NCBI GenBank assembly: GCA_963674945.2
Contig: CAXXWQ010000001.1
Span: 352,001 to 416,000, forward strand
Length of the DNA: 64,000 nt
Direction of reading: 5' to 3'
Source of the DNA: an uncultured Desulfosarcina sp.
GTDB taxonomy: Bacteria > Desulfobacterota > Desulfobacteria > Desulfobacterales > Desulfosarcinaceae
Shown here: piece by piece, positions 1 through 64,000 of the stretch
How the letters are laid out: every line of letters starts with the position of its first letter
Position numbering within the stretch: the first letter of the stretch is position 1
Program-made: the position numbers and the translations under genes
The notes under the pieces: model-generated
The model's input: only the letters and a program-made list of their open reading frames with translations
Told to the model about the DNA's origin: nothing
Databases searched by the model: none

Positions 1-821
1 ATCCATACACATTTTCCTGAGCGGCAATGCTGTTGCTTGCCGGATTTTTTTGCCAGATCAACCCACTTTTGAACAGATTCTCTACGCAAATTGCGTTTGA
101 TGATAAAGTGGACATTCTTTCGTGAATCGTCAGGAAAGTTGTCTTGACTGTCGTTTCCTGAATCCAACCTCATCAAAATAGGCTGATCGGTAATTTGCCT
201 GGCATAATCCAAGGTGGCGTTGATAAATTCGGGGGTGTTTTTCTGGCAGTGTTGTTTTCCTTCTCTGAACTCAAGATTCACCAGATACCCCTCGGTGCCC
301 AGGTAGGCAAAGATCGGAGCGAAGCCATCCGTGCCTTTGTAGGTTCTGGAAACGCCTTCCTTTTGAGTCTTTGAGTTGTCAAACGGACTCACATCCATAT
401 CCAAAGGAAGGAAATCACCCGCACTGGTTTGGATGGGTGAAATCGCCGGAGCGCAGGATCGAACCAAATCAACGCCTGCATCCTTAATCAGCTTATCGGC
501 TTGGTTGCCGATCAAATCGATTCGCTGACGCAATGTCGGGCTTGACGGGCATGCACGATTGCCAATGGCCTTGTTGAAAAATTCTTGCTTCTCACGAAAA
601 ATCTCGATCGCATCGTAATCAGGTTTACCAATACTCATGAGAGCAATCATCGAAGCTAAAATGTCACCATGAGAAATTTTCGGGTCTACACAATGGACGC
701 CGTTGATCTTTTCGAAACGGAACCTGAAATTTATCGCATCAAGTAATGCGCCGATATTGATCAATCCGCTATGACTGGCAAGTTTTTCCATCTCGTGTTT
801 TATGGTGATCGGACGCCGCAT
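1..821 (-). CDS. IS1380-family transposase, N-terminal part (runs off the window start)
   Basis: Not in the ORF track. Manual translation from ATG at 821 (GGAGG RBS upstream): MRRPITIKHEMEKLASHSGL...PSSPTLRQR...LPLDMDVSPFDNSKTQKEGVSRTYKGTDGFAPIFAYLGTEG...LEFREGKQHCQK...LMRLDSGND, typical of IS1380 DDE transposases. Confidence 0.85.
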   Translation of the reverse strand, partial: MRRPITIKHEMEKLASHSGLINIGALLDAINFRFRFEKINGVHCVDPKISHGDILASMIALMSIGKPDYDAIEIFREKQEFFNKAIGNRACPSSPTLRQRIDLIGNQADKLIKDAGVDLVRSCAPAISPIQTSAGDFLPLDMDVSPFDNSKTQKEGVSRTYKGTDGFAPIFAYLGTEGYLVNLEFREGKQHCQKNTPEFINATLDYARQITDQPILMRLDSGNDSQDNFPDDSRKNVHFIIKRNLRRESVQKWVDLAKKSGKQQHCRSGKCVW

Positions 822-908
822 TGATTTCACCTCCGAAGTGAGCGTTTAGTGCCCTAATATTACCATAATATATATGTTTTATCAATTGGTTATAGTGTTT
901 TAATCAGG
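1..908 (-). mobile_element. IS1380-family insertion sequence, partial; outer end probably CCTGATTA at 908
   Basis: Transposase plus AT-rich leader. The end was placed by resemblance to CCT-starting IS1380 termini; the partner inverted repeat is outside the window. Confidence 0.6.
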
Positions 909-1167
909 TTTTGTGCCACGGAAACAGGTCCCATTTATATTGTAAATGCGTCAAGAGCAGACTGGACTGTATCTTCGAAGCATACAAAAAAAAGGTGTCG
1001 CGCTTTTCCCGTGATTGAGAATGACCAATCCGAGTGAATTCAGTTAACTGGAACTTTGAAGCAAAATGGGTTAATAAATCATTCTTACTTGCATCTGTAG
1101 GCAATTATGAAGATATGGGGTGGGTTGGGATACGCAAAAAAGTTAATCAGAAAATGGAGGAAAGGAG

Positions 1168-1974
1168 ATGAATCGGACAAAAGTTGAGTGGGTAAAGAAT
1201 CCAGACGGTAGCCAGGGGTATAGCTGGAATCCCATCACCGGTTGTCTCAATGGATGTGCATATTGCTATGCCCGGAAGTTGGCCAATGGGCGCTTGCGGG
1301 CGAGATTTGTAGCCAATGACAATTTGCCTTCAAACGATGAACCAGACCACAAACAGCATTTGGCTGATCCCTTTTATCCCCGCTTCTGGCCTGACCGATT
1401 AAAGGAATTGGAGAAAGCAAAACCCCGGACTTATAAAAACAGGAAGACCGGCACTGCTCACCAGAGAAAGACGAATCCAAAAGGTATCTTCGTATGCAAT
1501 ATGTGTGAATTGTTCGGCGAGTGGGTACCTACCCAATGGCAAAGAGAGATATTCAGGGTGATTCGAGCCAATCCTCAGCATCGTTTCTATTTTCTCTCAA
1601 AGCGGTCTCGGAACATGCCCGAGTGGTCTCCGTTTCCTGATAACTGCTGGATCGGGGCAACTGTTTGCGATAAACAGACGGTTTTTGATGTCTGGTGGTA
1701 TTATTTCGGTGGTGCAATCAAGGCGAAACTGAAATTCCTCTCCTTTGAACCATTGCTTGAGGATGTGATGGAAATACCATTGGTTGCGAGCTTTATCCCA
1801 AAAGCGGATTGGGTGATCATCGGAAGCCAGACCAAGCCTTTCAATCCCCCGAAGATAGAGTGGGTGCAGAAGATCGTTGCATGTGCGGATAACGCCGGTG
1901 TGCCTGTGTTTCTAAAAGACAATTTGAAGTCCCTTCTGGGTGATCCTCTGCGACAGGAGTTACCAGCCGGCTAA
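1168..1974 (+). CDS. DUF5131 (phage Gp37/Gp68-like) protein with radical-SAM-like three-Cys motif
   Basis: TKVEW...SWNPITGCLNGCAYCYA, IFVCNMCELF, FLSFEPLL, WVIIG, VPVFLK motifs; GGAGG RBS. Confidence 0.85.
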   Translation: MNRTKVEWVKNPDGSQGYSWNPITGCLNGCAYCYARKLANGRLRARFVANDNLPSNDEPDHKQHLADPFYPRFWPDRLKELEKAKPRTYKNRKTGTAHQRKTNPKGIFVCNMCELFGEWVPTQWQREIFRVIRANPQHRFYFLSKRSRNMPEWSPFPDNCWIGATVCDKQTVFDVWWYYFGGAIKAKLKFLSFEPLLEDVMEIPLVASFIPKADWVIIGSQTKPFNPPKIEWVQKIVACADNAGVPVFLKDNLKSLLGDPLRQELPAG

Positions 1975-2009
1975 CATTCATATTTTCAACACGATTCAGC
2001 CCCAAACGA

Positions 2010-2999
2010 TTACACTGGCTTGACGGCACGAACCAGGCTGTCCATCTGTTTTCCGGAGACGATCCATTCGACATCTTCAAATCCCGCCGATTCCAGGGTC
2101 TCTTTGACCTCACCGAACGTGTAGGTGTCACCGCCCGGTGTGTTGACCAGCATGTTCAGGGCAAACAGCGTCCCGGCTGGCGGCTGGGTGCGCGTTGTGT
2201 CCATGATGTGGTCCCGGATGAGCAGCACCCCACCGTGGCCGAGGGCATGGTATATTTTTTGATACAGCGCCAAATTCTGGTCTGGGCTGTTCTGGTGAAT
2301 GATGGCAGACAGCAGTGCAAGATCGCATCCGGCGGGAAGGGGATCTTTGTAAAAATCTCCCTCAACAAATGTCACCCGGTCTTCAATCCCTGCCTCTTCG
2401 ATCTTTTGTTTGGTAATGGGAATCACGTTTTTCAAATCGAATACAACGCCGCGCAGTTGCGGATTTTTTTTCAGAAATGCGATGGTGTACGCACCGGAGC
2501 CGCCGCCCACATCCAGCAGTTTCTTATGGGCATGCGAATCAAACGCATCCGCAATTTTCATGGAAAGTCGTTGGGCGGCCACGTGCATTGCGCCAATAAA
2601 AGAACGCCGCTCATCCTCCGACGCCGCATCGACAACCGGTTTACAATCCGGGTTGGTTCCGTATTCGGCGACGGCGGTCAGATTACTCCAGTTGCGCCAT
2701 ATGTGGCTCATATGCAGGACCATGGGCAGGACCGATTCCGGGTGACGGGATGAAAGCGTCGATCCCGCCGGAGTTGTCCGGTATTTCGTGTCCTGCTTTT
2801 CGAGGAGTTTGAATGCAACCAGGCTGTCGAGGATGCGGGTGGTCGCCCGTTCGTCGAGATTCCGGTCCCCGATCAGCTCTGCAATTGTCAGAAAATTTCC
2901 GTCCAGCCGTGTAAAAACGTCCAGATCTGCACCGGTTAGAATCACACGGCTTTTCATAAATCCGCGGACGTCGGCCATAATGTCTGTTTTCGTTTCCAT
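2010..2999 (-). CDS. SAM-dependent O-methyltransferase (Methyltransf_2 plus dimerisation domain)
   Basis: LLDVGGGSG SAM motif, VEGDFY, LLSAIIH; N-terminal winged-helix dimerisation domain. Confidence 0.9.
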   Translation of the reverse strand: METKTDIMADVRGFMKSRVILTGADLDVFTRLDGNFLTIAELIGDRNLDERATTRILDSLVAFKLLEKQDTKYRTTPAGSTLSSRHPESVLPMVLHMSHIWRNWSNLTAVAEYGTNPDCKPVVDAASEDERRSFIGAMHVAAQRLSMKIADAFDSHAHKKLLDVGGGSGAYTIAFLKKNPQLRGVVFDLKNVIPITKQKIEEAGIEDRVTFVEGDFYKDPLPAGCDLALLSAIIHQNSPDQNLALYQKIYHALGHGGVLLIRDHIMDTTRTQPPAGTLFALNMLVNTPGGDTYTFGEVKETLESAGFEDVEWIVSGKQMDSLVRAVKPV

Positions 3000-3084
3000 C
3001 GTGTTTACCCTCTTCTCTATGGGTTGGTCGAGGTTGACTCATCCGTCTTGCATTTCAAACGCTACCCGTACTCATTATAATCAG

Positions 3085-4251
3085 TCAGGGTCGAGGAAAA
3101 AAGCGCTCCCATGCCTCCCCGGGACGCTTGGTCTTGCAGCAACAATGCGTTGCAGGCCGATCTTGCCGGCCAAGACAAAAGCAGTACGTATTGCAGGAAT
3201 TGCAGGAAACAATTTCGTCGGCCCGGTTCTCGATGGTCTTGTTCACCCAATAGGGATCGCAAATCAGTTGCCGGCAGATGGCGACCATATCAGCCTGCCG
3301 CCTACCTAAAATATCTTCGGCAACGTCCGGTGTGTTAATACGCCCAACCGCCACCACGGGTATGGTAACACTCTTTTTGATTGTCTCCGCCATGTGAGCA
3401 TAGACTCCCATAGGGGACTTTTTGAGTGGTGCCGGGTAATTGAGAAATTCGGTTGTACTGGAAATACCGACTGAGACGGTGAGACAATCAACAGTAGCTC
3501 TTTCAAGCGCAACAGCAAAGTCTGCTGCATCATCTGGCTTCACACCTTCTGGTGCCTCGTCGGCAGCCCCCAGTTTGACGAAGATGGGATAGCTTTTCCC
3601 AACGGCCTTTCTCATGGCGGTGATGCATTCCAGACCGAATCTCATTCTGCTGGATGGCCCACCGCCATAACGGTCCTTTCGTCGATTCACGATTGGTGTA
3701 AAGAACTGATAGGGGAGTTGGGCATGTCCGTGGGCCAGATGTAATTCCACGAAGTCAGCTCCCAGATCCCTAATCCGGGAGGCCGCTATACCAAACCTGT
3801 TGATGACTGTCTCGATCTCTTCAATTGTCAGCTGGCGCATCTTCTGACCCAAAGGGGGAACATGGCGTTCGACACGCGGTGAAGGCGCCACCCACTCTTG
3901 AGGAAATGGCGATCGTGCTTCTCCTGACGGATACAGATTCGTGTGAAATAATTGTACACCAACCTTGGTTCCGCTTCCGTGCATTCTGTCGACAAGGTGC
4001 TTCAATGCCTCCATGCGTGAATCGGGAGCTACGGTTTGTTTCAAGTCCTCGTCAGGTATCAGGGAAGAAGGTGGCAGGCCACCGATAATGATGGCGCCGG
4101 TGCCACCACTGGCACGTTCGGAATAGAAGTCAATAATGGTTTGGGTCGGACCGTCAAGTCCCAGCCCCATAGCAAGCGTGCCGATGGCAGGCATCACCAC
4201 GCGGTTCTTAAGCTCCATGTTTCGAATCATGATGGATTCACATAGCTTCAC
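3085..4251 (-). CDS. NADH:flavin oxidoreductase (old yellow enzyme family)
   Basis: LKNRVVMPA, VELHLAHG, NRRKDRYGG, IPVVAVGRI motifs; C-terminal CNSCNTYC. Confidence 0.9.
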   Translation of the reverse strand: MKLCESIMIRNMELKNRVVMPAIGTLAMGLGLDGPTQTIIDFYSERASGGTGAIIIGGLPPSSLIPDEDLKQTVAPDSRMEALKHLVDRMHGSGTKVGVQLFHTNLYPSGEARSPFPQEWVAPSPRVERHVPPLGQKMRQLTIEEIETVINRFGIAASRIRDLGADFVELHLAHGHAQLPYQFFTPIVNRRKDRYGGGPSSRMRFGLECITAMRKAVGKSYPIFVKLGAADEAPEGVKPDDAADFAVALERATVDCLTVSVGISSTTEFLNYPAPLKKSPMGVYAHMAETIKKSVTIPVVAVGRINTPDVAEDILGRRQADMVAICRQLICDPYWVNKTIENRADEIVSCNSCNTYCFCLGRQDRPATHCCCKTKRPGEAWERFFPRP

Positions 4252-4627
4252 AAATTCCTCCTGAAGGTTCTACAACGGTGGCAGGTCTCTGCAGCTGTCG
4301 AAGCGTTCCCTCTTCCACGGAATGAAACGTTTGATAGCATGCACTGATTGATATTGACAAGTGGCTTGTGCTATGCTCTGCCTGAAATCCGGCGGGGATG
4401 GATGAAGAAGCACGGATCAATGCTTTGGTGGCAAAAGCATCGGATCGTCGGATCATCTCGGAGGTTGAATCATCAATATCTGGGCTCCGAGACAGTATCA
4501 TGGGGCTGTTCAAGAAGTACGGATAGAATCGACCTGATGGAGTGTGTGCGGAATCCCAGGCCATTTCGTTAATGGGACGATCGTTCCGGCCGAAGCAGGC
4601 TGGCGTGCTGCGTAAGGAGGTAGCGTA

Positions 4628-5941
4628 ATGGCTGAGATAAAATCGCTTGCAGATTTCTGTGAATTGATTGAGAAGGGATTTCTTGAGAATTGCCTCGTCG
4701 CTCAAGGGGAGGATTGTGGTCTGTGCATGGCGAACTGTCCTGTCTTGCTCGATCCGAAGTTCGGTCTGGCTCATAAGGGCCCAAACGCCGTCATGAAAAG
4801 CGTTTCGGATTTACTGAGAGGGAAGTCGGTCTCTCCAGAGGCATATCTCTGGGTTTTTGGCTGTGGGGGAGGATGCAGCAATTTATGTCAGGGAGTCTGC
4901 CCGTCCGGGATCCAGCCAGGTGCATTACATATTGCCGTGGCACGGCGGTTGTATGAAGCGAATATGGGGCCTCCACCTTCCTACCAAGAATTACTTCCGG
5001 GAAAATATCGTTACAGCGCTGCGCATGTTCTCGGCGATCTTGTAACGAAAAAGACAGAAAGGCCCTGGCTGACACTAACGGAAGTGCCGCACGATCCCGA
5101 CCCGGTGGACGTCGTCCTATTTAACAGCTGTGTTTCCCATAAGATGCCCAACGTGATCATGGACGCCATGGATATCCTCACCAGAATGGGGGTCAACTTT
5201 ATCACTGTCGCTGGACCCGAGCTTTGCTGCGGAGCCGTCCCGCTCAGGTATGGTCTCGTGGAGGAAGCGCAGAAACTGGCTGAGACATTTGTCGCCACCA
5301 TGAGCGCATTTCGGGCCAAGAAAGTCGTAACCGCATGTCCGGGATGTACCATCTTCAGTAATGGTCTTCTATCGATGCTCTTTCAGGTTCCATTTGAGAC
5401 CCAGCATATTACGGATTTTCTGGCCGATAACACGGACAATCTGAATTTTACTGCGAAGCCAAAGCGTGTGGTTACGATACATGATGCTTGTGCCCAAATT
5501 AAATACAGTGGATGTGATTCGCCGCGCAAGATGCTTCAGGCCATCCCCGGTATAACGTTGGTGGAGATGAAGCATAATAAGGAGAACAGTATTTGCTGTG
5601 GTGGCTTAACCAATGTCCATTTTCCCGATACGATGAAGAATCTGCATAAGAGCAGAGGCGATGAGGCAGTGGCTGCGGGCGCCGAAATACTGACGACTGT
5701 ATGTCCGGATTGCACCTCAGCATTTTACCACTTTGAAGAGAATTATCCCCTTCAGGTCAAGCATGCCGTGAGTGTTCTGGCTGAAGCCATGGGGATACAT
5801 AATGAAGACAAACTGAAGCGGTATGTCCTTACCAGGGACATAGACAAGGTGCTTGCCGAGGCTCGAGATTGCATTGATGCCAGCGATTTATCCCCGGCGG
5901 AATTTGAATATGTGTTGCGACACTGTCTGGGCTACTTTTAA
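4628..5941 (+). CDS. (Fe-S)-binding oxidoreductase with two CCG domains (HdrD/GlpC-like)
   Basis: N-terminal Cys clusters (CGLCMANCP; CSNLCQGVCP), ELCCG, ACPGC, IHDAC, ICCGG, VCPDC; GGAGG RBS. Confidence 0.88.
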   Translation: MAEIKSLADFCELIEKGFLENCLVAQGEDCGLCMANCPVLLDPKFGLAHKGPNAVMKSVSDLLRGKSVSPEAYLWVFGCGGGCSNLCQGVCPSGIQPGALHIAVARRLYEANMGPPPSYQELLPGKYRYSAAHVLGDLVTKKTERPWLTLTEVPHDPDPVDVVLFNSCVSHKMPNVIMDAMDILTRMGVNFITVAGPELCCGAVPLRYGLVEEAQKLAETFVATMSAFRAKKVVTACPGCTIFSNGLLSMLFQVPFETQHITDFLADNTDNLNFTAKPKRVVTIHDACAQIKYSGCDSPRKMLQAIPGITLVEMKHNKENSICCGGLTNVHFPDTMKNLHKSRGDEAVAAGAEILTTVCPDCTSAFYHFEENYPLQVKHAVSVLAEAMGIHNEDKLKRYVLTRDIDKVLAEARDCIDASDLSPAEFEYVLRHCLGYF

Positions 5942-5969
5942 TCTAACGCATTTGTTTTTCTTTCTATAC

Positions 5970-7619
5970 CTATAGTAACAATAGCTGAAGGATCGGAATG
6001 AGATCGGGCATACTGAGGTTCTCCTGAGCGGTGTATTCATATGCACCGATATCGCATTTTTCATCCCGGTTATAACCACGCTGGTCGGTTGATGGCGCTC
6101 CCGAATTCGATCCTGCGTCGATGGCCGGACTTTTTTCGGGCAGGGCGACGGTCATGGTCGGTCCACCGTTGTCGGCCAGGTTTTGTGGCTGGGGATCGGC
6201 GATGATAACCGTGGGCGTAACCAGACAGTCATCGGGCGTGCCAATTTGGTTAAAGCGTTCTTGCGGATACTGAAGGTTTCCGCCGCTGTCCATATCCGCT
6301 TGTCTGTTCATTTGATAACAGGCCCAATCCCTTTCTGATTCATTGTAGTAAAACAAGTTGTTCATCAAGCGAACCGTGGCACTGTTGCTTGCCTGAATGC
6401 CGCCTCCGTGAAACCACGCATAATTGTTAACGAAGGTGCAATTGGTAACCATTGCCTCCCCCTGGCCGAGAACGAGGCCGCCACCCATGCCAAGGGAGGT
6501 ATGGCTGGTCTGGTTGGCCGAAAAAGTCGAGTTAATCACGTTTATTCGCCCCAAGGCGGTCACCCACGCCCCCCCGCCCTGCTTCCATCCGGTGTTCTGG
6601 CTGAAAGTGCATTCCAGAATTTCGACATTCAGCTCATCGGACCCGCCATCGTGGTCATCTTCGATATGATAGATCGCCCCGCCGTGCCCTTCTGTCTCGC
6701 TGGCTCCGGATGAAGTGTTGTTTATGAACTGGGATTTTTCATAGGTGGCCGTAATTCCTTTATTGTCCGAAACGGTTACTTTGAGCGCACCGCCACCTCG
6801 AACCGACGTATTGTTTTCAAAAACAGACCCGCAGACATGCACCCGTTTATTGGAATCGGGGTTGTAACTGTTGGTAACACCGTCCAGATGAATGGCACCG
6901 CCATGACCCTTTACGATATCGCCGGTGGATTCATCGACGGCACCATTTCCTGTGAAACGGGAGTTGAAGACAAACAGCCCTGTGGCAATGCCGCCAAAGG
7001 CACCTCCGTTTCCGGCTTGATTGTCGGTGAAGGTAGTGCCCGATAGTATCGTTTCGTAGCTGTTGGAGACGAAAATGGCGCCTCCCTGGTTATCCGCTGT
7101 ATTGATGTCGGTGGTGGCATTATTCTCAAACGTGCAATTGATGATGTATAGGCGTGTGCCCGGATGCCCTACGTTAATGGCGCCTCCGGAATGATCACCC
7201 GTCCCGCCGCCGGTTGGGGCTTTGCCGTTGATCAGACGAATATTCTGCAAGGTGATGGACACCGTGTAGGAAGGGTCATGCCATTCCTTTTTAAAGATTC
7301 GTGTCACGCCTTGTCCATCCAAAGTGACCAGACCTTTTCCATCCAGAACCGTATCGTGGCTTGTGCTCAAGGTAAGCTGTGAGTTTATATTGATGGTGAT
7401 GGGCGTCGTCGTGTCGAAGGTGATATGCCCGCCGTTGTCGAGGGCCGACTGCAGCGCAGTCTGGGTAAATTGGCCGATAATGGTCGGATTTGAAAGCGTG
7501 ACCGGTGCAACGGGAGAAGTACAGATATCTAACTCGCTCCCGAATCCCATCGACCGATCCGGTTTGATGACAAGGAACAGAAAAATAATGGTGATGATAA
7601 TCGTTGGTTTCGTTTTCAT
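5970..7619 (-). CDS. Secreted right-handed beta-helix (pectin-lyase/Pmp-like) protein with choice-of-anchor Q-like C-terminus
   Basis: Signal peptide; repeated FxxN...GGAI; LADNGGPTMT...SPAIDAG...DQRG...CDIGAYE; terminal hydrophobic IPILQLLLL. Confidence 0.8.
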   Translation of the reverse strand: MKTKPTIIITIIFLFLVIKPDRSMGFGSELDICTSPVAPVTLSNPTIIGQFTQTALQSALDNGGHITFDTTTPITININSQLTLSTSHDTVLDGKGLVTLDGQGVTRIFKKEWHDPSYTVSITLQNIRLINGKAPTGGGTGDHSGGAINVGHPGTRLYIINCTFENNATTDINTADNQGGAIFVSNSYETILSGTTFTDNQAGNGGAFGGIATGLFVFNSRFTGNGAVDESTGDIVKGHGGAIHLDGVTNSYNPDSNKRVHVCGSVFENNTSVRGGGALKVTVSDNKGITATYEKSQFINNTSSGASETEGHGGAIYHIEDDHDGGSDELNVEILECTFSQNTGWKQGGGAWVTALGRINVINSTFSANQTSHTSLGMGGGLVLGQGEAMVTNCTFVNNYAWFHGGGIQASNSATVRLMNNLFYYNESERDWACYQMNRQADMDSGGNLQYPQERFNQIGTPDDCLVTPTVIIADPQPQNLADNGGPTMTVALPEKSPAIDAGSNSGAPSTDQRGYNRDEKCDIGAYEYTAQENLSMPDLIPILQLLLL

Positions 7620-7662
7620 TTACTGGGAGCCCCCCCCCATTCACCGAAATAAAAAACGTAGA

Positions 7663-7692
7663 CATAAGTACTCATAAGTACTCATAAGTACT
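7663..7692. repeat. Tandem repeat (CATAAGTACT)x3
   Basis: Read directly from the sequence, between the corrinoid gene stop and the beta-helix gene start. Confidence 0.9.
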
Positions 7693-8368
7693 ATAGAATA
7701 CCCCCAAGTAACCCCTCGCTATCCAAAAATATGCATAGCTTGTCCAACGTATCGAAGCAGTCAAGGCCAAAGGCATCGGCACCCACCTCGTCACACCACT
7801 CATCCTCCATGTCCCATCCACCGACGAAGTAAAAAACATCGTCTCTTACGCCGGCGTCCGTCATCGCCTTATTTATTGCTTCGCAGGCCGGGTTGGAACA
7901 TAACTTAGTCGAAGCCCCTACGAGGTTCGGTTTGTATTTTTTAACGGCGGCAACGAATTTTTCGGCGGAAATGTTCTCGCCAATGTCAATCACCTTTATG
8001 CCGACACCTTTTAAGAATGCGGAAATGAGCTGCTTTCCGATGTTATGGTAGTCTCTCTCCACGGTTCCGATGACCATACTGTATTCATCTCTTTTGCAAT
8101 TGAGGATCGGTACGTCGGATTCGAAAAAGGGAAGAAGTTTGTCCACGGCTTTCTTAAAAACGTCGCCGGCAATGATCATATCCGAAAGGAATCCGCCATC
8201 CTTAAAATCGGCAGTGATGACACGCAGGCCGGGTGCGAGTCCCTTGAAGAATATATCATTGGCGGGAATACCATCTGCTATGGCACCATCCACCAGATCA
8301 TACACAAGATCGTCATCAAGGTTTACGAATGCCTCTGCAATTTTCTGTAATCTCGCCTCATTTTCCAT
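7691..8368 (-). CDS. Corrinoid (cobalamin-binding) protein, MtaC/MttC-like
   Basis: N-terminal cap domain; GTVERDYHNIGK (DxHxxG), VIDIG, VGAS, VGG, VGADAF. Confidence 0.88.
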   Translation of the reverse strand: MENEARLQKIAEAFVNLDDDLVYDLVDGAIADGIPANDIFFKGLAPGLRVITADFKDGGFLSDMIIAGDVFKKAVDKLLPFFESDVPILNCKRDEYSMVIGTVERDYHNIGKQLISAFLKGVGIKVIDIGENISAEKFVAAVKKYKPNLVGASTKLCSNPACEAINKAMTDAGVRDDVFYFVGGWDMEDEWCDEVGADAFGLDCFDTLDKLCIFLDSEGLLGGIL

Positions 8369-8601
8369 ATTTCAGATCCATCCTAATTCTGTGTCGCAAT
8401 GATTCCGAAAAAAGTACTGCCAGTCTTTCATGATGGCAAATAACCCTGGTATTTTCATGACGCTAAGAAAGATTGATTCCCATCGAGCCATATCGTTCAC
8501 CACCCCATTTTTCAAGACTTACTGCGTAAGGCAAATTGTTAAAAAAAACCATACCAAGCTTCGGCACACATCTGAGCACCTTTCAGGAAAGAAGCGGCAC
8601 T

Positions 8602-8628
8602 TAAAGTTTCTGTCTTTTTTCCCGATAT
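8602..8628 (+). promoter_or_regulatory. Probable sigma-28 (FliA) promoter of the chemoreceptor gene
   Basis: TAAA-N15-CCCGATAT versus consensus TAAA-N15-GCCGATAA, upstream of an MCP gene. Confidence 0.55.
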
Positions 8629-8685
8629 TTTGATCATTCATAGCAGCAGTCAGCCTCGATAGAATCATAGGAGTGTGATGAGCCA

Positions 8686-10212
8686 ATGAAGCAGGAAGCC
8701 GACGTAACAAACGACTTTTCATTTGAACAGACAATCCAGCTCAAATCCAATAAGGATCTGGCCCGGCGGACGTTCGCCTCCGTATTCGTAATGCTGATCT
8801 ATATTATTTTTGTCATTGCGACGCCCAGTTTCAAGGATCGACCGACTGCGGTGATGGGTTACGGAGCGCTCTTGTTTGTAAGCATCCTGCTGCGTGTCGT
8901 CATGGCCAGAATCGGTCTGGCTTCCGACGCTGTAGCGGTCTCAGCCGACTGGTTGCGCAAATATTGCTTCTCCACCATTCTTTTGAGTGTTGCATGGAGC
9001 GGCTTCATCGTAGGTACCTTTCTGCACTACGGTGCCAATTGGATCTTTTTGCTATTGGTGCTCAGCACCGCCGGTATTGCAGCGGCGGCCACCTCGTCAC
9101 TGGCCCCCAATGCAAAACTGGCCCGTGCCTACGTGCTGATCCTCGTTGTGCCCATCGTCTTTCTCGGTTTCATTGAAGGGTCTCGCCAATCGTATACCAC
9201 CAGCGGCCTGATCTTTCTTTTCGTGGTTGCGTTGATGCCGATGATTCGTGACAACAGCAATCAGTACCGTGCCACTTTAATCACCATCGAACAGCTGAAT
9301 CGACAGAAGGAAGATCTGGAAAAGGTGATTTGCCAGATTGGTGAAAATAGCAGGACCCTCAAAGAGGCATCGTTGAGTCTTTCCAATGTTTCCGGTCAAA
9401 TGTCCCAAGGTGCCAATGCCATGTCCACTGAATCACGACATGTCGCCAGGGAAGCCGGCGATTTTAATTCAAGTTCAAAGCGTAACGCCGAATCGATGCA
9501 GCAGCTGACCCGAAAAACGGATCAGGTCGCCAATTCCATTGAAGGCATGATAACCACCATCGACAGTATTTCCCAAACGACCAGGGACACGAAATCAATT
9601 GCCAGCCGGGCCGTGCACCAGGCTCACAGCGCCACAACAAAAGTCAGCGAGCTGGGCCATTCCGCCCAGGAGGTCGGCAAGATCTCCGAAGCGATCAAAG
9701 AGATTTCGGACCAGACCAACCTGTTGGCGCTCAATGCCACAATTGAAGCCGCCAGGGCCGGGGAAGCAGGCAAGGGGTTCGCCGTTGTGGCAAATGAAAT
9801 AAAAGGCCTGGCAACCCAGACCGCCGAAGCCACAGTTAAAATCAAGAATCAAATCGATACCATTCAAAGGGTGATTGCAGACACGGTATCAGAGATCGGC
9901 AATATATCCGAGATCACCACACAGATCGATTCGTCGATCACGACCTCTGCCGATATTGTGGAGGAGCAGTCGGCTACGACGCGGGCGATTGCCGCTTCCG
10001 TTACTGAGACCTCTGGTGAGATTTCTGAAATCAGTGCAAGTGTGGTTAATGGCAGTGAGGCCGTCGACGGGATCGTCAAGGGTATTACCGCGGTAAGTCA
10101 GGCTGCCGATGAAGTGGCGAACAATAGCAGTCAGGTGGACGCCAGCGCCGAAACATTAATGCAGTTGGCCGATGCACTCAATGAAATTGTGCTGTCAGGC
10201 AGGTCGGTCTAA
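8686..10212 (+). CDS. Methyl-accepting chemotaxis protein with multi-TM N-terminal sensor
   Basis: About 6 hydrophobic segments followed by [34 protein letters not shown]. Confidence 0.93.
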
Positions 10213-10249
10213 AATTTTTCTATACAAGTAGGCGAAAAGATCAGAAAGC

Positions 10250-10279
10250 AAAGGGTCAAGGGCAGCCTTGACCCTTTTT
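10250..10279. terminator. Intrinsic terminator between convergent genes (probably bidirectional)
   Basis: AAAGGGTCAAGG-GCAG-CCTTGACCCTTTTT hairpin. Confidence 0.75.
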
Positions 10280-10281
10280 AT

Positions 10282-10779
10282 TTATTTTATCTTGACCAGA
10301 TCGTCTTTCATAGTATCGGGAACGTCATCCATCGTAATTATCTGAAGCTGATTCTGTTTCGTTGATATCAGCTCTTGATCCAATTCGACATCGAGGTTTT
10401 CTAAGGTCCACATGGCACCAGTCGCAGGATCAACAATCAGATAGCCGATAAGCCCACCGAAAAAGAGATTCCCGGCGATGTACCAGCCATCCACTCCTCG
10501 TTTAATTTGAGTGGTTTGCGACGTAAACCCCTCTTTGGTGAATGTGACGCTGTATTCTTCGCCTTTAAAATATCCAGCCCCTGCCTTTAGAGTCAAAGTG
10601 GTTGGCGTTTTCCCTGAGAAGACCTTCATATTGGCCTTGTTTACGATGGTTATATCTGCTCCATTGGGTTTGCTGTTGATACTCACAGGGTATTCAGACT
10701 TGCTGACAATAGAAGCACAACTTGCAAAAACAGCGGCAACTGCGAATACAGCGACAAATTGAACAGTTCCAGATTTCAT
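10282..10779 (-). CDS. Lipoprotein, PEGA-like domain plus hydrophobic hairpin
   Basis: Lipobox FASC; VSINSKPNGADITI...GKTPTT; GNLFFGGLIGYLIVDPATGAMW. Confidence 0.75.
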   Translation of the reverse strand: MKSGTVQFVAVFAVAAVFASCASIVSKSEYPVSINSKPNGADITIVNKANMKVFSGKTPTTLTLKAGAGYFKGEEYSVTFTKEGFTSQTTQIKRGVDGWYIAGNLFFGGLIGYLIVDPATGAMWTLENLDVELDQELISTKQNQLQIITMDDVPDTMKDDLVKIK

Positions 10780-11222
10780 TTTCTTCCTCCATGAATTGTA
10801 GATGCCAAATGGCGATTGTTGATTGTCAATAGACGACTTGCCAACATTCCAAATAGCGCTAAAGGTTCCTGATTTTAACTTTTTCGTGCAAGATCTCCAT
10901 AAAAAGACAAACCGCCAAAAACTCTATTGGCTTTGTAGTGCTTCAAAATAGTATATCGGCCGTTATCTCTAATACATAAAAAAATAAGAGAATAATTCGT
11001 ATTGTTTGTAGGTAGTAACTGCCATAGGCGCATCGTGCGAAATTTTGATAGGGAAAGATTTTCATCCTCTTGTGGTGTGAGTATAGGTAGGTATTCGTGA
11101 TACTAAGAAAACTTATAAAACCGTAAGAAAGGGTAACACTTTCTCTGAATAAAAATTACGGAAAACTTGTACAAAGGGACAAGGACAGACTTGCCCCTTG
11201 TTTTCAATTTTAAAAGTTCGAT

Positions 11223-11360
11223 GGTCGACGTTCAGTTCCCTTAGGGACTGGGCGCCTCATTAGCATGGTGCCTGTTAAGTGCTTTGTACTACATGCCTGC
11301 ACAGAATTTCAAAAACGCCGCACGAATAGCCCAGTCCGCTCAACTGCCTTGATGTTGGCC
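11223..11360 (-). other. attC site D (degenerate R'), overlapping the vapC stop
   Basis: Minus strand: R'' GGCCAAC ... CAGTTGAGCGGACTGGGC / GCCCAGTCCCTAAGGGAACTG ... R' GTCGACC. R'' complements the cassette start GTTGGCC at 12071-12065. Confidence 0.6.
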
Positions 11361-11771
11361 TATGAACTCAGTCAGAAGTCCAGCGTTCTGAGCTGCAACA
11401 AACTGTCTTTTATCAGAAGTTGCAAAAATTTCGGTCTGCCATTCAAGGGCACAGGCGACATGCAAAGCATCCATTGCCCTTAAGTTATTATTCTCTAAAA
11501 GCTTCACAGAACGGGAAATGACCGCCGGGGTAATTTGAAGAACGATTGCGTCACGGACATCTTCCAGCAATTGCCTCTTAATTGTTCGATATTCGCGCAA
11601 CGATAAAATTTGCCCTCTCCGTCTTCGAATTAGCGCAGAAATTATTTCAGGCACCAAAATTGTACACAATGCTAACTGAGACGCCCTCTGCAAAAGAGAG
11701 TCCATACTCTCAGAACCTTGCTCATATACATATCTTTTAGCAAGAGCGGATGAATCACAAAAAAGCTTCAT
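11340..11771 (-). CDS. vapC: VapC PIN-domain toxin
   Basis: FCDSSALAKRY...E...LRAMDALHVACA...TSDKRQ PIN motifs; overlaps the antitoxin stop. Confidence 0.92.
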   Translation of the reverse strand: MKLFCDSSALAKRYVYEQGSESMDSLLQRASQLALCTILVPEIISALIRRRRGQILSLREYRTIKRQLLEDVRDAIVLQITPAVISRSVKLLENNNLRAMDALHVACALEWQTEIFATSDKRQFVAAQNAGLLTEFIGQHQGS

Positions 11772-12001
11772 GATTCTGCCTCACGATCCTCCACAATAGC
11801 CGATGATAAATCTGCTCCGCTAATCTGTAAATGAATACCTGGCTCTTTCCAGGATGGTGTTCGTGTATGCCGGTCAGTAAATGGAACAACCTCTGCTATT
11901 GGCTTTCCACGCCTCACAAGGATTATCGTTTCGCCGTGCTCTACTTCAGTAATAAAACTGGATGCTTTTTTTCTAAAATCAGTAAAATTGACTGTTTTCA
12001 T
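11768..12001 (-). CDS. Phd/YefM-family antitoxin
   Basis: MKTVNFTDFRKKASSFITEVEHGETIILVRRGKPIAEVVP. Confidence 0.92.
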   Translation of the reverse strand: MKTVNFTDFRKKASSFITEVEHGETIILVRRGKPIAEVVPFTDRHTRTPSWKEPGIHLQISGADLSSAIVEDREAES

Positions 12002-12050
12002 AATGCCCCCCTATGTGTACATTTAAATGTACACATAGGGGGGCATTATG
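11999..12050. promoter_or_regulatory. 52-bp perfect palindrome covering the TA promoter, RBS and start codon
   Basis: CATAATGCCCCCCTATGTGTACATTT|AAATGTACACATAGGGGGGCATTATG, with a minus-strand TTGACA abutting it. Confidence 0.85.
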
Positions 12051-12326
12051 TCAAGCCGTTTGAAGGCCAACATTGATATTCTATAGACGTCTATTTTAAC
12101 TGCTACCCGTTACGGAAATAAACATCACGTAAATCGCTATCAGCCACGCAGGTACCAAAGCGACCCAATAAAGACATAAAGAACTGAAAAGTATCGGAAG
12201 GCAAATAACTAATTCCATGCACAAGTACGCCCTAAAGAAGTTTCGATTTTCAAAGCGCCGTATTTCTCGCCTTCTTCCGAAAAAAATATTTCCTCTATAA
12301 ATAGATCATCCTTCAATATCGGGCTT

Positions 12327-12389
12327 GTTCAACAACCGGATAAGATCGTGGCTCGCTTCGCTCTCACGATCTATCCTTATTCGTTCTGT
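12327..12389 (-). other. attC site C
   Basis: Minus strand: ACAGAAC-gaata-aGGATAGATCGTG...CACGATCTTATCC-ggtt-GTTGAAC, starting a few nt after the antitoxin pseudogene stop. Confidence 0.7.
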
Positions 12390-12392
12390 TTT

Positions 12393-12658
12393 CTATTGCT
12401 GTTTTGGCGACAATGTACCATTTAGGTACTTGTGAATGATACTTGAAATAAGCGTCTGATAAGGAATTCCTTCTTCAACTGCTTTTATTTGAATTTGATG
12501 ATAGTCTTTTTTAGGGTGTTTCGAGCAGCTTCAATAGCGGCTTTTTTTTGATGTTTGAGATCCTTTACGGGTTTCCATTCATCATTTTCAAGCGATTTCA
12601 TCAAATCACTTTCTTCTTTATCCAATGGTTCAAATGCCCTTTTGTTTAATTTTTTCAT
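12393..12658 (-). pseudogene. Frameshifted CopG/BrnA-like antitoxin
   Basis: Frame 1 gives MKKLNKRAFEPLDKEESDLMKSLENDEWKPV...AARNTLKK; a second frame continues KDYHQIQIKAVEEGIPYQTLISSIIHKYLNG...*. Good RBS; no toxin gene upstream. Confidence 0.75.
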
Positions 12659-12673
12659 ATTTCCCCCTTCAAG

Positions 12674-12746
12674 CCATATCGTCTTATATCACCTGTGTGA
12701 GTGAAGTGCAGCGGAACTCACATCCGAGTGAATTCAGTTGTTCGAT
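12674..12746 (-). other. attC site B (R' degenerate, GATATGG)
   Basis: Minus strand: R'' ATCGAAC just after the vapC stop; stem TCAC..TGTGAGT/ACTCACA..GTGA. R'' complements the cassette start GTTCGAT at 13461-13455. Confidence 0.65.
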
Positions 12747-12754
12747 GAGCTAAA

Positions 12755-13162
12755 TTATTCAGGAGAAATGATTTTGACAGTTGGAAAATAGGTCTGATAC
12801 CTATGTTTATCTCGTGTAATTAATTCAAGATCTAATACAGCAGCCTGTGCACCAATAAAAAAGTCCGGCAAGGGGGACTTTTTTACACCTTTATGCTTTC
12901 GGTAGTTGAGAAAGGCTTTACCGGCAAGGAAAAGGGCTTCTTTTGGAATTTCTAACATACGAAATCCGCTTTTCGAAAGAGCTACTTCCAACTCCTCAAT
13001 CTTTTTAAAACCAATGGAAATTTCGGTGTATATAATTTGGTTAATGAAGAGGGAAGTATGATTGGAATATTCATTTAGAACGGCCTCCGACCATTCAGCC
13101 CAAATAGGATCATCGAGAAAAACATCAAGGATGATATTTGAATCAACAAGAAAGCCTTTCAT
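12755..13162 (-). CDS. vapC: VapC PIN-domain toxin
   Basis: FLVDSNIILDV...IYTEIS...PLPDFFIGAQAAV...LITRD. Confidence 0.92.
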   Translation of the reverse strand: MKGFLVDSNIILDVFLDDPIWAEWSEAVLNEYSNHTSLFINQIIYTEISIGFKKIEELEVALSKSGFRMLEIPKEALFLAGKAFLNYRKHKGVKKSPLPDFFIGAQAAVLDLELITRDKHRYQTYFPTVKIISPE

Positions 13163-13386
13163 AAATCATCTCTTGTGAGCGCCATAATTTCGTCTGTGGT
13201 CATTTTAACGGTCGCAATTCCACGAAGCTTTTTAAACTTGCGGGACGCACGTGCCGCTCCTTTGCGTTTAACCAAAAAGACTCGATCTCCCTCTTGTAAA
13301 AAATCGACCTCGGTATCGGCGGTAATTCCTAATTTTTCTCGTATGTTAATTGGTATCGTAACCTGTCCTTTAGTTGTGACTTTCAT
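13159..13386 (-). CDS. AbrB/MazE-family antitoxin
   Basis: MKVTTKGQVTIPINIREKLGI; overlaps the vapC start. Confidence 0.92.
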   Translation of the reverse strand: MKVTTKGQVTIPINIREKLGITADTEVDFLQEGDRVFLVKRKGAARASRKFKKLRGIATVKMTTDEIMALTRDDL

Positions 13387-13454
13387 TTCTCCCTCCAGTA
13401 TTACGTATTACTGGTAAGGATAATACAACGTTTTTAATAAATCAAATGAATTTC

Positions 13455-13516
13455 ATCGAACGTTGTGCTGTGGGGCGCGCTGCTTTTTGCGCGTCCCTAC
13501 CAGCAGATGGTTCGAC
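13455..13516 (-). other. attC site A (62 bp, best-formed)
   Basis: Minus strand: GTCGAAC-catc-TGCTG[G]TAGGG[A]CGCGC-aaaaagca-GCGCGCCCCACAGCA-caac-GTTCGAT, with R boxes and extrahelical bases. R'' complements GTTCGAC at 14316-14310. Confidence 0.8.
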
Positions 13517-13594
13517 AAAGTGCTAAACAAATAACTATAACTCTGAGAATGATTCTTTGTTAAAATCCAATAAAAAAGGATAATTAATCTCTAT

Positions 13595-14290
13595 TCAATT
13601 TGAATCTTTTGAATTTTGCGAAGATTGTTTCTCCTTTTTGGATTTAGGTTCTGTAAAAGCTAAACCAACTTTTTGGTTTACATATGAAGCAATTAAGAGA
13701 GCAATCAACGACAATGTGTAAATCCCTTGTAACCAAGTTAAAAAGGCTGATAGGGCAGAATTGGTCTGTAGCGCAAAATAATTAGCTCCTACAGTGCTGA
13801 GCGCGCTAAATAAGACGAAGTCCAATGTAAGTTTGATCACAGGTGATCCATTAATAATTATATCAGATTGGTACTGAAATGGTGGTTCTGGATACGAGAA
13901 TGTGCTTGGGAAAAGCAGCCACAACTGTCTGCACATCAATGCAAACAAAATTACTGAAACCACATAAAAAAATAAAATATTCTGCCGCCGAATAGTCGCG
14001 CGCATTTCGAGCACATACTTGAAATAATATATGCTCATATTAATCAGCACAAATATCAATGCTGCATCTATACAGAGAGGGAATGCTCTAACACATATCA
14101 CTGCAATTTTAGACTTACTCAGTAAGTCTTGAAACGGTATGATTACAACAAGGCTTGTAAGAAAAAACAATAACGCCAATGCACAGAAGCTGTACCAAAG
14201 CCTTTGCAAAGTTGGCACGTTTATCCAGTCTTTTGATTCTTCGTCAAAGACGAGAACTAAATCAGCAAGAGATTTTAAAAAACTAATCAT
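13595..14290 (-). CDS. Cassette-borne hypothetical membrane protein (weak two-TM channel-like C-terminal segment)
   Basis: AT-rich ORF with 4-5 hydrophobic segments; DFVLFSALSTVG...LTWLQGIY resembles pore-loop domains; flanked by matching R'/R'' boxes. Confidence 0.65.
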   Translation of the reverse strand: MISFLKSLADLVLVFDEESKDWINVPTLQRLWYSFCALALLFFLTSLVVIIPFQDLLSKSKIAVICVRAFPLCIDAALIFVLINMSIYYFKYVLEMRATIRRQNILFFYVVSVILFALMCRQLWLLFPSTFSYPEPPFQYQSDIIINGSPVIKLTLDFVLFSALSTVGANYFALQTNSALSAFLTWLQGIYTLSLIALLIASYVNQKVGLAFTEPKSKKEKQSSQNSKDSN

Positions 14291-14374
14291 GACAATTTCA
14301 TTTCTCGTAGTCGAACCTAGTTTAGACGTCCTAAAAGACGCCTTATAATACGCCCCTTTTGCAGACGAAATCGA

Positions 14375-14441
14375 ATTAGAAGCCCAAATAGGCTAATAAT
14401 TCCAGCATATGCCGTATTAGAAGCCTATTTGGGCTTCTAAT
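14375..14441. repeat. 20-bp inverted repeat at the head of the cassette array
   Basis: ATTAGAAGCCCAAATAGGCT (14375-14394) and AGCCTATTTGGGCTTCTAAT (14422-14441). Confidence 0.85.
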
Positions 14442-14710
14442 AATTTGGCTATTAGTATCGTTTGTAGTGTGATATGAACAAATGTATCTATTTTTGTGGA
14501 TCTGGAAACTATCGAACAATTCGGTCATATAATCGTAAAGGATGGATGAACCAAATTTCCTTAAAAATCAATAATATTATTTGTTTGAAATTTATCAATA
14601 TTCAACGTTCAATCCCGTTGGGGGCTTGCAGATCAAGGCCTTTAGTGCCACAATATTCGCGTATCTAAAAGATATCAATGGAATCTGGCAACCAGAAAGG
14701 ATGTAAGTAA

Positions 14711-15676
14711 ATGCGGTTTTCCAATGCGGTGCTTGGCATTGTATGCGGATTGATGTCATTTTTCTGTGGTATGGCGTGGCTGAACAACGTCTATCTTTCA
14801 TGGATCAAGCGTATCTGGCGGATGGATCAGGAGATCGCCGCCCAAACCACCGGTCTGTTTCCATTTCTTGATGTTTTCGCCATCGACCATTCCACCGTAT
14901 CCACATTTATCCCTTTCTTCGGTCTGGCATGGGCGGCATGGGGCTTTTACAGAATATACCGGCATACGGAAAAAAAGGTCAAAATAGACGTGGGAAAGGA
15001 GTTTCCGTTCTTTTCCGGCTACAATGAATGGATGGTCTCTCTGGGACTCATGGGTACCGTCTGGGGGCTGATCATGATCGGATACCTCCCGAATCTGGAG
15101 CACCTGAAGATCACCGATCTGATCGGAGCGCTCCGCACGGCATTGTTTTCGACGCTGGCGGCCCTGGTCTGGGTGTATATCTTCGTGTTGAGAATTATCC
15201 GTCCGGGAATGCAATTTCTTGCCGAGAAATATGTGGGCCCGGCTGAACCTTCCCCCACTGTGGCTTCGCTGCAGACGGCCATTGAAACATTTGCCGCAAA
15301 CCTTGAACGACTCAATTCGGTCATTGCCGAGAGCACCCATGTTGTGGATGAATTCAGAAAGAAGGCAACCGTCGAAAATATGGAGAAAGTGGAAACGTTG
15401 ATCACGACATGCATTGAAACGCTGCCCAATATCAAGGAATCGTGCGATCAACAGACAGAGACACTCAAGGAAGCAAGGACTCTTTTGGACGAACAGCTTG
15501 CCGTTTCCCGCCAGAATTCATCTCAATTGGAAAGCATCGCAAAATCGCAGGCAGACCGTGGTCAGAACCTGGCGGCGATCAAAGATTCCCTGAATCAAAG
15601 AGATGACCGTGATGCGAAGAACAGAGAACGGTTGGGCAAAATTGTCGATGTCTTCAAAAAGTACAGCGAGGAATAG
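14711..15676 (+). CDS. MotA/TolQ/ExbB-like membrane protein with coiled-coil tail
   Basis: SLGLMGTVWGLI and LIGALRTALFSTLAAL match the two conserved ExbB/MotA helices; long helical C-terminus. Confidence 0.7.
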   Translation: MRFSNAVLGIVCGLMSFFCGMAWLNNVYLSWIKRIWRMDQEIAAQTTGLFPFLDVFAIDHSTVSTFIPFFGLAWAAWGFYRIYRHTEKKVKIDVGKEFPFFSGYNEWMVSLGLMGTVWGLIMIGYLPNLEHLKITDLIGALRTALFSTLAALVWVYIFVLRIIRPGMQFLAEKYVGPAEPSPTVASLQTAIETFAANLERLNSVIAESTHVVDEFRKKATVENMEKVETLITTCIETLPNIKESCDQQTETLKEARTLLDEQLAVSRQNSSQLESIAKSQADRGQNLAAIKDSLNQRDDRDAKNRERLGKIVDVFKKYSEE

Positions 15677-15681
15677 ATCGG

Positions 15682-16497
15682 ATGCAAATGGACACCCATC
15701 TGGCCGATAAGCCTATTCATGAGATCCTGACCGGATCCCAAACCAGCGACACAGCAGCCATCGATCGTGTGCTGTCGATTCTGGCACAGGTCTCCCTGGC
15801 GGTTTTGATCATCTTCATCATGATTGCCATATTGTTCGCCTCTTCCTATAAGGATCAGGCCCTTTACTACAAGCAACGATCGGAAGAGCTTGCCAACACT
15901 CCTGAAAAACAGGCGCTCATCGCCCTTCAGCGGCAAAAGCTCCTGTTGGCCTTCGAGAAAACGAATCACGATTACCGGCTGCGTCTGGGACATCTCACAT
16001 TTTACAGGACCGATGCACAACATCGGCGCGTGGTGCATACAGAGAATATTATCACCGGCAGAAAAATCCGGTACGACTTTCTCAAGGCCTGCGACTTTGC
16101 AAAACAGGAGCTTGCCGACTTCGATGCATTCAGGCAAAAGTACATGGAAATCGTGATGTCCAGGGCCGATCTGGTGCCTTCCGGCACGGAGCCCAAACCG
16201 GATATCCTGGATGAACAGAACAAATCGTGGTTTGCGGATCAGGTGCGCGCATCGACGACATCACTGTATGAGGACACCATCCGGTTGCAGGAGGACGCCA
16301 AGGAGGGGCTGGCAAAGTATTATCAGACCAACCTGTCGGAGATCAGTGAGTTGCGGGATCTGGCCGATACATTGACCACCACGCCGACGAGAGACCAAAT
16401 CGATTCCTTTACCAGGACAGTGAATCAATTTGTGGAAAATGAACTGGAGCGGCAAAATGTCAAGTTCCTCGTGAAGTCCCGGAAGACGGAAGGATAA
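15682..16497 (+). CDS. Hypothetical single-TM protein (possible ExbD/MotB-like partner)
   Basis: IDRVLSILAQVSLAVLIIFIMI segment with an Asp at its start; begins 5 nt after the upstream stop. Confidence 0.6.
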   Translation: MQMDTHLADKPIHEILTGSQTSDTAAIDRVLSILAQVSLAVLIIFIMIAILFASSYKDQALYYKQRSEELANTPEKQALIALQRQKLLLAFEKTNHDYRLRLGHLTFYRTDAQHRRVVHTENIITGRKIRYDFLKACDFAKQELADFDAFRQKYMEIVMSRADLVPSGTEPKPDILDEQNKSWFADQVRASTTSLYEDTIRLQEDAKEGLAKYYQTNLSEISELRDLADTLTTTPTRDQIDSFTRTVNQFVENELERQNVKFLVKSRKTEG

Positions 16498-16502
16498 GTA
16501 GC

Positions 16503-18776
16503 GTGAGGTCGAAATCCACGATATGGCTTTTTCCCCTCCTGCTCATGCTTTTGGGTATGGGAATCTTTGCCCGGACTTCCAGTGCCCAGACGTCCGACAG
16601 GAGTGCCGACGGCATGGAGCGAAAAAAACTCTCGGTCATGCTTTTGATCGATGGCTCCGTACGAGGCATGGAGAGACAGCCCATGGATGCCCAACGCCTC
16701 TATGTGGAAATAGACCAAAACAAGCGGCAACACCAATCGCGGGACGATAGTTACGCCCTTTCACGGGCATTCATGGAAAAACAACTGGAAGAGGACCTGA
16801 AAATAAGAATTGATCAGATTCTTACAGCTTCGGGGCTAACGGATATGGATCCCGCATGGTGTGAATCAGTCGAAGCAGATGCCCTTTCCCAAGGAAAGAT
16901 CCATATCGAAGACAATCTGGCAGTGCACGCAGACGCGATATTCGGTGAAGCCCGATCAAAGGCAGTGGAAGAGCAGAGAATCAATCTTGTCCATCTTGCC
17001 ACACCCAAAACCCGTGAAGACTTTCTGAACGTGGAGAGGAGGTCGCCCGAACTTCATAAAGCGTTATTGGAGCGCTCCCTTCGGCTGTATCGTGAGCCGT
17101 TGTTATCGGAAAACCGGGATTACCTTGCCAGTCAGATCGATGGCATCATCCATGAAGCCTGGCGGCAGTTCGATACGCAGAGAAAAAAAGTCAGGGATTC
17201 AAAAGGGGGAGGGGACAGGGACATTACCATCGATGCAATTGAGCGGGCGATTCATGCCGAAATCGATCAGTACCGTGCTTCCCTGAAGAAACCATATCCT
17301 GTTTTTCCTTCTGTAAACGAATCCATTCCTCCCCGATCCAGACAGCTGGCTTTCGAAAAGTTCAGTCACTGGGCCGCCTCCTGGAACGATCCGATCCCCA
17401 AGGAGAGGCTCGTCGGACTGATTGAAAATGATATCGAAGCCCACCGCGTCGCATTCCAGAGCAAACAGGTGTTGTCTCAATTCTTTCTTTTAAAAACGCA
17501 GGCTGAGATGCTGTCCGAATATCTCCGCAGGGTTCCATCCAAGGACCAGCGTCGTTTACAAGCGTTTCTCATGGAGCAGCCATCGTTTTATGTTCAGATC
17601 GAAAAGGCTGTTGAAAAAGCCCTCCGTCACTTTGAAGAGGCCCGGCAGGATGTCAGTGAGGCGCAGTTCACCCGTTTATTTCCAACACTTGCCGACGGCT
17701 CATGGAAATTGAGCGAAACGGACGTCCAGAGACGCTACAACCAGGATCATAAAACGGACAGCGATAGACGCATACAGAACTTTCTGGCCAGCAAAAAGGT
17801 GATCGAAGAGACGGATCGATTGGTTCAAAAGGCGGTTTATCGCCTTGCCGACAGAGGAGATGCCGCCATCATGCTTCAAATGTCACTGGCCCAGGACAAT
17901 CGACAACGATCAAAGGAGAACGTGGACCGTCTCTTTCTGGAAACAGCAGATAGTGAGATGAAGATGGATTGGGTGCTTGCCCAGCTCGTAACAAAGGCCA
18001 CCAAGGAGATCCAGGAGGCCTGGTCCCACACGGAATTGTCCGAAAGTTACCCACAGCTGTTTGCTATCGTAAAGGATCAGATCCGGAAAGATATAAAAGA
18101 TCTGATCCCCATGGAGTTGAAACGAGGGGAAGAAATTCGCCGGACAGGGATAGTACAAACAAAAGGACAAGAAGATCCGGCGCAGGGCAAACCGCTTTAT
18201 GTGCAAGAAGAGAAAACGAGGCAAAGAGAAAAGCAAAAAAAGGAATTTGCACGGAGATCCCGGGAAAAAGGCGAATACAGAGGAACGGGAAGAGTCCGGG
18301 ACGGTCATTCCACAGGGGTGTCAGGGTACGGTGCGGGCAGTGGGGAAAACAGACTGCGGGATGTAGTCATCGACATCGACATCGAAAATGAGAAAATCGT
18401 CATCGTCTCCGTTACGATCGGTGATGACGCCCCGTTCACGTTTACCTTTCCTTTGCGCAAAGAAACATATAAGAATTACCGGGAACGGGTGGCGCCGCAC
18501 CTGGCCCATGTGGAAAAACGGCTGGCAGACCATTTTTCAGAAAGGATTCAGGATTTTCGGTTCGAGCCTGTCTATATCGTAACCCGGATTTTTCATGTAC
18601 GGGTGCCCTATGGCTTAGTCTATGACTTGCGCGAAAGCGTTCAAAAGGCGGTCAATGCGTTAGGCGGAAAGAAGTTGCCGGTTTACTGGTATGATGGCTT
18701 TTATCTGGACAAAAATCCTGTTCGCATAGTGGATATACGAAAGAAAAGCATCCGGATGGAGGCGGATTTCCAATAG
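16503..18776 (+). CDS. Large exported helical hypothetical protein
   Basis: Signal/anchor peptide, long helical body, charged Gly-rich linker and C-terminal alpha/beta domain containing VPYGLV; begins 5 nt after the upstream stop. Confidence 0.7.
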   Translation: MRSKSTIWLFPLLLMLLGMGIFARTSSAQTSDRSADGMERKKLSVMLLIDGSVRGMERQPMDAQRLYVEIDQNKRQHQSRDDSYALSRAFMEKQLEEDLKIRIDQILTASGLTDMDPAWCESVEADALSQGKIHIEDNLAVHADAIFGEARSKAVEEQRINLVHLATPKTREDFLNVERRSPELHKALLERSLRLYREPLLSENRDYLASQIDGIIHEAWRQFDTQRKKVRDSKGGGDRDITIDAIERAIHAEIDQYRASLKKPYPVFPSVNESIPPRSRQLAFEKFSHWAASWNDPIPKERLVGLIENDIEAHRVAFQSKQVLSQFFLLKTQAEMLSEYLRRVPSKDQRRLQAFLMEQPSFYVQIEKAVEKALRHFEEARQDVSEAQFTRLFPTLADGSWKLSETDVQRRYNQDHKTDSDRRIQNFLASKKVIEETDRLVQKAVYRLADRGDAAIMLQMSLAQDNRQRSKENVDRLFLETADSEMKMDWVLAQLVTKATKEIQEAWSHTELSESYPQLFAIVKDQIRKDIKDLIPMELKRGEEIRRTGIVQTKGQEDPAQGKPLYVQEEKTRQREKQKKEFARRSREKGEYRGTGRVRDGHSTGVSGYGAGSGENRLRDVVIDIDIENEKIVIVSVTIGDDAPFTFTFPLRKETYKNYRERVAPHLAHVEKRLADHFSERIQDFRFEPVYIVTRIFHVRVPYGLVYDLRESVQKAVNALGGKKLPVYWYDGFYLDKNPVRIVDIRKKSIRMEADFQ

Positions 18777-18820
18777 CATCATCATTCTGTTCGCTAACAA
18801 CACGGATTCCTGACGTTGGG

Positions 18821-20080
18821 TCACATCTTGTACTCAAGGCCCACAAAATACTGAATTACTTCTTGGCCGACGGATCTTTCATATACTCCCATGGGCTCGC
18901 CGTTTGTCTTCGGATCTCCAGTGTGATGGGTATATCCAAGGCCCAGTATGAAAGACCAACGTGGAATGGGGCGCCACTGCGTACCCATGTTGATGGTCCA
19001 GTTATCGTAAAATGACGTGGTTGCGAGTGAATACCCTTCGTCGGGAACGCCAATCTCATTATAGAGAATACCGCCGATCAGTTCCCATTCAGGCGTAAGC
19101 TGGTATTCGACGAATCCTTGTATCTCATAGCCGTTGTCCCACTTGTCCGTGAGCGGTTCGTCGCTCCCGTTAATGCCTTTTTGCCAGAAATAGAGGAAAC
19201 CGCCACCGATTTTAAGTGCAGGCGTGAGTTGATAACTCCAACCCGAAAAGAAGGCTGCAGGCAAATCGTCGTGCATTTCCGCCCCATTGACGGTTCCGGA
19301 GTTGTCGCCTTGTTTCACATCCGCCTTTATCTTGATGCTGACCCTCGGGTCGTATCGCAGACCGAGTTTGAACTTATCATGTTTGAAAAGCATGCAAAGC
19401 GAGTGACCGACTCCCCAGCCCCCCCACGTCTGGTCCATTTTTACACTCGCAAGTTCTTGGCCGATATTCTGGATGATCAATGTCGTTTCACCCTCCCTGA
19501 AATTCATCGCATAAACCGCCCGTATCGCATAGCCTAATGAAAACATATCATTTATCGCCCAGGCGCCTCCCATCGAAAGGGCGCCTTTGCCGCCGGCAAA
19601 ATCAAATTCCTGATTCTCGGCCGTAATGGTTTGACCAAGGGCAGCGGAGGCTTGTTCCGCCGCATAATCAAAACCGGGAAATCGGTCAAAAGAGCCACCG
19701 CCATTGCCTCCGGGAAAAGAAAGGGTAAAGAAACCGGCCCAATTGTTTTTCTTATACGTTGCTGCAAAGTCGGGAATTAACCCCAAGGCTTTTTGCTCAT
19801 ATACCTTTCCGGTATCAACATCGGTAAGCTCAACAACACTTGGAGATATCATCGCGGATAAGTGAAAATGCTGGCCATCATCCATATACGCCGCGCCTGC
19901 CGGATTGTTAAGCACAGTGTCCGCATCTTCCGTTTCCGCATATCGTCCGCCACCACTAAGATACGCCTGTGCGCTCTGGGATGAAATGTTTCTGGCCCCG
20001 CACCCTGCCGAGGCATTGCCGGTGGTGAATAACAATGCTGCCATGGCCAAAATACCAACCTTCGCAAGATTTACGCTCAT
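18821..20080 (-). CDS. OmpP1/FadL-family outer-membrane transporter
   Basis: Probable start MSVNLAKVG (GGAGG RBS) rather than 20257; NNPAG motif; alternating beta-strands; ends GLEYKM. Confidence 0.85.
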   Translation of the reverse strand: MSVNLAKVGILAMAALLFTTGNASAGCGARNISSQSAQAYLSGGGRYAETEDADTVLNNPAGAAYMDDGQHFHLSAMISPSVVELTDVDTGKVYEQKALGLIPDFAATYKKNNWAGFFTLSFPGGNGGGSFDRFPGFDYAAEQASAALGQTITAENQEFDFAGGKGALSMGGAWAINDMFSLGYAIRAVYAMNFREGETTLIIQNIGQELASVKMDQTWGGWGVGHSLCMLFKHDKFKLGLRYDPRVSIKIKADVKQGDNSGTVNGAEMHDDLPAAFFSGWSYQLTPALKIGGGFLYFWQKGINGSDEPLTDKWDNGYEIQGFVEYQLTPEWELIGGILYNEIGVPDEGYSLATTSFYDNWTINMGTQWRPIPRWSFILGLGYTHHTGDPKTNGEPMGVYERSVGQEVIQYFVGLEYKM

Positions 20081-20610
20081 CTTCCCCTCCATTTCGATGT
20101 TCTTATGAGTCTGAGGTTCTACAATTCGTCCGGGCCGAATAAAATGACGTAGAACGCAAGCTCCCCTTATTGCATGGGAAGTAGCCAGCCATGGCTGACA
20201 ATCAATGAGAAAACACCTGTTGGGACTGGGCGAAAAAGCAAACCGTGATCGAGGCAACGGTTTAAATGGCTACAGGGCGTAGAGCGGATCTGTTGTTCCG
20301 ACGCCCGGTAAATTTTCAACTGCTGTAGTAACTTTTTAATGGATAGGAACGATTTCTTTGAAAAGCTGTCCGGCGAACCGAAGTTTCCTGCCACAATACG
20401 AGAGAACTGCCGGAGAGAGCATCACGATAAATGGAAGCACAATAGGAGTGAGGGATAGACAGCAACCAGCGCAACAACGGACTTCGGTTTTTCTTTTCAA
20501 AAACAATACTGTTTTGTTTGTAAGCTGTCAATGGTGGTCTCAAAATGGAAGAAAGAGAAAGAAGGCAAGGAGGGGACGTAAACGAAATTGAGCTATCCGC
20601 TCAACCTGGG

Positions 20611-21960
20611 TTAAAAATAGTAGGTGAGCCAAAGGTACGCCTGATCATTGGGGGTAGCTTTGAAGGCCAAACCGTCGGCGTCGACATCGAAACCACCGAA
20701 CTCTGTGCCGGAGGCGCCCCAATGCCATTGGACGCCGAAAATGAGTTGTACGTCGCCACCCGCATCCCAAAGTATCTGGGGCTGGAGCAGCCCGGAGGGA
20801 TCGGCCAGGTTGAAGATGGCCGTCGTATGCCATTGAACCAGGGGATGCAGTTCCACCTGCGCTTGTCCGGCCAGGTAAAACCGGCCGAGGGTAAACAACT
20901 CGCCCCGGAGGATTCTGTCCATGAGCGCATCGCTTTCGAACGCCTGCCCGTAGTCATTGATGCGGCCTACACCGTTATAGTAAAATTCCAGCAACCCGTA
21001 GACATTTTTTCCTGCCCACATCCAGGCATAGTCCAGGTTGGCCACTACCTGGAAAAAATCATCTTCCCGGCTTTCTTCTGTGACATGGGAGTAGACGGCG
21101 TTGACTCTCCAGGCCGCTTCCTTCAGATAGCCGCTGGCACCCAGTGCCCCGATGGCATCATCGAAATGGCGGGCCGCCATGGCGCTGGCTTCCATGGCGC
21201 CGGCAAAGAGGTGAGCCTTCATGGCGTAGGAGGAATTGTCGTCTTCAACGCTCCCGGTGAGCGGATCACGTCGGGGAAGGTAGAGCGTTTGTATCTCGAC
21301 TTCGCCAATGGGGATCTGAACCAGGGCCATGTCATCGCCCACCTTGTAATCGCGCTGCACGGCCGCGGGTGCAAACGGGTTGAACAGGTCCATGGGATTG
21401 AACACCAGGCCATCGCCCCAGGTCAACGCCTGACGTCCTATGCGAAGGGTTCCCCAGTCGGGTGTCCAGGTCAGGTTGAGACGATCCAGGCGGTGATATA
21501 TGATGTGATCGTCGGTATCGCTGATCACATGGGTGAGATCCATGAGACGCCGGTCGTCATTGATTGGCTGGTCTGCGAAGACGACGGCTGACGGCGATCC
21601 GGGCAGCATATCCGAAAGCGTCTGTATGGTCTCTCGGGTATCGCCGCCCGCCGCCACCAGCTCGTAATGGGTATCGAAGGTCCAGCGCGATCCGATGTTC
21701 AGTCGGTTTTTCTGCCGCCATTCGGCCTGCCCGTCGATATAGGGACCATCATCCACACGCCCCAATAGGGAATCCTCATCCACCGCAGTCACGGTGCCGA
21801 TGACTCTCGCATGTCCCCCCCACCGTATTTCGATTCCCGGGATGATATCCGGTGTCGATTCACTCGTGGTTTCGGCGCGTGCGGCAGGCCGCGAGAAGAT
21901 CAGGGCGGGCAGAACGCAGGCGGCGCCGAACAGGACAATGGCAAAAGACGTTTTTCTCAT
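20611..21960 (-). CDS. Putative outer-membrane beta-barrel protein of the ABC operon
   Basis: Signal peptide; HRLDRLNL...LRIGRQALTWG...FNPMDLFNPF; terminal YYF. Confidence 0.75.
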   Translation of the reverse strand: MRKTSFAIVLFGAACVLPALIFSRPAARAETTSESTPDIIPGIEIRWGGHARVIGTVTAVDEDSLLGRVDDGPYIDGQAEWRQKNRLNIGSRWTFDTHYELVAAGGDTRETIQTLSDMLPGSPSAVVFADQPINDDRRLMDLTHVISDTDDHIIYHRLDRLNLTWTPDWGTLRIGRQALTWGDGLVFNPMDLFNPFAPAAVQRDYKVGDDMALVQIPIGEVEIQTLYLPRRDPLTGSVEDDNSSYAMKAHLFAGAMEASAMAARHFDDAIGALGASGYLKEAAWRVNAVYSHVTEESREDDFFQVVANLDYAWMWAGKNVYGLLEFYYNGVGRINDYGQAFESDALMDRILRGELFTLGRFYLAGQAQVELHPLVQWHTTAIFNLADPSGLLQPQILWDAGGDVQLIFGVQWHWGASGTEFGGFDVDADGLAFKATPNDQAYLWLTYYF

Positions 21961-21972
21961 TTTTTAAAGCCG

Positions 21973-22668
21973 TCAACGATCCACTTTGTTTTGATCACTT
22001 TCGATTCGACCATCACGAATCATGACGATACGGCGCGCGAAATCCATGACCATCTGGTCATGGGTGGAAAAGATGAAGGTAACCTGGCGTTCCCGGTTCA
22101 TCCGACGCATCAACTGAAGGAGCTTTTCGCCGGTTTTGGAGTCCAGGTTGGCCGTTGGTTCGTCGGCCAATACGATGAATGGGTTGGAGACAATCGCGCG
22201 GGCCACGGCCACCCGTTGCTGTTGCCCGCCGGACAGCTCGGCGGGTCGGCGGTCGTATTTACCGGCCAGCTCGACCGTATCCAGGATCTTGCGTGCCCGT
22301 TTTCTGCGCTCAGCGGCGGGTATGCCCTGCAGCAGCATGACATACTCCACATTTTCCGCGGCCGAGAGTACCGGGATCAGATTGTAGGACTGGAAGATGA
22401 ATCCGATCCGGTACAACCGCAGGTCCGCCATCTGTGACCTGGAAAGGTCGGCATAGGCCTGACCGTCCACACAAATGGTTCCACCGTTCGGTTCATCCAA
22501 TCCGCCGATCAGGTTGAGCAAGGTGGTCTTGCCCGAGCCCGACGGTCCGGCCAGGGCGATAAATGCACCGGCCGCCACCGACAGGTCGACGTTTGCCAGG
22601 GCTTTGACCGTCACCTTGCCCTGTTGATAGGTCTTCGATACCCCTTCACATTCCACGATTGCCGTCAT
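21973..22668 (-). CDS. ABC transporter ATP-binding protein (LolD/MacB-like)
   Basis: GPSGSGKT, LSGGQQQRVAVARA, ADEPTANLD, FSTHD; probable start MTAIVEC. Confidence 0.93.
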   Translation of the reverse strand: MTAIVECEGVSKTYQQGKVTVKALANVDLSVAAGAFIALAGPSGSGKTTLLNLIGGLDEPNGGTICVDGQAYADLSRSQMADLRLYRIGFIFQSYNLIPVLSAAENVEYVMLLQGIPAAERRKRARKILDTVELAGKYDRRPAELSGGQQQRVAVARAIVSNPFIVLADEPTANLDSKTGEKLLQLMRRMNRERQVTFIFSTHDQMVMDFARRIVMIRDGRIESDQNKVDR

Positions 22669-22725
22669 TGTCTTTTCTCTCTTCTTATTCCTGAGGTGTA
22701 GAAAACATGGTCCTCTGGACAAGGC

Positions 22726-22907
22726 CAGCGTTTATTGGCGCTGCCGTAGGGTTGTTACAAGAATCCAGGAGTCAGAATTCAGAATACAGAATCAGGAATT
22801 CGCCTTCGGCTCGATCCATTTTATTTAATCGGTGGAGCAAGGCGACATCAGATTCATTCTGGCTCCTGAATTCTGGCTTCTGGCTCCTGTGGCTTTTAGT
22901 GATCGCA
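22726..22907. repeat. Intergenic ~180-bp palindromic repeat, copy 1
   Basis: CAGGAGTCAGAATTCAGAAT...ATTCTGGCTCCTGAATTCTGGCTTCTGGCTCCTG; near-identical to 24262-24443. Confidence 0.9.
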
Positions 22908-22985
22908 ACGTATACCCCTTAAAAGGGGAGCCCAAAGCCGGCCCTCTGGACCCGAATTTTACTCCCCGTTTCGCAACACATAGGA

Positions 22986-24209
22986 TCAATGGTGGACCAT
23001 TGCTTGCACCGGCGTAAACCGGGCCGCCTTTACCGCCGGGTAGAGGCAGACCAACAAACCCAGCAGAAGGACCACCATATTGGCATTAATCAGATCTTTG
23101 GCCAGGATTTTGGGGATAATCACTCTGGCCATTCCGGCATACTCCGCGCCTTTGGCCAGGGCCGACAAGTCAATGCCATGAAAGGAGAGGGCCCAGCAGC
23201 TGAGAAGTCCGAGGATATTGCCAATGAGCATCCCCGATAGCAGGATAATTATCGCTTCGGTGAGAATTCCCCGGATGATGCGACCGGGACCCATTCCCAG
23301 CGCTTTAAGCAGGCCGAACTCACGCATGCGTTCGAAGACGGCCATAAGCGTCGTGTTGAGAATGCCAAACCCCATGGCCACGAATACCACCACAAACCAG
23401 ATAAAGATAAACGAGTCGTATATATCGAGGTAGGCTGTAAGAAGCGGCAGCGCCTGCTGCCATGACCGCACGGATAGCTGTTTCCCGGCCAGTTCCTTCT
23501 CGAGCATCTGCGCCGTTTGCACGGCTTTTTCCGGAGCGGGAAGCAAAATGCTGATTTCCGATACGGCCGCTCCCATCTTCAGCATCTTCTGGGCCGACGC
23601 ACGGGCCACGAAGACATAGGCCTTTTCCGTCGCCTCCATTTCAGCCTGAAAAATGCCGACGATACGAAAGGCCTTGGATGCGATTTGGCCGGTTTTGTCC
23701 TGGGTCATCAGGATCAACTTGCGACCCGGCCCGGTTCCAAAACGCCGCGCCAGGGCACCTCCGATCAGGATGGCATGGCTGTCATCGGCTTTCAGATAAC
23801 GCCCTTGGGTGACGGCCGAACCAATGAAGGACAGGGGCTTTTCCATTTGCGGGTCGATGCCCACCAGGGTCACGCTGCCGTTATGACGGGCATTGCTGGC
23901 GATGGCGTTGACCCTCACACGCGAGGCCCAATGGCTTGCCACCGGAAGCAGCCGCGCCAGGGGTTTGGTGATTTCTGCCGGGGCTTCGATGCTGTTGTCG
24001 ATGGATGGGTCGTCGGGATAATTGCGTTGGTGAATTTGGACATGACCGGTCAGGGTATCGATGCCATTTTTGATCATGCCGTCAATGATGCCGCGCATCA
24101 ACGCGCCCAAAAAGACCATGCTCCACAACCCGATGACAACGGCGATAAGGATCACGGCTGTCCGCCTCGGATTGCGCCAGATATTGCGCCAGGCAATTTG
24201 AAGGTCCAT
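22986..24209 (-). CDS. ABC transporter permease (FtsX/LolE-like)
   Basis: IAWRNIWRNPRRT; NTTLMAVFERMREFGLLKALG. Confidence 0.92.
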   Translation of the reverse strand: MDLQIAWRNIWRNPRRTAVILIAVVIGLWSMVFLGALMRGIIDGMIKNGIDTLTGHVQIHQRNYPDDPSIDNSIEAPAEITKPLARLLPVASHWASRVRVNAIASNARHNGSVTLVGIDPQMEKPLSFIGSAVTQGRYLKADDSHAILIGGALARRFGTGPGRKLILMTQDKTGQIASKAFRIVGIFQAEMEATEKAYVFVARASAQKMLKMGAAVSEISILLPAPEKAVQTAQMLEKELAGKQLSVRSWQQALPLLTAYLDIYDSFIFIWFVVVFVAMGFGILNTTLMAVFERMREFGLLKALGMGPGRIIRGILTEAIIILLSGMLIGNILGLLSCWALSFHGIDLSALAKGAEYAGMARVIIPKILAKDLINANMVVLLLGLLVCLYPAVKAARFTPVQAMVHH

Positions 24210-24261
24210 GGTGGAACATCCTTTTCATTGCGGTGCAGAAAATCGGTCTTCTGCACTAAGT

Positions 24262-24443
24262 CAGCGTTTATTGGCTCTGCTGTATGATTGTTACAAGAAT
24301 CCAGGAGTCAGAATTCAGAATTCAGAATCAGGCATTCGCCTTCGGCTCGATCTATTTTATGCAATCGATGGAGCGAAGCGACATCAGGTTCACTCTGGCT
24401 CCTGAATTCTGGCTTCTGGCTCCTGTGGCTTTTAGTGATCGCA
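24262..24443. repeat. Intergenic ~180-bp palindromic repeat, copy 2
   Basis: Same orientation and structure as 22726-22907. Confidence 0.9.
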
Positions 24444-24497
24444 GTGTATCCTCCTTTCCAGCGGATCTTCTATAACCGTATTTTCCCTGCGATACCG

Positions 24498-25763
24498 TCA
24501 TCTTTGCCGCATGGCCTCCACAGGCGAAAGATGCCTGATCTTGAATGCCGGATAAAGCGCCGCCATCAAGGTGATGAGAAATACGGCTCCCGGACCGACC
24601 GTTATTGAAATCAATGTTAATTGCGGGTAAAGAACAGTGGGGATGCCGAACTGACGAGAAATTTCAGAAGCATCACCCATGTTGATCCCATGAACCATGA
24701 AATAGCCGGTGACCAGACATCCGATCACCATGCCGGAAACCACACCTACCAGGGTCATACCGATGGACTCGGTCAGTACCAGGCGGGTTAAACGATTGGG
24801 CCGGGTTCCCATGGCCATCATCACGCCGAATTCGTAAGTACGCTCCAAAACGGCCATTAAAAAAGTATTGAGAATACTGAAGGCCACTACCATGATGAGG
24901 ATCAGGTAGAAGATCGCGCCGCTGATCAGGTCCATGCCGATGGCCTGTTTGAGGCCCGGCATCAATGCCTCCCAGTCCAGGACCACAAGGGGCGGCCGGT
25001 TGGCAAGGTTTTCCAGGGCCGGCAAGAGCGCAGCTGTAATGGAATCGGTGTCTCCCAGCCGGTTGCCGACGATGACGATTTCATGCACGCCGTCGTCCAT
25101 GGCGAAAATTTCCTGAAACCGCGAAAGGGGGATTTGAATGGCGCTTCTGTCCAATTCGTCCAGGCCGGAATTGGTGATGCCGTGTACGCGAACCACCGTG
25201 GCGGCGATGGAGCCGTCACGTCCCTGGCCCAGCAAGGTGAGTTCGTCCCCCACGCCCACCTTCAGGTTGCGTGCCAGAAGGTGGCCGACCAGGGCATTTG
25301 GCAGGCCCTCTACTCCGGCATCCGTATCCAGATACTCACCCTGGCGAACGATGTCGGCCAGGGTCGAAACCTGTTTTTCCGCTTCCGGATCGATTCCTTC
25401 CACCATGACGCCGAAGGTGCGGGCCCGGGAGGATATCAGGGCAAACGCCCTGGCGCGCGGGGCATAGGCCTTGACCTGGGGGATGGCCTCCAGCGCCTGT
25501 TCGACGGGCAGCGGATCGGGGATTGCCAGGCGGATCTCCTTATCCTCCTGATAACCGCTGACCTGAACCTGCAGATGGCCGGTGTGAACCTTTACCGAGG
25601 CATTGATCATGGTCTCGTAGCTGCCAAGCTGAAACGATAGCATGAAAACCAATAGAGTACAGGCAAAGGCAATGGCCGTGACAGTGAGAAGGGTCCGCCG
25701 GGGATTGCGCCACATATTGCGCCAGGCCATTTTGACGTTCATTGTAACGTCCGGGGCAACCAT
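24498..25763 (-). CDS. ABC transporter permease (FtsX/LolE-like)
   Basis: MAWRNMWRNPRRT; NTFLMAVLERTYEFGVMMAMG. Confidence 0.92.
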   Translation of the reverse strand: MVAPDVTMNVKMAWRNMWRNPRRTLLTVTAIAFACTLLVFMLSFQLGSYETMINASVKVHTGHLQVQVSGYQEDKEIRLAIPDPLPVEQALEAIPQVKAYAPRARAFALISSRARTFGVMVEGIDPEAEKQVSTLADIVRQGEYLDTDAGVEGLPNALVGHLLARNLKVGVGDELTLLGQGRDGSIAATVVRVHGITNSGLDELDRSAIQIPLSRFQEIFAMDDGVHEIVIVGNRLGDTDSITAALLPALENLANRPPLVVLDWEALMPGLKQAIGMDLISGAIFYLILIMVVAFSILNTFLMAVLERTYEFGVMMAMGTRPNRLTRLVLTESIGMTLVGVVSGMVIGCLVTGYFMVHGINMGDASEISRQFGIPTVLYPQLTLISITVGPGAVFLITLMAALYPAFKIRHLSPVEAMRQR

Positions 25764-25764
25764 G

Positions 25765-26535
25765 TCATTCCCGCCTTCCGGTTTTCAGTGCATTGATGGT
25801 AAACAGCCGATCGGGAAGATTTTCGGAAAACGAGATGGAATGGTATCGCAAAAGGGTGTATTGATCGGTCTTATCTGTTTCCTGCATTTTCCAGATTTTG
25901 GGGAACATGCGGCCTCCCATCATCTGGATGTCGTGGGCGGTCATGCGTTTGACCGACATCCGGTCTTCGTCGAAAAATTCCTGCTCGATCAGAACATGAT
26001 CGTCGCGGATTCTGCTGATCTGCATGCCCCAGACAACCGGTGCGTCCGGCTTGGGAATGGATTTGATTACATAGACCACATGGCCATCGCTGGTCTCGGT
26101 GTCCATCAGGCTATGGTCGTAATCATTGAGAATGCTGTCGCTTTTGGCCAGATCGTTGTTCGAGAAATCAGATCCCATCCAGCTTTGGGACATCATCGCC
26201 GGCGGAAGCTTGATGACCCGGTTGACTTTAGGGTTGAAGGTCCACATGTCGATTCCGTCCTTCAGCGTGCCGTTTCCCTCATCCTTGGCAGGGGCCGTGA
26301 TACGGATCAAGCTTTTGTCCGTTCCCTTGGTCCAGCCGACCATGCGCATGCTGCGCTCCCAGTTGGGGCGGTGGATCACCATTTCCACATCGGCCTTGGA
26401 TGCCTTGCCGCGATAATGGTCGAAGCTGGCCTGGATCAGCTTCGCCGGGTCCAATGATGCGTCGCCGGCCGCACATGGTGTCGTCGCGGGAGACATCCCC
26501 AACAATAACCCGATGAGTATCCACAAAAAGCGCAT
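25765..26535 (-). CDS. Outer-membrane lipoprotein-sorting (LolA-like) protein
   Basis: Signal peptide; SLIRITAPAKDEG...MSQSWMGSDFSNNDL. Confidence 0.88.
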   Translation of the reverse strand: MRFLWILIGLLLGMSPATTPCAAGDASLDPAKLIQASFDHYRGKASKADVEMVIHRPNWERSMRMVGWTKGTDKSLIRITAPAKDEGNGTLKDGIDMWTFNPKVNRVIKLPPAMMSQSWMGSDFSNNDLAKSDSILNDYDHSLMDTETSDGHVVYVIKSIPKPDAPVVWGMQISRIRDDHVLIEQEFFDEDRMSVKRMTAHDIQMMGGRMFPKIWKMQETDKTDQYTLLRYHSISFSENLPDRLFTINALKTGRRE

Positions 26536-26583
26536 ATTTTCCTCCTGACGATGATAGATGGCATAGGCAATCGCTTTCGCAAG

Positions 26584-27222
26584 TTATCCTTTGATCGATT
26601 CTTGGGCATCGCCCTGTGTATTTGCGCCGATGCCCCGCAACACCACATCCAGAAAACTGCGGGACGTGGCAAGGGCGTCAAATTTCGGATCCAGCCAGGC
26701 TTGCAGTATCAGGGCATCCCAGGTTCCGACCAATGCCGCGGCGATGTTTTCGGCATCGATCGTTGCAGGGACTTCGCCGACCTGCTGGGCGGAGCGGATC
26801 AGATCGCCGACGATGGCCCTGAGATCCCGATAGCCGTCCTGAAAGACAGACTTGAAAGACTCCCGGCTTGGTGAGGATGCCGTCGCCGACCAGAATTCCA
26901 TGATCAGGGAGTACATTTCGATCTGCTCCAGCCAGGCTTCGATGATGCTGTCCCCCAGCATTCTGATACGTTGCGCGAAGGATTCGCCTGCAGAATCCTT
27001 TGCCTGGGAGAGAATACCGGCAGATTCGGTCATCATCGATTCGAATACGGCAAAAAAAAGGGCTTCCTTGCTGCGAAAGTATTCATAAATGGTTCCCTTG
27101 CCCACCGATGCGGCTTCGGCTACTTCGATGATCCGGGTGGATGCATATCCTTTCTGTGCAAAGACGCGGCGAGCGGCCTGGATGATATCCTGCTTGCGGT
27201 TGGGATCGGCTTTGCGGGGCAT
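26584..27222 (-). CDS. TetR/AcrR-family regulator
   Basis: IIQAARRVFAQKGYASTRIIEVAEAASVGKGTIYEYFRSKEAL. Confidence 0.95.
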   Translation of the reverse strand: MPRKADPNRKQDIIQAARRVFAQKGYASTRIIEVAEAASVGKGTIYEYFRSKEALFFAVFESMMTESAGILSQAKDSAGESFAQRIRMLGDSIIEAWLEQIEMYSLIMEFWSATASSPSRESFKSVFQDGYRDLRAIVGDLIRSAQQVGEVPATIDAENIAAALVGTWDALILQAWLDPKFDALATSRSFLDVVLRGIGANTQGDAQESIKG

Positions 27223-27259
27223 AATCGGGACCCTGTCTCCTGGATGATTTTAACAATAC

Positions 27260-27273
27260 TGACCGGTCGGTCA
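27260..27273. promoter_or_regulatory. Probable TetR operator
   Basis: Palindrome TGACCG-GT-CGGTCA about 40 nt upstream of tetR, next to a -10-like box. Confidence 0.65.
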
Positions 27274-27459
27274 TTAATATCCGCCTTCTATTGGTCAAGT
27301 CAACCCTTTTTTGTCATCTACATGGAAAAAAAGGGCCGGAGAGATCCATGCGCCGATACGCTTTTCCAGGCCAAAGATGGCCAAACAGTATTGCGAAAGA
27401 AACTCGTTCTTCCATTATTTTGTCGATGGATAAAATGGGAAAAGCGTTTTACGTGTTCA

Positions 27460-28275
27460 TCAATAATGGGTGAGGGAGCCGTCACGCTTTGCTTTGATCA
27501 CGGCCTTTTGAAACAAAACGAGGCTGCTGGGCAAAATAACGATGGAGAAGAGGCAGAGGATCAATATGGTCGGCGCCAGTTGCGAAAGGGAATAGCCGTT
27601 GAGAATCGCCATTCGCATGCCTTCCAGAGAGTGGGTGACCGGCATTGCTTTTGCCGCCGTTTGCAGCCAACCCGGCAGAACGCTGAGCGGGTAATACAAG
27701 CCGCAAATCAAACCGGCCACTTTTACGAAAAGCCATCCGATTGGATCACCCCGTTTTACGATCATGATAAAGCTGGCGGAAATGATACCCAGCCCCGTTG
27801 ATGAAACGATGGTAAGCAGCAAAATGGCAAATGCGGCGGTCAGGTTTGCATGTCCAAGGTCAAGATCGAAGAATAAGGATCCAAAAACAAGATAGATAAT
27901 GACATTGACCGTCGCCCAGAAGAAACCATAGAGGGAAGAGGAAAAAATAATGGTGGGGATACTGGTGGGGGTCACAAGGATCGCTTCCAGGGTGCCGAGC
28001 ATCTGGCCTTCCCGGATAATGCCTGAAAGGCCTGTTATGGAAAAGTTCAGATAGCTGATGAACGCAATGCCGATGAGAACGAATGCAAAGTAGTTGCCCC
28101 CATAAGGTTTAAGGTGCGTTGTTCCGATATCCGCCATGAGCCGGGAGAGAAAAAAGTAGGTCAACACCGAGACGACCATACCCACCATTTGCATGATAAA
28201 TGCGGTTTTGTATGTGGCGTCGCTGATCAGGTCACGGCAGAAGAAAGCTTTCATTTTTCGTAGCAAAATGCTCAT
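27460..28275 (-). CDS. ABC-2 type exporter permease (RiPP cluster)
   Basis: REGQMLGTLEAILVTP; GLYYPLSVLPGWLQ...PVTHSLEGMR. Confidence 0.9.
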   Translation of the reverse strand: MSILLRKMKAFFCRDLISDATYKTAFIMQMVGMVVSVLTYFFLSRLMADIGTTHLKPYGGNYFAFVLIGIAFISYLNFSITGLSGIIREGQMLGTLEAILVTPTSIPTIIFSSSLYGFFWATVNVIIYLVFGSLFFDLDLGHANLTAAFAILLLTIVSSTGLGIISASFIMIVKRGDPIGWLFVKVAGLICGLYYPLSVLPGWLQTAAKAMPVTHSLEGMRMAILNGYSLSQLAPTILILCLFSIVILPSSLVLFQKAVIKAKRDGSLTHY

Positions 28276-28286
28276 TATCGTAATCC

Positions 28287-29300
28287 TTATGCGCTTTTTC
28301 GAATCAGCAACCGGGAGAACGCATCCTCCAATGAAAAATTCGATTCCTGAAACGAAGAGATGCGACCACCCATTGCCAGGATGCTCTCCATAAGCTGGCT
28401 GGCGTTATCTCTTCCACCTGCAATCTCAATTTCAATCTGCGTGTTCGAAAATGGAGTCGTCGTTTCCTTTACCCATGCATTTTGAACGGTCGAGATCGAT
28501 TCTATTTTTTCCAACAAATCCCTTTTGAAGTTATCGATGCCTACGATAAATCGTTTTCGATTCGATAACGTCGCCTTTATTTCTTCGACCGTACCCGTCG
28601 CTTTCACCTTGCCTTTGTCCAGCACGGCAATCCGGTTGCACAGTTGTTCCACTTCGGCCAGATTATGGGTGGCCATCAACACCGTCTTTCCTTCGATTTT
28701 CACCAGTGTGCCCTTGATGAAATTCTTAATCTTCCTTGCAACCATGGGATCGAGTCCGCTGGTCGGCTCGTCCATGATCAGTATATCGGGGTTGGTCAGC
28801 ATGCCGCGGGCAATCGCCAGCATCTTTTTCATGCCCGTCGAATACGTCTTGAACATTTTGTCCCCGTGAGCGGTCAATCCAACCAGATCCAACAGGTATG
28901 AAACCCGATTGTCGACCTCTTTTTGGGGGATGTTGTTGAGTACGGCAAAAAATCGCAGGTTCTGACGACCCGTGAGGCGCCAATAGAAACTTCGTTCATC
29001 ACCGATGACATATCCCAGCTTCGGTTTGACTTTCACAGGATCCTTGCAAACATCCACGCCTTCGATGTATGCGGTCCCTTTGGTGGGCAGTACCAGTGTA
29101 CAGAGGATTTTGATCAGCGTCGTCTTGCCCGCTCCGTTGGAGCCGAGCAGGCCGAACAGATCGCCCCTTTCGACCCGCAGGTCGATCTCCTGCAGGGCGG
29201 TGACGGTCTTTTGCCGAAAGGGATGAAACAACAATTCCCTATACGTCTTTGTTACGGGAAAGACCTTGCTCAGATTGCAAATATGAATCGCGGTAGGCAC
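28287..29300 (-). CDS. ABC exporter ATP-binding protein (RiPP cluster)
   Basis: GSNGAGKTT, YSTGMKK, MDEPTSGLDP, ATHN. Confidence 0.93.
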   Translation of the reverse strand: MPTAIHICNLSKVFPVTKTYRELLFHPFRQKTVTALQEIDLRVERGDLFGLLGSNGAGKTTLIKILCTLVLPTKGTAYIEGVDVCKDPVKVKPKLGYVIGDERSFYWRLTGRQNLRFFAVLNNIPQKEVDNRVSYLLDLVGLTAHGDKMFKTYSTGMKKMLAIARGMLTNPDILIMDEPTSGLDPMVARKIKNFIKGTLVKIEGKTVLMATHNLAEVEQLCNRIAVLDKGKVKATGTVEEIKATLSNRKRFIVGIDNFKRDLLEKIESISTVQNAWVKETTTPFSNTQIEIEIAGGRDNASQLMESILAMGGRISSFQESNFSLEDAFSRLLIRKSA

Positions 29301-29342
29301 ATCGATCCCCTTTGGTTCAGTTGGCCATGAGAAAATTAGTTC

Positions 29343-30569
29343 TCATTTCGTCAGGAAAAGATGACGCGTAAACATTCCATAGCGCCATAACAATTGAAAA
29401 GGCCGGAAAAAGTAGTAAACGTATACTTTCCAAGATGAAGTGGAAATACCGTATCGATAGGACATTTCGGCACGATTGGGGAAAAAGCGACGTTGGAGCA
29501 ATGCGAATTTCCGTCTCCACCTCTTCTCGGACCCGATGCTCACAAGTGATCCTGGAATCGAGTTGGGCTGATCTTTTTGAAAAAGGGTCTTCTCCATCAG
29601 TGCAACCAATGACGGGGCTGTATGCAGCACGGGCCAGGAAATCCGAGTTCCAAGGGGATCGAAAATATTCCTGGCCGTTTGCAAAACGGCGTACGATTCG
29701 CCTTGGATGCCGTAGCGCTTTGCCTCATTGTCAAAAAGCGTCCAATCGATGGATTCACCGGCATGCACCAGGAGACGGTGGATATCAACCAGCCCCCGAA
29801 GCGTTGTTTTTGTCTCACCACTGGAAAACAGATGCAGGCAAAGATGCAAGGCCATATCCGTCCAACCCAGTATCCGGGTCGGGAGGCCGGAAATGCTGGC
29901 GGCGGTCGAACGGCTCCACCAAGCGTCAACGTCCACGTGAATCCTGTTATTGATGTTCCAGTGCAGTTCGACGACCACTGATGTTTCGTCATGAATCATC
30001 GGCGCCAGATGGTGGTGATTCTTTCGGTAGTTCTCCTGAACCTCGATCGAGCTGTCGGTCCGATAACCAAGGCGTTGCAGAAGGTCTCGCGCTCGCGCCA
30101 AATCCCTTTTATGTACCAAGATATCAAGATCCTTATACGCGCGGGCACCGGGGTCATTGTATACCGCCTCGGCCAGGGCGGCCCCTTTCAGGAGAATGGC
30201 GGAAAGCCCCTCATCCCCGAAGGTCCGCAGAATCCGTTTGAGTTCGAAACCCCGGAACATATTCTGGGCAAAATTCTGAAGATACGCGTTTTTCAGCAAC
30301 GCCACCGTTTCCTTCGGGATGTTCAGGTCATCTGCATAACAATGCAGCTGATGATACAACAAGGGACCCAAGCCCAGGGTTTCGGCGCGTCGGAAGACCG
30401 CCTCCCATTTGGATGACGAAGCAAAAAGCCGTCTTGTTTCCATCACCCATTGGTCGTCTTGTGGAAGTTGAAGGGCATGAACGAGTGTTCGATTTTCCCT
30501 GTGGTTGTCCATGGGTTTCCCCCTTACTGTGTAACCGTACCGAGTCGCCCCGTGTATCGGTTTGTCCAA
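29343..30569 (-). CDS. Nucleotidyltransferase (NTP_transf_5-like); start may be 30512
   Basis: ILLKGAALAEAVY..PGARAYKDLDILV; VVELHW; LHLCLH; LVDI. Confidence 0.88.
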   Translation of the reverse strand: MDKPIHGATRYGYTVRGKPMDNHRENRTLVHALQLPQDDQWVMETRRLFASSSKWEAVFRRAETLGLGPLLYHQLHCYADDLNIPKETVALLKNAYLQNFAQNMFRGFELKRILRTFGDEGLSAILLKGAALAEAVYNDPGARAYKDLDILVHKRDLARARDLLQRLGYRTDSSIEVQENYRKNHHHLAPMIHDETSVVVELHWNINNRIHVDVDAWWSRSTAASISGLPTRILGWTDMALHLCLHLFSSGETKTTLRGLVDIHRLLVHAGESIDWTLFDNEAKRYGIQGESYAVLQTARNIFDPLGTRISWPVLHTAPSLVALMEKTLFQKDQPNSIPGSLVSIGSEKRWRRKFALLQRRFFPNRAEMSYRYGISTSSWKVYVYYFFRPFQLLWRYGMFTRHLFLTK

Positions 30570-31033
30570 TGCGGCATGGGATAGCGATAGGTTTCCGTGT
30601 ACGTTGCCGTCATTTCAGGCTCAATTTCCAGAAAGAGATCCTTGTGGTACAACAGCCAGGCGTGACCTTCCAGTTGACCATGGACATCTTTGCCCTCGGC
30701 AAAAGGGAGCCGGATACCAAAACAGATCTGGACCGGCATCCCGATGCCGCGTAAGAAGTGGTAGAGGACAAGGGACCGTTTCAGGCAGGTCTGTTTCCAG
30801 ACACCAATGTTCCATCCCAAAATGAAATCCGTGTATTTTATAATTTTCGCCTCGGTTTGATCCGTACCCGGCGCGGTGGAGGAATTTTTGTTCTCAGGTG
30901 TCAATCGGGCCAGCAGACAAGGCAGGGTATGCCATTTGATCAATGCCGGCAACATCGTAATCAGGGCGAAGATTCGATAAAACAATCGGAAGTCCTGCCA
31001 ACAGGTGATATTTCTTCTCAGTTTGCGTATCAT
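30524..31033 (-). CDS. Lasso-type B2 leader peptidase (transglutaminase-like)
   Basis: TCLKRSLVLYHFLR...ICFGI...EGHAWL, with catalytic Cys and His intact. Confidence 0.9.
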   Translation of the reverse strand: MIRKLRRNITCWQDFRLFYRIFALITMLPALIKWHTLPCLLARLTPENKNSSTAPGTDQTEAKIIKYTDFILGWNIGVWKQTCLKRSLVLYHFLRGIGMPVQICFGIRLPFAEGKDVHGQLEGHAWLLYHKDLFLEIEPEMTATYTETYRYPMPHWTNRYTGRLGTVTQ

Positions 31034-31034
31034 T

Positions 31035-32006
31035 CTAATGCCTCGTCGGAAGATTGGTAATAAGAGAAGATAATTTCGTTGGATCCTCCAAAAGGTCTAT
31101 CCCTCCCAAAACTTCGAATCCGCATGTACTTTGAACTATGCTCTTCACCATTTCCAGCTGTTGCTTGGCGATAACAGAGTCCGAAGACAGAAGAATTTGT
31201 TTCATGAGCCGTGTAAACATGTCCGTGGGACCCAGGGGAGACAGAACGCTGGTCCGCCGTGAACAGATGCGTGGAAATAGAATCACATCCGGTTCGAGCC
31301 ATTCTATGGGGGCCCCTTTGAAAAATTGCGATACATTCACGGACATTTTTTCTCCATCGGCAAAATCAACGGTTGAGAGAAAATCGAGCTCATCGTAGCG
31401 CCGGCAAATATCCTGGGATACGTGAAAGTCCCGATACCATGGATAGGCCCGGATGACACCAGCCCGGTTGTCTATGAGCAGTGAGTCATCGGATACATAA
31501 TCGAATCCGCTTCGTACAAGGTTGAGGGCGGAGGTGGTTTTACCGCATCCTCCATCGCCGGATATCAGGTAACCGATGCCATGGTAACGAAGGGCTGCGG
31601 CATGCAGGTAAAAGCGCCCGGCCGCTCTCATGGTTTCGATGAGAGGGCCGCTTACCAGGGAACAAATGGTGGACATTTCATTTCGAATCTCCGGTCGGAT
31701 GAAGCAATCGCAACGTCGGGATGCCAGGTCGAACCGGACAATGGAGCCGTCCTTTGCGGTGTAATAGTATCGACTGTCCGCACGGTAGCTTTTCGTAACC
31801 GCCATTTCCACTACGGGCAATGCCTCTTCAGGAAGTCGTGGGGGGGATGACTGGATTTTGACGACAATTGTTATGGGGGCCAACGACGATTCATCGTTTC
31901 CTTTGCACAGAGAATCGAAATATTCTTTCAGTCCGGGATATAACAAGTCCTCACATTCGAGCTTTACAGGAAGTGATTGGACTATGAAGTTATCGTTGAC
32001 CGCCAT
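31035..32006 (-). CDS. HPr-kinase-like P-loop kinase
   Basis: YLHAAAL...LISGDGGCGKTTSA...YVSDD; probable start MAVNDNF after GGAGG. Confidence 0.85.
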   Translation of the reverse strand: MAVNDNFIVQSLPVKLECEDLLYPGLKEYFDSLCKGNDESSLAPITIVVKIQSSPPRLPEEALPVVEMAVTKSYRADSRYYYTAKDGSIVRFDLASRRCDCFIRPEIRNEMSTICSLVSGPLIETMRAAGRFYLHAAALRYHGIGYLISGDGGCGKTTSALNLVRSGFDYVSDDSLLIDNRAGVIRAYPWYRDFHVSQDICRRYDELDFLSTVDFADGEKMSVNVSQFFKGAPIEWLEPDVILFPRICSRRTSVLSPLGPTDMFTRLMKQILLSSDSVIAKQQLEMVKSIVQSTCGFEVLGGIDLLEDPTKLSSLITNLPTRH

Positions 32007-32118
32007 CGTTTCCTCCAACAATGGAAAATAAGTATCGTGTCCGCTGCCATTCGTTTACATCGGTCAATTGGAAAAAGCACCGATATTGTATCTCTACTTC
32101 TTGACGATCCGTTTAACG

Positions 32119-32184
32119 ATCTGTGTTTTGACGGGCACCGTGTCCATCCGGAAAGAAATATTATTAACTCCCGGATGGACACGG
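32119..32184 (-). terminator. Stem-loop after the second precursor gene (attenuator or mRNA stabiliser)
   Basis: CCGTGTCCATCCGG ... CCGGATGGACACGG inverted repeat between the precursor and kinase genes. Confidence 0.55.
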
Positions 32185-32209
32185 ACCAAAATACAAACGG
32201 TATGATGCC

Positions 32210-32347
32210 TTACGCTTTCGTCGTGGTAAAAGGTCCGTCATCGATGACTGAAACGTCGCGACGATAGCATCCCAACTGCAGCGTCACTTTGTCCAACGGT
32301 TGTTCACATTTTTTCATTTCGGGTTTGATGAACTCTTTTTTCTGCAT
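32210..32347 (-). CDS. RiPP precursor peptide A2 (45 aa)
   Basis: MQKKEFIKPEMKKCEQPLDKVTLQLGCYRRDVSVIDDGPFTTTKA with AAGGAG RBS; paralogue of A1. The ORF track over-extends the start. Confidence 0.85.
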   Translation of the reverse strand: MQKKEFIKPEMKKCEQPLDKVTLQLGCYRRDVSVIDDGPFTTTKA

Positions 32348-32439
32348 GTTTCTACTCTCCTTTTTGAAATAGTCGGGTTTTAGAAGAACCGGAAATAAAG
32401 ATTGTCCCTTTCCGGATGGACACAAACAGATGCTACGCC

Positions 32440-32574
32440 TTACCCTTTGGCCGGATCAAAAGGGCCGTCCTGGATGGGTTGTTGGGGACGATAGCAACCC
32501 AGCTGCAGGGTCACTTTGTCCAACGGTTGTTCACATTTTTTCATTTCGGGTTCGATAAACTCTCTTTTTTGCAT
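32440..32574 (-). CDS. RiPP precursor peptide A1 (44 aa, not in the ORF track)
   Basis: Manual translation MQKREFIEPEMKKCEQPLDKVTLQLGCYRPQQPIQDGPFDPAKG*, with AAGGAG RBS. Confidence 0.85.
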   Translation of the reverse strand: MQKREFIEPEMKKCEQPLDKVTLQLGCYRPQQPIQDGPFDPAKG

Positions 32575-32625
32575 GGCGCGACTCTCCTTTTGAAAATAGT
32601 GGGGTGTTAGAAGAAAATGGGATCA

Positions 32626-32898
32626 TTATGCGGTTGTGATCAATCCCTCCTCTTCCAGTCGATGGGTAAATTGTAATACACTGTCGAACGCATTTTGCTC
32701 ATCCACTTCGAAAGAATCGAGAAGGGAATCGACAATCTGGGACACATGCATATTCTTAAGGTAACCATTCCAGATATGCAGACTGGATTCATTGATATGA
32801 TAGTAGTATTTCGTTTCAACATCCAAGAGTACGGCACCGTCATCCAGTTCCGTACAGACCACCGTCGGTTTCACTTGGTAGTTTTGATTTCGTTGCAT
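32626..32898 (-). CDS. PqqD-family RiPP recognition element (B1-like)
   Basis: VVCTELDDGAVLLDVETKYYYHINESSLHIW...FEVD...LEEEGLI; probable start MQRNQ (GGGGAG RBS, 90 aa). Confidence 0.9.
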   Translation of the reverse strand: MQRNQNYQVKPTVVCTELDDGAVLLDVETKYYYHINESSLHIWNGYLKNMHVSQIVDSLLDSFEVDEQNAFDSVLQFTHRLEEEGLITTA

Positions 32899-32979
32899 TT
32901 GTTTCTTTTCCCCCGTTTGTGATAAAAATTTCCCGAAAGTCTCTTTGGACATTGCAATTTCTCTTTTCTCTTTGTTCAC

Positions 32980-32996
32980 AGCAGTATTCATGCCAA
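32980..32996 (-). promoter_or_regulatory. Probable sigma-54 promoter of the RiPP operon
   Basis: TTGGCATGAATACTGCT (GG-N10-GC), with an AT-rich tract upstream. Confidence 0.65.
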
Positions 32997-33241
32997 AAGT
33001 AATAAATGAAGTTAAATATAATAAAAACAGACGGTTTTATATAATTGGCCTTGGCCATGTCGTATGGAAAAAATGATGGAAATGAATTGTTGCTATGAAA
33101 AAAATTACCCAATTCAATCGATTTGCCTTGTGGTTACATGAGGTTGGTTCATTTTCCACACTTGAAGCGTTCTGCCTTTTATGCGAAATTATTTCTTCCC
33201 GAACCATTACAACCTCGCAGAAAAACCGAAAGGAAACAGTT

Positions 33242-35602
33242 ATGTCTCCGGATATCATAGCGGTGTTGGCAATCCTTATCGGTGTCCTCATCCTGCTGAT
33301 CACCGAATGGGCACCCTTGGAGACATTGGCCATGCTGGTCATGGGGATGCTGGCCATTACCGGCATCGTCAGCCCGAAGGAGGCACTGGCGGGATTCAGC
33401 AGCCCGGCCGTGATCACCATCTGGGCGGTCTTTATCCTGAGTGGCGGATTGACCCGAACCGGCATCGCCAATATCCTGGGGAGACAATTGTTGAAGGTTG
33501 CCGGTGGGGGAGAATCGATATTGGTCATCATCATCATGACCATCGCCGGCGTGTTGTCGGCTTTCATGAACAACGTTGCCGTCGCCGCACTCATGCTGCC
33601 CGTGGTCATGGACATCGCCCGCAAAACCCATCGCTCACCGTCCACCTTATTAATGCCTCTGGCCTACGGGTCGTTACTGGGGGGCCTGACCACCATGATC
33701 GGCACTCCGCCGAACATCCTGGTCAGCGATGCCCTCTTCGAAAATGGACTGAAACCCTTCGGTCTCTTCGATTTTTCCCCCACCGGCCTCTTCGTCATGT
33801 TCGGGGGAATCGCCTTTGTCACCTTTGTGGGCATCCGATTCCTTCCCAAGCGAAATCCCGCGAAGGAGGCTGCCGAAGGCCGACAGGATTTTCGCTCCCA
33901 CTACCGTTTGAAGGAGCAACTGTTTCGCATACATATCCCAAAAGGTTCGGCACTGGTCGGCAAAACCTTGGCCGACAGCCGGCTGGGAGCGGCCCTGGGG
34001 GTAAACGTCGTGGGGATCACACGGAAGGACGAGACCTTGCTTGCCCCTGCCAGCGCAGAGACCCTGAGGGCGGATGACGATCTGGTCGTTCAGGGCAATA
34101 TGGATCAAATCCGTGAGATGAACCACTGGGGACAATTGCTGACCGAAGCGGAAACAATCGACCCTGACGAGCTGTCGGCGCGTGGCATGGGGTTTGGCCG
34201 CCTCGCATTGCATCCCGGCGATGGCCATTCGGGCCGGAGCCTGGCGGAACTGGGATTTCGCAATCGATTCGGCCTCAATGTGCTGGCCATCGAACGCGGT
34301 GAACGGCTGCTGGACACGGACCTGAGGAATCAATCCCTTTTGGCCGGAGACATCCTCTTGGTTTATGGCTCTCAGAAAAAGATTGCGGCAGCGGGTGAGG
34401 ATGACCGGTTCACGCTGCTGGAAACCATCGACCGGAAAGACCAACCCCTTGCCGACAAACTGGCACATGATTTTCGACGGCTTCGCGTTCCCGATGGATC
34501 CAAGCTGGTGGGGCGAACCTTGACCGAGAGCCGCCTGGGCGATGCTACGAACATCCAGATCCTTTGCATCATCCGAAAGGATGGAACGACACTGGTTCCC
34601 ACCTCCGACGAACGCTTCGCCCCTGCGGATCGACTGATCGTATGGGGAAAGGCAAACATGATTTCCGTCTTGCTGATGCAAGGTCTCGAGGGCATCCTCG
34701 TGGAGGAGACAACGGATACAACGGACCCTGCCATGCTGGAAGATGACCAGGTGGGGTTGGTGGAGGTGATGCTTTCGCCCCACAGCACGCTTTCCGGTAT
34801 GCGTTTGAGAGAACTCAATTTCCGGGAAAAATACGGTCTCACCGTTCTGGCCATCTGGCGAAAGGGCCGTGCCTACAAAGAGGATCTTCGCGAGATGGCC
34901 ATTACCTTCGGGGACGCACTGCTTTTGCATGGACCAAGGCAAAAACTCCATCTGCTGGGCAGTGAACCCGATTTTCTGGTACTCACGGAAACAGTCCAGC
35001 AAATGCCCCGGGAAGAGAAGGCAAAGATCGCCCTGGGCATCATGGCGGCCGTCCTTCTGCCGGTGATCATGGGGTGGGTGCCGATTTACATCGCAGTCGT
35101 TATCGGTGCCGCTTTCATGGTCATTTCGGGATGTCTTACCATGGATGAGGCCTATCGATATATCGAGTGGAAGGCCGTTTTTCTCATCGCCGGCATGCTG
35201 CCACTGGGAACGGCTCTGGAAAAAACCGGTGCCGCCAGGCTCTTGGCCGAAGGCGTAATCGGTTCGCTGGGCCCGTTCGGTCCCCATGCAGTGCTTTTCG
35301 GTCTTCTATCCATCACCTTTGCGGCCACAAGCATCATTCCCACTTCGGCCCTGGTGGTATTGATGGTGCCCATCGCGCTGGAATCCGCCTCGGGGCTGGG
35401 CATCTCCCCCTATGCTCTCATGATGGGCATCGCCATGGCGGCTTCCTCCAGCTTTACTTCCCCCATTTCCCATCCGGCCAACGTTCTGGTGATGGGGCCG
35501 GGCGGGTATCGGTTCATCGACTACGTTAAGGTCGGCGCTCCCCTGACGATGGTGGTTATGATTATTCTGATGGTGGTACTGCCCATTTTCTGGCCCCTGT
35601 AA
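33242..35602 (+). CDS. SLC13/CitMHS permease with TrkA-C domains
   Basis: SAFMNN, GGLTTMIGTPPN, repeated TrkA-C units, PISHPANVLVMGPGGYRF; probable start MSPDII. Confidence 0.92.
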   Translation: MSPDIIAVLAILIGVLILLITEWAPLETLAMLVMGMLAITGIVSPKEALAGFSSPAVITIWAVFILSGGLTRTGIANILGRQLLKVAGGGESILVIIIMTIAGVLSAFMNNVAVAALMLPVVMDIARKTHRSPSTLLMPLAYGSLLGGLTTMIGTPPNILVSDALFENGLKPFGLFDFSPTGLFVMFGGIAFVTFVGIRFLPKRNPAKEAAEGRQDFRSHYRLKEQLFRIHIPKGSALVGKTLADSRLGAALGVNVVGITRKDETLLAPASAETLRADDDLVVQGNMDQIREMNHWGQLLTEAETIDPDELSARGMGFGRLALHPGDGHSGRSLAELGFRNRFGLNVLAIERGERLLDTDLRNQSLLAGDILLVYGSQKKIAAAGEDDRFTLLETIDRKDQPLADKLAHDFRRLRVPDGSKLVGRTLTESRLGDATNIQILCIIRKDGTTLVPTSDERFAPADRLIVWGKANMISVLLMQGLEGILVEETTDTTDPAMLEDDQVGLVEVMLSPHSTLSGMRLRELNFREKYGLTVLAIWRKGRAYKEDLREMAITFGDALLLHGPRQKLHLLGSEPDFLVLTETVQQMPREEKAKIALGIMAAVLLPVIMGWVPIYIAVVIGAAFMVISGCLTMDEAYRYIEWKAVFLIAGMLPLGTALEKTGAARLLAEGVIGSLGPFGPHAVLFGLLSITFAATSIIPTSALVVLMVPIALESASGLGISPYALMMGIAMAASSSFTSPISHPANVLVMGPGGYRFIDYVKVGAPLTMVVMIILMVVLPIFWPL

Positions 35603-35738
35603 GAGAGCCTGCATGAAAAAGCCCGTTTAAGGCCCGCTACCGGCGTTGGAAAACGTCTCAAAATGCTCACATATTACATATATGCTCCGCTTTCGAGCCG
35701 TTTCCCGCTTTGCCATCAACCTTGAACGTCGGATTTTG

Positions 35739-35884
35739 GACGGCTTCGTAAAAAGCTCGCGATCAAGGATTGCGAGCCACGAGAATACCGCTATCGCGGG
35801 TGCCGTAGGCAGCGTATGCACGAATACGTTGCAGTGACGAGGGGCGAAGCGTAACGCAGATATCGGGCTTTTTAGGAGGTCGTC
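35739..35884. repeat. MITE-like element with imperfect terminal inverted repeats
   Basis: GACGGCTTCGTAAAAAGC ... GCTTTTTAGGAGGTCGTC between convergent genes; a second IR-bounded segment abuts it at about 35603-35737. Confidence 0.55.
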
Positions 35885-37082
35885 AAACTGTGAGTTTTTC
35901 CGATTTCAGCATATACGCCAGTCCAATTCCTACGATAAATCCGGCGGCCAGGTTGGAAGCTAGGGTGATGCCCAGGATCGTCACCACCACGAACAACTCC
36001 TTGCGTTTGTCTACGTCCAGGATCGTCAGCGCAAGTTGGCTGCCGGAAAAAAGCAGGAGGACACCCAAGATGGCCATGGGGACCAGATGGAACAGTGCAA
36101 GAGTTTCGTTTCCGAAAATCAGGGTGAAGAGGAGAAAAAGGGCACCGATCATCAGATTGGACCCGGCGGATCGGGCGCCAAAACGGTAATGGGCGGCCAG
36201 TCCGCCCGCACCGTGACAAATGGGCATGCCCCCCAAAAGGGCGCTGACGAAATTGCCGAGGGCCATGCTCACGCACAAGGATCGACCGGTCACCCGGCGG
36301 GCCGCGTCGCCGAAGTAGTTGATGGACAGGTCCATGTCGGCGATTACCGCATTGCCCAGTGTCATGGGCATCTGGGGGACGACCAGGGCCAGCAGGGCGA
36401 AGGTGAAGTCCACACCCTCGGGAAATCCTAAGGGGAGAAGGGTGGGCAGATGCAACCCGGGGCGAATACCGGCCAATCCGGTTCCCCTGCCCATCGTAAG
36501 ACCGATGAGAATGCCTGCTCCGACGATCATCAGGCCTGCGGGTGCTTTTTTGTTCTCCAGCAGCAAGAGGGTGAGAAGACAGCCGCCGATACCGATAATC
36601 ACCCCAAAGGGGACGGGGCCGATGGATTGAACGGCCAGGTATGGTTCGGCCATCTGGTGAAGGGCCTGAAGCCTGGTCTTGCCGAGCATGAATCTGACCC
36701 CTTCGGTCATCAAAAGGGTTCCGGTGGAGAGCTGTACGCCGCGAACGGCGGCCTTGGGAATGTACCGGCCGATGAAATCAATGGCCCCGGTGGCGCCGAT
36801 GAACAACAGGCAGGCGCCCATGAGAATCCCCGATGCCATGATCTGATGGGGCGTCATGGCGGTGGCGATGGCATAGGCGCCGATCACCTTCATGGGTTGA
36901 ACGGGCGTGGTAATACCGAAATAGAGGCCGGTGAAGATGTAGAACAGCCCGACGCTGCAAAACAGACCCGATGGGTCCAGTCCGTTGACCATGACCATGC
37001 CGATGGCAAGGGGCAAAAGGGTCCCCAGGTCTCCCAAAGATCCGGCAAACTCCATTCGGCTGAAGCTGTAAGGCAGGGGCAT
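35883..37082 (-). CDS. Putative sulfate/molybdate transporter (MOT1-like)
   Basis: EFAGSLGDLGTLLP, PVQPMK, GGMPICHGAGGLAAHYRFGAR; probable start MPLPYS. Confidence 0.9.
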   Translation of the reverse strand: MPLPYSFSRMEFAGSLGDLGTLLPLAIGMVMVNGLDPSGLFCSVGLFYIFTGLYFGITTPVQPMKVIGAYAIATAMTPHQIMASGILMGACLLFIGATGAIDFIGRYIPKAAVRGVQLSTGTLLMTEGVRFMLGKTRLQALHQMAEPYLAVQSIGPVPFGVIIGIGGCLLTLLLLENKKAPAGLMIVGAGILIGLTMGRGTGLAGIRPGLHLPTLLPLGFPEGVDFTFALLALVVPQMPMTLGNAVIADMDLSINYFGDAARRVTGRSLCVSMALGNFVSALLGGMPICHGAGGLAAHYRFGARSAGSNLMIGALFLLFTLIFGNETLALFHLVPMAILGVLLLFSGSQLALTILDVDKRKELFVVVTILGITLASNLAAGFIVGIGLAYMLKSEKLTV

Positions 37083-37116
37083 GGTACGTTCCTTCCCATT
37101 TCTGGATGTGGACTGG

Positions 37117-37620
37117 TTATCGGTTTGTCGGTTCATTGTCTTGTACGAATCGATCGTCGGATGTCGTGGTCCGGCTATCCCTTTTGCTTTTCTCCAACCA
37201 GCCCGAACGGGCATTTTCCCGCACATCGAAGGAGGGCACCCACGGTTTGATGTCGAGCAGCGGGGTGCCGTCCAATACATCCACTCCCTGTATCGCAAGG
37301 ACGTGGCCTTCAATTCCGAGCAATTTGACGATGGAAAGGCCGATTGGATTGGGCCTTCTCGGTGCACGTGTGGAAAACAAACCCCTTTCCACGGTATCCA
37401 AAAAAGGCGTCACCGACAGGCGGTACCCTTGGCAGCGATGAAAATAATAGAGTAAAATAATGTGAGAAAAACCCTCCAGGTCCGATAGCCCCTCTTCGAA
37501 CCGGGGGTCGAGAACGATATTTCCCGTCACATCTTCTGCTCCCGACGGCTGGATGGGCATGTTCTCCAGCGTCGTGAAGGGAGAATGGATGGTGCCGATG
37601 GGATGAAATCTGATTTCCAT
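37117..37620 (-). CDS. tsaA: tRNA m6t6A37 methyltransferase TrmO
   Basis: PIGTIHSPF...RGLFSTRAPRRPNPIGLS...DVLDGTPLLDIKP. Confidence 0.93.
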   Translation of the reverse strand: MEIRFHPIGTIHSPFTTLENMPIQPSGAEDVTGNIVLDPRFEEGLSDLEGFSHIILLYYFHRCQGYRLSVTPFLDTVERGLFSTRAPRRPNPIGLSIVKLLGIEGHVLAIQGVDVLDGTPLLDIKPWVPSFDVRENARSGWLEKSKRDSRTTTSDDRFVQDNEPTNR

Positions 37621-37621
37621 G

Positions 37622-38836
37622 TTATCCCTCCGGAATATGGGGGGCGGTGGGAACAGCCGCACCCGTGTTCAAATTCTTTCCAATGGTGAGAAGAGCGAAC
37701 AGGATGGTTCCCGAACCCATGAACAGGGCAACGAGGACAAACGCCTGCCGAAGTACGAACCAGTCCATCATGATCCCTGCCAGAAGCGATCCAACGAGCA
37801 TGCCGAGGCTGTGGGCCACGGTGAGAAGGGAAATTACCGACCCCATGGCATCGCTACGGCTCCCCTGTAATACGGCGGCGGCCATGAGTGCCGGCATGGC
37901 AATGCCGCCACCCAATCCAAATGCTATGCTGGCCGCAAACATATCCCAAAAGCCGGTAGCGAGGGTGAAGGTATAGACCGCACAGGCAGCCAACAGTCCG
38001 CCGGATACCACCATGAACTTCCGGTTGGAGCGATCCGCCAGCCAGCCCATGGGCACTTGGATGGCGCCGCTGACGAAAACGCCAAGCATCACCAGGACAC
38101 CGATGGCCGAGGCGCTGATGGAAAATTCGGTGTCGGCGAATACCGGTAGAAACCCCCAGATGACGCCGATGCATGTGGTGTGAGCCAGTCGAAAGGAGAA
38201 GAGTCCGGCGATCGTTCGGTCGGTGAGGATCTTGAGCCATCCAAGGGGCCTTTTTTTCCTTTGCATCACCCGCTCCATTTTGGTGGGTGGAAGCAAGACC
38301 ATACTCATCCCGAAACCGATGAAAGACAAAATTCCCATGCAGGCGAATGCCCCGTTGAGGCTGAAGTGGTCCTTGATCACGCCACCGAGGAGCGGGCCGG
38401 CACTCAGACCAGTGAACAGGGACATGTTGAACAGTCCCATGATCCATCCCTCCCTGCCCAGTGGTGTAATATCCCCCACATATGCCTGTACCACCGGCAT
38501 GATCATGGCCGACGCGATTCCCTGGACGAAGCGAATCATGATCAGTGCCTCCACGCCGCTGGAGAGGATGAACGCCACCGAGATGGCCGCGTAGGAGAAG
38601 AGGCCTGCGACGATAAAGGGCTTCCTTCCTTTTCTATCGGAACGTCGGCCGAAATAGGGTAAAAAGAGGGTGCGGGACAGGGAGAAGGCTCCGAAGATCA
38701 AGCTGATATAGATGCCGCTGGCGCCCAGGTCGTGGGCGTATACCGGCAGCAGTGGCACCACGATACCCACGCCGGTCACGGCGGCAAAGATGGAGAAGAA
38801 GAGAACGCCGAATATTTTGCGATCGGTGGCAATCAT
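37622..38836 (-). CDS. MFS transporter
   Basis: GRRSDRKGRK motif A; 12 hydrophobic segments. Confidence 0.92.
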   Translation of the reverse strand: MIATDRKIFGVLFFSIFAAVTGVGIVVPLLPVYAHDLGASGIYISLIFGAFSLSRTLFLPYFGRRSDRKGRKPFIVAGLFSYAAISVAFILSSGVEALIMIRFVQGIASAMIMPVVQAYVGDITPLGREGWIMGLFNMSLFTGLSAGPLLGGVIKDHFSLNGAFACMGILSFIGFGMSMVLLPPTKMERVMQRKKRPLGWLKILTDRTIAGLFSFRLAHTTCIGVIWGFLPVFADTEFSISASAIGVLVMLGVFVSGAIQVPMGWLADRSNRKFMVVSGGLLAACAVYTFTLATGFWDMFAASIAFGLGGGIAMPALMAAAVLQGSRSDAMGSVISLLTVAHSLGMLVGSLLAGIMMDWFVLRQAFVLVALFMGSGTILFALLTIGKNLNTGAAVPTAPHIPEG

Positions 38837-38983
38837 GGGTGATGGAAGACACTCCCTAAAGGAATTGGAAAACCATTGTCATTGCCTGTAAAAGATGAAA
38901 TAATTATCGGCAATTTACCATTGATGACGATGACTTCCGACCCTTATACGCTAGTTTGGGTACCTTTTCGACGGTTATAATCA

Positions 38984-41125
38984 ATGTCAAAGGACAACGG
39001 CATGGACAATTACCAGACCCAGATGGAAAATGCAAAAAAAGGATTTGCGACCTTGGACCTTCCTGCCAACTTCATCGCGGATGCGTTGGATCATTTGAAG
39101 ACCTGGTTGACGGAGCCGATGTTTGCCGAATATGTTCCCCAGATCGATCATTTCATCGAGTCAAAACAGTGGGACTTTTTACTGGATTCCTTCTATCAGG
39201 TAATTCCATTCGGTACCGGGGGCCGTCGCGGTCTGGTCGGCGTGGGCCCTAATCGCATCAATCCCTGGACCATTCAGGCATCGGCACAGGGGCACAGCCA
39301 ATACCTGATCAAGGCCCATGGCGAATCGGCCAGGAGCCGGGGGCTGGTGCTGGCATTCGACGTTCGGCAGTTCACCGATACCGCCCGTTACGATGACAAT
39401 CGACCCAATCCGGTGAAGGACTTAAACTGCAGGCAACTCGCCGAAGCAGCGGCCCGGGTTTACACGGCAAACGGTATCAAGGTCTACCTGTTCGACGGCA
39501 CACGCAGCACGCCTGAGCTTTCGTTTGCCATCCGTCACCTGAACGCCGTCTCCGGGTGTATGTTTTCCGCCAGCCATAATCTGCCCACGGACAATGGCAA
39601 GAAGGTGTATGATCAATACGGCGGGCAGCTGATTCCGCCCCACGACCAGGAGCTGGTGGACGAGGTAACGGGAAACGTTGCCGCCATTCGCTCCATGGAC
39701 TTGGATGAAGCGATCGAAAAAGGCCTTCTGAGGACAATCGGCGCCGAGGTGGACGCGGCATACCGCGACGCCGTGTCGGCCATCCGGCTCAGTGATGAAA
39801 GGGGCGTGAAGATCCTCTACAGCCCGCTTCACGGAACGGGGCTCACCTCGGTCTATCCCGTTCTCCAGAAAATGGGGTTTGACATTGAACTGGATCCGGC
39901 AACGGCCAACCTGAGCGGTGCCTTTGAGAACGTCACCTTCAACATTCCCAATCCTGAGGTGATTCAGTCCTTTGATACCACCATCCCCGCCGCCGACGCC
40001 ATGGATGCGGACGTGATTATGAGCACCGATCCCGACGCCGACCGTATCGGCATCATGGTGCGGCACCATGACCAGTGGACCTTCGTAAACGGAAACGAGA
40101 TCGGTATCGTCCTGAGCGAATACGCCATCGATCAGTATCGGGAAAAGGGACGACTGACCAGTGATAACGTGATCATCAAGACAGAGGTGACCAGTTCCCT
40201 CATCGACACCATCGCCACGGAAAACGGCATTCAGTGCATCGGCGATCTTCTCGTGGGGTTCAAGTACATCGGCGCGCAGATGAATCTTCTGGAAGCGTCG
40301 GGCCGCCAGAAGGGTTTCTTATTGGGCACCGAAGAGAGTCACGGATTTCTCATGGGCAATTATGCCCGGGACAAGGATGCCGCCGGTGCCGCCGTCTGGC
40401 TGGCCGAACTCACCTCCCGGCTGAAAAAACAGGGAAAGACCCTGGTGGATTATCTGGACGGCATCTATGCGAAATATGGCTACTGCCATAACTACCTGAC
40501 CGAAATCCGGCTATTGGGGGCAAAGGGAATCGGAAAAATCAAGTCCATCATGGAGCACCTGCGAAATAACGAGATTTCGGCGGTGGGCGACTTTGCGGTT
40601 TCGGAGAAGATCGACCGTTGGAAAGGAGAGCCCCAGCCCCACCTCTCCCGCACCGATACCTCGTCGCGCAACGTGTTGATCCTCAAGCTGGACAATCTTC
40701 CCGAAACGCGCAGCATCCGCATCACCGTCAGACCATCGGGAACCGAACCCAAGTTCAAGATCTATATCGAGGTGCTGGGCCGACCCTTCGATCCGTCCGC
40801 CATGGACACGGCAAAGGCGGGGATCGTCGAGATTCAGAAAAAACTGGAAAGGGCCTTCATGAACTATTGCTACGGCATCCTGGGTGTGGATTTTCCCGAG
40901 CGGGGATTCCTTTTGTTCTGGCAGCTTCCCCTGGACGACAAACTCAAGTACTTTACGATCGAGGATGAAATCGCCGGCCTGAAGGCCGTTGCCGATGAAA
41001 AAGAGCGGAAAGCGAAACTGGACTCCCTGCTGGATTTTTTGGGTGCCAATCCCGTACGCAAGGTGGACGGGGCCTTTGCCGAGCGTTTCGGCAGCGGCAT
41101 AAAGGCCTATTTGGAGTTGGCGTAA
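38984..41125 (+). CDS. Phosphoglucomutase/phosphomannomutase
   Basis: FGTGGRRG, SASHN, DPDADR, GTEESHG, VRPSGTEPK. Confidence 0.93.
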   Translation: MSKDNGMDNYQTQMENAKKGFATLDLPANFIADALDHLKTWLTEPMFAEYVPQIDHFIESKQWDFLLDSFYQVIPFGTGGRRGLVGVGPNRINPWTIQASAQGHSQYLIKAHGESARSRGLVLAFDVRQFTDTARYDDNRPNPVKDLNCRQLAEAAARVYTANGIKVYLFDGTRSTPELSFAIRHLNAVSGCMFSASHNLPTDNGKKVYDQYGGQLIPPHDQELVDEVTGNVAAIRSMDLDEAIEKGLLRTIGAEVDAAYRDAVSAIRLSDERGVKILYSPLHGTGLTSVYPVLQKMGFDIELDPATANLSGAFENVTFNIPNPEVIQSFDTTIPAADAMDADVIMSTDPDADRIGIMVRHHDQWTFVNGNEIGIVLSEYAIDQYREKGRLTSDNVIIKTEVTSSLIDTIATENGIQCIGDLLVGFKYIGAQMNLLEASGRQKGFLLGTEESHGFLMGNYARDKDAAGAAVWLAELTSRLKKQGKTLVDYLDGIYAKYGYCHNYLTEIRLLGAKGIGKIKSIMEHLRNNEISAVGDFAVSEKIDRWKGEPQPHLSRTDTSSRNVLILKLDNLPETRSIRITVRPSGTEPKFKIYIEVLGRPFDPSAMDTAKAGIVEIQKKLERAFMNYCYGILGVDFPERGFLLFWQLPLDDKLKYFTIEDEIAGLKAVADEKERKAKLDSLLDFLGANPVRKVDGAFAERFGSGIKAYLELA

Positions 41126-41218
41126 ACAGGTTTCCCCGGATCCCGTGGGATATGGTGGGTCCGGTTTGAATACAACGAATCAAGCGACCCTTTCCATTAC
41201 CACCACCGCACATCAGTG

Positions 41219-42544
41219 TCATGGCGATAAAGTCCTGACACCGCCGGTCTCATCCAGATCGCGCCATTTGTCGAGAAGCCGAATGGCGTTCTCAATATCC
41301 TGTTTTGCTTTGGGATGGTCCGGATTCAGTTTCAAAACCTCGCTCCATGCCTTGATGGCCTTTTCAAGTTCCTCGTTTAGGAAGAATTTTACTCCTTTGC
41401 GATAGAGGGCCTCGGCGCGAGCATGGAGTTGGGCGCGTGCCTGTACAAGCAATTGGGCTGTATCCTCGTAACCTTCGTCGAGAGCGCTCAAGGTTTTTAT
41501 GGCATCGGCCTCTTTCCCCTGTTCCAGTAGCGTTTTCCCCCACGCATAGTGGGCCGCATTGAAGATGGCGTTGGCATCTTTGTTGAACGGATCCTGGACT
41601 GCAATCTCTTGGCATATCGAGATCGCTTCGGCATAGAATTTACCGTCAAGCTTGTGTCGGGCTTTTTCAACCTTCGTTTTGACAGATTCTCTCAACAGGT
41701 GCCGACGCGCTTTGTCGATGGCCTCTTTCCTGCCCGGATACCCTTGGCTGACCTGCTTCAACTGGGGGATCGCCAGAGAGTACTCCTTTTGATCCAGCAA
41801 TGCCACACCACGCTGGTAGTAGACGGCATCCTTCAATTTACGGATGTTAGGGGCGTTTGGCTGCAGTGCTTCCATATCGGATACGATCTCCAGTACTTCG
41901 TCGTAGCGCTGTTGATCGAGGACCTGCCGCGCGCGTTCGGTCAGCGCCTCGATCTCTTTCCGGGGTACGATGTACTTCGATGGCAGTTCGGGCAGCACCA
42001 GTTCGGTGGATATCTGAAGCGGTTTTTGCGGGTCCAGGTTGTTAAAGAACGCTATGGCGTATGCCTTGGTGGGATCGTTGTACACGTCGGTTGCAATCTT
42101 CGTATATGAATCACCGCGGACGACGTTGTAAACCGGGTTGCCGTCGTTGGGGAGCCGGAACTTCAGATAGTAAAAGGCTTTTCGATGTTCAGGCTTTATA
42201 CGCAATGCAACAATGAAATTGTTTCTCGCAGTGTTGATATCGCCTCTTTTATACGAATCGATCCCCATCCGATAGTGTTCTTCCGCCGTTTTATCGATTT
42301 CTTTTCCCAGCGTAGCAATCTTTTCAGGGATACTCGTGTCGTTTGGGTCCAACCGTTGAACCACTTGCCAGGCCATGAGCGCCTGCTGCAATTCTCCCCG
42401 CTTTTCGTGCATTGATGCTCTTTGCCGGTAACCTTTTTGGGGGGAATCTTGAGGGCCATTCGGCGTCGCCTGCTTTACGGAACCACATCCGTACAGCAAC
42501 AGGAAGCAAAACAAGAAGATGCAGTATCTTTGCATCGCTTTCAT
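41219..42544 (-). CDS. TPR plus LysM lipoprotein
   Basis: Lipobox LYGC; TPR helices; YNVVRGDSYTKIA...IAFFNNL LysM. Confidence 0.85.
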   Translation of the reverse strand: MKAMQRYCIFLFCFLLLYGCGSVKQATPNGPQDSPQKGYRQRASMHEKRGELQQALMAWQVVQRLDPNDTSIPEKIATLGKEIDKTAEEHYRMGIDSYKRGDINTARNNFIVALRIKPEHRKAFYYLKFRLPNDGNPVYNVVRGDSYTKIATDVYNDPTKAYAIAFFNNLDPQKPLQISTELVLPELPSKYIVPRKEIEALTERARQVLDQQRYDEVLEIVSDMEALQPNAPNIRKLKDAVYYQRGVALLDQKEYSLAIPQLKQVSQGYPGRKEAIDKARRHLLRESVKTKVEKARHKLDGKFYAEAISICQEIAVQDPFNKDANAIFNAAHYAWGKTLLEQGKEADAIKTLSALDEGYEDTAQLLVQARAQLHARAEALYRKGVKFFLNEELEKAIKAWSEVLKLNPDHPKAKQDIENAIRLLDKWRDLDETGGVRTLSP

Positions 42545-43533
42545 TGCAGATCCGCCGCATTGAAGGTTTCCAGCAGTTCTCGGAACGTGTTTAGATTCAC
42601 ATCGTTTTTCACCAATGATCGTTTGATCTTGTAATCATCGACGAAGAACGGATTGCTTCCGGGATCGCGTGTGAAGGCCGCTCGGTAACCGTATTGCTTT
42701 AGCAGTGCGACCACCATGTCGTCGCCGGTGCCGTAAGGGTAGGCAAAGTAGTGACAGGCGTGACCGGTTTGCTGGCGGATAACTTCGCGTGGGGTGCCGA
42801 TTTCCACTTTCCATGCGCTGACGAGCGCTTCGCCATTATTTCCATTTCGCGAACGTGTTCCTTTTTTTCCCGACGAACCATTGGCGCCGATGTCAAAGCC
42901 TGCGGCCGCAAGTTTCTTCACCTCTTCCCACGTCATATGACCCGGCCTGCCGATAAGGTCCGGCCGAATAAACAGCGCCGCCTTCATACGCTGGTGTAGA
43001 AGAATCGGATAGGCGATGTCGTAAGCCCAACGTTTTGTGGTGTCAAAGGTGATAACAACCGCCCTGGGGGGCAGCTGCTCATTGAGATGGAAAAAGGCGT
43101 ACAACCGGTCCAGGGAGACGGTCGTAAAACCGTTGTCGTTCAAATACGCGAGCTGTTTTGTGAACAGGTCGGCCGATACTGCTTCGGGGCGGGTCTGCTC
43201 TGCGGTGATGGTTGGATAATAGAGAACCGGGACCGTCTGGTATCCATTTTGTAAGATTCCGCCGGGTGTAACGGGTTTGAGCGGGATGACAACCTGCTGC
43301 GCCTCCCTTGTTTTGGTTATGCCGTTGTATTCGGCAATTTGCCACGCTTTGTCGATGCTGCCGAGATATCGCTCTGCCAGGCTGGCCAGCGACTCCTTCT
43401 TTTGAACGGTAACGATAAGGAAATCCTTGCCGTTGATAATGTCGGACGAGCTGGATTGCTCTGCCGGGACCGGTTTGGCGACGCAGCAGAGGGTCAGAAG
43501 CATCAGAATGGGGAGAATGCGTTTTTCAAGCAT
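42541..43533 (-). CDS. LysM plus NodB polysaccharide-deacetylase-like protein (degenerate active site)
   Basis: Signal peptide, LysM (ESLASLAERYLG...IAEYN), VVITFD, MTWEEV, FAYPYG; probable start MLEKRIL. Confidence 0.85.
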   Translation of the reverse strand: MLEKRILPILMLLTLCCVAKPVPAEQSSSSDIINGKDFLIVTVQKKESLASLAERYLGSIDKAWQIAEYNGITKTREAQQVVIPLKPVTPGGILQNGYQTVPVLYYPTITAEQTRPEAVSADLFTKQLAYLNDNGFTTVSLDRLYAFFHLNEQLPPRAVVITFDTTKRWAYDIAYPILLHQRMKAALFIRPDLIGRPGHMTWEEVKKLAAAGFDIGANGSSGKKGTRSRNGNNGEALVSAWKVEIGTPREVIRQQTGHACHYFAYPYGTGDDMVVALLKQYGYRAAFTRDPGSNPFFVDDYKIKRSLVKNDVNLNTFRELLETFNAADLQ

Positions 43534-45253
43534 GGATTCGGCTTTGGATGCGTATGGCCCTGTAAATGTCCACCGGTTCGGACCTGCCTTTGATCGATTT
43601 TTGTCCAAGATGTTCCACCTCCAGCGAGTGGCCCAGATGGTTGTGAACCTCCCGACTCACAATCACCTCTCCAGGACCTGCAAACGCATTGAGCCGTGAA
43701 GCGAGGTTAACGCTGTCGCCGATGACGGTATACTCCATTTTGGATTGGGATCCCACATTTCCCGCGACGACTTCACCGGTGTGGATGCTGATGCCTACGC
43801 TGGCAAGCAATTGATTGCCATGAAGGCTCTCTTTCATCAATTCTTCCTGGAGATAGAGAGCCGCCCGTACCGCACGATCGACATGATCCTGCCTGTACAC
43901 GGGTACACCGAAGACACCAAGGACCGCATCACCGATAAATTTATCGATATAACCGCCATACTTGATAATCACCCGGGTCGCCATTTCAAGATACGTGTTC
44001 AATGTTTCGACCACTTGCTCCGGCGCCCTGCTTTCGGCAAATGCGGTAAACCCCCTGACGTCTCCCAGGAGAATCGTGGCTTCGTTGCGGGTTCCTTTCA
44101 GCCATTGCGTTTCAGGGTTGGCAAGAATCATATCCAATACTTCGTTGCCCACATATTTCCCGAACGATTTCTGGGTCATGGCGTTTTTCCATAACTCCTG
44201 GCCCATTTTGTTGAATGAGGCGCCCAGGGTGCCCAACTCATCATTGCGTGTAACGGGAACACGGTACTGATAGTTCCCTCTGGCGATCTCCTGGGTTGCC
44301 TTGAGAAGATGAGAGATGGGGCGGGAGAAACGGAAGCCGTAAAGAATCGCAATGATCAGTCCGACGACGAGGATACCCAGGGTGATCAATACGATGGAGA
44401 TGCGCTCGCGTTGGATCAGATCTTCGATGAAGTTGAGTGAGATGCCCACGTGAACCTGCCCTAACGGTTTTTCCTTGAAACGGATATCCCGGTAGAGGTC
44501 GAGCAGGCGTTCCCCATCCGGGCGACTATAGCTGTAATAGGTGACATCGTTCTTGACGGTTGTTTTCGGATTTTCGGCAAACTGCTTGAACGGCACCCCG
44601 ATGAGATTGATGTCGGTATGGGCTTTAATCAAATTGTTGGGTCCGACAATCAGGGCATAGCGCAGTCCTTCAACGTGTGCCGCCTCCTTGATCAAGGTGT
44701 TGAGCCGCAGGATATCATCTTCCAGAAGAGGAATGGGGGCATTATTGGCAAAATAGTTGAGGCTGACCATACCGAGGCGGACGGTCTGTTCGTGGAGGCG
44801 CTCTTTTTGCTGGTTCAGCACCGCCATGCTGAGGGTAAAGATCGTCAGAACGATGATGAACGTCGTGGCCACGGCCATTTGAATCCACATGGGGATACGA
44901 GTGCGGGGAATGCGCTCAAAATAGGCGCCGTACTTGTAGGAGAGCAATTCGCGAATATCGTCGGCCAGCGAGTTGACTTCAATCTGATATTCGGCATTGA
45001 TCGTACGGATAATTTCAGACTCGGCCGCAAACCCGAGATCCACGATAACCCGGCCCAGTCGTACGGCTCTGCCTTTCTGGACAAGTGTTTCACGCTGACT
45101 GTCCAGTGCGGATTTGAGTTGAAACTCCGTGATAATGTTGTTGCGTTTGAGAACCTCGCCGATGAAGAGGTCGTCGCGTGTCACTTGTCCCCGGCGCAGG
45201 CGTTCACGCAACCTTTTGAAGAAAGTGATGATTGACCGTCGAAGAGAGCGCAT
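43526..45253 (-). CDS. Membrane class III adenylate cyclase with HAMP and MshEN-like N-terminus
   Basis: GDVRGFT, IDKFIGDAV, EYTVIGDSVNLASRL; two TM segments; HAMP. Confidence 0.92.
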   Translation of the reverse strand: MRSLRRSIITFFKRLRERLRRGQVTRDDLFIGEVLKRNNIITEFQLKSALDSQRETLVQKGRAVRLGRVIVDLGFAAESEIIRTINAEYQIEVNSLADDIRELLSYKYGAYFERIPRTRIPMWIQMAVATTFIIVLTIFTLSMAVLNQQKERLHEQTVRLGMVSLNYFANNAPIPLLEDDILRLNTLIKEAAHVEGLRYALIVGPNNLIKAHTDINLIGVPFKQFAENPKTTVKNDVTYYSYSRPDGERLLDLYRDIRFKEKPLGQVHVGISLNFIEDLIQRERISIVLITLGILVVGLIIAILYGFRFSRPISHLLKATQEIARGNYQYRVPVTRNDELGTLGASFNKMGQELWKNAMTQKSFGKYVGNEVLDMILANPETQWLKGTRNEATILLGDVRGFTAFAESRAPEQVVETLNTYLEMATRVIIKYGGYIDKFIGDAVLGVFGVPVYRQDHVDRAVRAALYLQEELMKESLHGNQLLASVGISIHTGEVVAGNVGSQSKMEYTVIGDSVNLASRLNAFAGPGEVIVSREVHNHLGHSLEVEHLGQKSIKGRSEPVDIYRAIRIQSRIHA

Positions 45254-45828
45254 CTATATGTTGAACTCCACTGTGATACCCCGAAAAGGGTACGCCGATA
45301 GTGCCGAATTCATCACGTTTCGGCATTGATCTGTTTGGGTTGCCGCCGTGCAACACGGTGGCCTGCTCCGTTACATGGGTATGACGGTTCGGGTGTAAGC
45401 GGGTGGCTATCTGCCATGAGTGACACTATAGAGGCATAACACCTTGTTGTCAAAGGGATTGACTCTTGGTTGCGATCGATATTGCATCACCGGTGGATAT
45501 CCGCCGCCACCCCGTTTCGGCATAACCCCAGGGAGAAAACATGTTGCAGGGCGGGTGAATCACCCACACCCTTGACGCTGGCTTCGGATGCCTGTAATTC
45601 TCCATGATTGCAGTGTATCTTGTCCAACGCCGGTACCCCCCCCCGGACCCGGATTTTTCCCCTGCCCTGTCCGCAATCTTTCCTCCGATCATTTTTTTAA
45701 ATAAAAAATTACACAATCGTATGTTTTTTCTCATTTTAATTACATTAGTGTCGTTGATGAATTCGATGGAAAATACGTTTTATAAAGATATTTTTAAATA
45801 TATCAATTTATTGAATGGAATATAGAGT

Positions 45829-45845
45829 TCGGTATGCAATGTGCA
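45829..45845 (+). promoter_or_regulatory. Probable sigma-54 promoter of amtB
   Basis: CGGTATGCAATGTGCA (GG-N10-GC) preceded by an AT-rich IHF-like tract. Confidence 0.55.
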
Positions 45846-45926
45846 ATTTCCTCATGGGCTTTACACATCTGTCGCTCTTTATTTCGCTAACTTACAAAAT
45901 TGAAAAGGATGAGAAGGGGAGGTTGA

Positions 45927-47255
45927 ATGAAGCTCTACGTGAAAAGTGCCATTGGTCTGTTTTCCTTGCTGCTTGTCCCCGTCGCTGCCCTTGCGGCGGA
46001 ACCCGCTGTTGTGGATACGGGCACGACGGCATGGATGTTGATATCCACTGCCCTGGTTTTGCTTATGGTTCCCGGTCTCGCCATGTTCTACGGCGGGCTG
46101 GTTCGCACAAAGAACGTCTTGGGCACCATGATGCACAGCTTCGTATCCATTGCCATCATCGGTGTGTTGTGGGTGGTGTGCGGCTATGCCCTGGCCTTTG
46201 GCAAGGGGATTTTAGGCGGATTCGTGGGCTGGAATAGCGACTATTTCATGCTCAAAGGGATCGACGATGCCATCGTCGACGGGGTTCCGGAATACGTGCT
46301 GGCCATGTTTCAGGGAAAATTTGCCATCATCACCCCGGCCCTGATCAGTGGTGCACTGGCCGAACGCGTCTATTTTCGGGGGTACACCCTGTTCATCATC
46401 CTCTGGTTCCTTTTTATCTACTGTCCTTTGTGCCACTGGGTATGGGCCGCGGACGGCTGGCTTTTCAACAGCGGCGCCGCCGGCGTCATCGATCTGGCCG
46501 GCGGACTGGTCATCCATGTCTCCGCCGGTGTCAGCGCCCTGGTGGTGGCCCTTTTCCTCGGACCGCGAAAGGGTTTTCCCAAAGCGGTCATGGCACCCAA
46601 CAACCTGGTCATGACCATGATGGGTGCCGGTCTGCTATGGGTGGGATGGTTCGGTTTCAATGCCGGGTCAACGGTGCAAAGCGGCCTGGATACGGCCCGT
46701 GCGTTGACCATGACCCAGGTCTCTGCGGCCAGTGGCGCATTGACCTGGATGATCATCGAAGGATTCTCCTTCCGAAAAGTTACCTCACTGGGCTTCGTAT
46801 CCGGCATCTTGGCCGGGTTGGTGGTCATCACGCCCGCTGCGGGCGTCGTTCAGCCCGCCGCCGCCATCATTTTGGGGGCCTTGTCCAGTATCGCCTGCTA
46901 TTATGCCCTGAACGCGAAGATGAAAATCGGATATGACGACAGCCTGGACTGCTTTGGCATTCACGGGGTGGGCAGCGGGCTGGGGGTCCTGTTGCTCAGC
47001 TTCTTCATTCGCGACAGCTGGATGGCCGCAGCCCGGGAAAACATCTCTGACTGGACGGCCTGGAGTCAGTTTCTCGTTCAGCTGAAGGGCATGGGGGCAA
47101 CCATCCTGCTGGCTGTCGTGGGGACTTTGGTCATCTGCGTCGTAATCGAAAAGACCGTGGGTTTTCGTATCGACGAGCAAAGCGAGTTCGATGGTATGGA
47201 CAAATCGTTGCACAGTGAGAATGGATATGGCCTGATATTTCCCGAATCCAGATAG
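45927..47255 (+). CDS. amtB: Ammonium transporter
   Basis: LMVPGLAMFYGGLVR, FAIITPALISG, DLAGGLVIH, LLWVGWFGFNAGS, DDSLDCFGIHG. Confidence 0.96.
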   Translation: MKLYVKSAIGLFSLLLVPVAALAAEPAVVDTGTTAWMLISTALVLLMVPGLAMFYGGLVRTKNVLGTMMHSFVSIAIIGVLWVVCGYALAFGKGILGGFVGWNSDYFMLKGIDDAIVDGVPEYVLAMFQGKFAIITPALISGALAERVYFRGYTLFIILWFLFIYCPLCHWVWAADGWLFNSGAAGVIDLAGGLVIHVSAGVSALVVALFLGPRKGFPKAVMAPNNLVMTMMGAGLLWVGWFGFNAGSTVQSGLDTARALTMTQVSAASGALTWMIIEGFSFRKVTSLGFVSGILAGLVVITPAAGVVQPAAAIILGALSSIACYYALNAKMKIGYDDSLDCFGIHGVGSGLGVLLLSFFIRDSWMAAARENISDWTAWSQFLVQLKGMGATILLAVVGTLVICVVIEKTVGFRIDEQSEFDGMDKSLHSENGYGLIFPESR

Positions 47256-47273
47256 TGCATGCAAAAATGCGCC

Positions 47274-47305
47274 GGTTGAAGAGCGCGATAACGCGCTCTT
47301 CAACC
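47274..47305 (+). terminator. 14-bp hairpin after amtB
   Basis: GGTTGAAGAGCGCG-ATAA-CGCGCTCTTCAACC. Confidence 0.6.
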
Positions 47306-47562
47306 ATCCTTTCCACAAAGGCGGCTTTCGGGAATCGAACCGAAGGACCGCCGCCACAACGGTTTTGCGTGAAATGTCCCGCCCAAATCCAGGGTCTCTT
47401 TTTCATTCCAATTCTTTATCGAACCAATATCGCAAATCGGGCTTAAGTAATCCTTGCGATGACCGAAAAGGATTTATAATATCAAACTGTTTCGGAAGTG
47501 AGAGCTGATGATTTGTTTGATTTTCCAACAGATTCGACGGTCGATCTTCTCGCTACTCCATT

Positions 47563-49206
47563 TTGGATAGGTTACTTGCATTGAAGAAAAAATCATTAGA
47601 TAGCATCAACAAAAAAAGCCGGTTGTACGCCAAAGGGTACGCATTCGGCGTGAGTGACGACGGGGTCGAGGGGTTCATCTATCCGGTCGCGAAAAATACG
47701 CGATCCATTTCATTGACCGACATTGCAGAAATTTTAAAATTGCACGGGGTTCAATACGGTATCCTCGAACCAAGTCTGCTGAAAGAGACCGTGGAGAGAA
47801 ATCCGATACCGGCCGATTCCTGGGTTATCGCCAAAGGAAAACCAACGGTTCCCGCTGAACCGGCAAAAATCGTGTATCACTTCGAGACCGATCCGTTGAA
47901 AATCGGCACCCTGAAGGAAACCGGGTTCATGGACTACAAGGATCGGGGGGAGATTCCCCAGGTCAAGGCGGGCACCTTACTGGCCGAAAAGATTTTGGGC
48001 GCCCCGGGTGAACCGGGCATCAACATCTATGGGGAACCCGTTCCCCAGCCCAAGCCTCCCGACCTGCGGCTCGGCCACGGAAAGGGCGTCGAATTGTCCG
48101 AAGACGGCCTCAAGGCGCTGGCCAGGACCGATGGACGTCCGGTTAAATCCGCAGACGGCAAGGTGCACGTTTTCGAGGACTTGATCATCGACGGAGACAT
48201 CGGAATCCGGACCGGTCACGTCCTGTTTGAAGGTCATGTGGAATCGACCGGTATCGTCAATGCCGGGTATAAGGTCCAATCCGGAAGTTTGCTTACCCGG
48301 GAGATCAACAACACCGAGTGCGAAACCGTCGGGAACATCAACGTCTTGGGCGGGGTCAATGGTGCCCAGTTGACATGCGGCGGCAACCTCCGTGCCCGCT
48401 ACATTCATCAATCGACCATTCAGGCCATGGGGGACGTGATCGTGGACCGGGACGTCTCCAATTCCACCATCATTTCCGGTGGAACGGTGATCGTGGACAA
48501 CGGCAAGATTTTGACCTCCACGGTGCAGGCCAGAAACGGCATTAAGGCCGCCGGCATCGGCTCCAGATCGTCGGAGACCTGTGATCTGATCGTTGGCATC
48601 GACAAAAGAATCGATGCGGCCGTGTCCGAGATCAAACTGCAGATTTCGGACAGGGCTGCGAAACTGGCCGAACTGGAGACTCTCGTTGCCGACCATGTGA
48701 ACCGGTCAAACAAAATCCAGCAGACCATCGCCAGCGCGGCGGAGGTACAGGCGGCGACACAGAACAAGCAGATTCAATTGGCGGACAAGCTAAAAAGCCT
48801 CGGACCGGATGCCAAGACCGACGCCTGGAAGATCAAATCCAAAATGGATATGTTGCGAACGGCGGCAGAGCGCTCCATCTCGACCATTACCAAGCTGCGG
48901 GAGGACCACCAGTCGCTTTTCGAGAAGATCGAGGATCTCCGGGAAGAGGTCGAGGCCGTCAAAAAGCAAATCGAACTGTTGGAAGGCGAGCTTGGTCAAC
49001 TGGACGAGTTTTCCCAAATCAAGGGGGGGGTGTTCGAACGCAACCCCGTGGTCCACTGCCTCGGTATCATCCACGCCGGAACCTCCATCCGTGGCCCCCA
49101 TGCGACGTTGGTGATGAAAGATACCGTCCGCCAGGTTAAAATCGTAGAAGTCAAACTGAAAAACAAGAAGGAGAAACCCTGGCGCATGGTTGTAAAAAAT
49201 AAATAG
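47563..49206 (+). CDS. FapA/DUF342 family protein
   Basis: VIAKGKP...MDYKDRGEIPQVKAGTLLAEK...GINIYG; beta-solenoid plus coiled coil; start uncertain. Confidence 0.88.
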   Translation: MDRLLALKKKSLDSINKKSRLYAKGYAFGVSDDGVEGFIYPVAKNTRSISLTDIAEILKLHGVQYGILEPSLLKETVERNPIPADSWVIAKGKPTVPAEPAKIVYHFETDPLKIGTLKETGFMDYKDRGEIPQVKAGTLLAEKILGAPGEPGINIYGEPVPQPKPPDLRLGHGKGVELSEDGLKALARTDGRPVKSADGKVHVFEDLIIDGDIGIRTGHVLFEGHVESTGIVNAGYKVQSGSLLTREINNTECETVGNINVLGGVNGAQLTCGGNLRARYIHQSTIQAMGDVIVDRDVSNSTIISGGTVIVDNGKILTSTVQARNGIKAAGIGSRSSETCDLIVGIDKRIDAAVSEIKLQISDRAAKLAELETLVADHVNRSNKIQQTIASAAEVQAATQNKQIQLADKLKSLGPDAKTDAWKIKSKMDMLRTAAERSISTITKLREDHQSLFEKIEDLREEVEAVKKQIELLEGELGQLDEFSQIKGGVFERNPVVHCLGIIHAGTSIRGPHATLVMKDTVRQVKIVEVKLKNKKEKPWRMVVKNK

Positions 49207-49536
49207 TCCAGGTTTGACGGTGCCGTAAAACGCTTTTCCAAGTCAAATTTGGTCGCGCAGCCACATGCAGGAACCGCATTCTTTCATTGCTTCGCCGATG
49301 GTCTGACAAGGGGAACCGCTTTTTTTACAAATTCTTTGCTTGTCTTTGCGCAATTCCCTATAAATCCGATATTTTCGTCTGCGCTTCACCCCTCCTTTCT
49401 GCGATGGTTCCTTGTTCCCCAATTCACCCTTCAAACTTCGCGGATCCACTTGACTTTGCCAACGCACTCTTTATTATTATCCGGTAAGAACGTTTCCTAC
49501 CACTGACAATCCAATGCAACCCGTCGAGGTATCCAT

Positions 49537-50943
49537 ATGTTATCCCACCTGGACCCCGTAATTTTGGCACGTATCCAGTTCGCCTTTACCGTGGCCTATC
49601 ACATTACCTTTCCGGCGTTCACCATCGGACTGGCCAGTTGGCTTGCCGTGGTCGAATGGCGCTGGATCAAAACCGGCAACCCTGTCTACGAACAGGTCTA
49701 CCGCATGTGGGTGAAGATTTTCGCCGTGACCTTCGGCATGGGCGTGGTCAGCGGCGTGGTGCTCAGCTACCAGTTCGGTACCAACTGGTCGGTTTTTTCC
49801 GACAAGGTCGGCAGCGTGCTCGGACCGATTTTGGGCTACGAGGTACTCACCGCCTTCTTTCTGGAGGCCTCCTTTCTGGGCATCATGCTCTTTGGCTGGA
49901 ATCGGGTGAGCAAAAAGATGCATTTTGCCGCCACCATCATCGTTGCGGTGGGGACCGTGATTTCCGCTTTCTGGATCCTCTCCGCCAACAGCTGGATGCA
50001 GACACCGGCCGGTTTTCGCCAGGGGTCGGACGGCCTGCTCTATCCCACCGACTGGATGCAGGTAATTTTCAACCCGTCCTTTCCCTATCGTTTCATTCAC
50101 ATGGTCACCGCAGCCTATCTGACCACGGCCTTTGTGGTGGGCGGTATCGGCGGGTATTACCTGTGGCGGGGACGATTCGTGAAACATGCCCGGGTCATGC
50201 TGGGCATGGCCATGATCATGGCCATTTTCGTTGCGCCCATGCAGCTTCTGTTCGGCGATCTGCACGGTTTGAACACTTTCGAATACCAGCCGGCAAAGGT
50301 GGCGGCCATGGAGGGAATCTGGGACACGGAAAAGGGCGCCGCCCTTCGCCTTTTCGCGTTGCCGGATCAGATTCAGGAGCGAAACCGTTTGGAGATCGCC
50401 ATTCCCAGGCTCTCCAGCCTCATCCTCACCCATGATCCCAACGGCGAGGTGAAAGGACTGAAAAGCTGGCCCCGTAGGGACCGCCCGCCCGTCGCCGTGG
50501 TTTTCTGGACCTTTCGCATCATGGTCGGCTTGGGGATGCTGATGATCGCCACCGGCCTGATCGCCCTGGTGCTCTATTTTCGCAAGCGGCTCTTTTCCAC
50601 CCGGTGGTTTCATCTGTGGTGCATGGCCATGACACCCGCCGGTTTTGCGGCCGTTCTGGCCGGATGGTTCGTCACCGAGGTGGGCCGGCAGCCCTTCATC
50701 GTCCACGACGTGCTGCGCACAGCCGAAACCATCTCTCCGGTGGCCGGCGGCTCCGTCTTCATCTCTTTGATCGTCTTCGTCCTCACTTACGGCATCGTGT
50801 TCACCGCCGGTGCTTACTACATCCTCAAACTCATCGGCAAGGGACCGGACGACACCGAAGACGATACCTATGGCAGCCACGGCGTCGAAACGCCGCCCCT
50901 GGTCACCGATATCGCCGCCCAAACAGGAGGGAAAGATGTTTAA
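49537..50943 (+). CDS. cydA: Cytochrome bd quinol oxidase subunit I
   Basis: LARIQFAFTVAYHITFP, FGMGVVSG, ANSWMQTPAG, QPAKVAAMEG, GWFVTEVGRQP. Confidence 0.96.
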   Translation: MLSHLDPVILARIQFAFTVAYHITFPAFTIGLASWLAVVEWRWIKTGNPVYEQVYRMWVKIFAVTFGMGVVSGVVLSYQFGTNWSVFSDKVGSVLGPILGYEVLTAFFLEASFLGIMLFGWNRVSKKMHFAATIIVAVGTVISAFWILSANSWMQTPAGFRQGSDGLLYPTDWMQVIFNPSFPYRFIHMVTAAYLTTAFVVGGIGGYYLWRGRFVKHARVMLGMAMIMAIFVAPMQLLFGDLHGLNTFEYQPAKVAAMEGIWDTEKGAALRLFALPDQIQERNRLEIAIPRLSSLILTHDPNGEVKGLKSWPRRDRPPVAVVFWTFRIMVGLGMLMIATGLIALVLYFRKRLFSTRWFHLWCMAMTPAGFAAVLAGWFVTEVGRQPFIVHDVLRTAETISPVAGGSVFISLIVFVLTYGIVFTAGAYYILKLIGKGPDDTEDDTYGSHGVETPPLVTDIAAQTGGKDV

Positions 50944-51964
50944 TTTCGATGGTTTTCTGGATCTTCCGTTGGTCTGGTATTCACTGATCGCCACGGCCAT
51001 CTTTCTTTATATCCTGCTGGATGGCTTCGATCTGGGTGTCGGCATCCTCTTTCCTTTCGCCCCCACGGACCAGTGCCGGGATCGCATGATGAACTCCATC
51101 GCCCCCTTTTGGGACGGGAACGAGACCTGGCTCGTGCTGGGCGGCGGCGGTCTTTTCGCCGCCTTCCCCCTGGCATACGCCATACTCATGCCGGCGTTCT
51201 ATATTCCCATCATCCTCATGCTGATCGGACTGGTCTTCCGCGGCGTCGCCTTCGAGTTTCGGTTCAAGGCAACCGGAACATCCAGGCGGATCTGGGATTT
51301 CTCCTTTCACTTCGGATCCCTGATGGCCACCTTCATGCAGGGCATGGTGCTGGGAACCTTCGTTCACGGCGTCGCCGTGGATGGCCGCGATTTCGCAGGC
51401 GGTCCCTTGGACTGGCTCAATGCCTTCGGTGTCATGACCGGCGTGGCCCTTATCACCGGCTATTCGCTTCTGGGCGCCACCTGGACCATCGCCAAGACCG
51501 AGGGCGAGACCCAGGCGTGGGCGAGAAAGTGCGCCCGATACGTGATGATCTACGTGGCGATTTTCATGGGGCTGGTGAGCCTTACCATGCCACTCATGAA
51601 TGCAGACATCAAAGCGCTGTGGTTCAGCCTGCCCAACTTTTTCTTCCTCCAACCCATGCCCATCCTTTCGGTGGTCTTCTTCTTCCTGCTCTGGAAAGAT
51701 CTTCGCACCGTCGAGCGGGAATACCGGCCCTTTTTCCTCACCCTCGGTATCTTTTTGATGAATTATATCGGCATCGGGGTGAGTACCTGGCCGTGGCTGG
51801 TGCCTTTCAAGGTGTCCATCTGGGATGCCGCCGCCGCACCCGAGTCCCAGTCCCTGCTGCTTTTGGGAACCGCGTTTCTTTTGCCCTGCGTCCTGGCATA
51901 TACGGCTTACTGCTTCTACGTGTTTCGTGGAAAGGCGTCCCATGAGCACGAAGGAGCCTATTGA
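50936..51964 (+). CDS. cydB: Cytochrome bd quinol oxidase subunit II
   Basis: LDGFDLGVG, PFWDGNETWLVLGGGGLFAAFP; probable start MFNFDG overlapping the cydA stop. Confidence 0.95.
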   Translation: MFNFDGFLDLPLVWYSLIATAIFLYILLDGFDLGVGILFPFAPTDQCRDRMMNSIAPFWDGNETWLVLGGGGLFAAFPLAYAILMPAFYIPIILMLIGLVFRGVAFEFRFKATGTSRRIWDFSFHFGSLMATFMQGMVLGTFVHGVAVDGRDFAGGPLDWLNAFGVMTGVALITGYSLLGATWTIAKTEGETQAWARKCARYVMIYVAIFMGLVSLTMPLMNADIKALWFSLPNFFFLQPMPILSVVFFFLLWKDLRTVEREYRPFFLTLGIFLMNYIGIGVSTWPWLVPFKVSIWDAAAAPESQSLLLLGTAFLLPCVLAYTAYCFYVFRGKASHEHEGAY

Positions 51965-52091
51965 ACCTTCCCCGAACAGCAACAGGCGGCTTCGCCAGTG
52001 GCTCTGGTTCATCGGACTGGCCTTGGCCGGGATGGCGGCCATGCTGGTTGTCGCCGGTTCGGTCCGGCTGATGCTCAGGGCGTTTGCTTGA
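51942..52091 (+). CDS. Small single-TM protein (DUF2474-like bd accessory subunit)
   Basis: MSTKEPIEPSPNSNRRLRQWLWFIGLALAGMAAMLVVAGSVRLMLRAFA, overlapping the cydB end. Confidence 0.7.
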   Translation: MSTKEPIEPSPNSNRRLRQWLWFIGLALAGMAAMLVVAGSVRLMLRAFA

Positions 52092-52199
52092 TCTTTCGTT
52101 TCTCTTTGCCGCGTTCGAATCCATTTTATGAAAGAACAAACGATCGGCGGTCGGATACGAAGCACCAAATTTTGCTTTGACCGGTTCTTGTATGAAAAC

Positions 52200-52226
52200 A
52201 AAGGGAGGCGCCCCGCCTCCCTTTTC
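52200..52226 (+). terminator. Intrinsic terminator after the cyd operon
   Basis: AAAGGGAGGCG-CCC-CGCCTCCCTTTT. Confidence 0.7.
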
Positions 52227-52298
52227 GCTCCGATTATCGACTTCTTTCATCGCAACCGATTCATGTGTCTTACACGCGTCATTTTGTAAAAGGTATTC

Positions 52299-53117
52299 AT
52301 GATGGTTGAATTCATCCAACAATTTAATCCCGTTGTTCAGGCGTTTATCGCGACACTTTTTACTTGGGGCGTAACGGCAGCCGGTGCGGCTCTTGTCTTT
52401 ATCACCAGTACCGTTGACCAAAAGCTTCTGGATTCAATGCTCGGATTCGCGGCAGGCGTTATGATTGCCGCGAGCTTCTGGTCATTGCTCTCACCCGGCA
52501 TCGAGATGGCGGAACAATTGGGACAGGTCCCATGGTTGACAGCGGTTTTCGGATTCATGGCCGGTGGAATTTTTATGCGAATTACGGACAGGCTTCTTCC
52601 CCATCTTCATCCCGGACTGAGCATCGATAAAAGCGAAGGAATAAAGACGTCTTGGCAACGAAGCACCCTTCTCGTACTTGCCATCACTCTCCACAATATA
52701 CCGGAGGGCCTTGCTGTCGGCGTTGCTTTCGGTGCGGTGGCGGCAAACCTCCCCTCTGCGACAATTGGTGGCGCAATTGCCCTGGCAATTGGCATTGGAA
52801 TCCAAAACTTCCCCGAGGGCACCGCAGTATCGGTTCCCTTGAGAAGAGAGGGGATGACAAAGGGCAAAAGCTTTTTCATGGGGCAGGCTTCAGGAATGGT
52901 AGAGCCGGTTGCCGGCGCTATCGGCGCATTGTTCGTTTTAAAAATGCAAAATGTTCTGCCTTATGCGCTATGTTTTGCGGCTGGCGCAATGATTTTCGTC
53001 GTTGTTGAGGAACTCATTCCCGAGTCACAAAGAAAAGTGGAAAACATCGACACGGTAACAATGACAACGATGGTGGGATTTTCCGTGATGATGCTCCTCG
53101 ATGTGGCTTTGGGATAA
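52299..53117 (+). CDS. ZIP-family (ZupT/GufA) metal transporter
   Basis: LGFAAGVMIAASFWSLL, ITLHNIPEGLAVG, IQNFPEG, ELIPE. Confidence 0.94.
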   Translation: MMVEFIQQFNPVVQAFIATLFTWGVTAAGAALVFITSTVDQKLLDSMLGFAAGVMIAASFWSLLSPGIEMAEQLGQVPWLTAVFGFMAGGIFMRITDRLLPHLHPGLSIDKSEGIKTSWQRSTLLVLAITLHNIPEGLAVGVAFGAVAANLPSATIGGAIALAIGIGIQNFPEGTAVSVPLRREGMTKGKSFFMGQASGMVEPVAGAIGALFVLKMQNVLPYALCFAAGAMIFVVVEELIPESQRKVENIDTVTMTTMVGFSVMMLLDVALG

Positions 53118-53350
53118 ATCGAATTCTTATCCCAAAGCAATTAAGAGCTCTGAAAGGAAGAAGACTGGTTGTCCGAAGCCGTGCAGGTGGCAGGTGAACA
53201 AAAGGGCATTTAAGGTTTTTTGCAATCGGCCGATTAAATGTCGTCAGAGTACACCGACGGGCAAGGTGGGTATGTAATGTTCGATATGATCCGGCGAATC
53301 GGAAGCCTGTAGGTTATTGTTATTTCGATTACGTTTCGGAGATTATCGTC

Positions 53351-54862
53351 ATGTTTACCAAATTACGTCTGAAGACAAAATTACTGTTCGCTTTTCTGTG
53401 TGTCGGCATCCTCCCTTTTGCCGTAATGGCCATCGTGGCCCTGCACAAAGCCGACGCAGCCCTTGAAAACCAGGCCTTTTCCCAGATGCAAAGCATGCGG
53501 AACGTGAAGAAAGATCAGGTGGTAGATTACCTTCAGACCATCAAAGATCAAGCGATCACTTTCTCGGAAAACCGCATGATTGTTTCCGCCATGGACGGAT
53601 TCTCAAAATCGTTTGAGACGTTTATGGACGAAAATGAATTGAACGACCAGAAGATTACAGGTTTGCGTGACAAACTGGCGACCTATTATACTCAGGATTT
53701 CAGCTCCTCCTACCGGGAACAAAACGACGGGAAATCGCCGGATGTCAATTCAATTGTCGGGAAAATCGACAGCAGCACCGTAGCCCTGCAGTACCACTAT
53801 ATCAAGGCCAATCCCAACCCCCTGGGCGCCAAAGATACGCTGGATCGTGCAGACGACAGATCCACCTATAGCCGGCTTCATGGGCGATACCATCCCATTA
53901 TTCGAAGTTTTTTACAAAAATTCGGCTACTATGACATCTTCCTGGTAGACGCGGAGACCGGGAAAATTGTCTACTCGGTATTCAAGGAGCTTGATTTTGC
54001 AACTTCATTGATCGACGGGCCCTACGCCAGGACCAATTTTGGACAGCTATTCCGTAACGCCAATGCCGCCGAATCGGCCGATACGGTGGTCTTTGCCGAT
54101 TTCAAACAATATTTCCCTTCCTACGAAGCGCCGGCCGGTTTCGTGGCCTCACCCATATTCAGCGGAGGACAGAAAATCGGGGTCCTCATGTTCCAGTTTC
54201 CCATAGACACCTTGAATAAGATCATGTCTGAAAGGGCCGGCATGGGAGAAAGCGGCGAGACCTATCTGGTGGGCCATGATCTGCTGATGCGGTCGGATTC
54301 CTATCTGGACCCGGAAAATCATTCCGTGGCAACCTCCTTTCGTCATCCTGAAAAAGGCAAGGTGAATACCGCCGCCACTGCGGCGGCATTGGACGGTAAG
54401 ACGGAAGAGAAAATCATCATCGATTACAACGGCAACCCTGTTCTTTCCGCCTACACCCCCATTGCGTTCGAAGGGCTGCAATGGGTCTTGCTGGCCGAAA
54501 TCGACGAAGCCGAGGCGTTTGCGGCGGTGAAGTCCCTTCAATGGGTTGCCCTCATCGTCGCCTTCATCGGCATTGCCGCGATTGTTGTCGTGGCGCTGTT
54601 ATTGACCCGGGCCATCGTACGCCCGGTGCTAGGTGTGGTCGCCAACCTCACCGATCTGGCTGAGGGGGAGGGTGATCTAACCACTCGTCTACCGGTTACC
54701 GCCGAGGACGAAATCGGTGAGTTGGCCCGGCGCTTCAATGAATTTATGGACAAATTGCACGCCATGATCAGGGAAATCTCCAAAGGGGTCGAAACTCTGA
54801 CCGCTTCTTCCACCGAATTGTCGGCGATTTCCCAACAAATTGTGCCCTATCACCTGGTATGA
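53351..54862 (+). pseudogene. Methyl-accepting chemotaxis protein truncated by prophage insertion
   Basis: TM-Cache-TM-HAMP (GEGDLTTRL...DEIGELARRFN), then ends at ELSAISQQ without the signalling domain. The last codons come from the inserted DNA. Confidence 0.85.
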
Positions 54863-55239
54863 AACCAATGGGATTGGCCGGGATTTGATGTGATGTGGTG
54901 GGATGTGTCGTGATTTTGGTTGGTTGTGATTGGACTGGATCGGATAACGGCGTTACAGTCGGTTTGAAACCAAAATGGAAATTTCGGGTGGATTTGACGG
55001 CTGGTTTAAAACCATGTGATATCTACGACAGGTGTTTGAAATAGATATGAAGGCGCGTTGATTAATGATTTAAGCCAGATTTAAAAGTTGTTTTCAGAAA
55101 CAGTAAAATGAAAAAAGTCGGAAATGAACGGAAATGGGTAAAAAATTATATAAAAATAGATTTTATTAATTATTTCGGTTGGTAATAAAAACAGCAGATT
55201 TTTGAAAGTCGGAAATGAGTTTGACGTATTTTTGGTAAC

Positions 55240-55632
55240 CTAATTGCCGTTGGAGTATTCCGGCTTTGCCCATCCGCTACCAATAACGATCATGGCGGCA
55301 AACGTTTTAACTTCTTGGTTTGAAAACAGCATGATATTTTTACCGTCATCAGGGTCCCTCTTAAAAACCTTATCGAGCGAATTTGCTAATTCTATGGCAT
55401 ACGGCTTGTAATCATCAGGCTCATTAAACCTTGATGTCAAGTCGTCATTTAATAATCCTGCTTTAGCATATGCGGCAAGAAAATTAGCACATGTCGCCAT
55501 TTTATTTGCATAGGTGGCCTTTTGCCATTCAAGTGCATTCGCTTCAAATAATGTTCCGCCCTCGTACCACTCGCCACAAAAAACGCACGTCGGAAATAAT
55601 ATTAAAAGAAGCATAAATATTGTTTTTTTCAT
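55240..55632 (-). CDS. Exported hypothetical protein (prophage accessory)
   Basis: Signal peptide, RBS, AT-rich ORF. Confidence 0.7.
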   Translation of the reverse strand: MKKTIFMLLLILFPTCVFCGEWYEGGTLFEANALEWQKATYANKMATCANFLAAYAKAGLLNDDLTSRFNEPDDYKPYAIELANSLDKVFKRDPDDGKNIMLFSNQEVKTFAAMIVIGSGWAKPEYSNGN

Positions 55633-55955
55633 TTAAGCCTTCCCCTCTTTTTTATACATCCTCAAAAAAGTTTGGCCATTCCTTGGGATGGAATAAATAC
55701 ATCTTCTCCGTCATACTGTTGTGCGCCGCAAAGCAGTGGAAATTTGGACATAGTAAATCCAGGGGTTGATGGACCGCCGATGTAGATGTGTTCGATATGA
55801 CCCCAAGCACGCAAATCAGAAGGAATCAACTTGGCGTCATCTTTTATTTTCATTTTTAAATAAAGCACATTTGACCAACCATATTTTTCACAGCGATAAT
55901 CATAATATGAATCCTTGTCGCATGACATTTTTGAAACATATTCAATATATTCAAT

Positions 55956-57361
55956 CACTCTTGTCCAAGAACCGATTTGAACAGAAGTAATTCGATAAGC
56001 ACTTGAAAAAAAGCCTCCTTGTAAGGCATGGTTTAATCGCCAAAAGAAACCGTTAGCCAAACAAAGGAGGCAGACAGATGGTACGCCATGCAAGCTTGTT
56101 CAGTCAACTGGTTGCTTTGTTTCATCGAGGTCAATTTTTCAATCTGGTTTTTCGTCATCAAGCTGAACGTTACGCAAAAGGCTTCAGCAGTTGGGACCAT
56201 TTTGTAGCCATGCTTTTTTGTCAACTGGCTCAAGCCAAGAGTCTGCGTGAAATTTGTGGCGGATTATCCTGTTGCCTTGGCAAACTCCGTCACCTTGGGG
56301 TGAAAAAGGCGCCGAACAAATCCACGTTGTCCTATGCCAATGCCCATCGGCCCTGGCAAATGTATCGCGACCTTTTTTACCAGACACTTGATGTGTGCAA
56401 GATGACAGGTCCAGGCAAACATCGGTTCCGATTTAAAAATAAGTTGCTGTCGCTGGACAGTTCAACCATTTCGCTGTGTTTGTCGCTTTTTCCGTGGGCA
56501 AAATTCCGCCAGACCAAGGGGGCCGTTAAACTTCACTTGCTATTGGATCATGACGGGTATCTGCCGACCTATGCTTATATCTCCAACGGCAAAAAGCATG
56601 ATGTCACCATTGCCCGTAAGATTCCTCTGTCACCCCAATCGATCGTCGCCATGGATCGGGGGTATAATGATTATCGGCTATTTGCTTACTGGACGGAAAA
56701 TCAGATCTATTTTGTCACCCGTTTAAAGGACAATGCCGATTACACGGTGATTGAACAACGACAGGTCCCTTTCAATAGAAACATCCTGTCCGACGAATTG
56801 ATCCAGTTCAACGGTCACTACGCTCGTAAGAATTGTCCCCACACGCTACGAAAGGTAACCGTTTGGGATAAAGAACAGGATCGTGAAATCGTATTGCTGA
56901 CCAATCATCTGGAATTTGGGGCCACCACAATATCCGCCATTTACAAAGATCGATGGCAAATAGAATTGTTCTTCAAGGCACTCAAACAGAATCTGAAGGT
57001 GAAAACCTTTGTTGGAACCAGCGAGAATGCGCTGTATATCCAGATTTGGACAGCATTAATTGCCATGCTGCTAATCAAGTACCTGAAGTTTAAGTCCCGA
57101 TTCAATTGGTCGTTGTCAAATCTGGTTGCTTTTCTCAGATGGAATCTTTTTACTTACAGGGATTTATGGGAATGGATTGACAAACCATTCGATGTTCTCC
57201 CCGGAATGATTCAGCATGTCCAATATCAACTTCCATTTAAAGGAATTGGACAGCACAAGTTGAAAATGGGAACCTGATCTTGAAGTTTGCGGTTTATACC
57301 GCCTAAACAATTGAAATTTCAAAGAGCAATTAAGAATTTCTATTTATTTTGGACAGCAGTG
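55956..57361 (+). mobile_element. IS4-family insertion sequence, complete, with 9-bp TSD ATATTCAAT
   Basis: IRL CACTCTTGTCCAAGA and IRR (reverse complement) CACTGCTGTCCAAAA; ATATTCAAT on both flanks. Confidence 0.92.
56078..57277 (+). CDS. IS4-family transposase (DUF4372 plus DDE_Tnp_1)
   Basis: LDSSTI, VKLH, MDRGY, YKDRWQIELFFKALKQ. Confidence 0.95.
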   Translation: MVRHASLFSQLVALFHRGQFFNLVFRHQAERYAKGFSSWDHFVAMLFCQLAQAKSLREICGGLSCCLGKLRHLGVKKAPNKSTLSYANAHRPWQMYRDLFYQTLDVCKMTGPGKHRFRFKNKLLSLDSSTISLCLSLFPWAKFRQTKGAVKLHLLLDHDGYLPTYAYISNGKKHDVTIARKIPLSPQSIVAMDRGYNDYRLFAYWTENQIYFVTRLKDNADYTVIEQRQVPFNRNILSDELIQFNGHYARKNCPHTLRKVTVWDKEQDREIVLLTNHLEFGATTISAIYKDRWQIELFFKALKQNLKVKTFVGTSENALYIQIWTALIAMLLIKYLKFKSRFNWSLSNLVAFLRWNLFTYRDLWEWIDKPFDVLPGMIQHVQYQLPFKGIGQHKLKMGT

Positions 57362-57613
57362 ATATTCAATATCATCGAGATATTTTTGTTTTAATGGTTG
57401 GCACGTCATAAAAAATTCAAAAACGGCTATGCGCAGAATTTCTTGTTCTCCCTTGTTTATAGCTGTATTCATTTTTATGTGAACTGTTCTTTCAAGGGGT
57501 TTTGCTTTCTGTTCGTTCGAATAATCATTAGAGCATCCTGCCAACATTAATAAAGACAATATTGAGAAAATAATTTTATTCATCAGAAAATTCCTTCATT
57601 TTAAATACACTGC

Positions 57614-57988
57614 TCAAATACCAAAACAGGTTTCGGGTTCATTCCTTGGAGCGAAAATCCTGACGAGGGCGCATCGGTGATCGAACGGATATATAATCCC
57701 GACGCGGAGCAAACCTTCAAATTTAAAATGCAAAGTGGATATGAGTCTTGTATCTATTGTCTTGCATACCGCATCGAGTATTTTTTTCGGCCTGTCAATA
57801 TCAGTAAAATCATGTAAATAACAACCAGCCAGATATTTGATTCCCACGGTTTTCGGGAAGTTGCCATAGGTTGTGACATGCCCAATATAGCCTGATAGAT
57901 GGACAACCATCTCCAAATACCCATCGTGAAATTTTCTATCGCTGACGCGCTGATCACGACGGGGCGGCTCAATAGAACTCTGTTTCAT
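57614..57988 (-). CDS. Hypothetical protein
   Basis: ORF co-oriented with and just downstream of the repressor. Confidence 0.5.
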   Translation of the reverse strand: MKQSSIEPPRRDQRVSDRKFHDGYLEMVVHLSGYIGHVTTYGNFPKTVGIKYLAGCYLHDFTDIDRPKKILDAVCKTIDTRLISTLHFKFEGLLRVGIIYPFDHRCALVRIFAPRNEPETCFGI

Positions 57989-58008
57989 TCTCTGGTGCCC
58001 GTCAGCCT

Positions 58009-58461
58009 TTATTTTTTTGCTGTATCTTCCGTCCCTGTCAAACGAGTTTCATCGTCGACGGAATGTTTTTGCTTCGCCTCCTGGGCAGCCCTTTTTATGT
58101 ATCCGCCGATCTCATAAAAATTTTTTGTCGATGCCTTTTCCAGGGCCACCAGCGCCTCATTGACCTCGATAGCGAATTCCTTGTCATCGAATTCCTGAAT
58201 GACACAATTGTGTTTAATATCGAGGACGTTCGAGGAGTGCCTCTGTTGGCCGACATAAGGCGAGCCTTCACCAGTTAAAAGCCAATTTAAATCTGCCGAT
58301 TGGCATATTCCCCAATCTATAATTTTTGCAAGTAATGTTCCACGTTTTTTTCTTCTGCTAAACTCTTGTGGCGTTAAATCGAATAGTTCAGCGATCTCTT
58401 TATCGCTTTTTAAATCCTCCATTTCTTTTAATCGGCGTATTATTTCTGGCAAATTATCCAT
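58009..58461 (-). CDS. Phage CI-like HTH repressor
   Basis: IIRRLKEMEDLKSDKEIAELFDLTPQEFSRRKKRG...ADLNWLLTGEGSP; probable start MDNLPE. Confidence 0.85.
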   Translation of the reverse strand: MDNLPEIIRRLKEMEDLKSDKEIAELFDLTPQEFSRRKKRGTLLAKIIDWGICQSADLNWLLTGEGSPYVGQQRHSSNVLDIKHNCVIQEFDDKEFAIEVNEALVALEKASTKNFYEIGGYIKRAAQEAKQKHSVDDETRLTGTEDTAKK

Positions 58462-58687
58462 TCGGCCTATTTTAAACCTTGACTTATCATCCACTTGGCA
58501 TATAAAACCATATCTATATCCGAATTAAAAATAGACATGGAGAAAACGTGTTTTTCAAAAGGATCATAAAAAAACTCAAAAATCTAATCGGAAAGAAAAG
58601 AATCTTAGTAGCGCAAATTTCCTCCGATTGGTTCAATTCCGTACAAGAAGAGACTTACAATGTGCTTATTCAATCAAAGAAAAGCCT

Positions 58688-59173
58688 TTAGTGTCGCTTC
58701 ATCGATTCAGGAGGAAGACCTTGCCAAACTCCGAGATCTTTTTGATCACCTACTGAAAACGGAAGCTTCATTTCATGAAGCAGAAGCAGCATTATACCAG
58801 GTAAAATTGCGCTTTCCGGAAGACCTGAGGGAATTGTCGTGAATGCATTCCCAGTCTTTTCGTTGATCATGGCCACAATGATCAATTGCCGGTGGCGTTC
58901 AAACAGGACCCGCCATGCGCCTGGCGATATATCTTCCCATGAAGACGGAATCGGATTTGATGCAAACCTTTCTATGGCCTTATCCGCCTCATCCTCGAAC
59001 TTTGGATCGTACCTTATCGATAAAATACGGTCCATGCGTGACCTGAATATATCGTTTAATGGCCATAATATTTCAGCCAGTTTTCCACCCCCAACAATCT
59101 CAGGCTGCACATTATCGATAGAGCCGAGTATTTTATTAAAGAACTTTAATGCAAGCTTGGCCGACATATTCAA
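58688..59173 (-). CDS. Hypothetical protein between repressor and ner-like gene
   Basis: 161-aa ORF with protein-like composition and an AAGGA RBS; competing plus-strand ORFs are shorter. Confidence 0.55.
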   Translation of the reverse strand: MNMSAKLALKFFNKILGSIDNVQPEIVGGGKLAEILWPLNDIFRSRMDRILSIRYDPKFEDEADKAIERFASNPIPSSWEDISPGAWRVLFERHRQLIIVAMINEKTGNAFTTIPSGLPESAILPGIMLLLLHEMKLPFSVGDQKDLGVWQGLPPESMKRH

Positions 59174-59200
59174 TCCTTTTATTTATCCAAGGAGCTTCTC

Positions 59201-59455
59201 ATGACATTTTCTGAGCCAATCACCGCCATGGATATTCAATACATGCTCAAGCGGAAAGGGGTAACGCAGAAGGCTCTTGCGGAAAAGCACGGTGTTTCCG
59301 AAATGACCATATCCCGTGTCATCCACCAAAAGCTGATCTCCGACCGTTTATTCCGTGCCATTTCGAAAGAAATCGGATTGGACCCGAAAGTCGCATTCGC
59401 TGATTATTACAACTGGGACGGCCGTCGTCCTCGCAAGTCTTCTTCTGCTAATTAA
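59201..59455 (+). CDS. Ner/Cro-like HTH regulator
   Basis: DIQYMLKRKGVTQKALAEKHGVSEMTISRVI; position upstream of MuA. Confidence 0.85.
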   Translation: MTFSEPITAMDIQYMLKRKGVTQKALAEKHGVSEMTISRVIHQKLISDRLFRAISKEIGLDPKVAFADYYNWDGRRPRKSSSAN

Positions 59456-59485
59456 TAGATCTATCAATATACCCATTTCACGTCA

Positions 59486-59956
59486 ATGCCTAAGAAACGC
59501 AATCAAATAGATACGGCGCAGCTCAGTTTGTTCGACCATCTAACCCGGTTAACCGAAGAGAAGCGGGCCGCTGCGGGCAGCGAGGGCACGATGAACGTCC
59601 GTGACCGTTTGCGGCGGGCGCTAAATCGGGCGATCAAGGAATGTAGCCTTTCCCGGCACCAGATCGCCGGGGAGATGAGCCATCTATTGGGTGTCGAGAT
59701 CACCAAGGCCGTCATCGATGCGTGGACGGCCGAAAGCAAGGACAACTATCGCATCCCAGCCGAGTACCTTCCAGCCTTCTGCCGGGCAACCGGATCCAAC
59801 GACCCGATCGAAATTTTAAACGACACAGTCGGCATGTTTTCCATGCCTGGACCGGACGCACTTCGGTCCGAGATCCAGAGATGGAAGGAGAAGCTGAGCG
59901 AGGCCAGGTCGGAAGTCAGGAAGCGTGAAATGTTTCTCGAAGAGATGACGAAATAA
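59486..59956 (+). CDS. Phage regulatory protein (CII-like)
   Basis: LSRHQIAGEMSHLLG..ITKAVIDAWTAESK..RIPAEYLPAFCRATG. Confidence 0.7.
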   Translation: MPKKRNQIDTAQLSLFDHLTRLTEEKRAAAGSEGTMNVRDRLRRALNRAIKECSLSRHQIAGEMSHLLGVEITKAVIDAWTAESKDNYRIPAEYLPAFCRATGSNDPIEILNDTVGMFSMPGPDALRSEIQRWKEKLSEARSEVRKREMFLEEMTK

Positions 59957-59969
59957 GAAAGGGGTAACC

Positions 59970-60719
59970 ATGTCAAAAAGCGAGAATCCATTGTTTCGAA
60001 AGACATCCAACGCACCCGTCGAACCGGACGTCTTGGACATTGACGACGACAGCATCGTTCCGCTGAACGAGTCCTTCCCAGGCATGCCGCCCATGTCGGT
60101 CCGGGAGAAGAAACGCCTGGCGGAGCTGGAGGATGTGGTCACCAGGAATTTCAAGGCGTTTTACGAGGTAGGATGCGCATTGAGGGAGATTAATACATCC
60201 ATGCTCTACCGGTCCACGCATTCCACTTTTGCAGGTTATGCAAAAGATTTATGGGATATACAGCGGGCGCATGCGTATCGTATGATCGATGCTGCTGACA
60301 TTGTAGATCGTCTTCTGCCATACGCGGAACAAATTAAGAATGTCTCCAATTGGAGACAAGACGAAAAACCAATTCCACAAAACGAAGCACAGGCAAGAGC
60401 CCTCGTCAAATACCCAGAGGAAAAACAGATCGAGATCTGGAGGAAGGCCGTGGAAACGGCGGACGGCCGGATAACGGCGGCGCACATAAAACAGACGGCC
60501 AGGAAGATCCACGGCGAAAAAGTGAAAACGACCGTTGACAGGGCCAAGAGAAAAACCAATGTGCCGGCGGTAAAGATGAGCGACCGGTTTCGCAAGGCGT
60601 TCAACGAATTCTTGGACGCCATCAACGAGGAGCGTCTCAAGGACTGGAAAGATACCGATCCGACCGAGGCGCAGCGGCACATAGAAGGTATTTTACAGGC
60701 GATATCCCAACCATTGTAG
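59970..60719 (+). CDS. Phage hypothetical protein, probably DNA-binding
   Basis: FYEVGCALREI...LYR..HSTF..Y..RAHAYRMIDAA...NEAQARAL; directly upstream of the transposase. Confidence 0.7.
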   Translation: MSKSENPLFRKTSNAPVEPDVLDIDDDSIVPLNESFPGMPPMSVREKKRLAELEDVVTRNFKAFYEVGCALREINTSMLYRSTHSTFAGYAKDLWDIQRAHAYRMIDAADIVDRLLPYAEQIKNVSNWRQDEKPIPQNEAQARALVKYPEEKQIEIWRKAVETADGRITAAHIKQTARKIHGEKVKTTVDRAKRKTNVPAVKMSDRFRKAFNEFLDAINEERLKDWKDTDPTEAQRHIEGILQAISQPL

Positions 60720-60727
60720 AGGGCGGC

Positions 60728-62866
60728 ATGGAGCATTGTCTGACTGTCAATTCAATTTCTGAATGTATCGGTCTTTCGCCTCGGATGGTGCGAATACGAG
60801 CCCAAAACGAGAGATGGCCAACCGTAGGCCAGCGCGTTCGAGGTGGGCCAAGGAAATTATTTCCGACGTCACTACTGCCGGACGATGTTCGGGCGGCAGT
60901 ATTCTCAACGTTATACGGAGGTGAATCCTCAGGATTCATACGGGGCCTTGGCGTGAACGCAGAGGCGATGGCCGCGAAAATCGCAAAACAGGATGAAGTG
61001 GAGGCGAAACTTGCGGCATATAACGCACTCACAGACGAGCAAAAAGACGAGGCGTACGCGAACGAGGAGATCCTGAAGGCGCGTGATGGGTTTCTGGCCG
61101 CAACGAAGCTGCCCAAAAAGAAGGGAACGCTCCTATTTATAAAAGAGGTGAAGGCGGGGACGATAAAATTTCCACCCAACGTAACCAGCGCAATGAAAAA
61201 ACGAAAAGGAAAAATCGTCCTTTCTTGGTCCACTTTTTACCGATGGGAGACTGAGTACAAGGAGAATGGACCGGCTGGGCTGGCAAGGAACTACGTCAGC
61301 ATGTCAAAGACGTCGGTGCCTGAGCACATGCAGAAGTTCATCCAGGCAATGATCGTCGATCACCCTCATGTATCGATCCCAGGGATACGCATGTCCATAA
61401 AAGCAAGATTCGACGGCCAGGAAATACCGAGCGCGCATGCGATAAGGCGATACGTTTCCAAATGGAAGGATGAAAACGAGAGTCTCCTCCTATACCTGAA
61501 GAATCCTGATGAGTGGAAAAATAGGAAAATGTTCGCCTTCGGCGACGCATCCGAGCAGGTCTTCAGACTGAATCAGTTATGGGAATACGACTCTACGCCG
61601 GGAGACGTGATGCTCACCGATGGCCGGCACACGATAATAGGCGTGATCGATGTCTATTCAAGGCGGATCAAGCTGCTGGTGTCTCCGACATCAAAGGCGG
61701 AATCGGTGGCGGCACTCACCAGGCGTGCCTTGCTTGACTGGGGTGTGCCAGAATCAGCAAAGACCGATAATGGCGCCGACTATGTGTCGCGGCATATGGT
61801 GCGAATATTTTCAGACCTTGAAGTCGAACAGGTGCTTTGCCCGCCTTTCTCTCCAGAGAAGAAGCCGCATATCGAACGTGCATTCAAAACCTTTTCCCAC
61901 TCCATCGTCGAACTGTTACCAGGCTACATCGGCCACAGCGTTGCGGACAGAAAAGCCATAGAGTCAAGACGCACATTTGCACAGCGAATGATGAAGCAGG
62001 GATCGGATCCGGTGGATATCAAAATTTCATCCGACGAATTCCAGGAAATCTGTGACCGGTGGGTGGATGCCATCTACCATCACAACTCCCATGACGGACT
62101 CGACGGCATGACGCCGGCACAGGTGGCAAGGGATTGGACCGGACCAGTGCGGCGCATCAGCAACGAGCGGGCGTTGGATATTCTTCTTTCACCTGCGCCG
62201 TCGGACGGCGGTTTCCGGGATATCCGAAGAAAGGGTATCAGGGTTGAAAACGCATGGTTTATCACACCAGAGCTGGCCGGGCACGAAGGACGCGTAAGGG
62301 TTCTGTTGGACCGTACTGATTACGGCACAATTTACGTGTTCGGAGAGGATGGGACGTATATATGCACCGCTGTCAATCCTGACCGTACTGGCCATAACCG
62401 AAAAGAGATCGCAGATAAAGCGAAGGACATCCAAAAGAAGGTGATGCGCGAGGGCAGCCGGGAGCTGAAGAAGGTCGCGCGAGAGGCAAAAACTCGGTTT
62501 ATCCACGATGAGATCCTCGGCTATAGGGAATCAAAGATTGCAAACATCGTGGACCATCCAAAACAAAGCGAAGAATACAGCACCGGCGCGTTGGATGAGG
62601 CGGCGATGGCGGTAGAGGACATGCGGCGAAAGGAACTTGGCCCTTCTCCCATCGCCATCAGCGAAGATGAGGAGGAGCGCGCAAAGGACGTGATCCGGCT
62701 GGCGGACAAGCAGGCAAACAGGATGCCGTCTACTCAATGGGAAAAATACGAGTATCTCACCCAGGACCTGGCCGATGGAAAATACCTTCCAGATGCAGAT
62801 TTGGCTTGGATGAAACGGTATGAGCACTTTCTGCAAACAGGGAAAATGGCAAGTTGTAACGAGTGA
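60728..62866 (+). CDS. Mu-like DDE transposase (MuA)
   Basis: N-terminal Mu-type HTH; LWEYDSTPGD, IDVYSRR, KTDNGADY, KPHIERAF; Mu C-terminal domain. Confidence 0.93.
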   Translation: MEHCLTVNSISECIGLSPRMVRIRAQNERWPTVGQRVRGGPRKLFPTSLLPDDVRAAVFSTLYGGESSGFIRGLGVNAEAMAAKIAKQDEVEAKLAAYNALTDEQKDEAYANEEILKARDGFLAATKLPKKKGTLLFIKEVKAGTIKFPPNVTSAMKKRKGKIVLSWSTFYRWETEYKENGPAGLARNYVSMSKTSVPEHMQKFIQAMIVDHPHVSIPGIRMSIKARFDGQEIPSAHAIRRYVSKWKDENESLLLYLKNPDEWKNRKMFAFGDASEQVFRLNQLWEYDSTPGDVMLTDGRHTIIGVIDVYSRRIKLLVSPTSKAESVAALTRRALLDWGVPESAKTDNGADYVSRHMVRIFSDLEVEQVLCPPFSPEKKPHIERAFKTFSHSIVELLPGYIGHSVADRKAIESRRTFAQRMMKQGSDPVDIKISSDEFQEICDRWVDAIYHHNSHDGLDGMTPAQVARDWTGPVRRISNERALDILLSPAPSDGGFRDIRRKGIRVENAWFITPELAGHEGRVRVLLDRTDYGTIYVFGEDGTYICTAVNPDRTGHNRKEIADKAKDIQKKVMREGSRELKKVAREAKTRFIHDEILGYRESKIANIVDHPKQSEEYSTGALDEAAMAVEDMRRKELGPSPIAISEDEEERAKDVIRLADKQANRMPSTQWEKYEYLTQDLADGKYLPDADLAWMKRYEHFLQTGKMASCNE

Positions 62867-63249
62867 TGACTGAGGGAAGAGAGGGAGAGATGGCCAAAAA
62901 AAGGGCAAAGATGAAGAAACAATACCAAAAGAGCAATCGAAAACTCGGAATGAAAGACTTGCCGAAGGAGGTGCTGGTTGACCTTATAAAACACCTCAAT
63001 ATTGAGTTTTCGGAGGAGGCTATCGTAGAAACCATTATCCGGCATCGTCTGCGCCGGGCATCCGGCCACGCGAGAAAACATCAAGAAATAATGGAAGAGG
63101 CCAGTAAAACAAACATCAAACGGAAGCGGAGGGACTTAGAAATCGAGGCCAATCGCCACGCTGTGAACCTTGGCACATTGTACCAATCGGCCAAAAAGAT
63201 GGTCGCAGATTATGGGCTCGGTGAAAAATTTCCACGTTTGGCAGGGTAA
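62863..63249 (+). CDS. Hypothetical basic protein between MuA and MuB
   Basis: ORF coupled to the transposase stop. Confidence 0.6.
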   Translation: MMTEGREGEMAKKRAKMKKQYQKSNRKLGMKDLPKEVLVDLIKHLNIEFSEEAIVETIIRHRLRRASGHARKHQEIMEEASKTNIKRKRRDLEIEANRHAVNLGTLYQSAKKMVADYGLGEKFPRLAG

Positions 63250-63314
63250 AAGGTCGGCCGGTGCGGGCAACACCGGCCTTTTGGTAAAGCGTAAGACAAA
63301 AAGGAGGTTACCAC

Positions 63315-64000
63315 ATGAAGCACGAAATGGCAATGACGGCGAATGTCCGCCGGTTTCTGGCGGCGGTTCGCGAACTGACCGACCGTCCCATGGGTGTTGA
63401 GGGGATGGGGCTTTTATGGGGCCATCCAGGAGAAGGAAAAAGCACAACGGTCGCCTTCGCCACCAACACGCTGGACGGCATCTTCCTTCGGGCCAATGCC
63501 TGCTGGACGGTGACCAGCATGCTCAGTGCCCTGATGGTTGAACTGGGCCAGCCGACAGGTCGATTCCGGGCGCCAATGGTGGACGCTTCGGTGCGCTGCT
63601 TGATGGAAAGACCGAGGCCGATCTTCGTCGACGAGGCGGATTATCTACTTCGCCAGACCGACATGATCGACGTGTTACGGGACATCTACGACAACACCGG
63701 GTCGCCGGTCGTGCTCATCGGAATGGAGGAGATGGCCAGGAAGCTGCAAAACAACGGTCGATTTGCCAGGCGCGTCACCCAGTGGGTGGAGTTTCGCGGC
63801 ATCACCATTGCCGACGCGCGGACGCTTGCCGAAACCGTGTGCGAGGTGGGTGTGGAACATGACCTGCTGGAGAGGCTGCACGAGGCGGCCAGAGCCAACA
63901 TCGGGCGCATGACCACCGGCCTGTCGCGGATTGAGCAACTGGCCAAGATCAATGGGCTGGAGTCGGTTTCCCTTGCCGAATGGGGAGACCGTCCGCTTTT
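63315..64000 (+). CDS. MuB-like AAA ATPase (runs off the window end)
   Basis: Manual translation MKHEMAMTANVRRF...WGHPGEGKST...IFVDEADYL...LRDIYD...VVLIGM; AAGGAGG RBS. Confidence 0.9.
   Translation, partial: MKHEMAMTANVRRFLAAVRELTDRPMGVEGMGLLWGHPGEGKSTTVAFATNTLDGIFLRANACWTVTSMLSALMVELGQPTGRFRAPMVDASVRCLMERPRPIFVDEADYLLRQTDMIDVLRDIYDNTGSPVVLIGMEEMARKLQNNGRFARRVTQWVEFRGITIADARTLAETVCEVGVEHDLLERLHEAARANIGRMTTGLSRIEQLAKINGLESVSLAEWGDRPL

What the first reader, a model, noticed from the sequence alone, without database searches (positions are those of the whole stretch)
32210..32574. Two tandem precursor peptides with near-identical leaders and divergent cores, one unannotated
Seen: A1 and A2 differ at only 2 of the first 29 residues, then diverge except for DGPF; the RBS region is duplicated too. 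The leader has FIxPEM (similar to the YxxPxL RRE-binding motif) and KVT-L (Thr at -2, as in B2 substrates). Predicted cores are QLGCYRPQQPIQDGPFDPAKG and QLGCYRRDVSVIDDGPFTTTKA. A Gln start is atypical for lasso peptides, and A1 has no Asp/Glu at positions 7-9, so it cannot form a standard lasso ring; A2 does have Asp8.
Basis: partly seen in the sequence, partly recalled or inferred. Interest (0 to 1): 0.8.

Follow-up and report, generated by a model that had tools for sequence, protein, structure and literature searches.

The report
Cyclase-free precursors of tyrosine-phosphorylated peptides
Two duplicated small genes sit in a peptide-modification gene cluster that has no ring-forming enzyme, and they likely yield short, linear, exported peptides that are predicted to be phosphorylated on a tyrosine, a residue that the two related peptide kinases tested so far reject.

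Summary
Observation confirmed: two tandem precursor genes (44 and 45 aa) differ at 2 of the first 29 residues. They lie in a cassette of RRE, HprK-like kinase, B2 peptidase, NTP_transf_5 and ABC exporter, with no lasso cyclase on the contig. Of 114 related loci only one has an asparagine-synthase-like gene nearby. Among 118 distinct family cores, 48 are under 13 aa and Asp/Glu is no commoner at positions 7-9 than at 10-12, so these are not lasso precursors; Asp8 in A2 is incidental. The conserved feature is one hydroxyl residue at core position 4-7 (113 of 118), Tyr or Ser/Thr in near-exclusive alternation. All 16 cores without Ser/Thr, A1 among them, have Tyr there. The kinase keeps its catalytic residues, and kinases beside Tyr cores differ from Ser-core kinases at HprK substrate-site positions (confounded by kinship, one exception). 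Best reading (~0.55): linear peptides phosphorylated on Tyr5, then capped by the transferase and exported. This works like the 2026 LPP family, but with a B2 peptidase and a Tyr acceptor that LppK and BsfK reject. The scan has noted cyclase-less B2 cassettes on other DNA; no listed note names a Tyr acceptor. Nothing is shown biochemically.

The parts
32626..32898 (-). Stand-alone RRE (PqqD/B1), 90 aa from the likely start (longest ORF reaches 32991)
   Evidence: PF05402 E 4.7e-13; profile matches TbiB1, TfuB1, 9x90_B, 9x8z_B; same 90-aa length in L043
32440..32574 (-). Precursor A1: predicted 23-aa leader (F-18, P-15, M-13, T-2) and 21-aa core with Tyr5 as its only hydroxyl residue
32210..32347 (-). 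Precursor A2: same leader, 22-aa core with Tyr5 (also Ser10 and a Thr run near the end)
32138..32184 (-). Strong stem-loop after the last precursor gene, before the kinase; likely sets a high precursor-to-enzyme mRNA ratio (inferred)
   Evidence: -34.5 kcal/mol, z -6.0; same place in L043, z -7.1; not seen in L017
31035..32021 (-). HprK-like peptide kinase with H140, G155, K161, T162, D178, D179
   Evidence: PF07475 E 7e-8, just under cutoff; residues invariant in 19 of 19; PEPCK/HprK fold; ungapped alignment to solved HprK
30524..31033 (-). Transglutaminase-like B2 leader peptidase, Cys83 and His124 intact
   Evidence: PF13471 and NF033537 over cutoff; C83, H124 invariant in 55 of 55; only B2 in the genome
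29343..30569 (-). NTP_transf_5 nucleotidyltransferase-fold protein (PsmN/LppN/BsfN-like; likely start 30512)
   Evidence: PF14907 E 5e-56; G129, R143, D147, D149 invariant in 34 of 34; ANT(2'')-like fold, Z 12.5, rmsd 3.2, 167 aligned
28287..29300 (-). ABC exporter ATPase (DrrA-like)
   Evidence: conserved in cassette relatives
27460..28275 (-). ABC-2 exporter permease

Best explanation
A1 and A2 are duplicated precursor genes in a cyclase-free RiPP cassette and likely give linear peptides that are predicted to be phosphorylated on core Tyr5, then capped on that phosphate and exported. Steps: (1) Inferred: the RRE binds the shared FxxPxM leader, so one enzyme set serves both variable cores. 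(2) Inferred from family conservation and homologue biochemistry: the HprK-like kinase phosphorylates the hydroxyl residue near core position 5, here Tyr5, possibly more than once. (3) Inferred: B2 cuts after Leu(-1), guided by Thr(-2), releasing a Gln-start core that would cyclise to pyroglutamate. (4) Weakest step: the NTP_transf_5 enzyme adds a hexose or a nucleotide to the phosphate, as PsmN-dependent hexosylation does in pseudomycoidin. (5) Inferred: the ABC-2 pair exports the product. No macrolactam forms. The hypervariable tails suggest a strain-specific signal or antagonist; that role is a guess.
For: No Asn_synthase match on contig C1; the genome's 4 full-length hits are ordinary glutamine-hydrolysing AsnB (TIGR01536 over cutoff), far from any B2. 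1 of 114 B2 loci has an AsnB-like gene nearby, 0 of 46 loci of 10 kb or more; Pfam scans of 41 and 29 unassigned large ORFs found none. 118 distinct cores: 48 under 13 aa, shortest 4. S/T/Y at position 5 in 76 against 19 +/- 4 in shuffles; at 4-7 in 113; no core lacks S/T/Y, 29 expected from the tail background; Tyr and Ser/Thr near-exclusive at 4-7 (33 Tyr only, 69 Ser/Thr only, 11 both, 5 neither); 16 of 16 Ser/Thr-free cores have Tyr at 3-7 against a 1.5% Tyr background; same pattern in 74 clustered cores. Leader-only searches, free of core bias, gave 13 of 13 and 10 of 10 further precursors with Ser or Tyr at 3-8. The kinase motif has BsfK's spacing. Kinases beside Tyr cores have Gly157 (13 of 13 unambiguous), where 10 of 11 Ser-core kinases, 4 of 4 outgroup kinases and the solved HprKs shown have Ser/Thr; positions 157 and 180 lie in HprK's substrate site (PMC9399212 passage). 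LppK and BsfK phosphorylate an internal core residue before cleavage. RRE-A1 complex: weak support, score 0.45, best control 0.01, runs agree in at least 91% of contacts, partner pLDDT at least 52; the mark was reached by 116 of 157 solved and 2 of 215 mismatched pairs, but at 0.60 or under by 18 solved pairs and both mismatches; like complexes are solved, so it may pass from memory.
Against: No biochemistry. Both characterised internal-site kinases failed on Ser3Tyr variants, so Tyr activity would be new. The kinase signature is confounded by kinship: 2 changes on the tree, 2 independent pairs, sign test p 1. L076 has Ser-only cores beside a kinase with the Tyr-type residues. L176, which I first labelled Tyr, has the Ser-type residues and a core with both Tyr3 and Ser6; I dropped it after seeing this. 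Tyr-type cores are longer (median 20.5 aa) and 24 of 44 have D/E at 7-9, so some could form lassos if a cyclase were supplied; against whole-core shuffles D/E at 7-9 is enriched (51 against 26.5), though not against positions 10-12. The 118-core set came from a profile that included core columns. Deleting lppN had no effect in a heterologous host, so the transferase product is uncertain. The cleavage site is inferred.
Confidence: 0.55

Rival explanations
1. Linear RiPP, but Tyr5 is nucleotidylated directly by the NTP_transf_5 enzyme, and the kinase acts on a small-molecule donor or on the added group. Tyr NMPylation by GlnD/GlnE of the same superfamily is recalled, not checked.
For: The transferase folds like ANT(2''), LnuA and MenT nucleotidyltransferases, which modify hydroxyls. 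Known RiPP HprK kinases reject Tyr. The kinase model's best fold matches are PEPCKs, small-molecule enzymes.
Against: PsmN acts on an already phosphorylated peptide. Tyr occupies the position that Ser holds in sister cores, where homologous kinases act. The differences between Tyr and Ser cassettes include kinase substrate-site positions; I did not run the same test on the transferase.
Confidence: 0.17
2. Linear RiPP in which Tyr5 is only a recognition or bioactive residue; the kinase phosphorylates another group (Cys4, an Asp, the new N-terminus) or is idle in this lineage.
For: S3Y variants are rejected by two homologues. The window's kinase clade sits on a long branch (0.95-1.0). A1 and A2 share Cys4 and an Asp-Gly-Pro-Phe motif.
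Against: Cys4 and DGPF are not conserved in close relatives (L017, L043). Tyr and Ser alternate at one position and never both vanish. Catalytic residues are intact.
Confidence: 0.15
3. Lasso peptides closed by a cyclase encoded elsewhere, with A1 a non-cyclisable paralogue.
For: Lasso-type leader, RRE and B2; A2 has Asp8; many Tyr-type cores start with Cys or Gly and have Asp at 7-9. The Bradymonas bsf cluster has the same genes plus a cyclase.
Against: No cyclase-like gene on C1; the 4 AsnB genes score as ordinary asparagine synthases. 48 of 118 cores are too short. Two genomes with this cassette (G840, G913, incomplete) and one complete genome with the sister cassette (G848) have no full-length Asn_synthase match. 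The NF033535 cutoff test is weak alone, since divergent cyclases can fall under it.
Confidence: 0.05
4. A decayed or silent remnant of a phosphorylated-lasso cluster that lost its cyclase and makes nothing.
For: Rare and patchy: no kinase match in 400 sampled genomes of the phylum or 400 of the order. A few relatives are broken (L018 kinase, L171 B2).
Against: All window genes are intact with catalytic residues. The same cyclase-free order recurs in 28 loci, from several phyla where named. Synonymous changes exceed non-synonymous ones in the duplicated leader.
Confidence: 0.08

Closest known systems
Linear polyphosphorylated peptides (LPP, lppA-K-B-S-D-N) of Bacillota, Popov et al. 2026, PMC13381572
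   Same: Stand-alone RRE, HprK-like kinase, NTP transferase, exporter, no cyclase, 1-3 precursors with conserved leader and variable core, hydroxyl acceptor near the core N-terminus.
   Different: LPP uses an SpI/SipW-like serine peptidase, a YxxPxV..FET leader, an MsbA-type exporter and Ser3 (S3T and S3Y not phosphorylated), and is described as restricted to Bacillota. Here: cysteine B2 peptidase, FxxPxM..LDxVT leader, DrrAB-type exporter, Tyr5.
bsf cluster of Bradymonas sediminis (phosphorylated lasso peptide), PMC10368454
   Same: A, B1, B2, kinase, nucleotidyltransferase and exporter; RRE-assisted phosphorylation of an internal core residue; same His/Gly/Lys/Asp-Asp spacing.
   Different: bsf has a cyclase, Ile(-2) and Ser3; S3Y is not phosphorylated.
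Paeninodin and pseudomycoidin clusters (PadeK, PsmK, PsmN), PMC9266682, PMC6993621
   Same: Gene set K-B1-B2-N-D; PsmN models on ANT(2''), as the transferase here does.
   Different: They have a cyclase and modify a C-terminal Ser; only 10 of 118 cores here end in Ser.
Sister cyclase-less cassette kinase - radical SAM - RRE - B2 - transferase with GFFG(S/T)FxP cores (uncharacterised)
   Same: B2 proteins 37-47% identical to the window's, related leader, Ser/Thr at a similar core position.
   Different: Adds a radical SAM enzyme; short Phe-rich cores; kinase of a separate clade.

Membership tests
Lasso peptides | Asparagine-synthetase-like macrolactam cyclase in the cluster | tested here: not met
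   No PF00733 match on C1; 1 of 114 related loci has one nearby, an ordinary AsnB on the opposite strand beside 8-9 aa cores
Lasso peptides | Asp/Glu at core 7-9 with a tail long enough to thread | tested here: not met
   A1 has none; 31 of 118 family cores qualify; no excess over positions 10-12. A2 alone meets it.
Lasso peptides | RRE plus transglutaminase-like leader peptidase; leader [Y/W]xxPxL and Thr(-2) | tested here: met
   Phe replaces Tyr/Trp in 115 of 118
Lasso peptides | Threaded product | not testable with these tools
   Needs MS/NMR
LPP (Popov 2026) | RRE, HprK-like kinase, NTP transferase, exporter, no cyclase | tested here: met
LPP (Popov 2026) | SpI/SipW-like leader peptidase in the cassette | tested here: not met
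   The peptidase gene is PF13471/NF033537 B2; no S26 gene between RRE and permease
LPP (Popov 2026) | Leader YxxPxVLxHQxIxFET and Ser3 acceptor | tested here: not met
   Leader FxEPxLxK[C/H/Y]ExxLDxVT; Ser at core position 3 in 4 of 118; A1 core has no Ser
LPP (Popov 2026) | (Poly)phosphorylated linear product | not testable with these tools
   Needs co-expression and MS
HprK-like RiPP kinases | His - P-loop Lys/Ser(Thr) - Asp-Asp motif and HprK/PEPCK fold | tested here: met
NCBIfam HPr-rel-A, HPr-rel-B and SynChlorMet systems | Kinase or PqqD over the family cutoff | tested here: not met
   TIGR04352 28.6/200, TIGR04355 40.2/200, TIGR04249 20.6/125, TIGR04248 30/100 bits

The most novel reading that the evidence does not exclude
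The kinase is a HprK/PEPCK-fold peptide tyrosine kinase, and A1/A2 found a branch of linear RiPPs whose defining mark is a phosphotyrosine further capped by a sugar or nucleotide. The Ser-to-Tyr switch within one cassette family goes with substitutions in the kinase's substrate site (P-loop Ser157Gly and neighbours), which gives a natural pair for studying and engineering leader-guided Tyr phosphorylation.
Probability: 0.5. Interest if true: 0.75.

Novelty: new variant of a known kind. Interest (0 to 1): 0.58.

Why it matters
Linear phosphorylated RiPPs were first described in 2026, only in Bacillota, with a different peptidase and with the final product unsolved. This family carries the logic to sulfate reducers, Nitrospirota and Dadabacteria using the lasso B2 peptidase. 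My searches found no RiPP kinase that phosphorylates tyrosine, and the two homologues tested reject it. A leader-guided Tyr kinase that tolerates hypervariable tails would be new chemistry for the HprK fold and a handy tool for site-specific phosphotyrosine peptides. A1, whose only core hydroxyl is Tyr5, makes the test a single co-expression experiment, and offers another route to the unknown function of the NTP_transf_5 family.

Tried and rejected
Distal precursors: a leader-only HMM over 148,095 short six-frame segments of the genome found only A1 and A2. Distal cyclase: 4 AsnB genes, three among polysaccharide or glycosyltransferase genes, all ordinary. Expression: no RNA holder listed, no evidence either way. 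Promoter and terminator scans were at chance level (9 against 6.9; 6 against 7.4). Rfam: no match in the window. Co-evolution of kinase and acceptor cannot be shown: 2 independent pairs. One clade for all 11 Ser-core kinases was rejected (p-AU 1e-4, L076 the outlier); one clade for the 13 Ser-signature kinases was not rejected (p 0.45; group chosen after seeing the alignment). Whole-core shuffles as a control for D/E at 7-9 were set aside because positions 1-6 are nearly free of D/E; both controls are reported. Alternative cleavage before Gly or Cys gives A1 an Asp at 11 or 10, still not a lasso ring. The downstream TetR/LolA-like/ABC genes (18821-27222) are not part of the cassette: L043 has other neighbours. 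No precursor was found near the L081 cassette. Foldseek gave the transferase no match at E 0.001 or better. Kretsch 2023 (PMC10126823) and Zhu 2016 (PMC4919450) were not held; the first surveys RRE-peptidase pairs and may list such clusters. PMC12710340 had none of my terms.

Full report
OBSERVATION. The two ORFs are there: A1 at 32440-32574 and A2 at 32210-32347, both on the minus strand. They differ at 2 of the first 29 residues. The duplicated unit includes the RBS. Synonymous changes outnumber non-synonymous ones 5 to 2 in those codons. Unitigs of two runs from one study bridge the two copies. Both peptides are in the protein collection, so 'one unannotated' is not supported.

CONTEXT. On the same strand lie RRE - A1 - A2 - hairpin - HprK-like kinase - B2 peptidase - NTP_transf_5 - ABC ATPase - ABC-2 permease. 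The 2-kb windows over 28-34 kb are 48-51% G+C against 53-58% on either side, and the flanks differ from those of the closest relative L043; this suggests a mobile cassette (inference). The genome (98.7% complete) has one B2, only these two precursors and no Asn_synthase match on this contig. Its 4 full-length matches pass the cutoff for ordinary asparagine synthase and lie on other contigs. The closest named relative is a Desulfosarcina MAG (L017, kinase 65% identical), so the host is probably a Desulfobacterales sulfate reducer (inference).

THE FAMILY. A B2 alignment fetched 26 genome loci and the best 80 of 122 metagenome loci. A kinase profile added matches in 11 of 351 and 4 of 120 genomes of two other classes; I fetched 9 neighbourhoods. 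Of 114 loci with a B2 hit, 28 have the window's kinase type, and one (L076) has an AsnB-like gene nearby; 0 of 46 loci of 10 kb or more do. Many loci are short or redundant; 11 window-type loci have at least 1.3 kb of flank on both sides. Pfam scans of 70 selected unassigned large ORFs found no Asn_synthase. The cassette is rare: the B2 matched 3 of 64 other genomes of the family, and the kinase profile matched 0 of 400 sampled in the phylum and 0 of 400 in the order. Tandem precursors with shared leaders and unlike cores recur (L043 two, L076 four, L083 four), so the duplication is a normal feature of the family.

NOT A LASSO. The precursor profile returned 170 proteins, of which 120 were listed. 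One did not fit my split pattern; with A1 added, 118 cores are distinct. Median core length is 13.5, 48 are under 13 aa and the shortest is 4. Gly (36) and Gln (27) are the commonest first residues. D/E occurs at 7-9 in 51 of 118, above whole-core shuffles (26.5), but in cores of 12 aa or more it is 35 of 78 at 7-9 against 33 of 78 at 10-12. There is no ring-acceptor signal.

THE CONSERVED RESIDUE. Position 5 holds Tyr in 37, Ser in 34 and Thr in 5 (76 against 19 +/- 4 shuffled). S/T/Y is at 4-7 in 113 of 118. No core lacks a hydroxyl residue, where 29 would be expected from the tail background. Tyr and Ser/Thr alternate (33 Tyr only, 69 Ser/Thr only, 11 both, 5 neither; related cores inflate any p-value). 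All 16 cores with no Ser/Thr, A1 included, have Tyr at 3-7; in 74 clustered cores the figure is 10 of 10. The profile included core columns, so I checked with leader-only HMMs: 13 of 13 non-seed precursors and 10 of 10 have Ser or Tyr at 3-8, and two of the latter (L171, L175) have no Ser/Thr. One seed (L093) has its first Ser at 10.

ENZYMES. The kinase keeps H140, G155, K161, T162, D178 and D179 in 19 of 19, with BsfK's spacing (PMC10368454 section read). It folds like PEPCK/HprK (pLDDT 87). Kinases beside Tyr cores have Gly157 in 13 of 13 unambiguous cases, with Ser180, Pro194 and mostly His200. 10 of 11 Ser-core kinases have Ser157, Ser194, Thr198, Asn200 and Arg203. The 4 outgroup kinases and the solved HprKs shown have Ser/Thr157. 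A passage of PMC9399212 lists His140, Ser157, Asp179 and Arg180 in HprK's substrate site; the alignment is ungapped over that stretch. Against this: only 2 independent contrasts exist, L076 pairs Ser cores with a Tyr-type kinase, and L176 was dropped after the fact as ambiguous. The signature is a lead, not a proof. B2 keeps Cys83 and His124. The transferase keeps its DxD motif and resembles ANT(2''), as PsmN was reported to (PMC6993621 passages). The RRE-A1 prediction gave weak support: 0.45 against a best control of 0.01, contacts at least 91% in agreement, partner pLDDT at least 52; like complexes are solved, so it may pass from memory.

MECHANISM. Shown: gene content, intact catalytic motifs, absence of a cyclase, the conserved acceptor position. 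Inferred: leader binding by the RRE, phosphorylation of Tyr5, cleavage after Leu(-1), pyroglutamate formation, capping of the phosphate by the transferase, export. The hairpin after A2 (z -6.0; also in L043, z -7.1; absent in L017) would favour precursor over enzyme mRNA. I put about 0.9 on a linear, non-lasso product, about 0.75 on Tyr5 being the modified residue and 0.55 on the whole route with the kinase acting on Tyr.

COMPARISON. It works like the LPP family (PMC13381572: outline, parts 1-3 of 12 and sections 11 and 12 read, supplements not seen) but fails LPP membership on peptidase type, leader and acceptor. It shares its genes with bsf (passages and one section) and with paeninodin and pseudomycoidin (passages of PMC9266682 and PMC6993621) but lacks their cyclase. 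LppK and BsfK both fail on S3Y. The role of Thr(-2) is from passages of PMC10885120. PMC4289311 (passages) lists only cyclase-bearing deltaproteobacterial clusters. Searches showed no paper on a cyclase-less B2 cassette or a RiPP tyrosine kinase, judged from listings. The library lacks most subscription journals, and Kretsch 2023 was not readable. Earlier notes of this scan report cyclase-less B2 cassettes in at least 15 genomes (8 shown); none of those shown mentions Tyr, and a query with 'tyrosine' had no full match. I had reached the cyclase-less reading and the LPP paper before these look-ups.

VERDICT. A real feature and a new variant of a known kind: a B2-dependent, cyclase-free phosphopeptide cassette whose precursors point to tyrosine as the acceptor. 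Interest 0.58; 0.75 if Tyr phosphorylation is shown.

Noticed in passing
window 22709-22929 and 24245-24465: A ~220-nt palindromic intergenic repeat, two copies inside an ABC operon; 84 BLASTN hits in the genome. Looks like a REP/MITE-type element; no Rfam match.
   Followed up: partly
family leaders: Leader position -10 tracks the acceptor: Cys leaders go with Tyr cores (26 Tyr, 7 both, 4 Ser/Thr, 1 none), His/Tyr leaders with Ser/Thr cores (63 of 75). May be kinship only; unexplained.
   Followed up: partly
L028:184-1773, L056:4396-5985: An RRE fused to a MslH/CapA-like epimerase domain, with a GMC oxidoreductase pair, beside the cassette; in L056 it lies between two copies of RRE plus precursor. 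Possible extra tailoring.
   Followed up: partly
L045:6138-9927, L022:828-2858, L061:479-4000: ThiF-YcaO fusion genes (and a nitroreductase in L061), with a second kinase and RRE in L045, inserted into the same B2-transferase-exporter module: a modular platform.
   Followed up: partly
L015, L020, L023, L025, L026, L029, L030 and others: Sister cassette with a radical SAM enzyme and short GFFG(S/T)FxP cores; its leaders carry the FxEPKL motif twice in tandem. Frequent in anammox bacteria among the named loci.
   Followed up: partly
L021, L024, L171, L174: Several Tyr-type cassettes sit next to sugar-nucleotide, glycosyltransferase or malectin-domain genes, echoing the LPP link to capsule loci; the window's cassette does not.
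   Followed up: no
L018:1015-2002; L171:8869-9361: Kinase split in two frames in L018, which also lacks the transferase; B2 split in L171. Decay or assembly error.
   Followed up: no
window 18821-27222 (minus strand): TetR, LolA-like protein, two permeases, ABC ATPase, a 449-aa exported protein with no Pfam match and a FadL-like outer-membrane protein follow the cassette on the same strand; probably a separate lipid transport operon.
   Followed up: no
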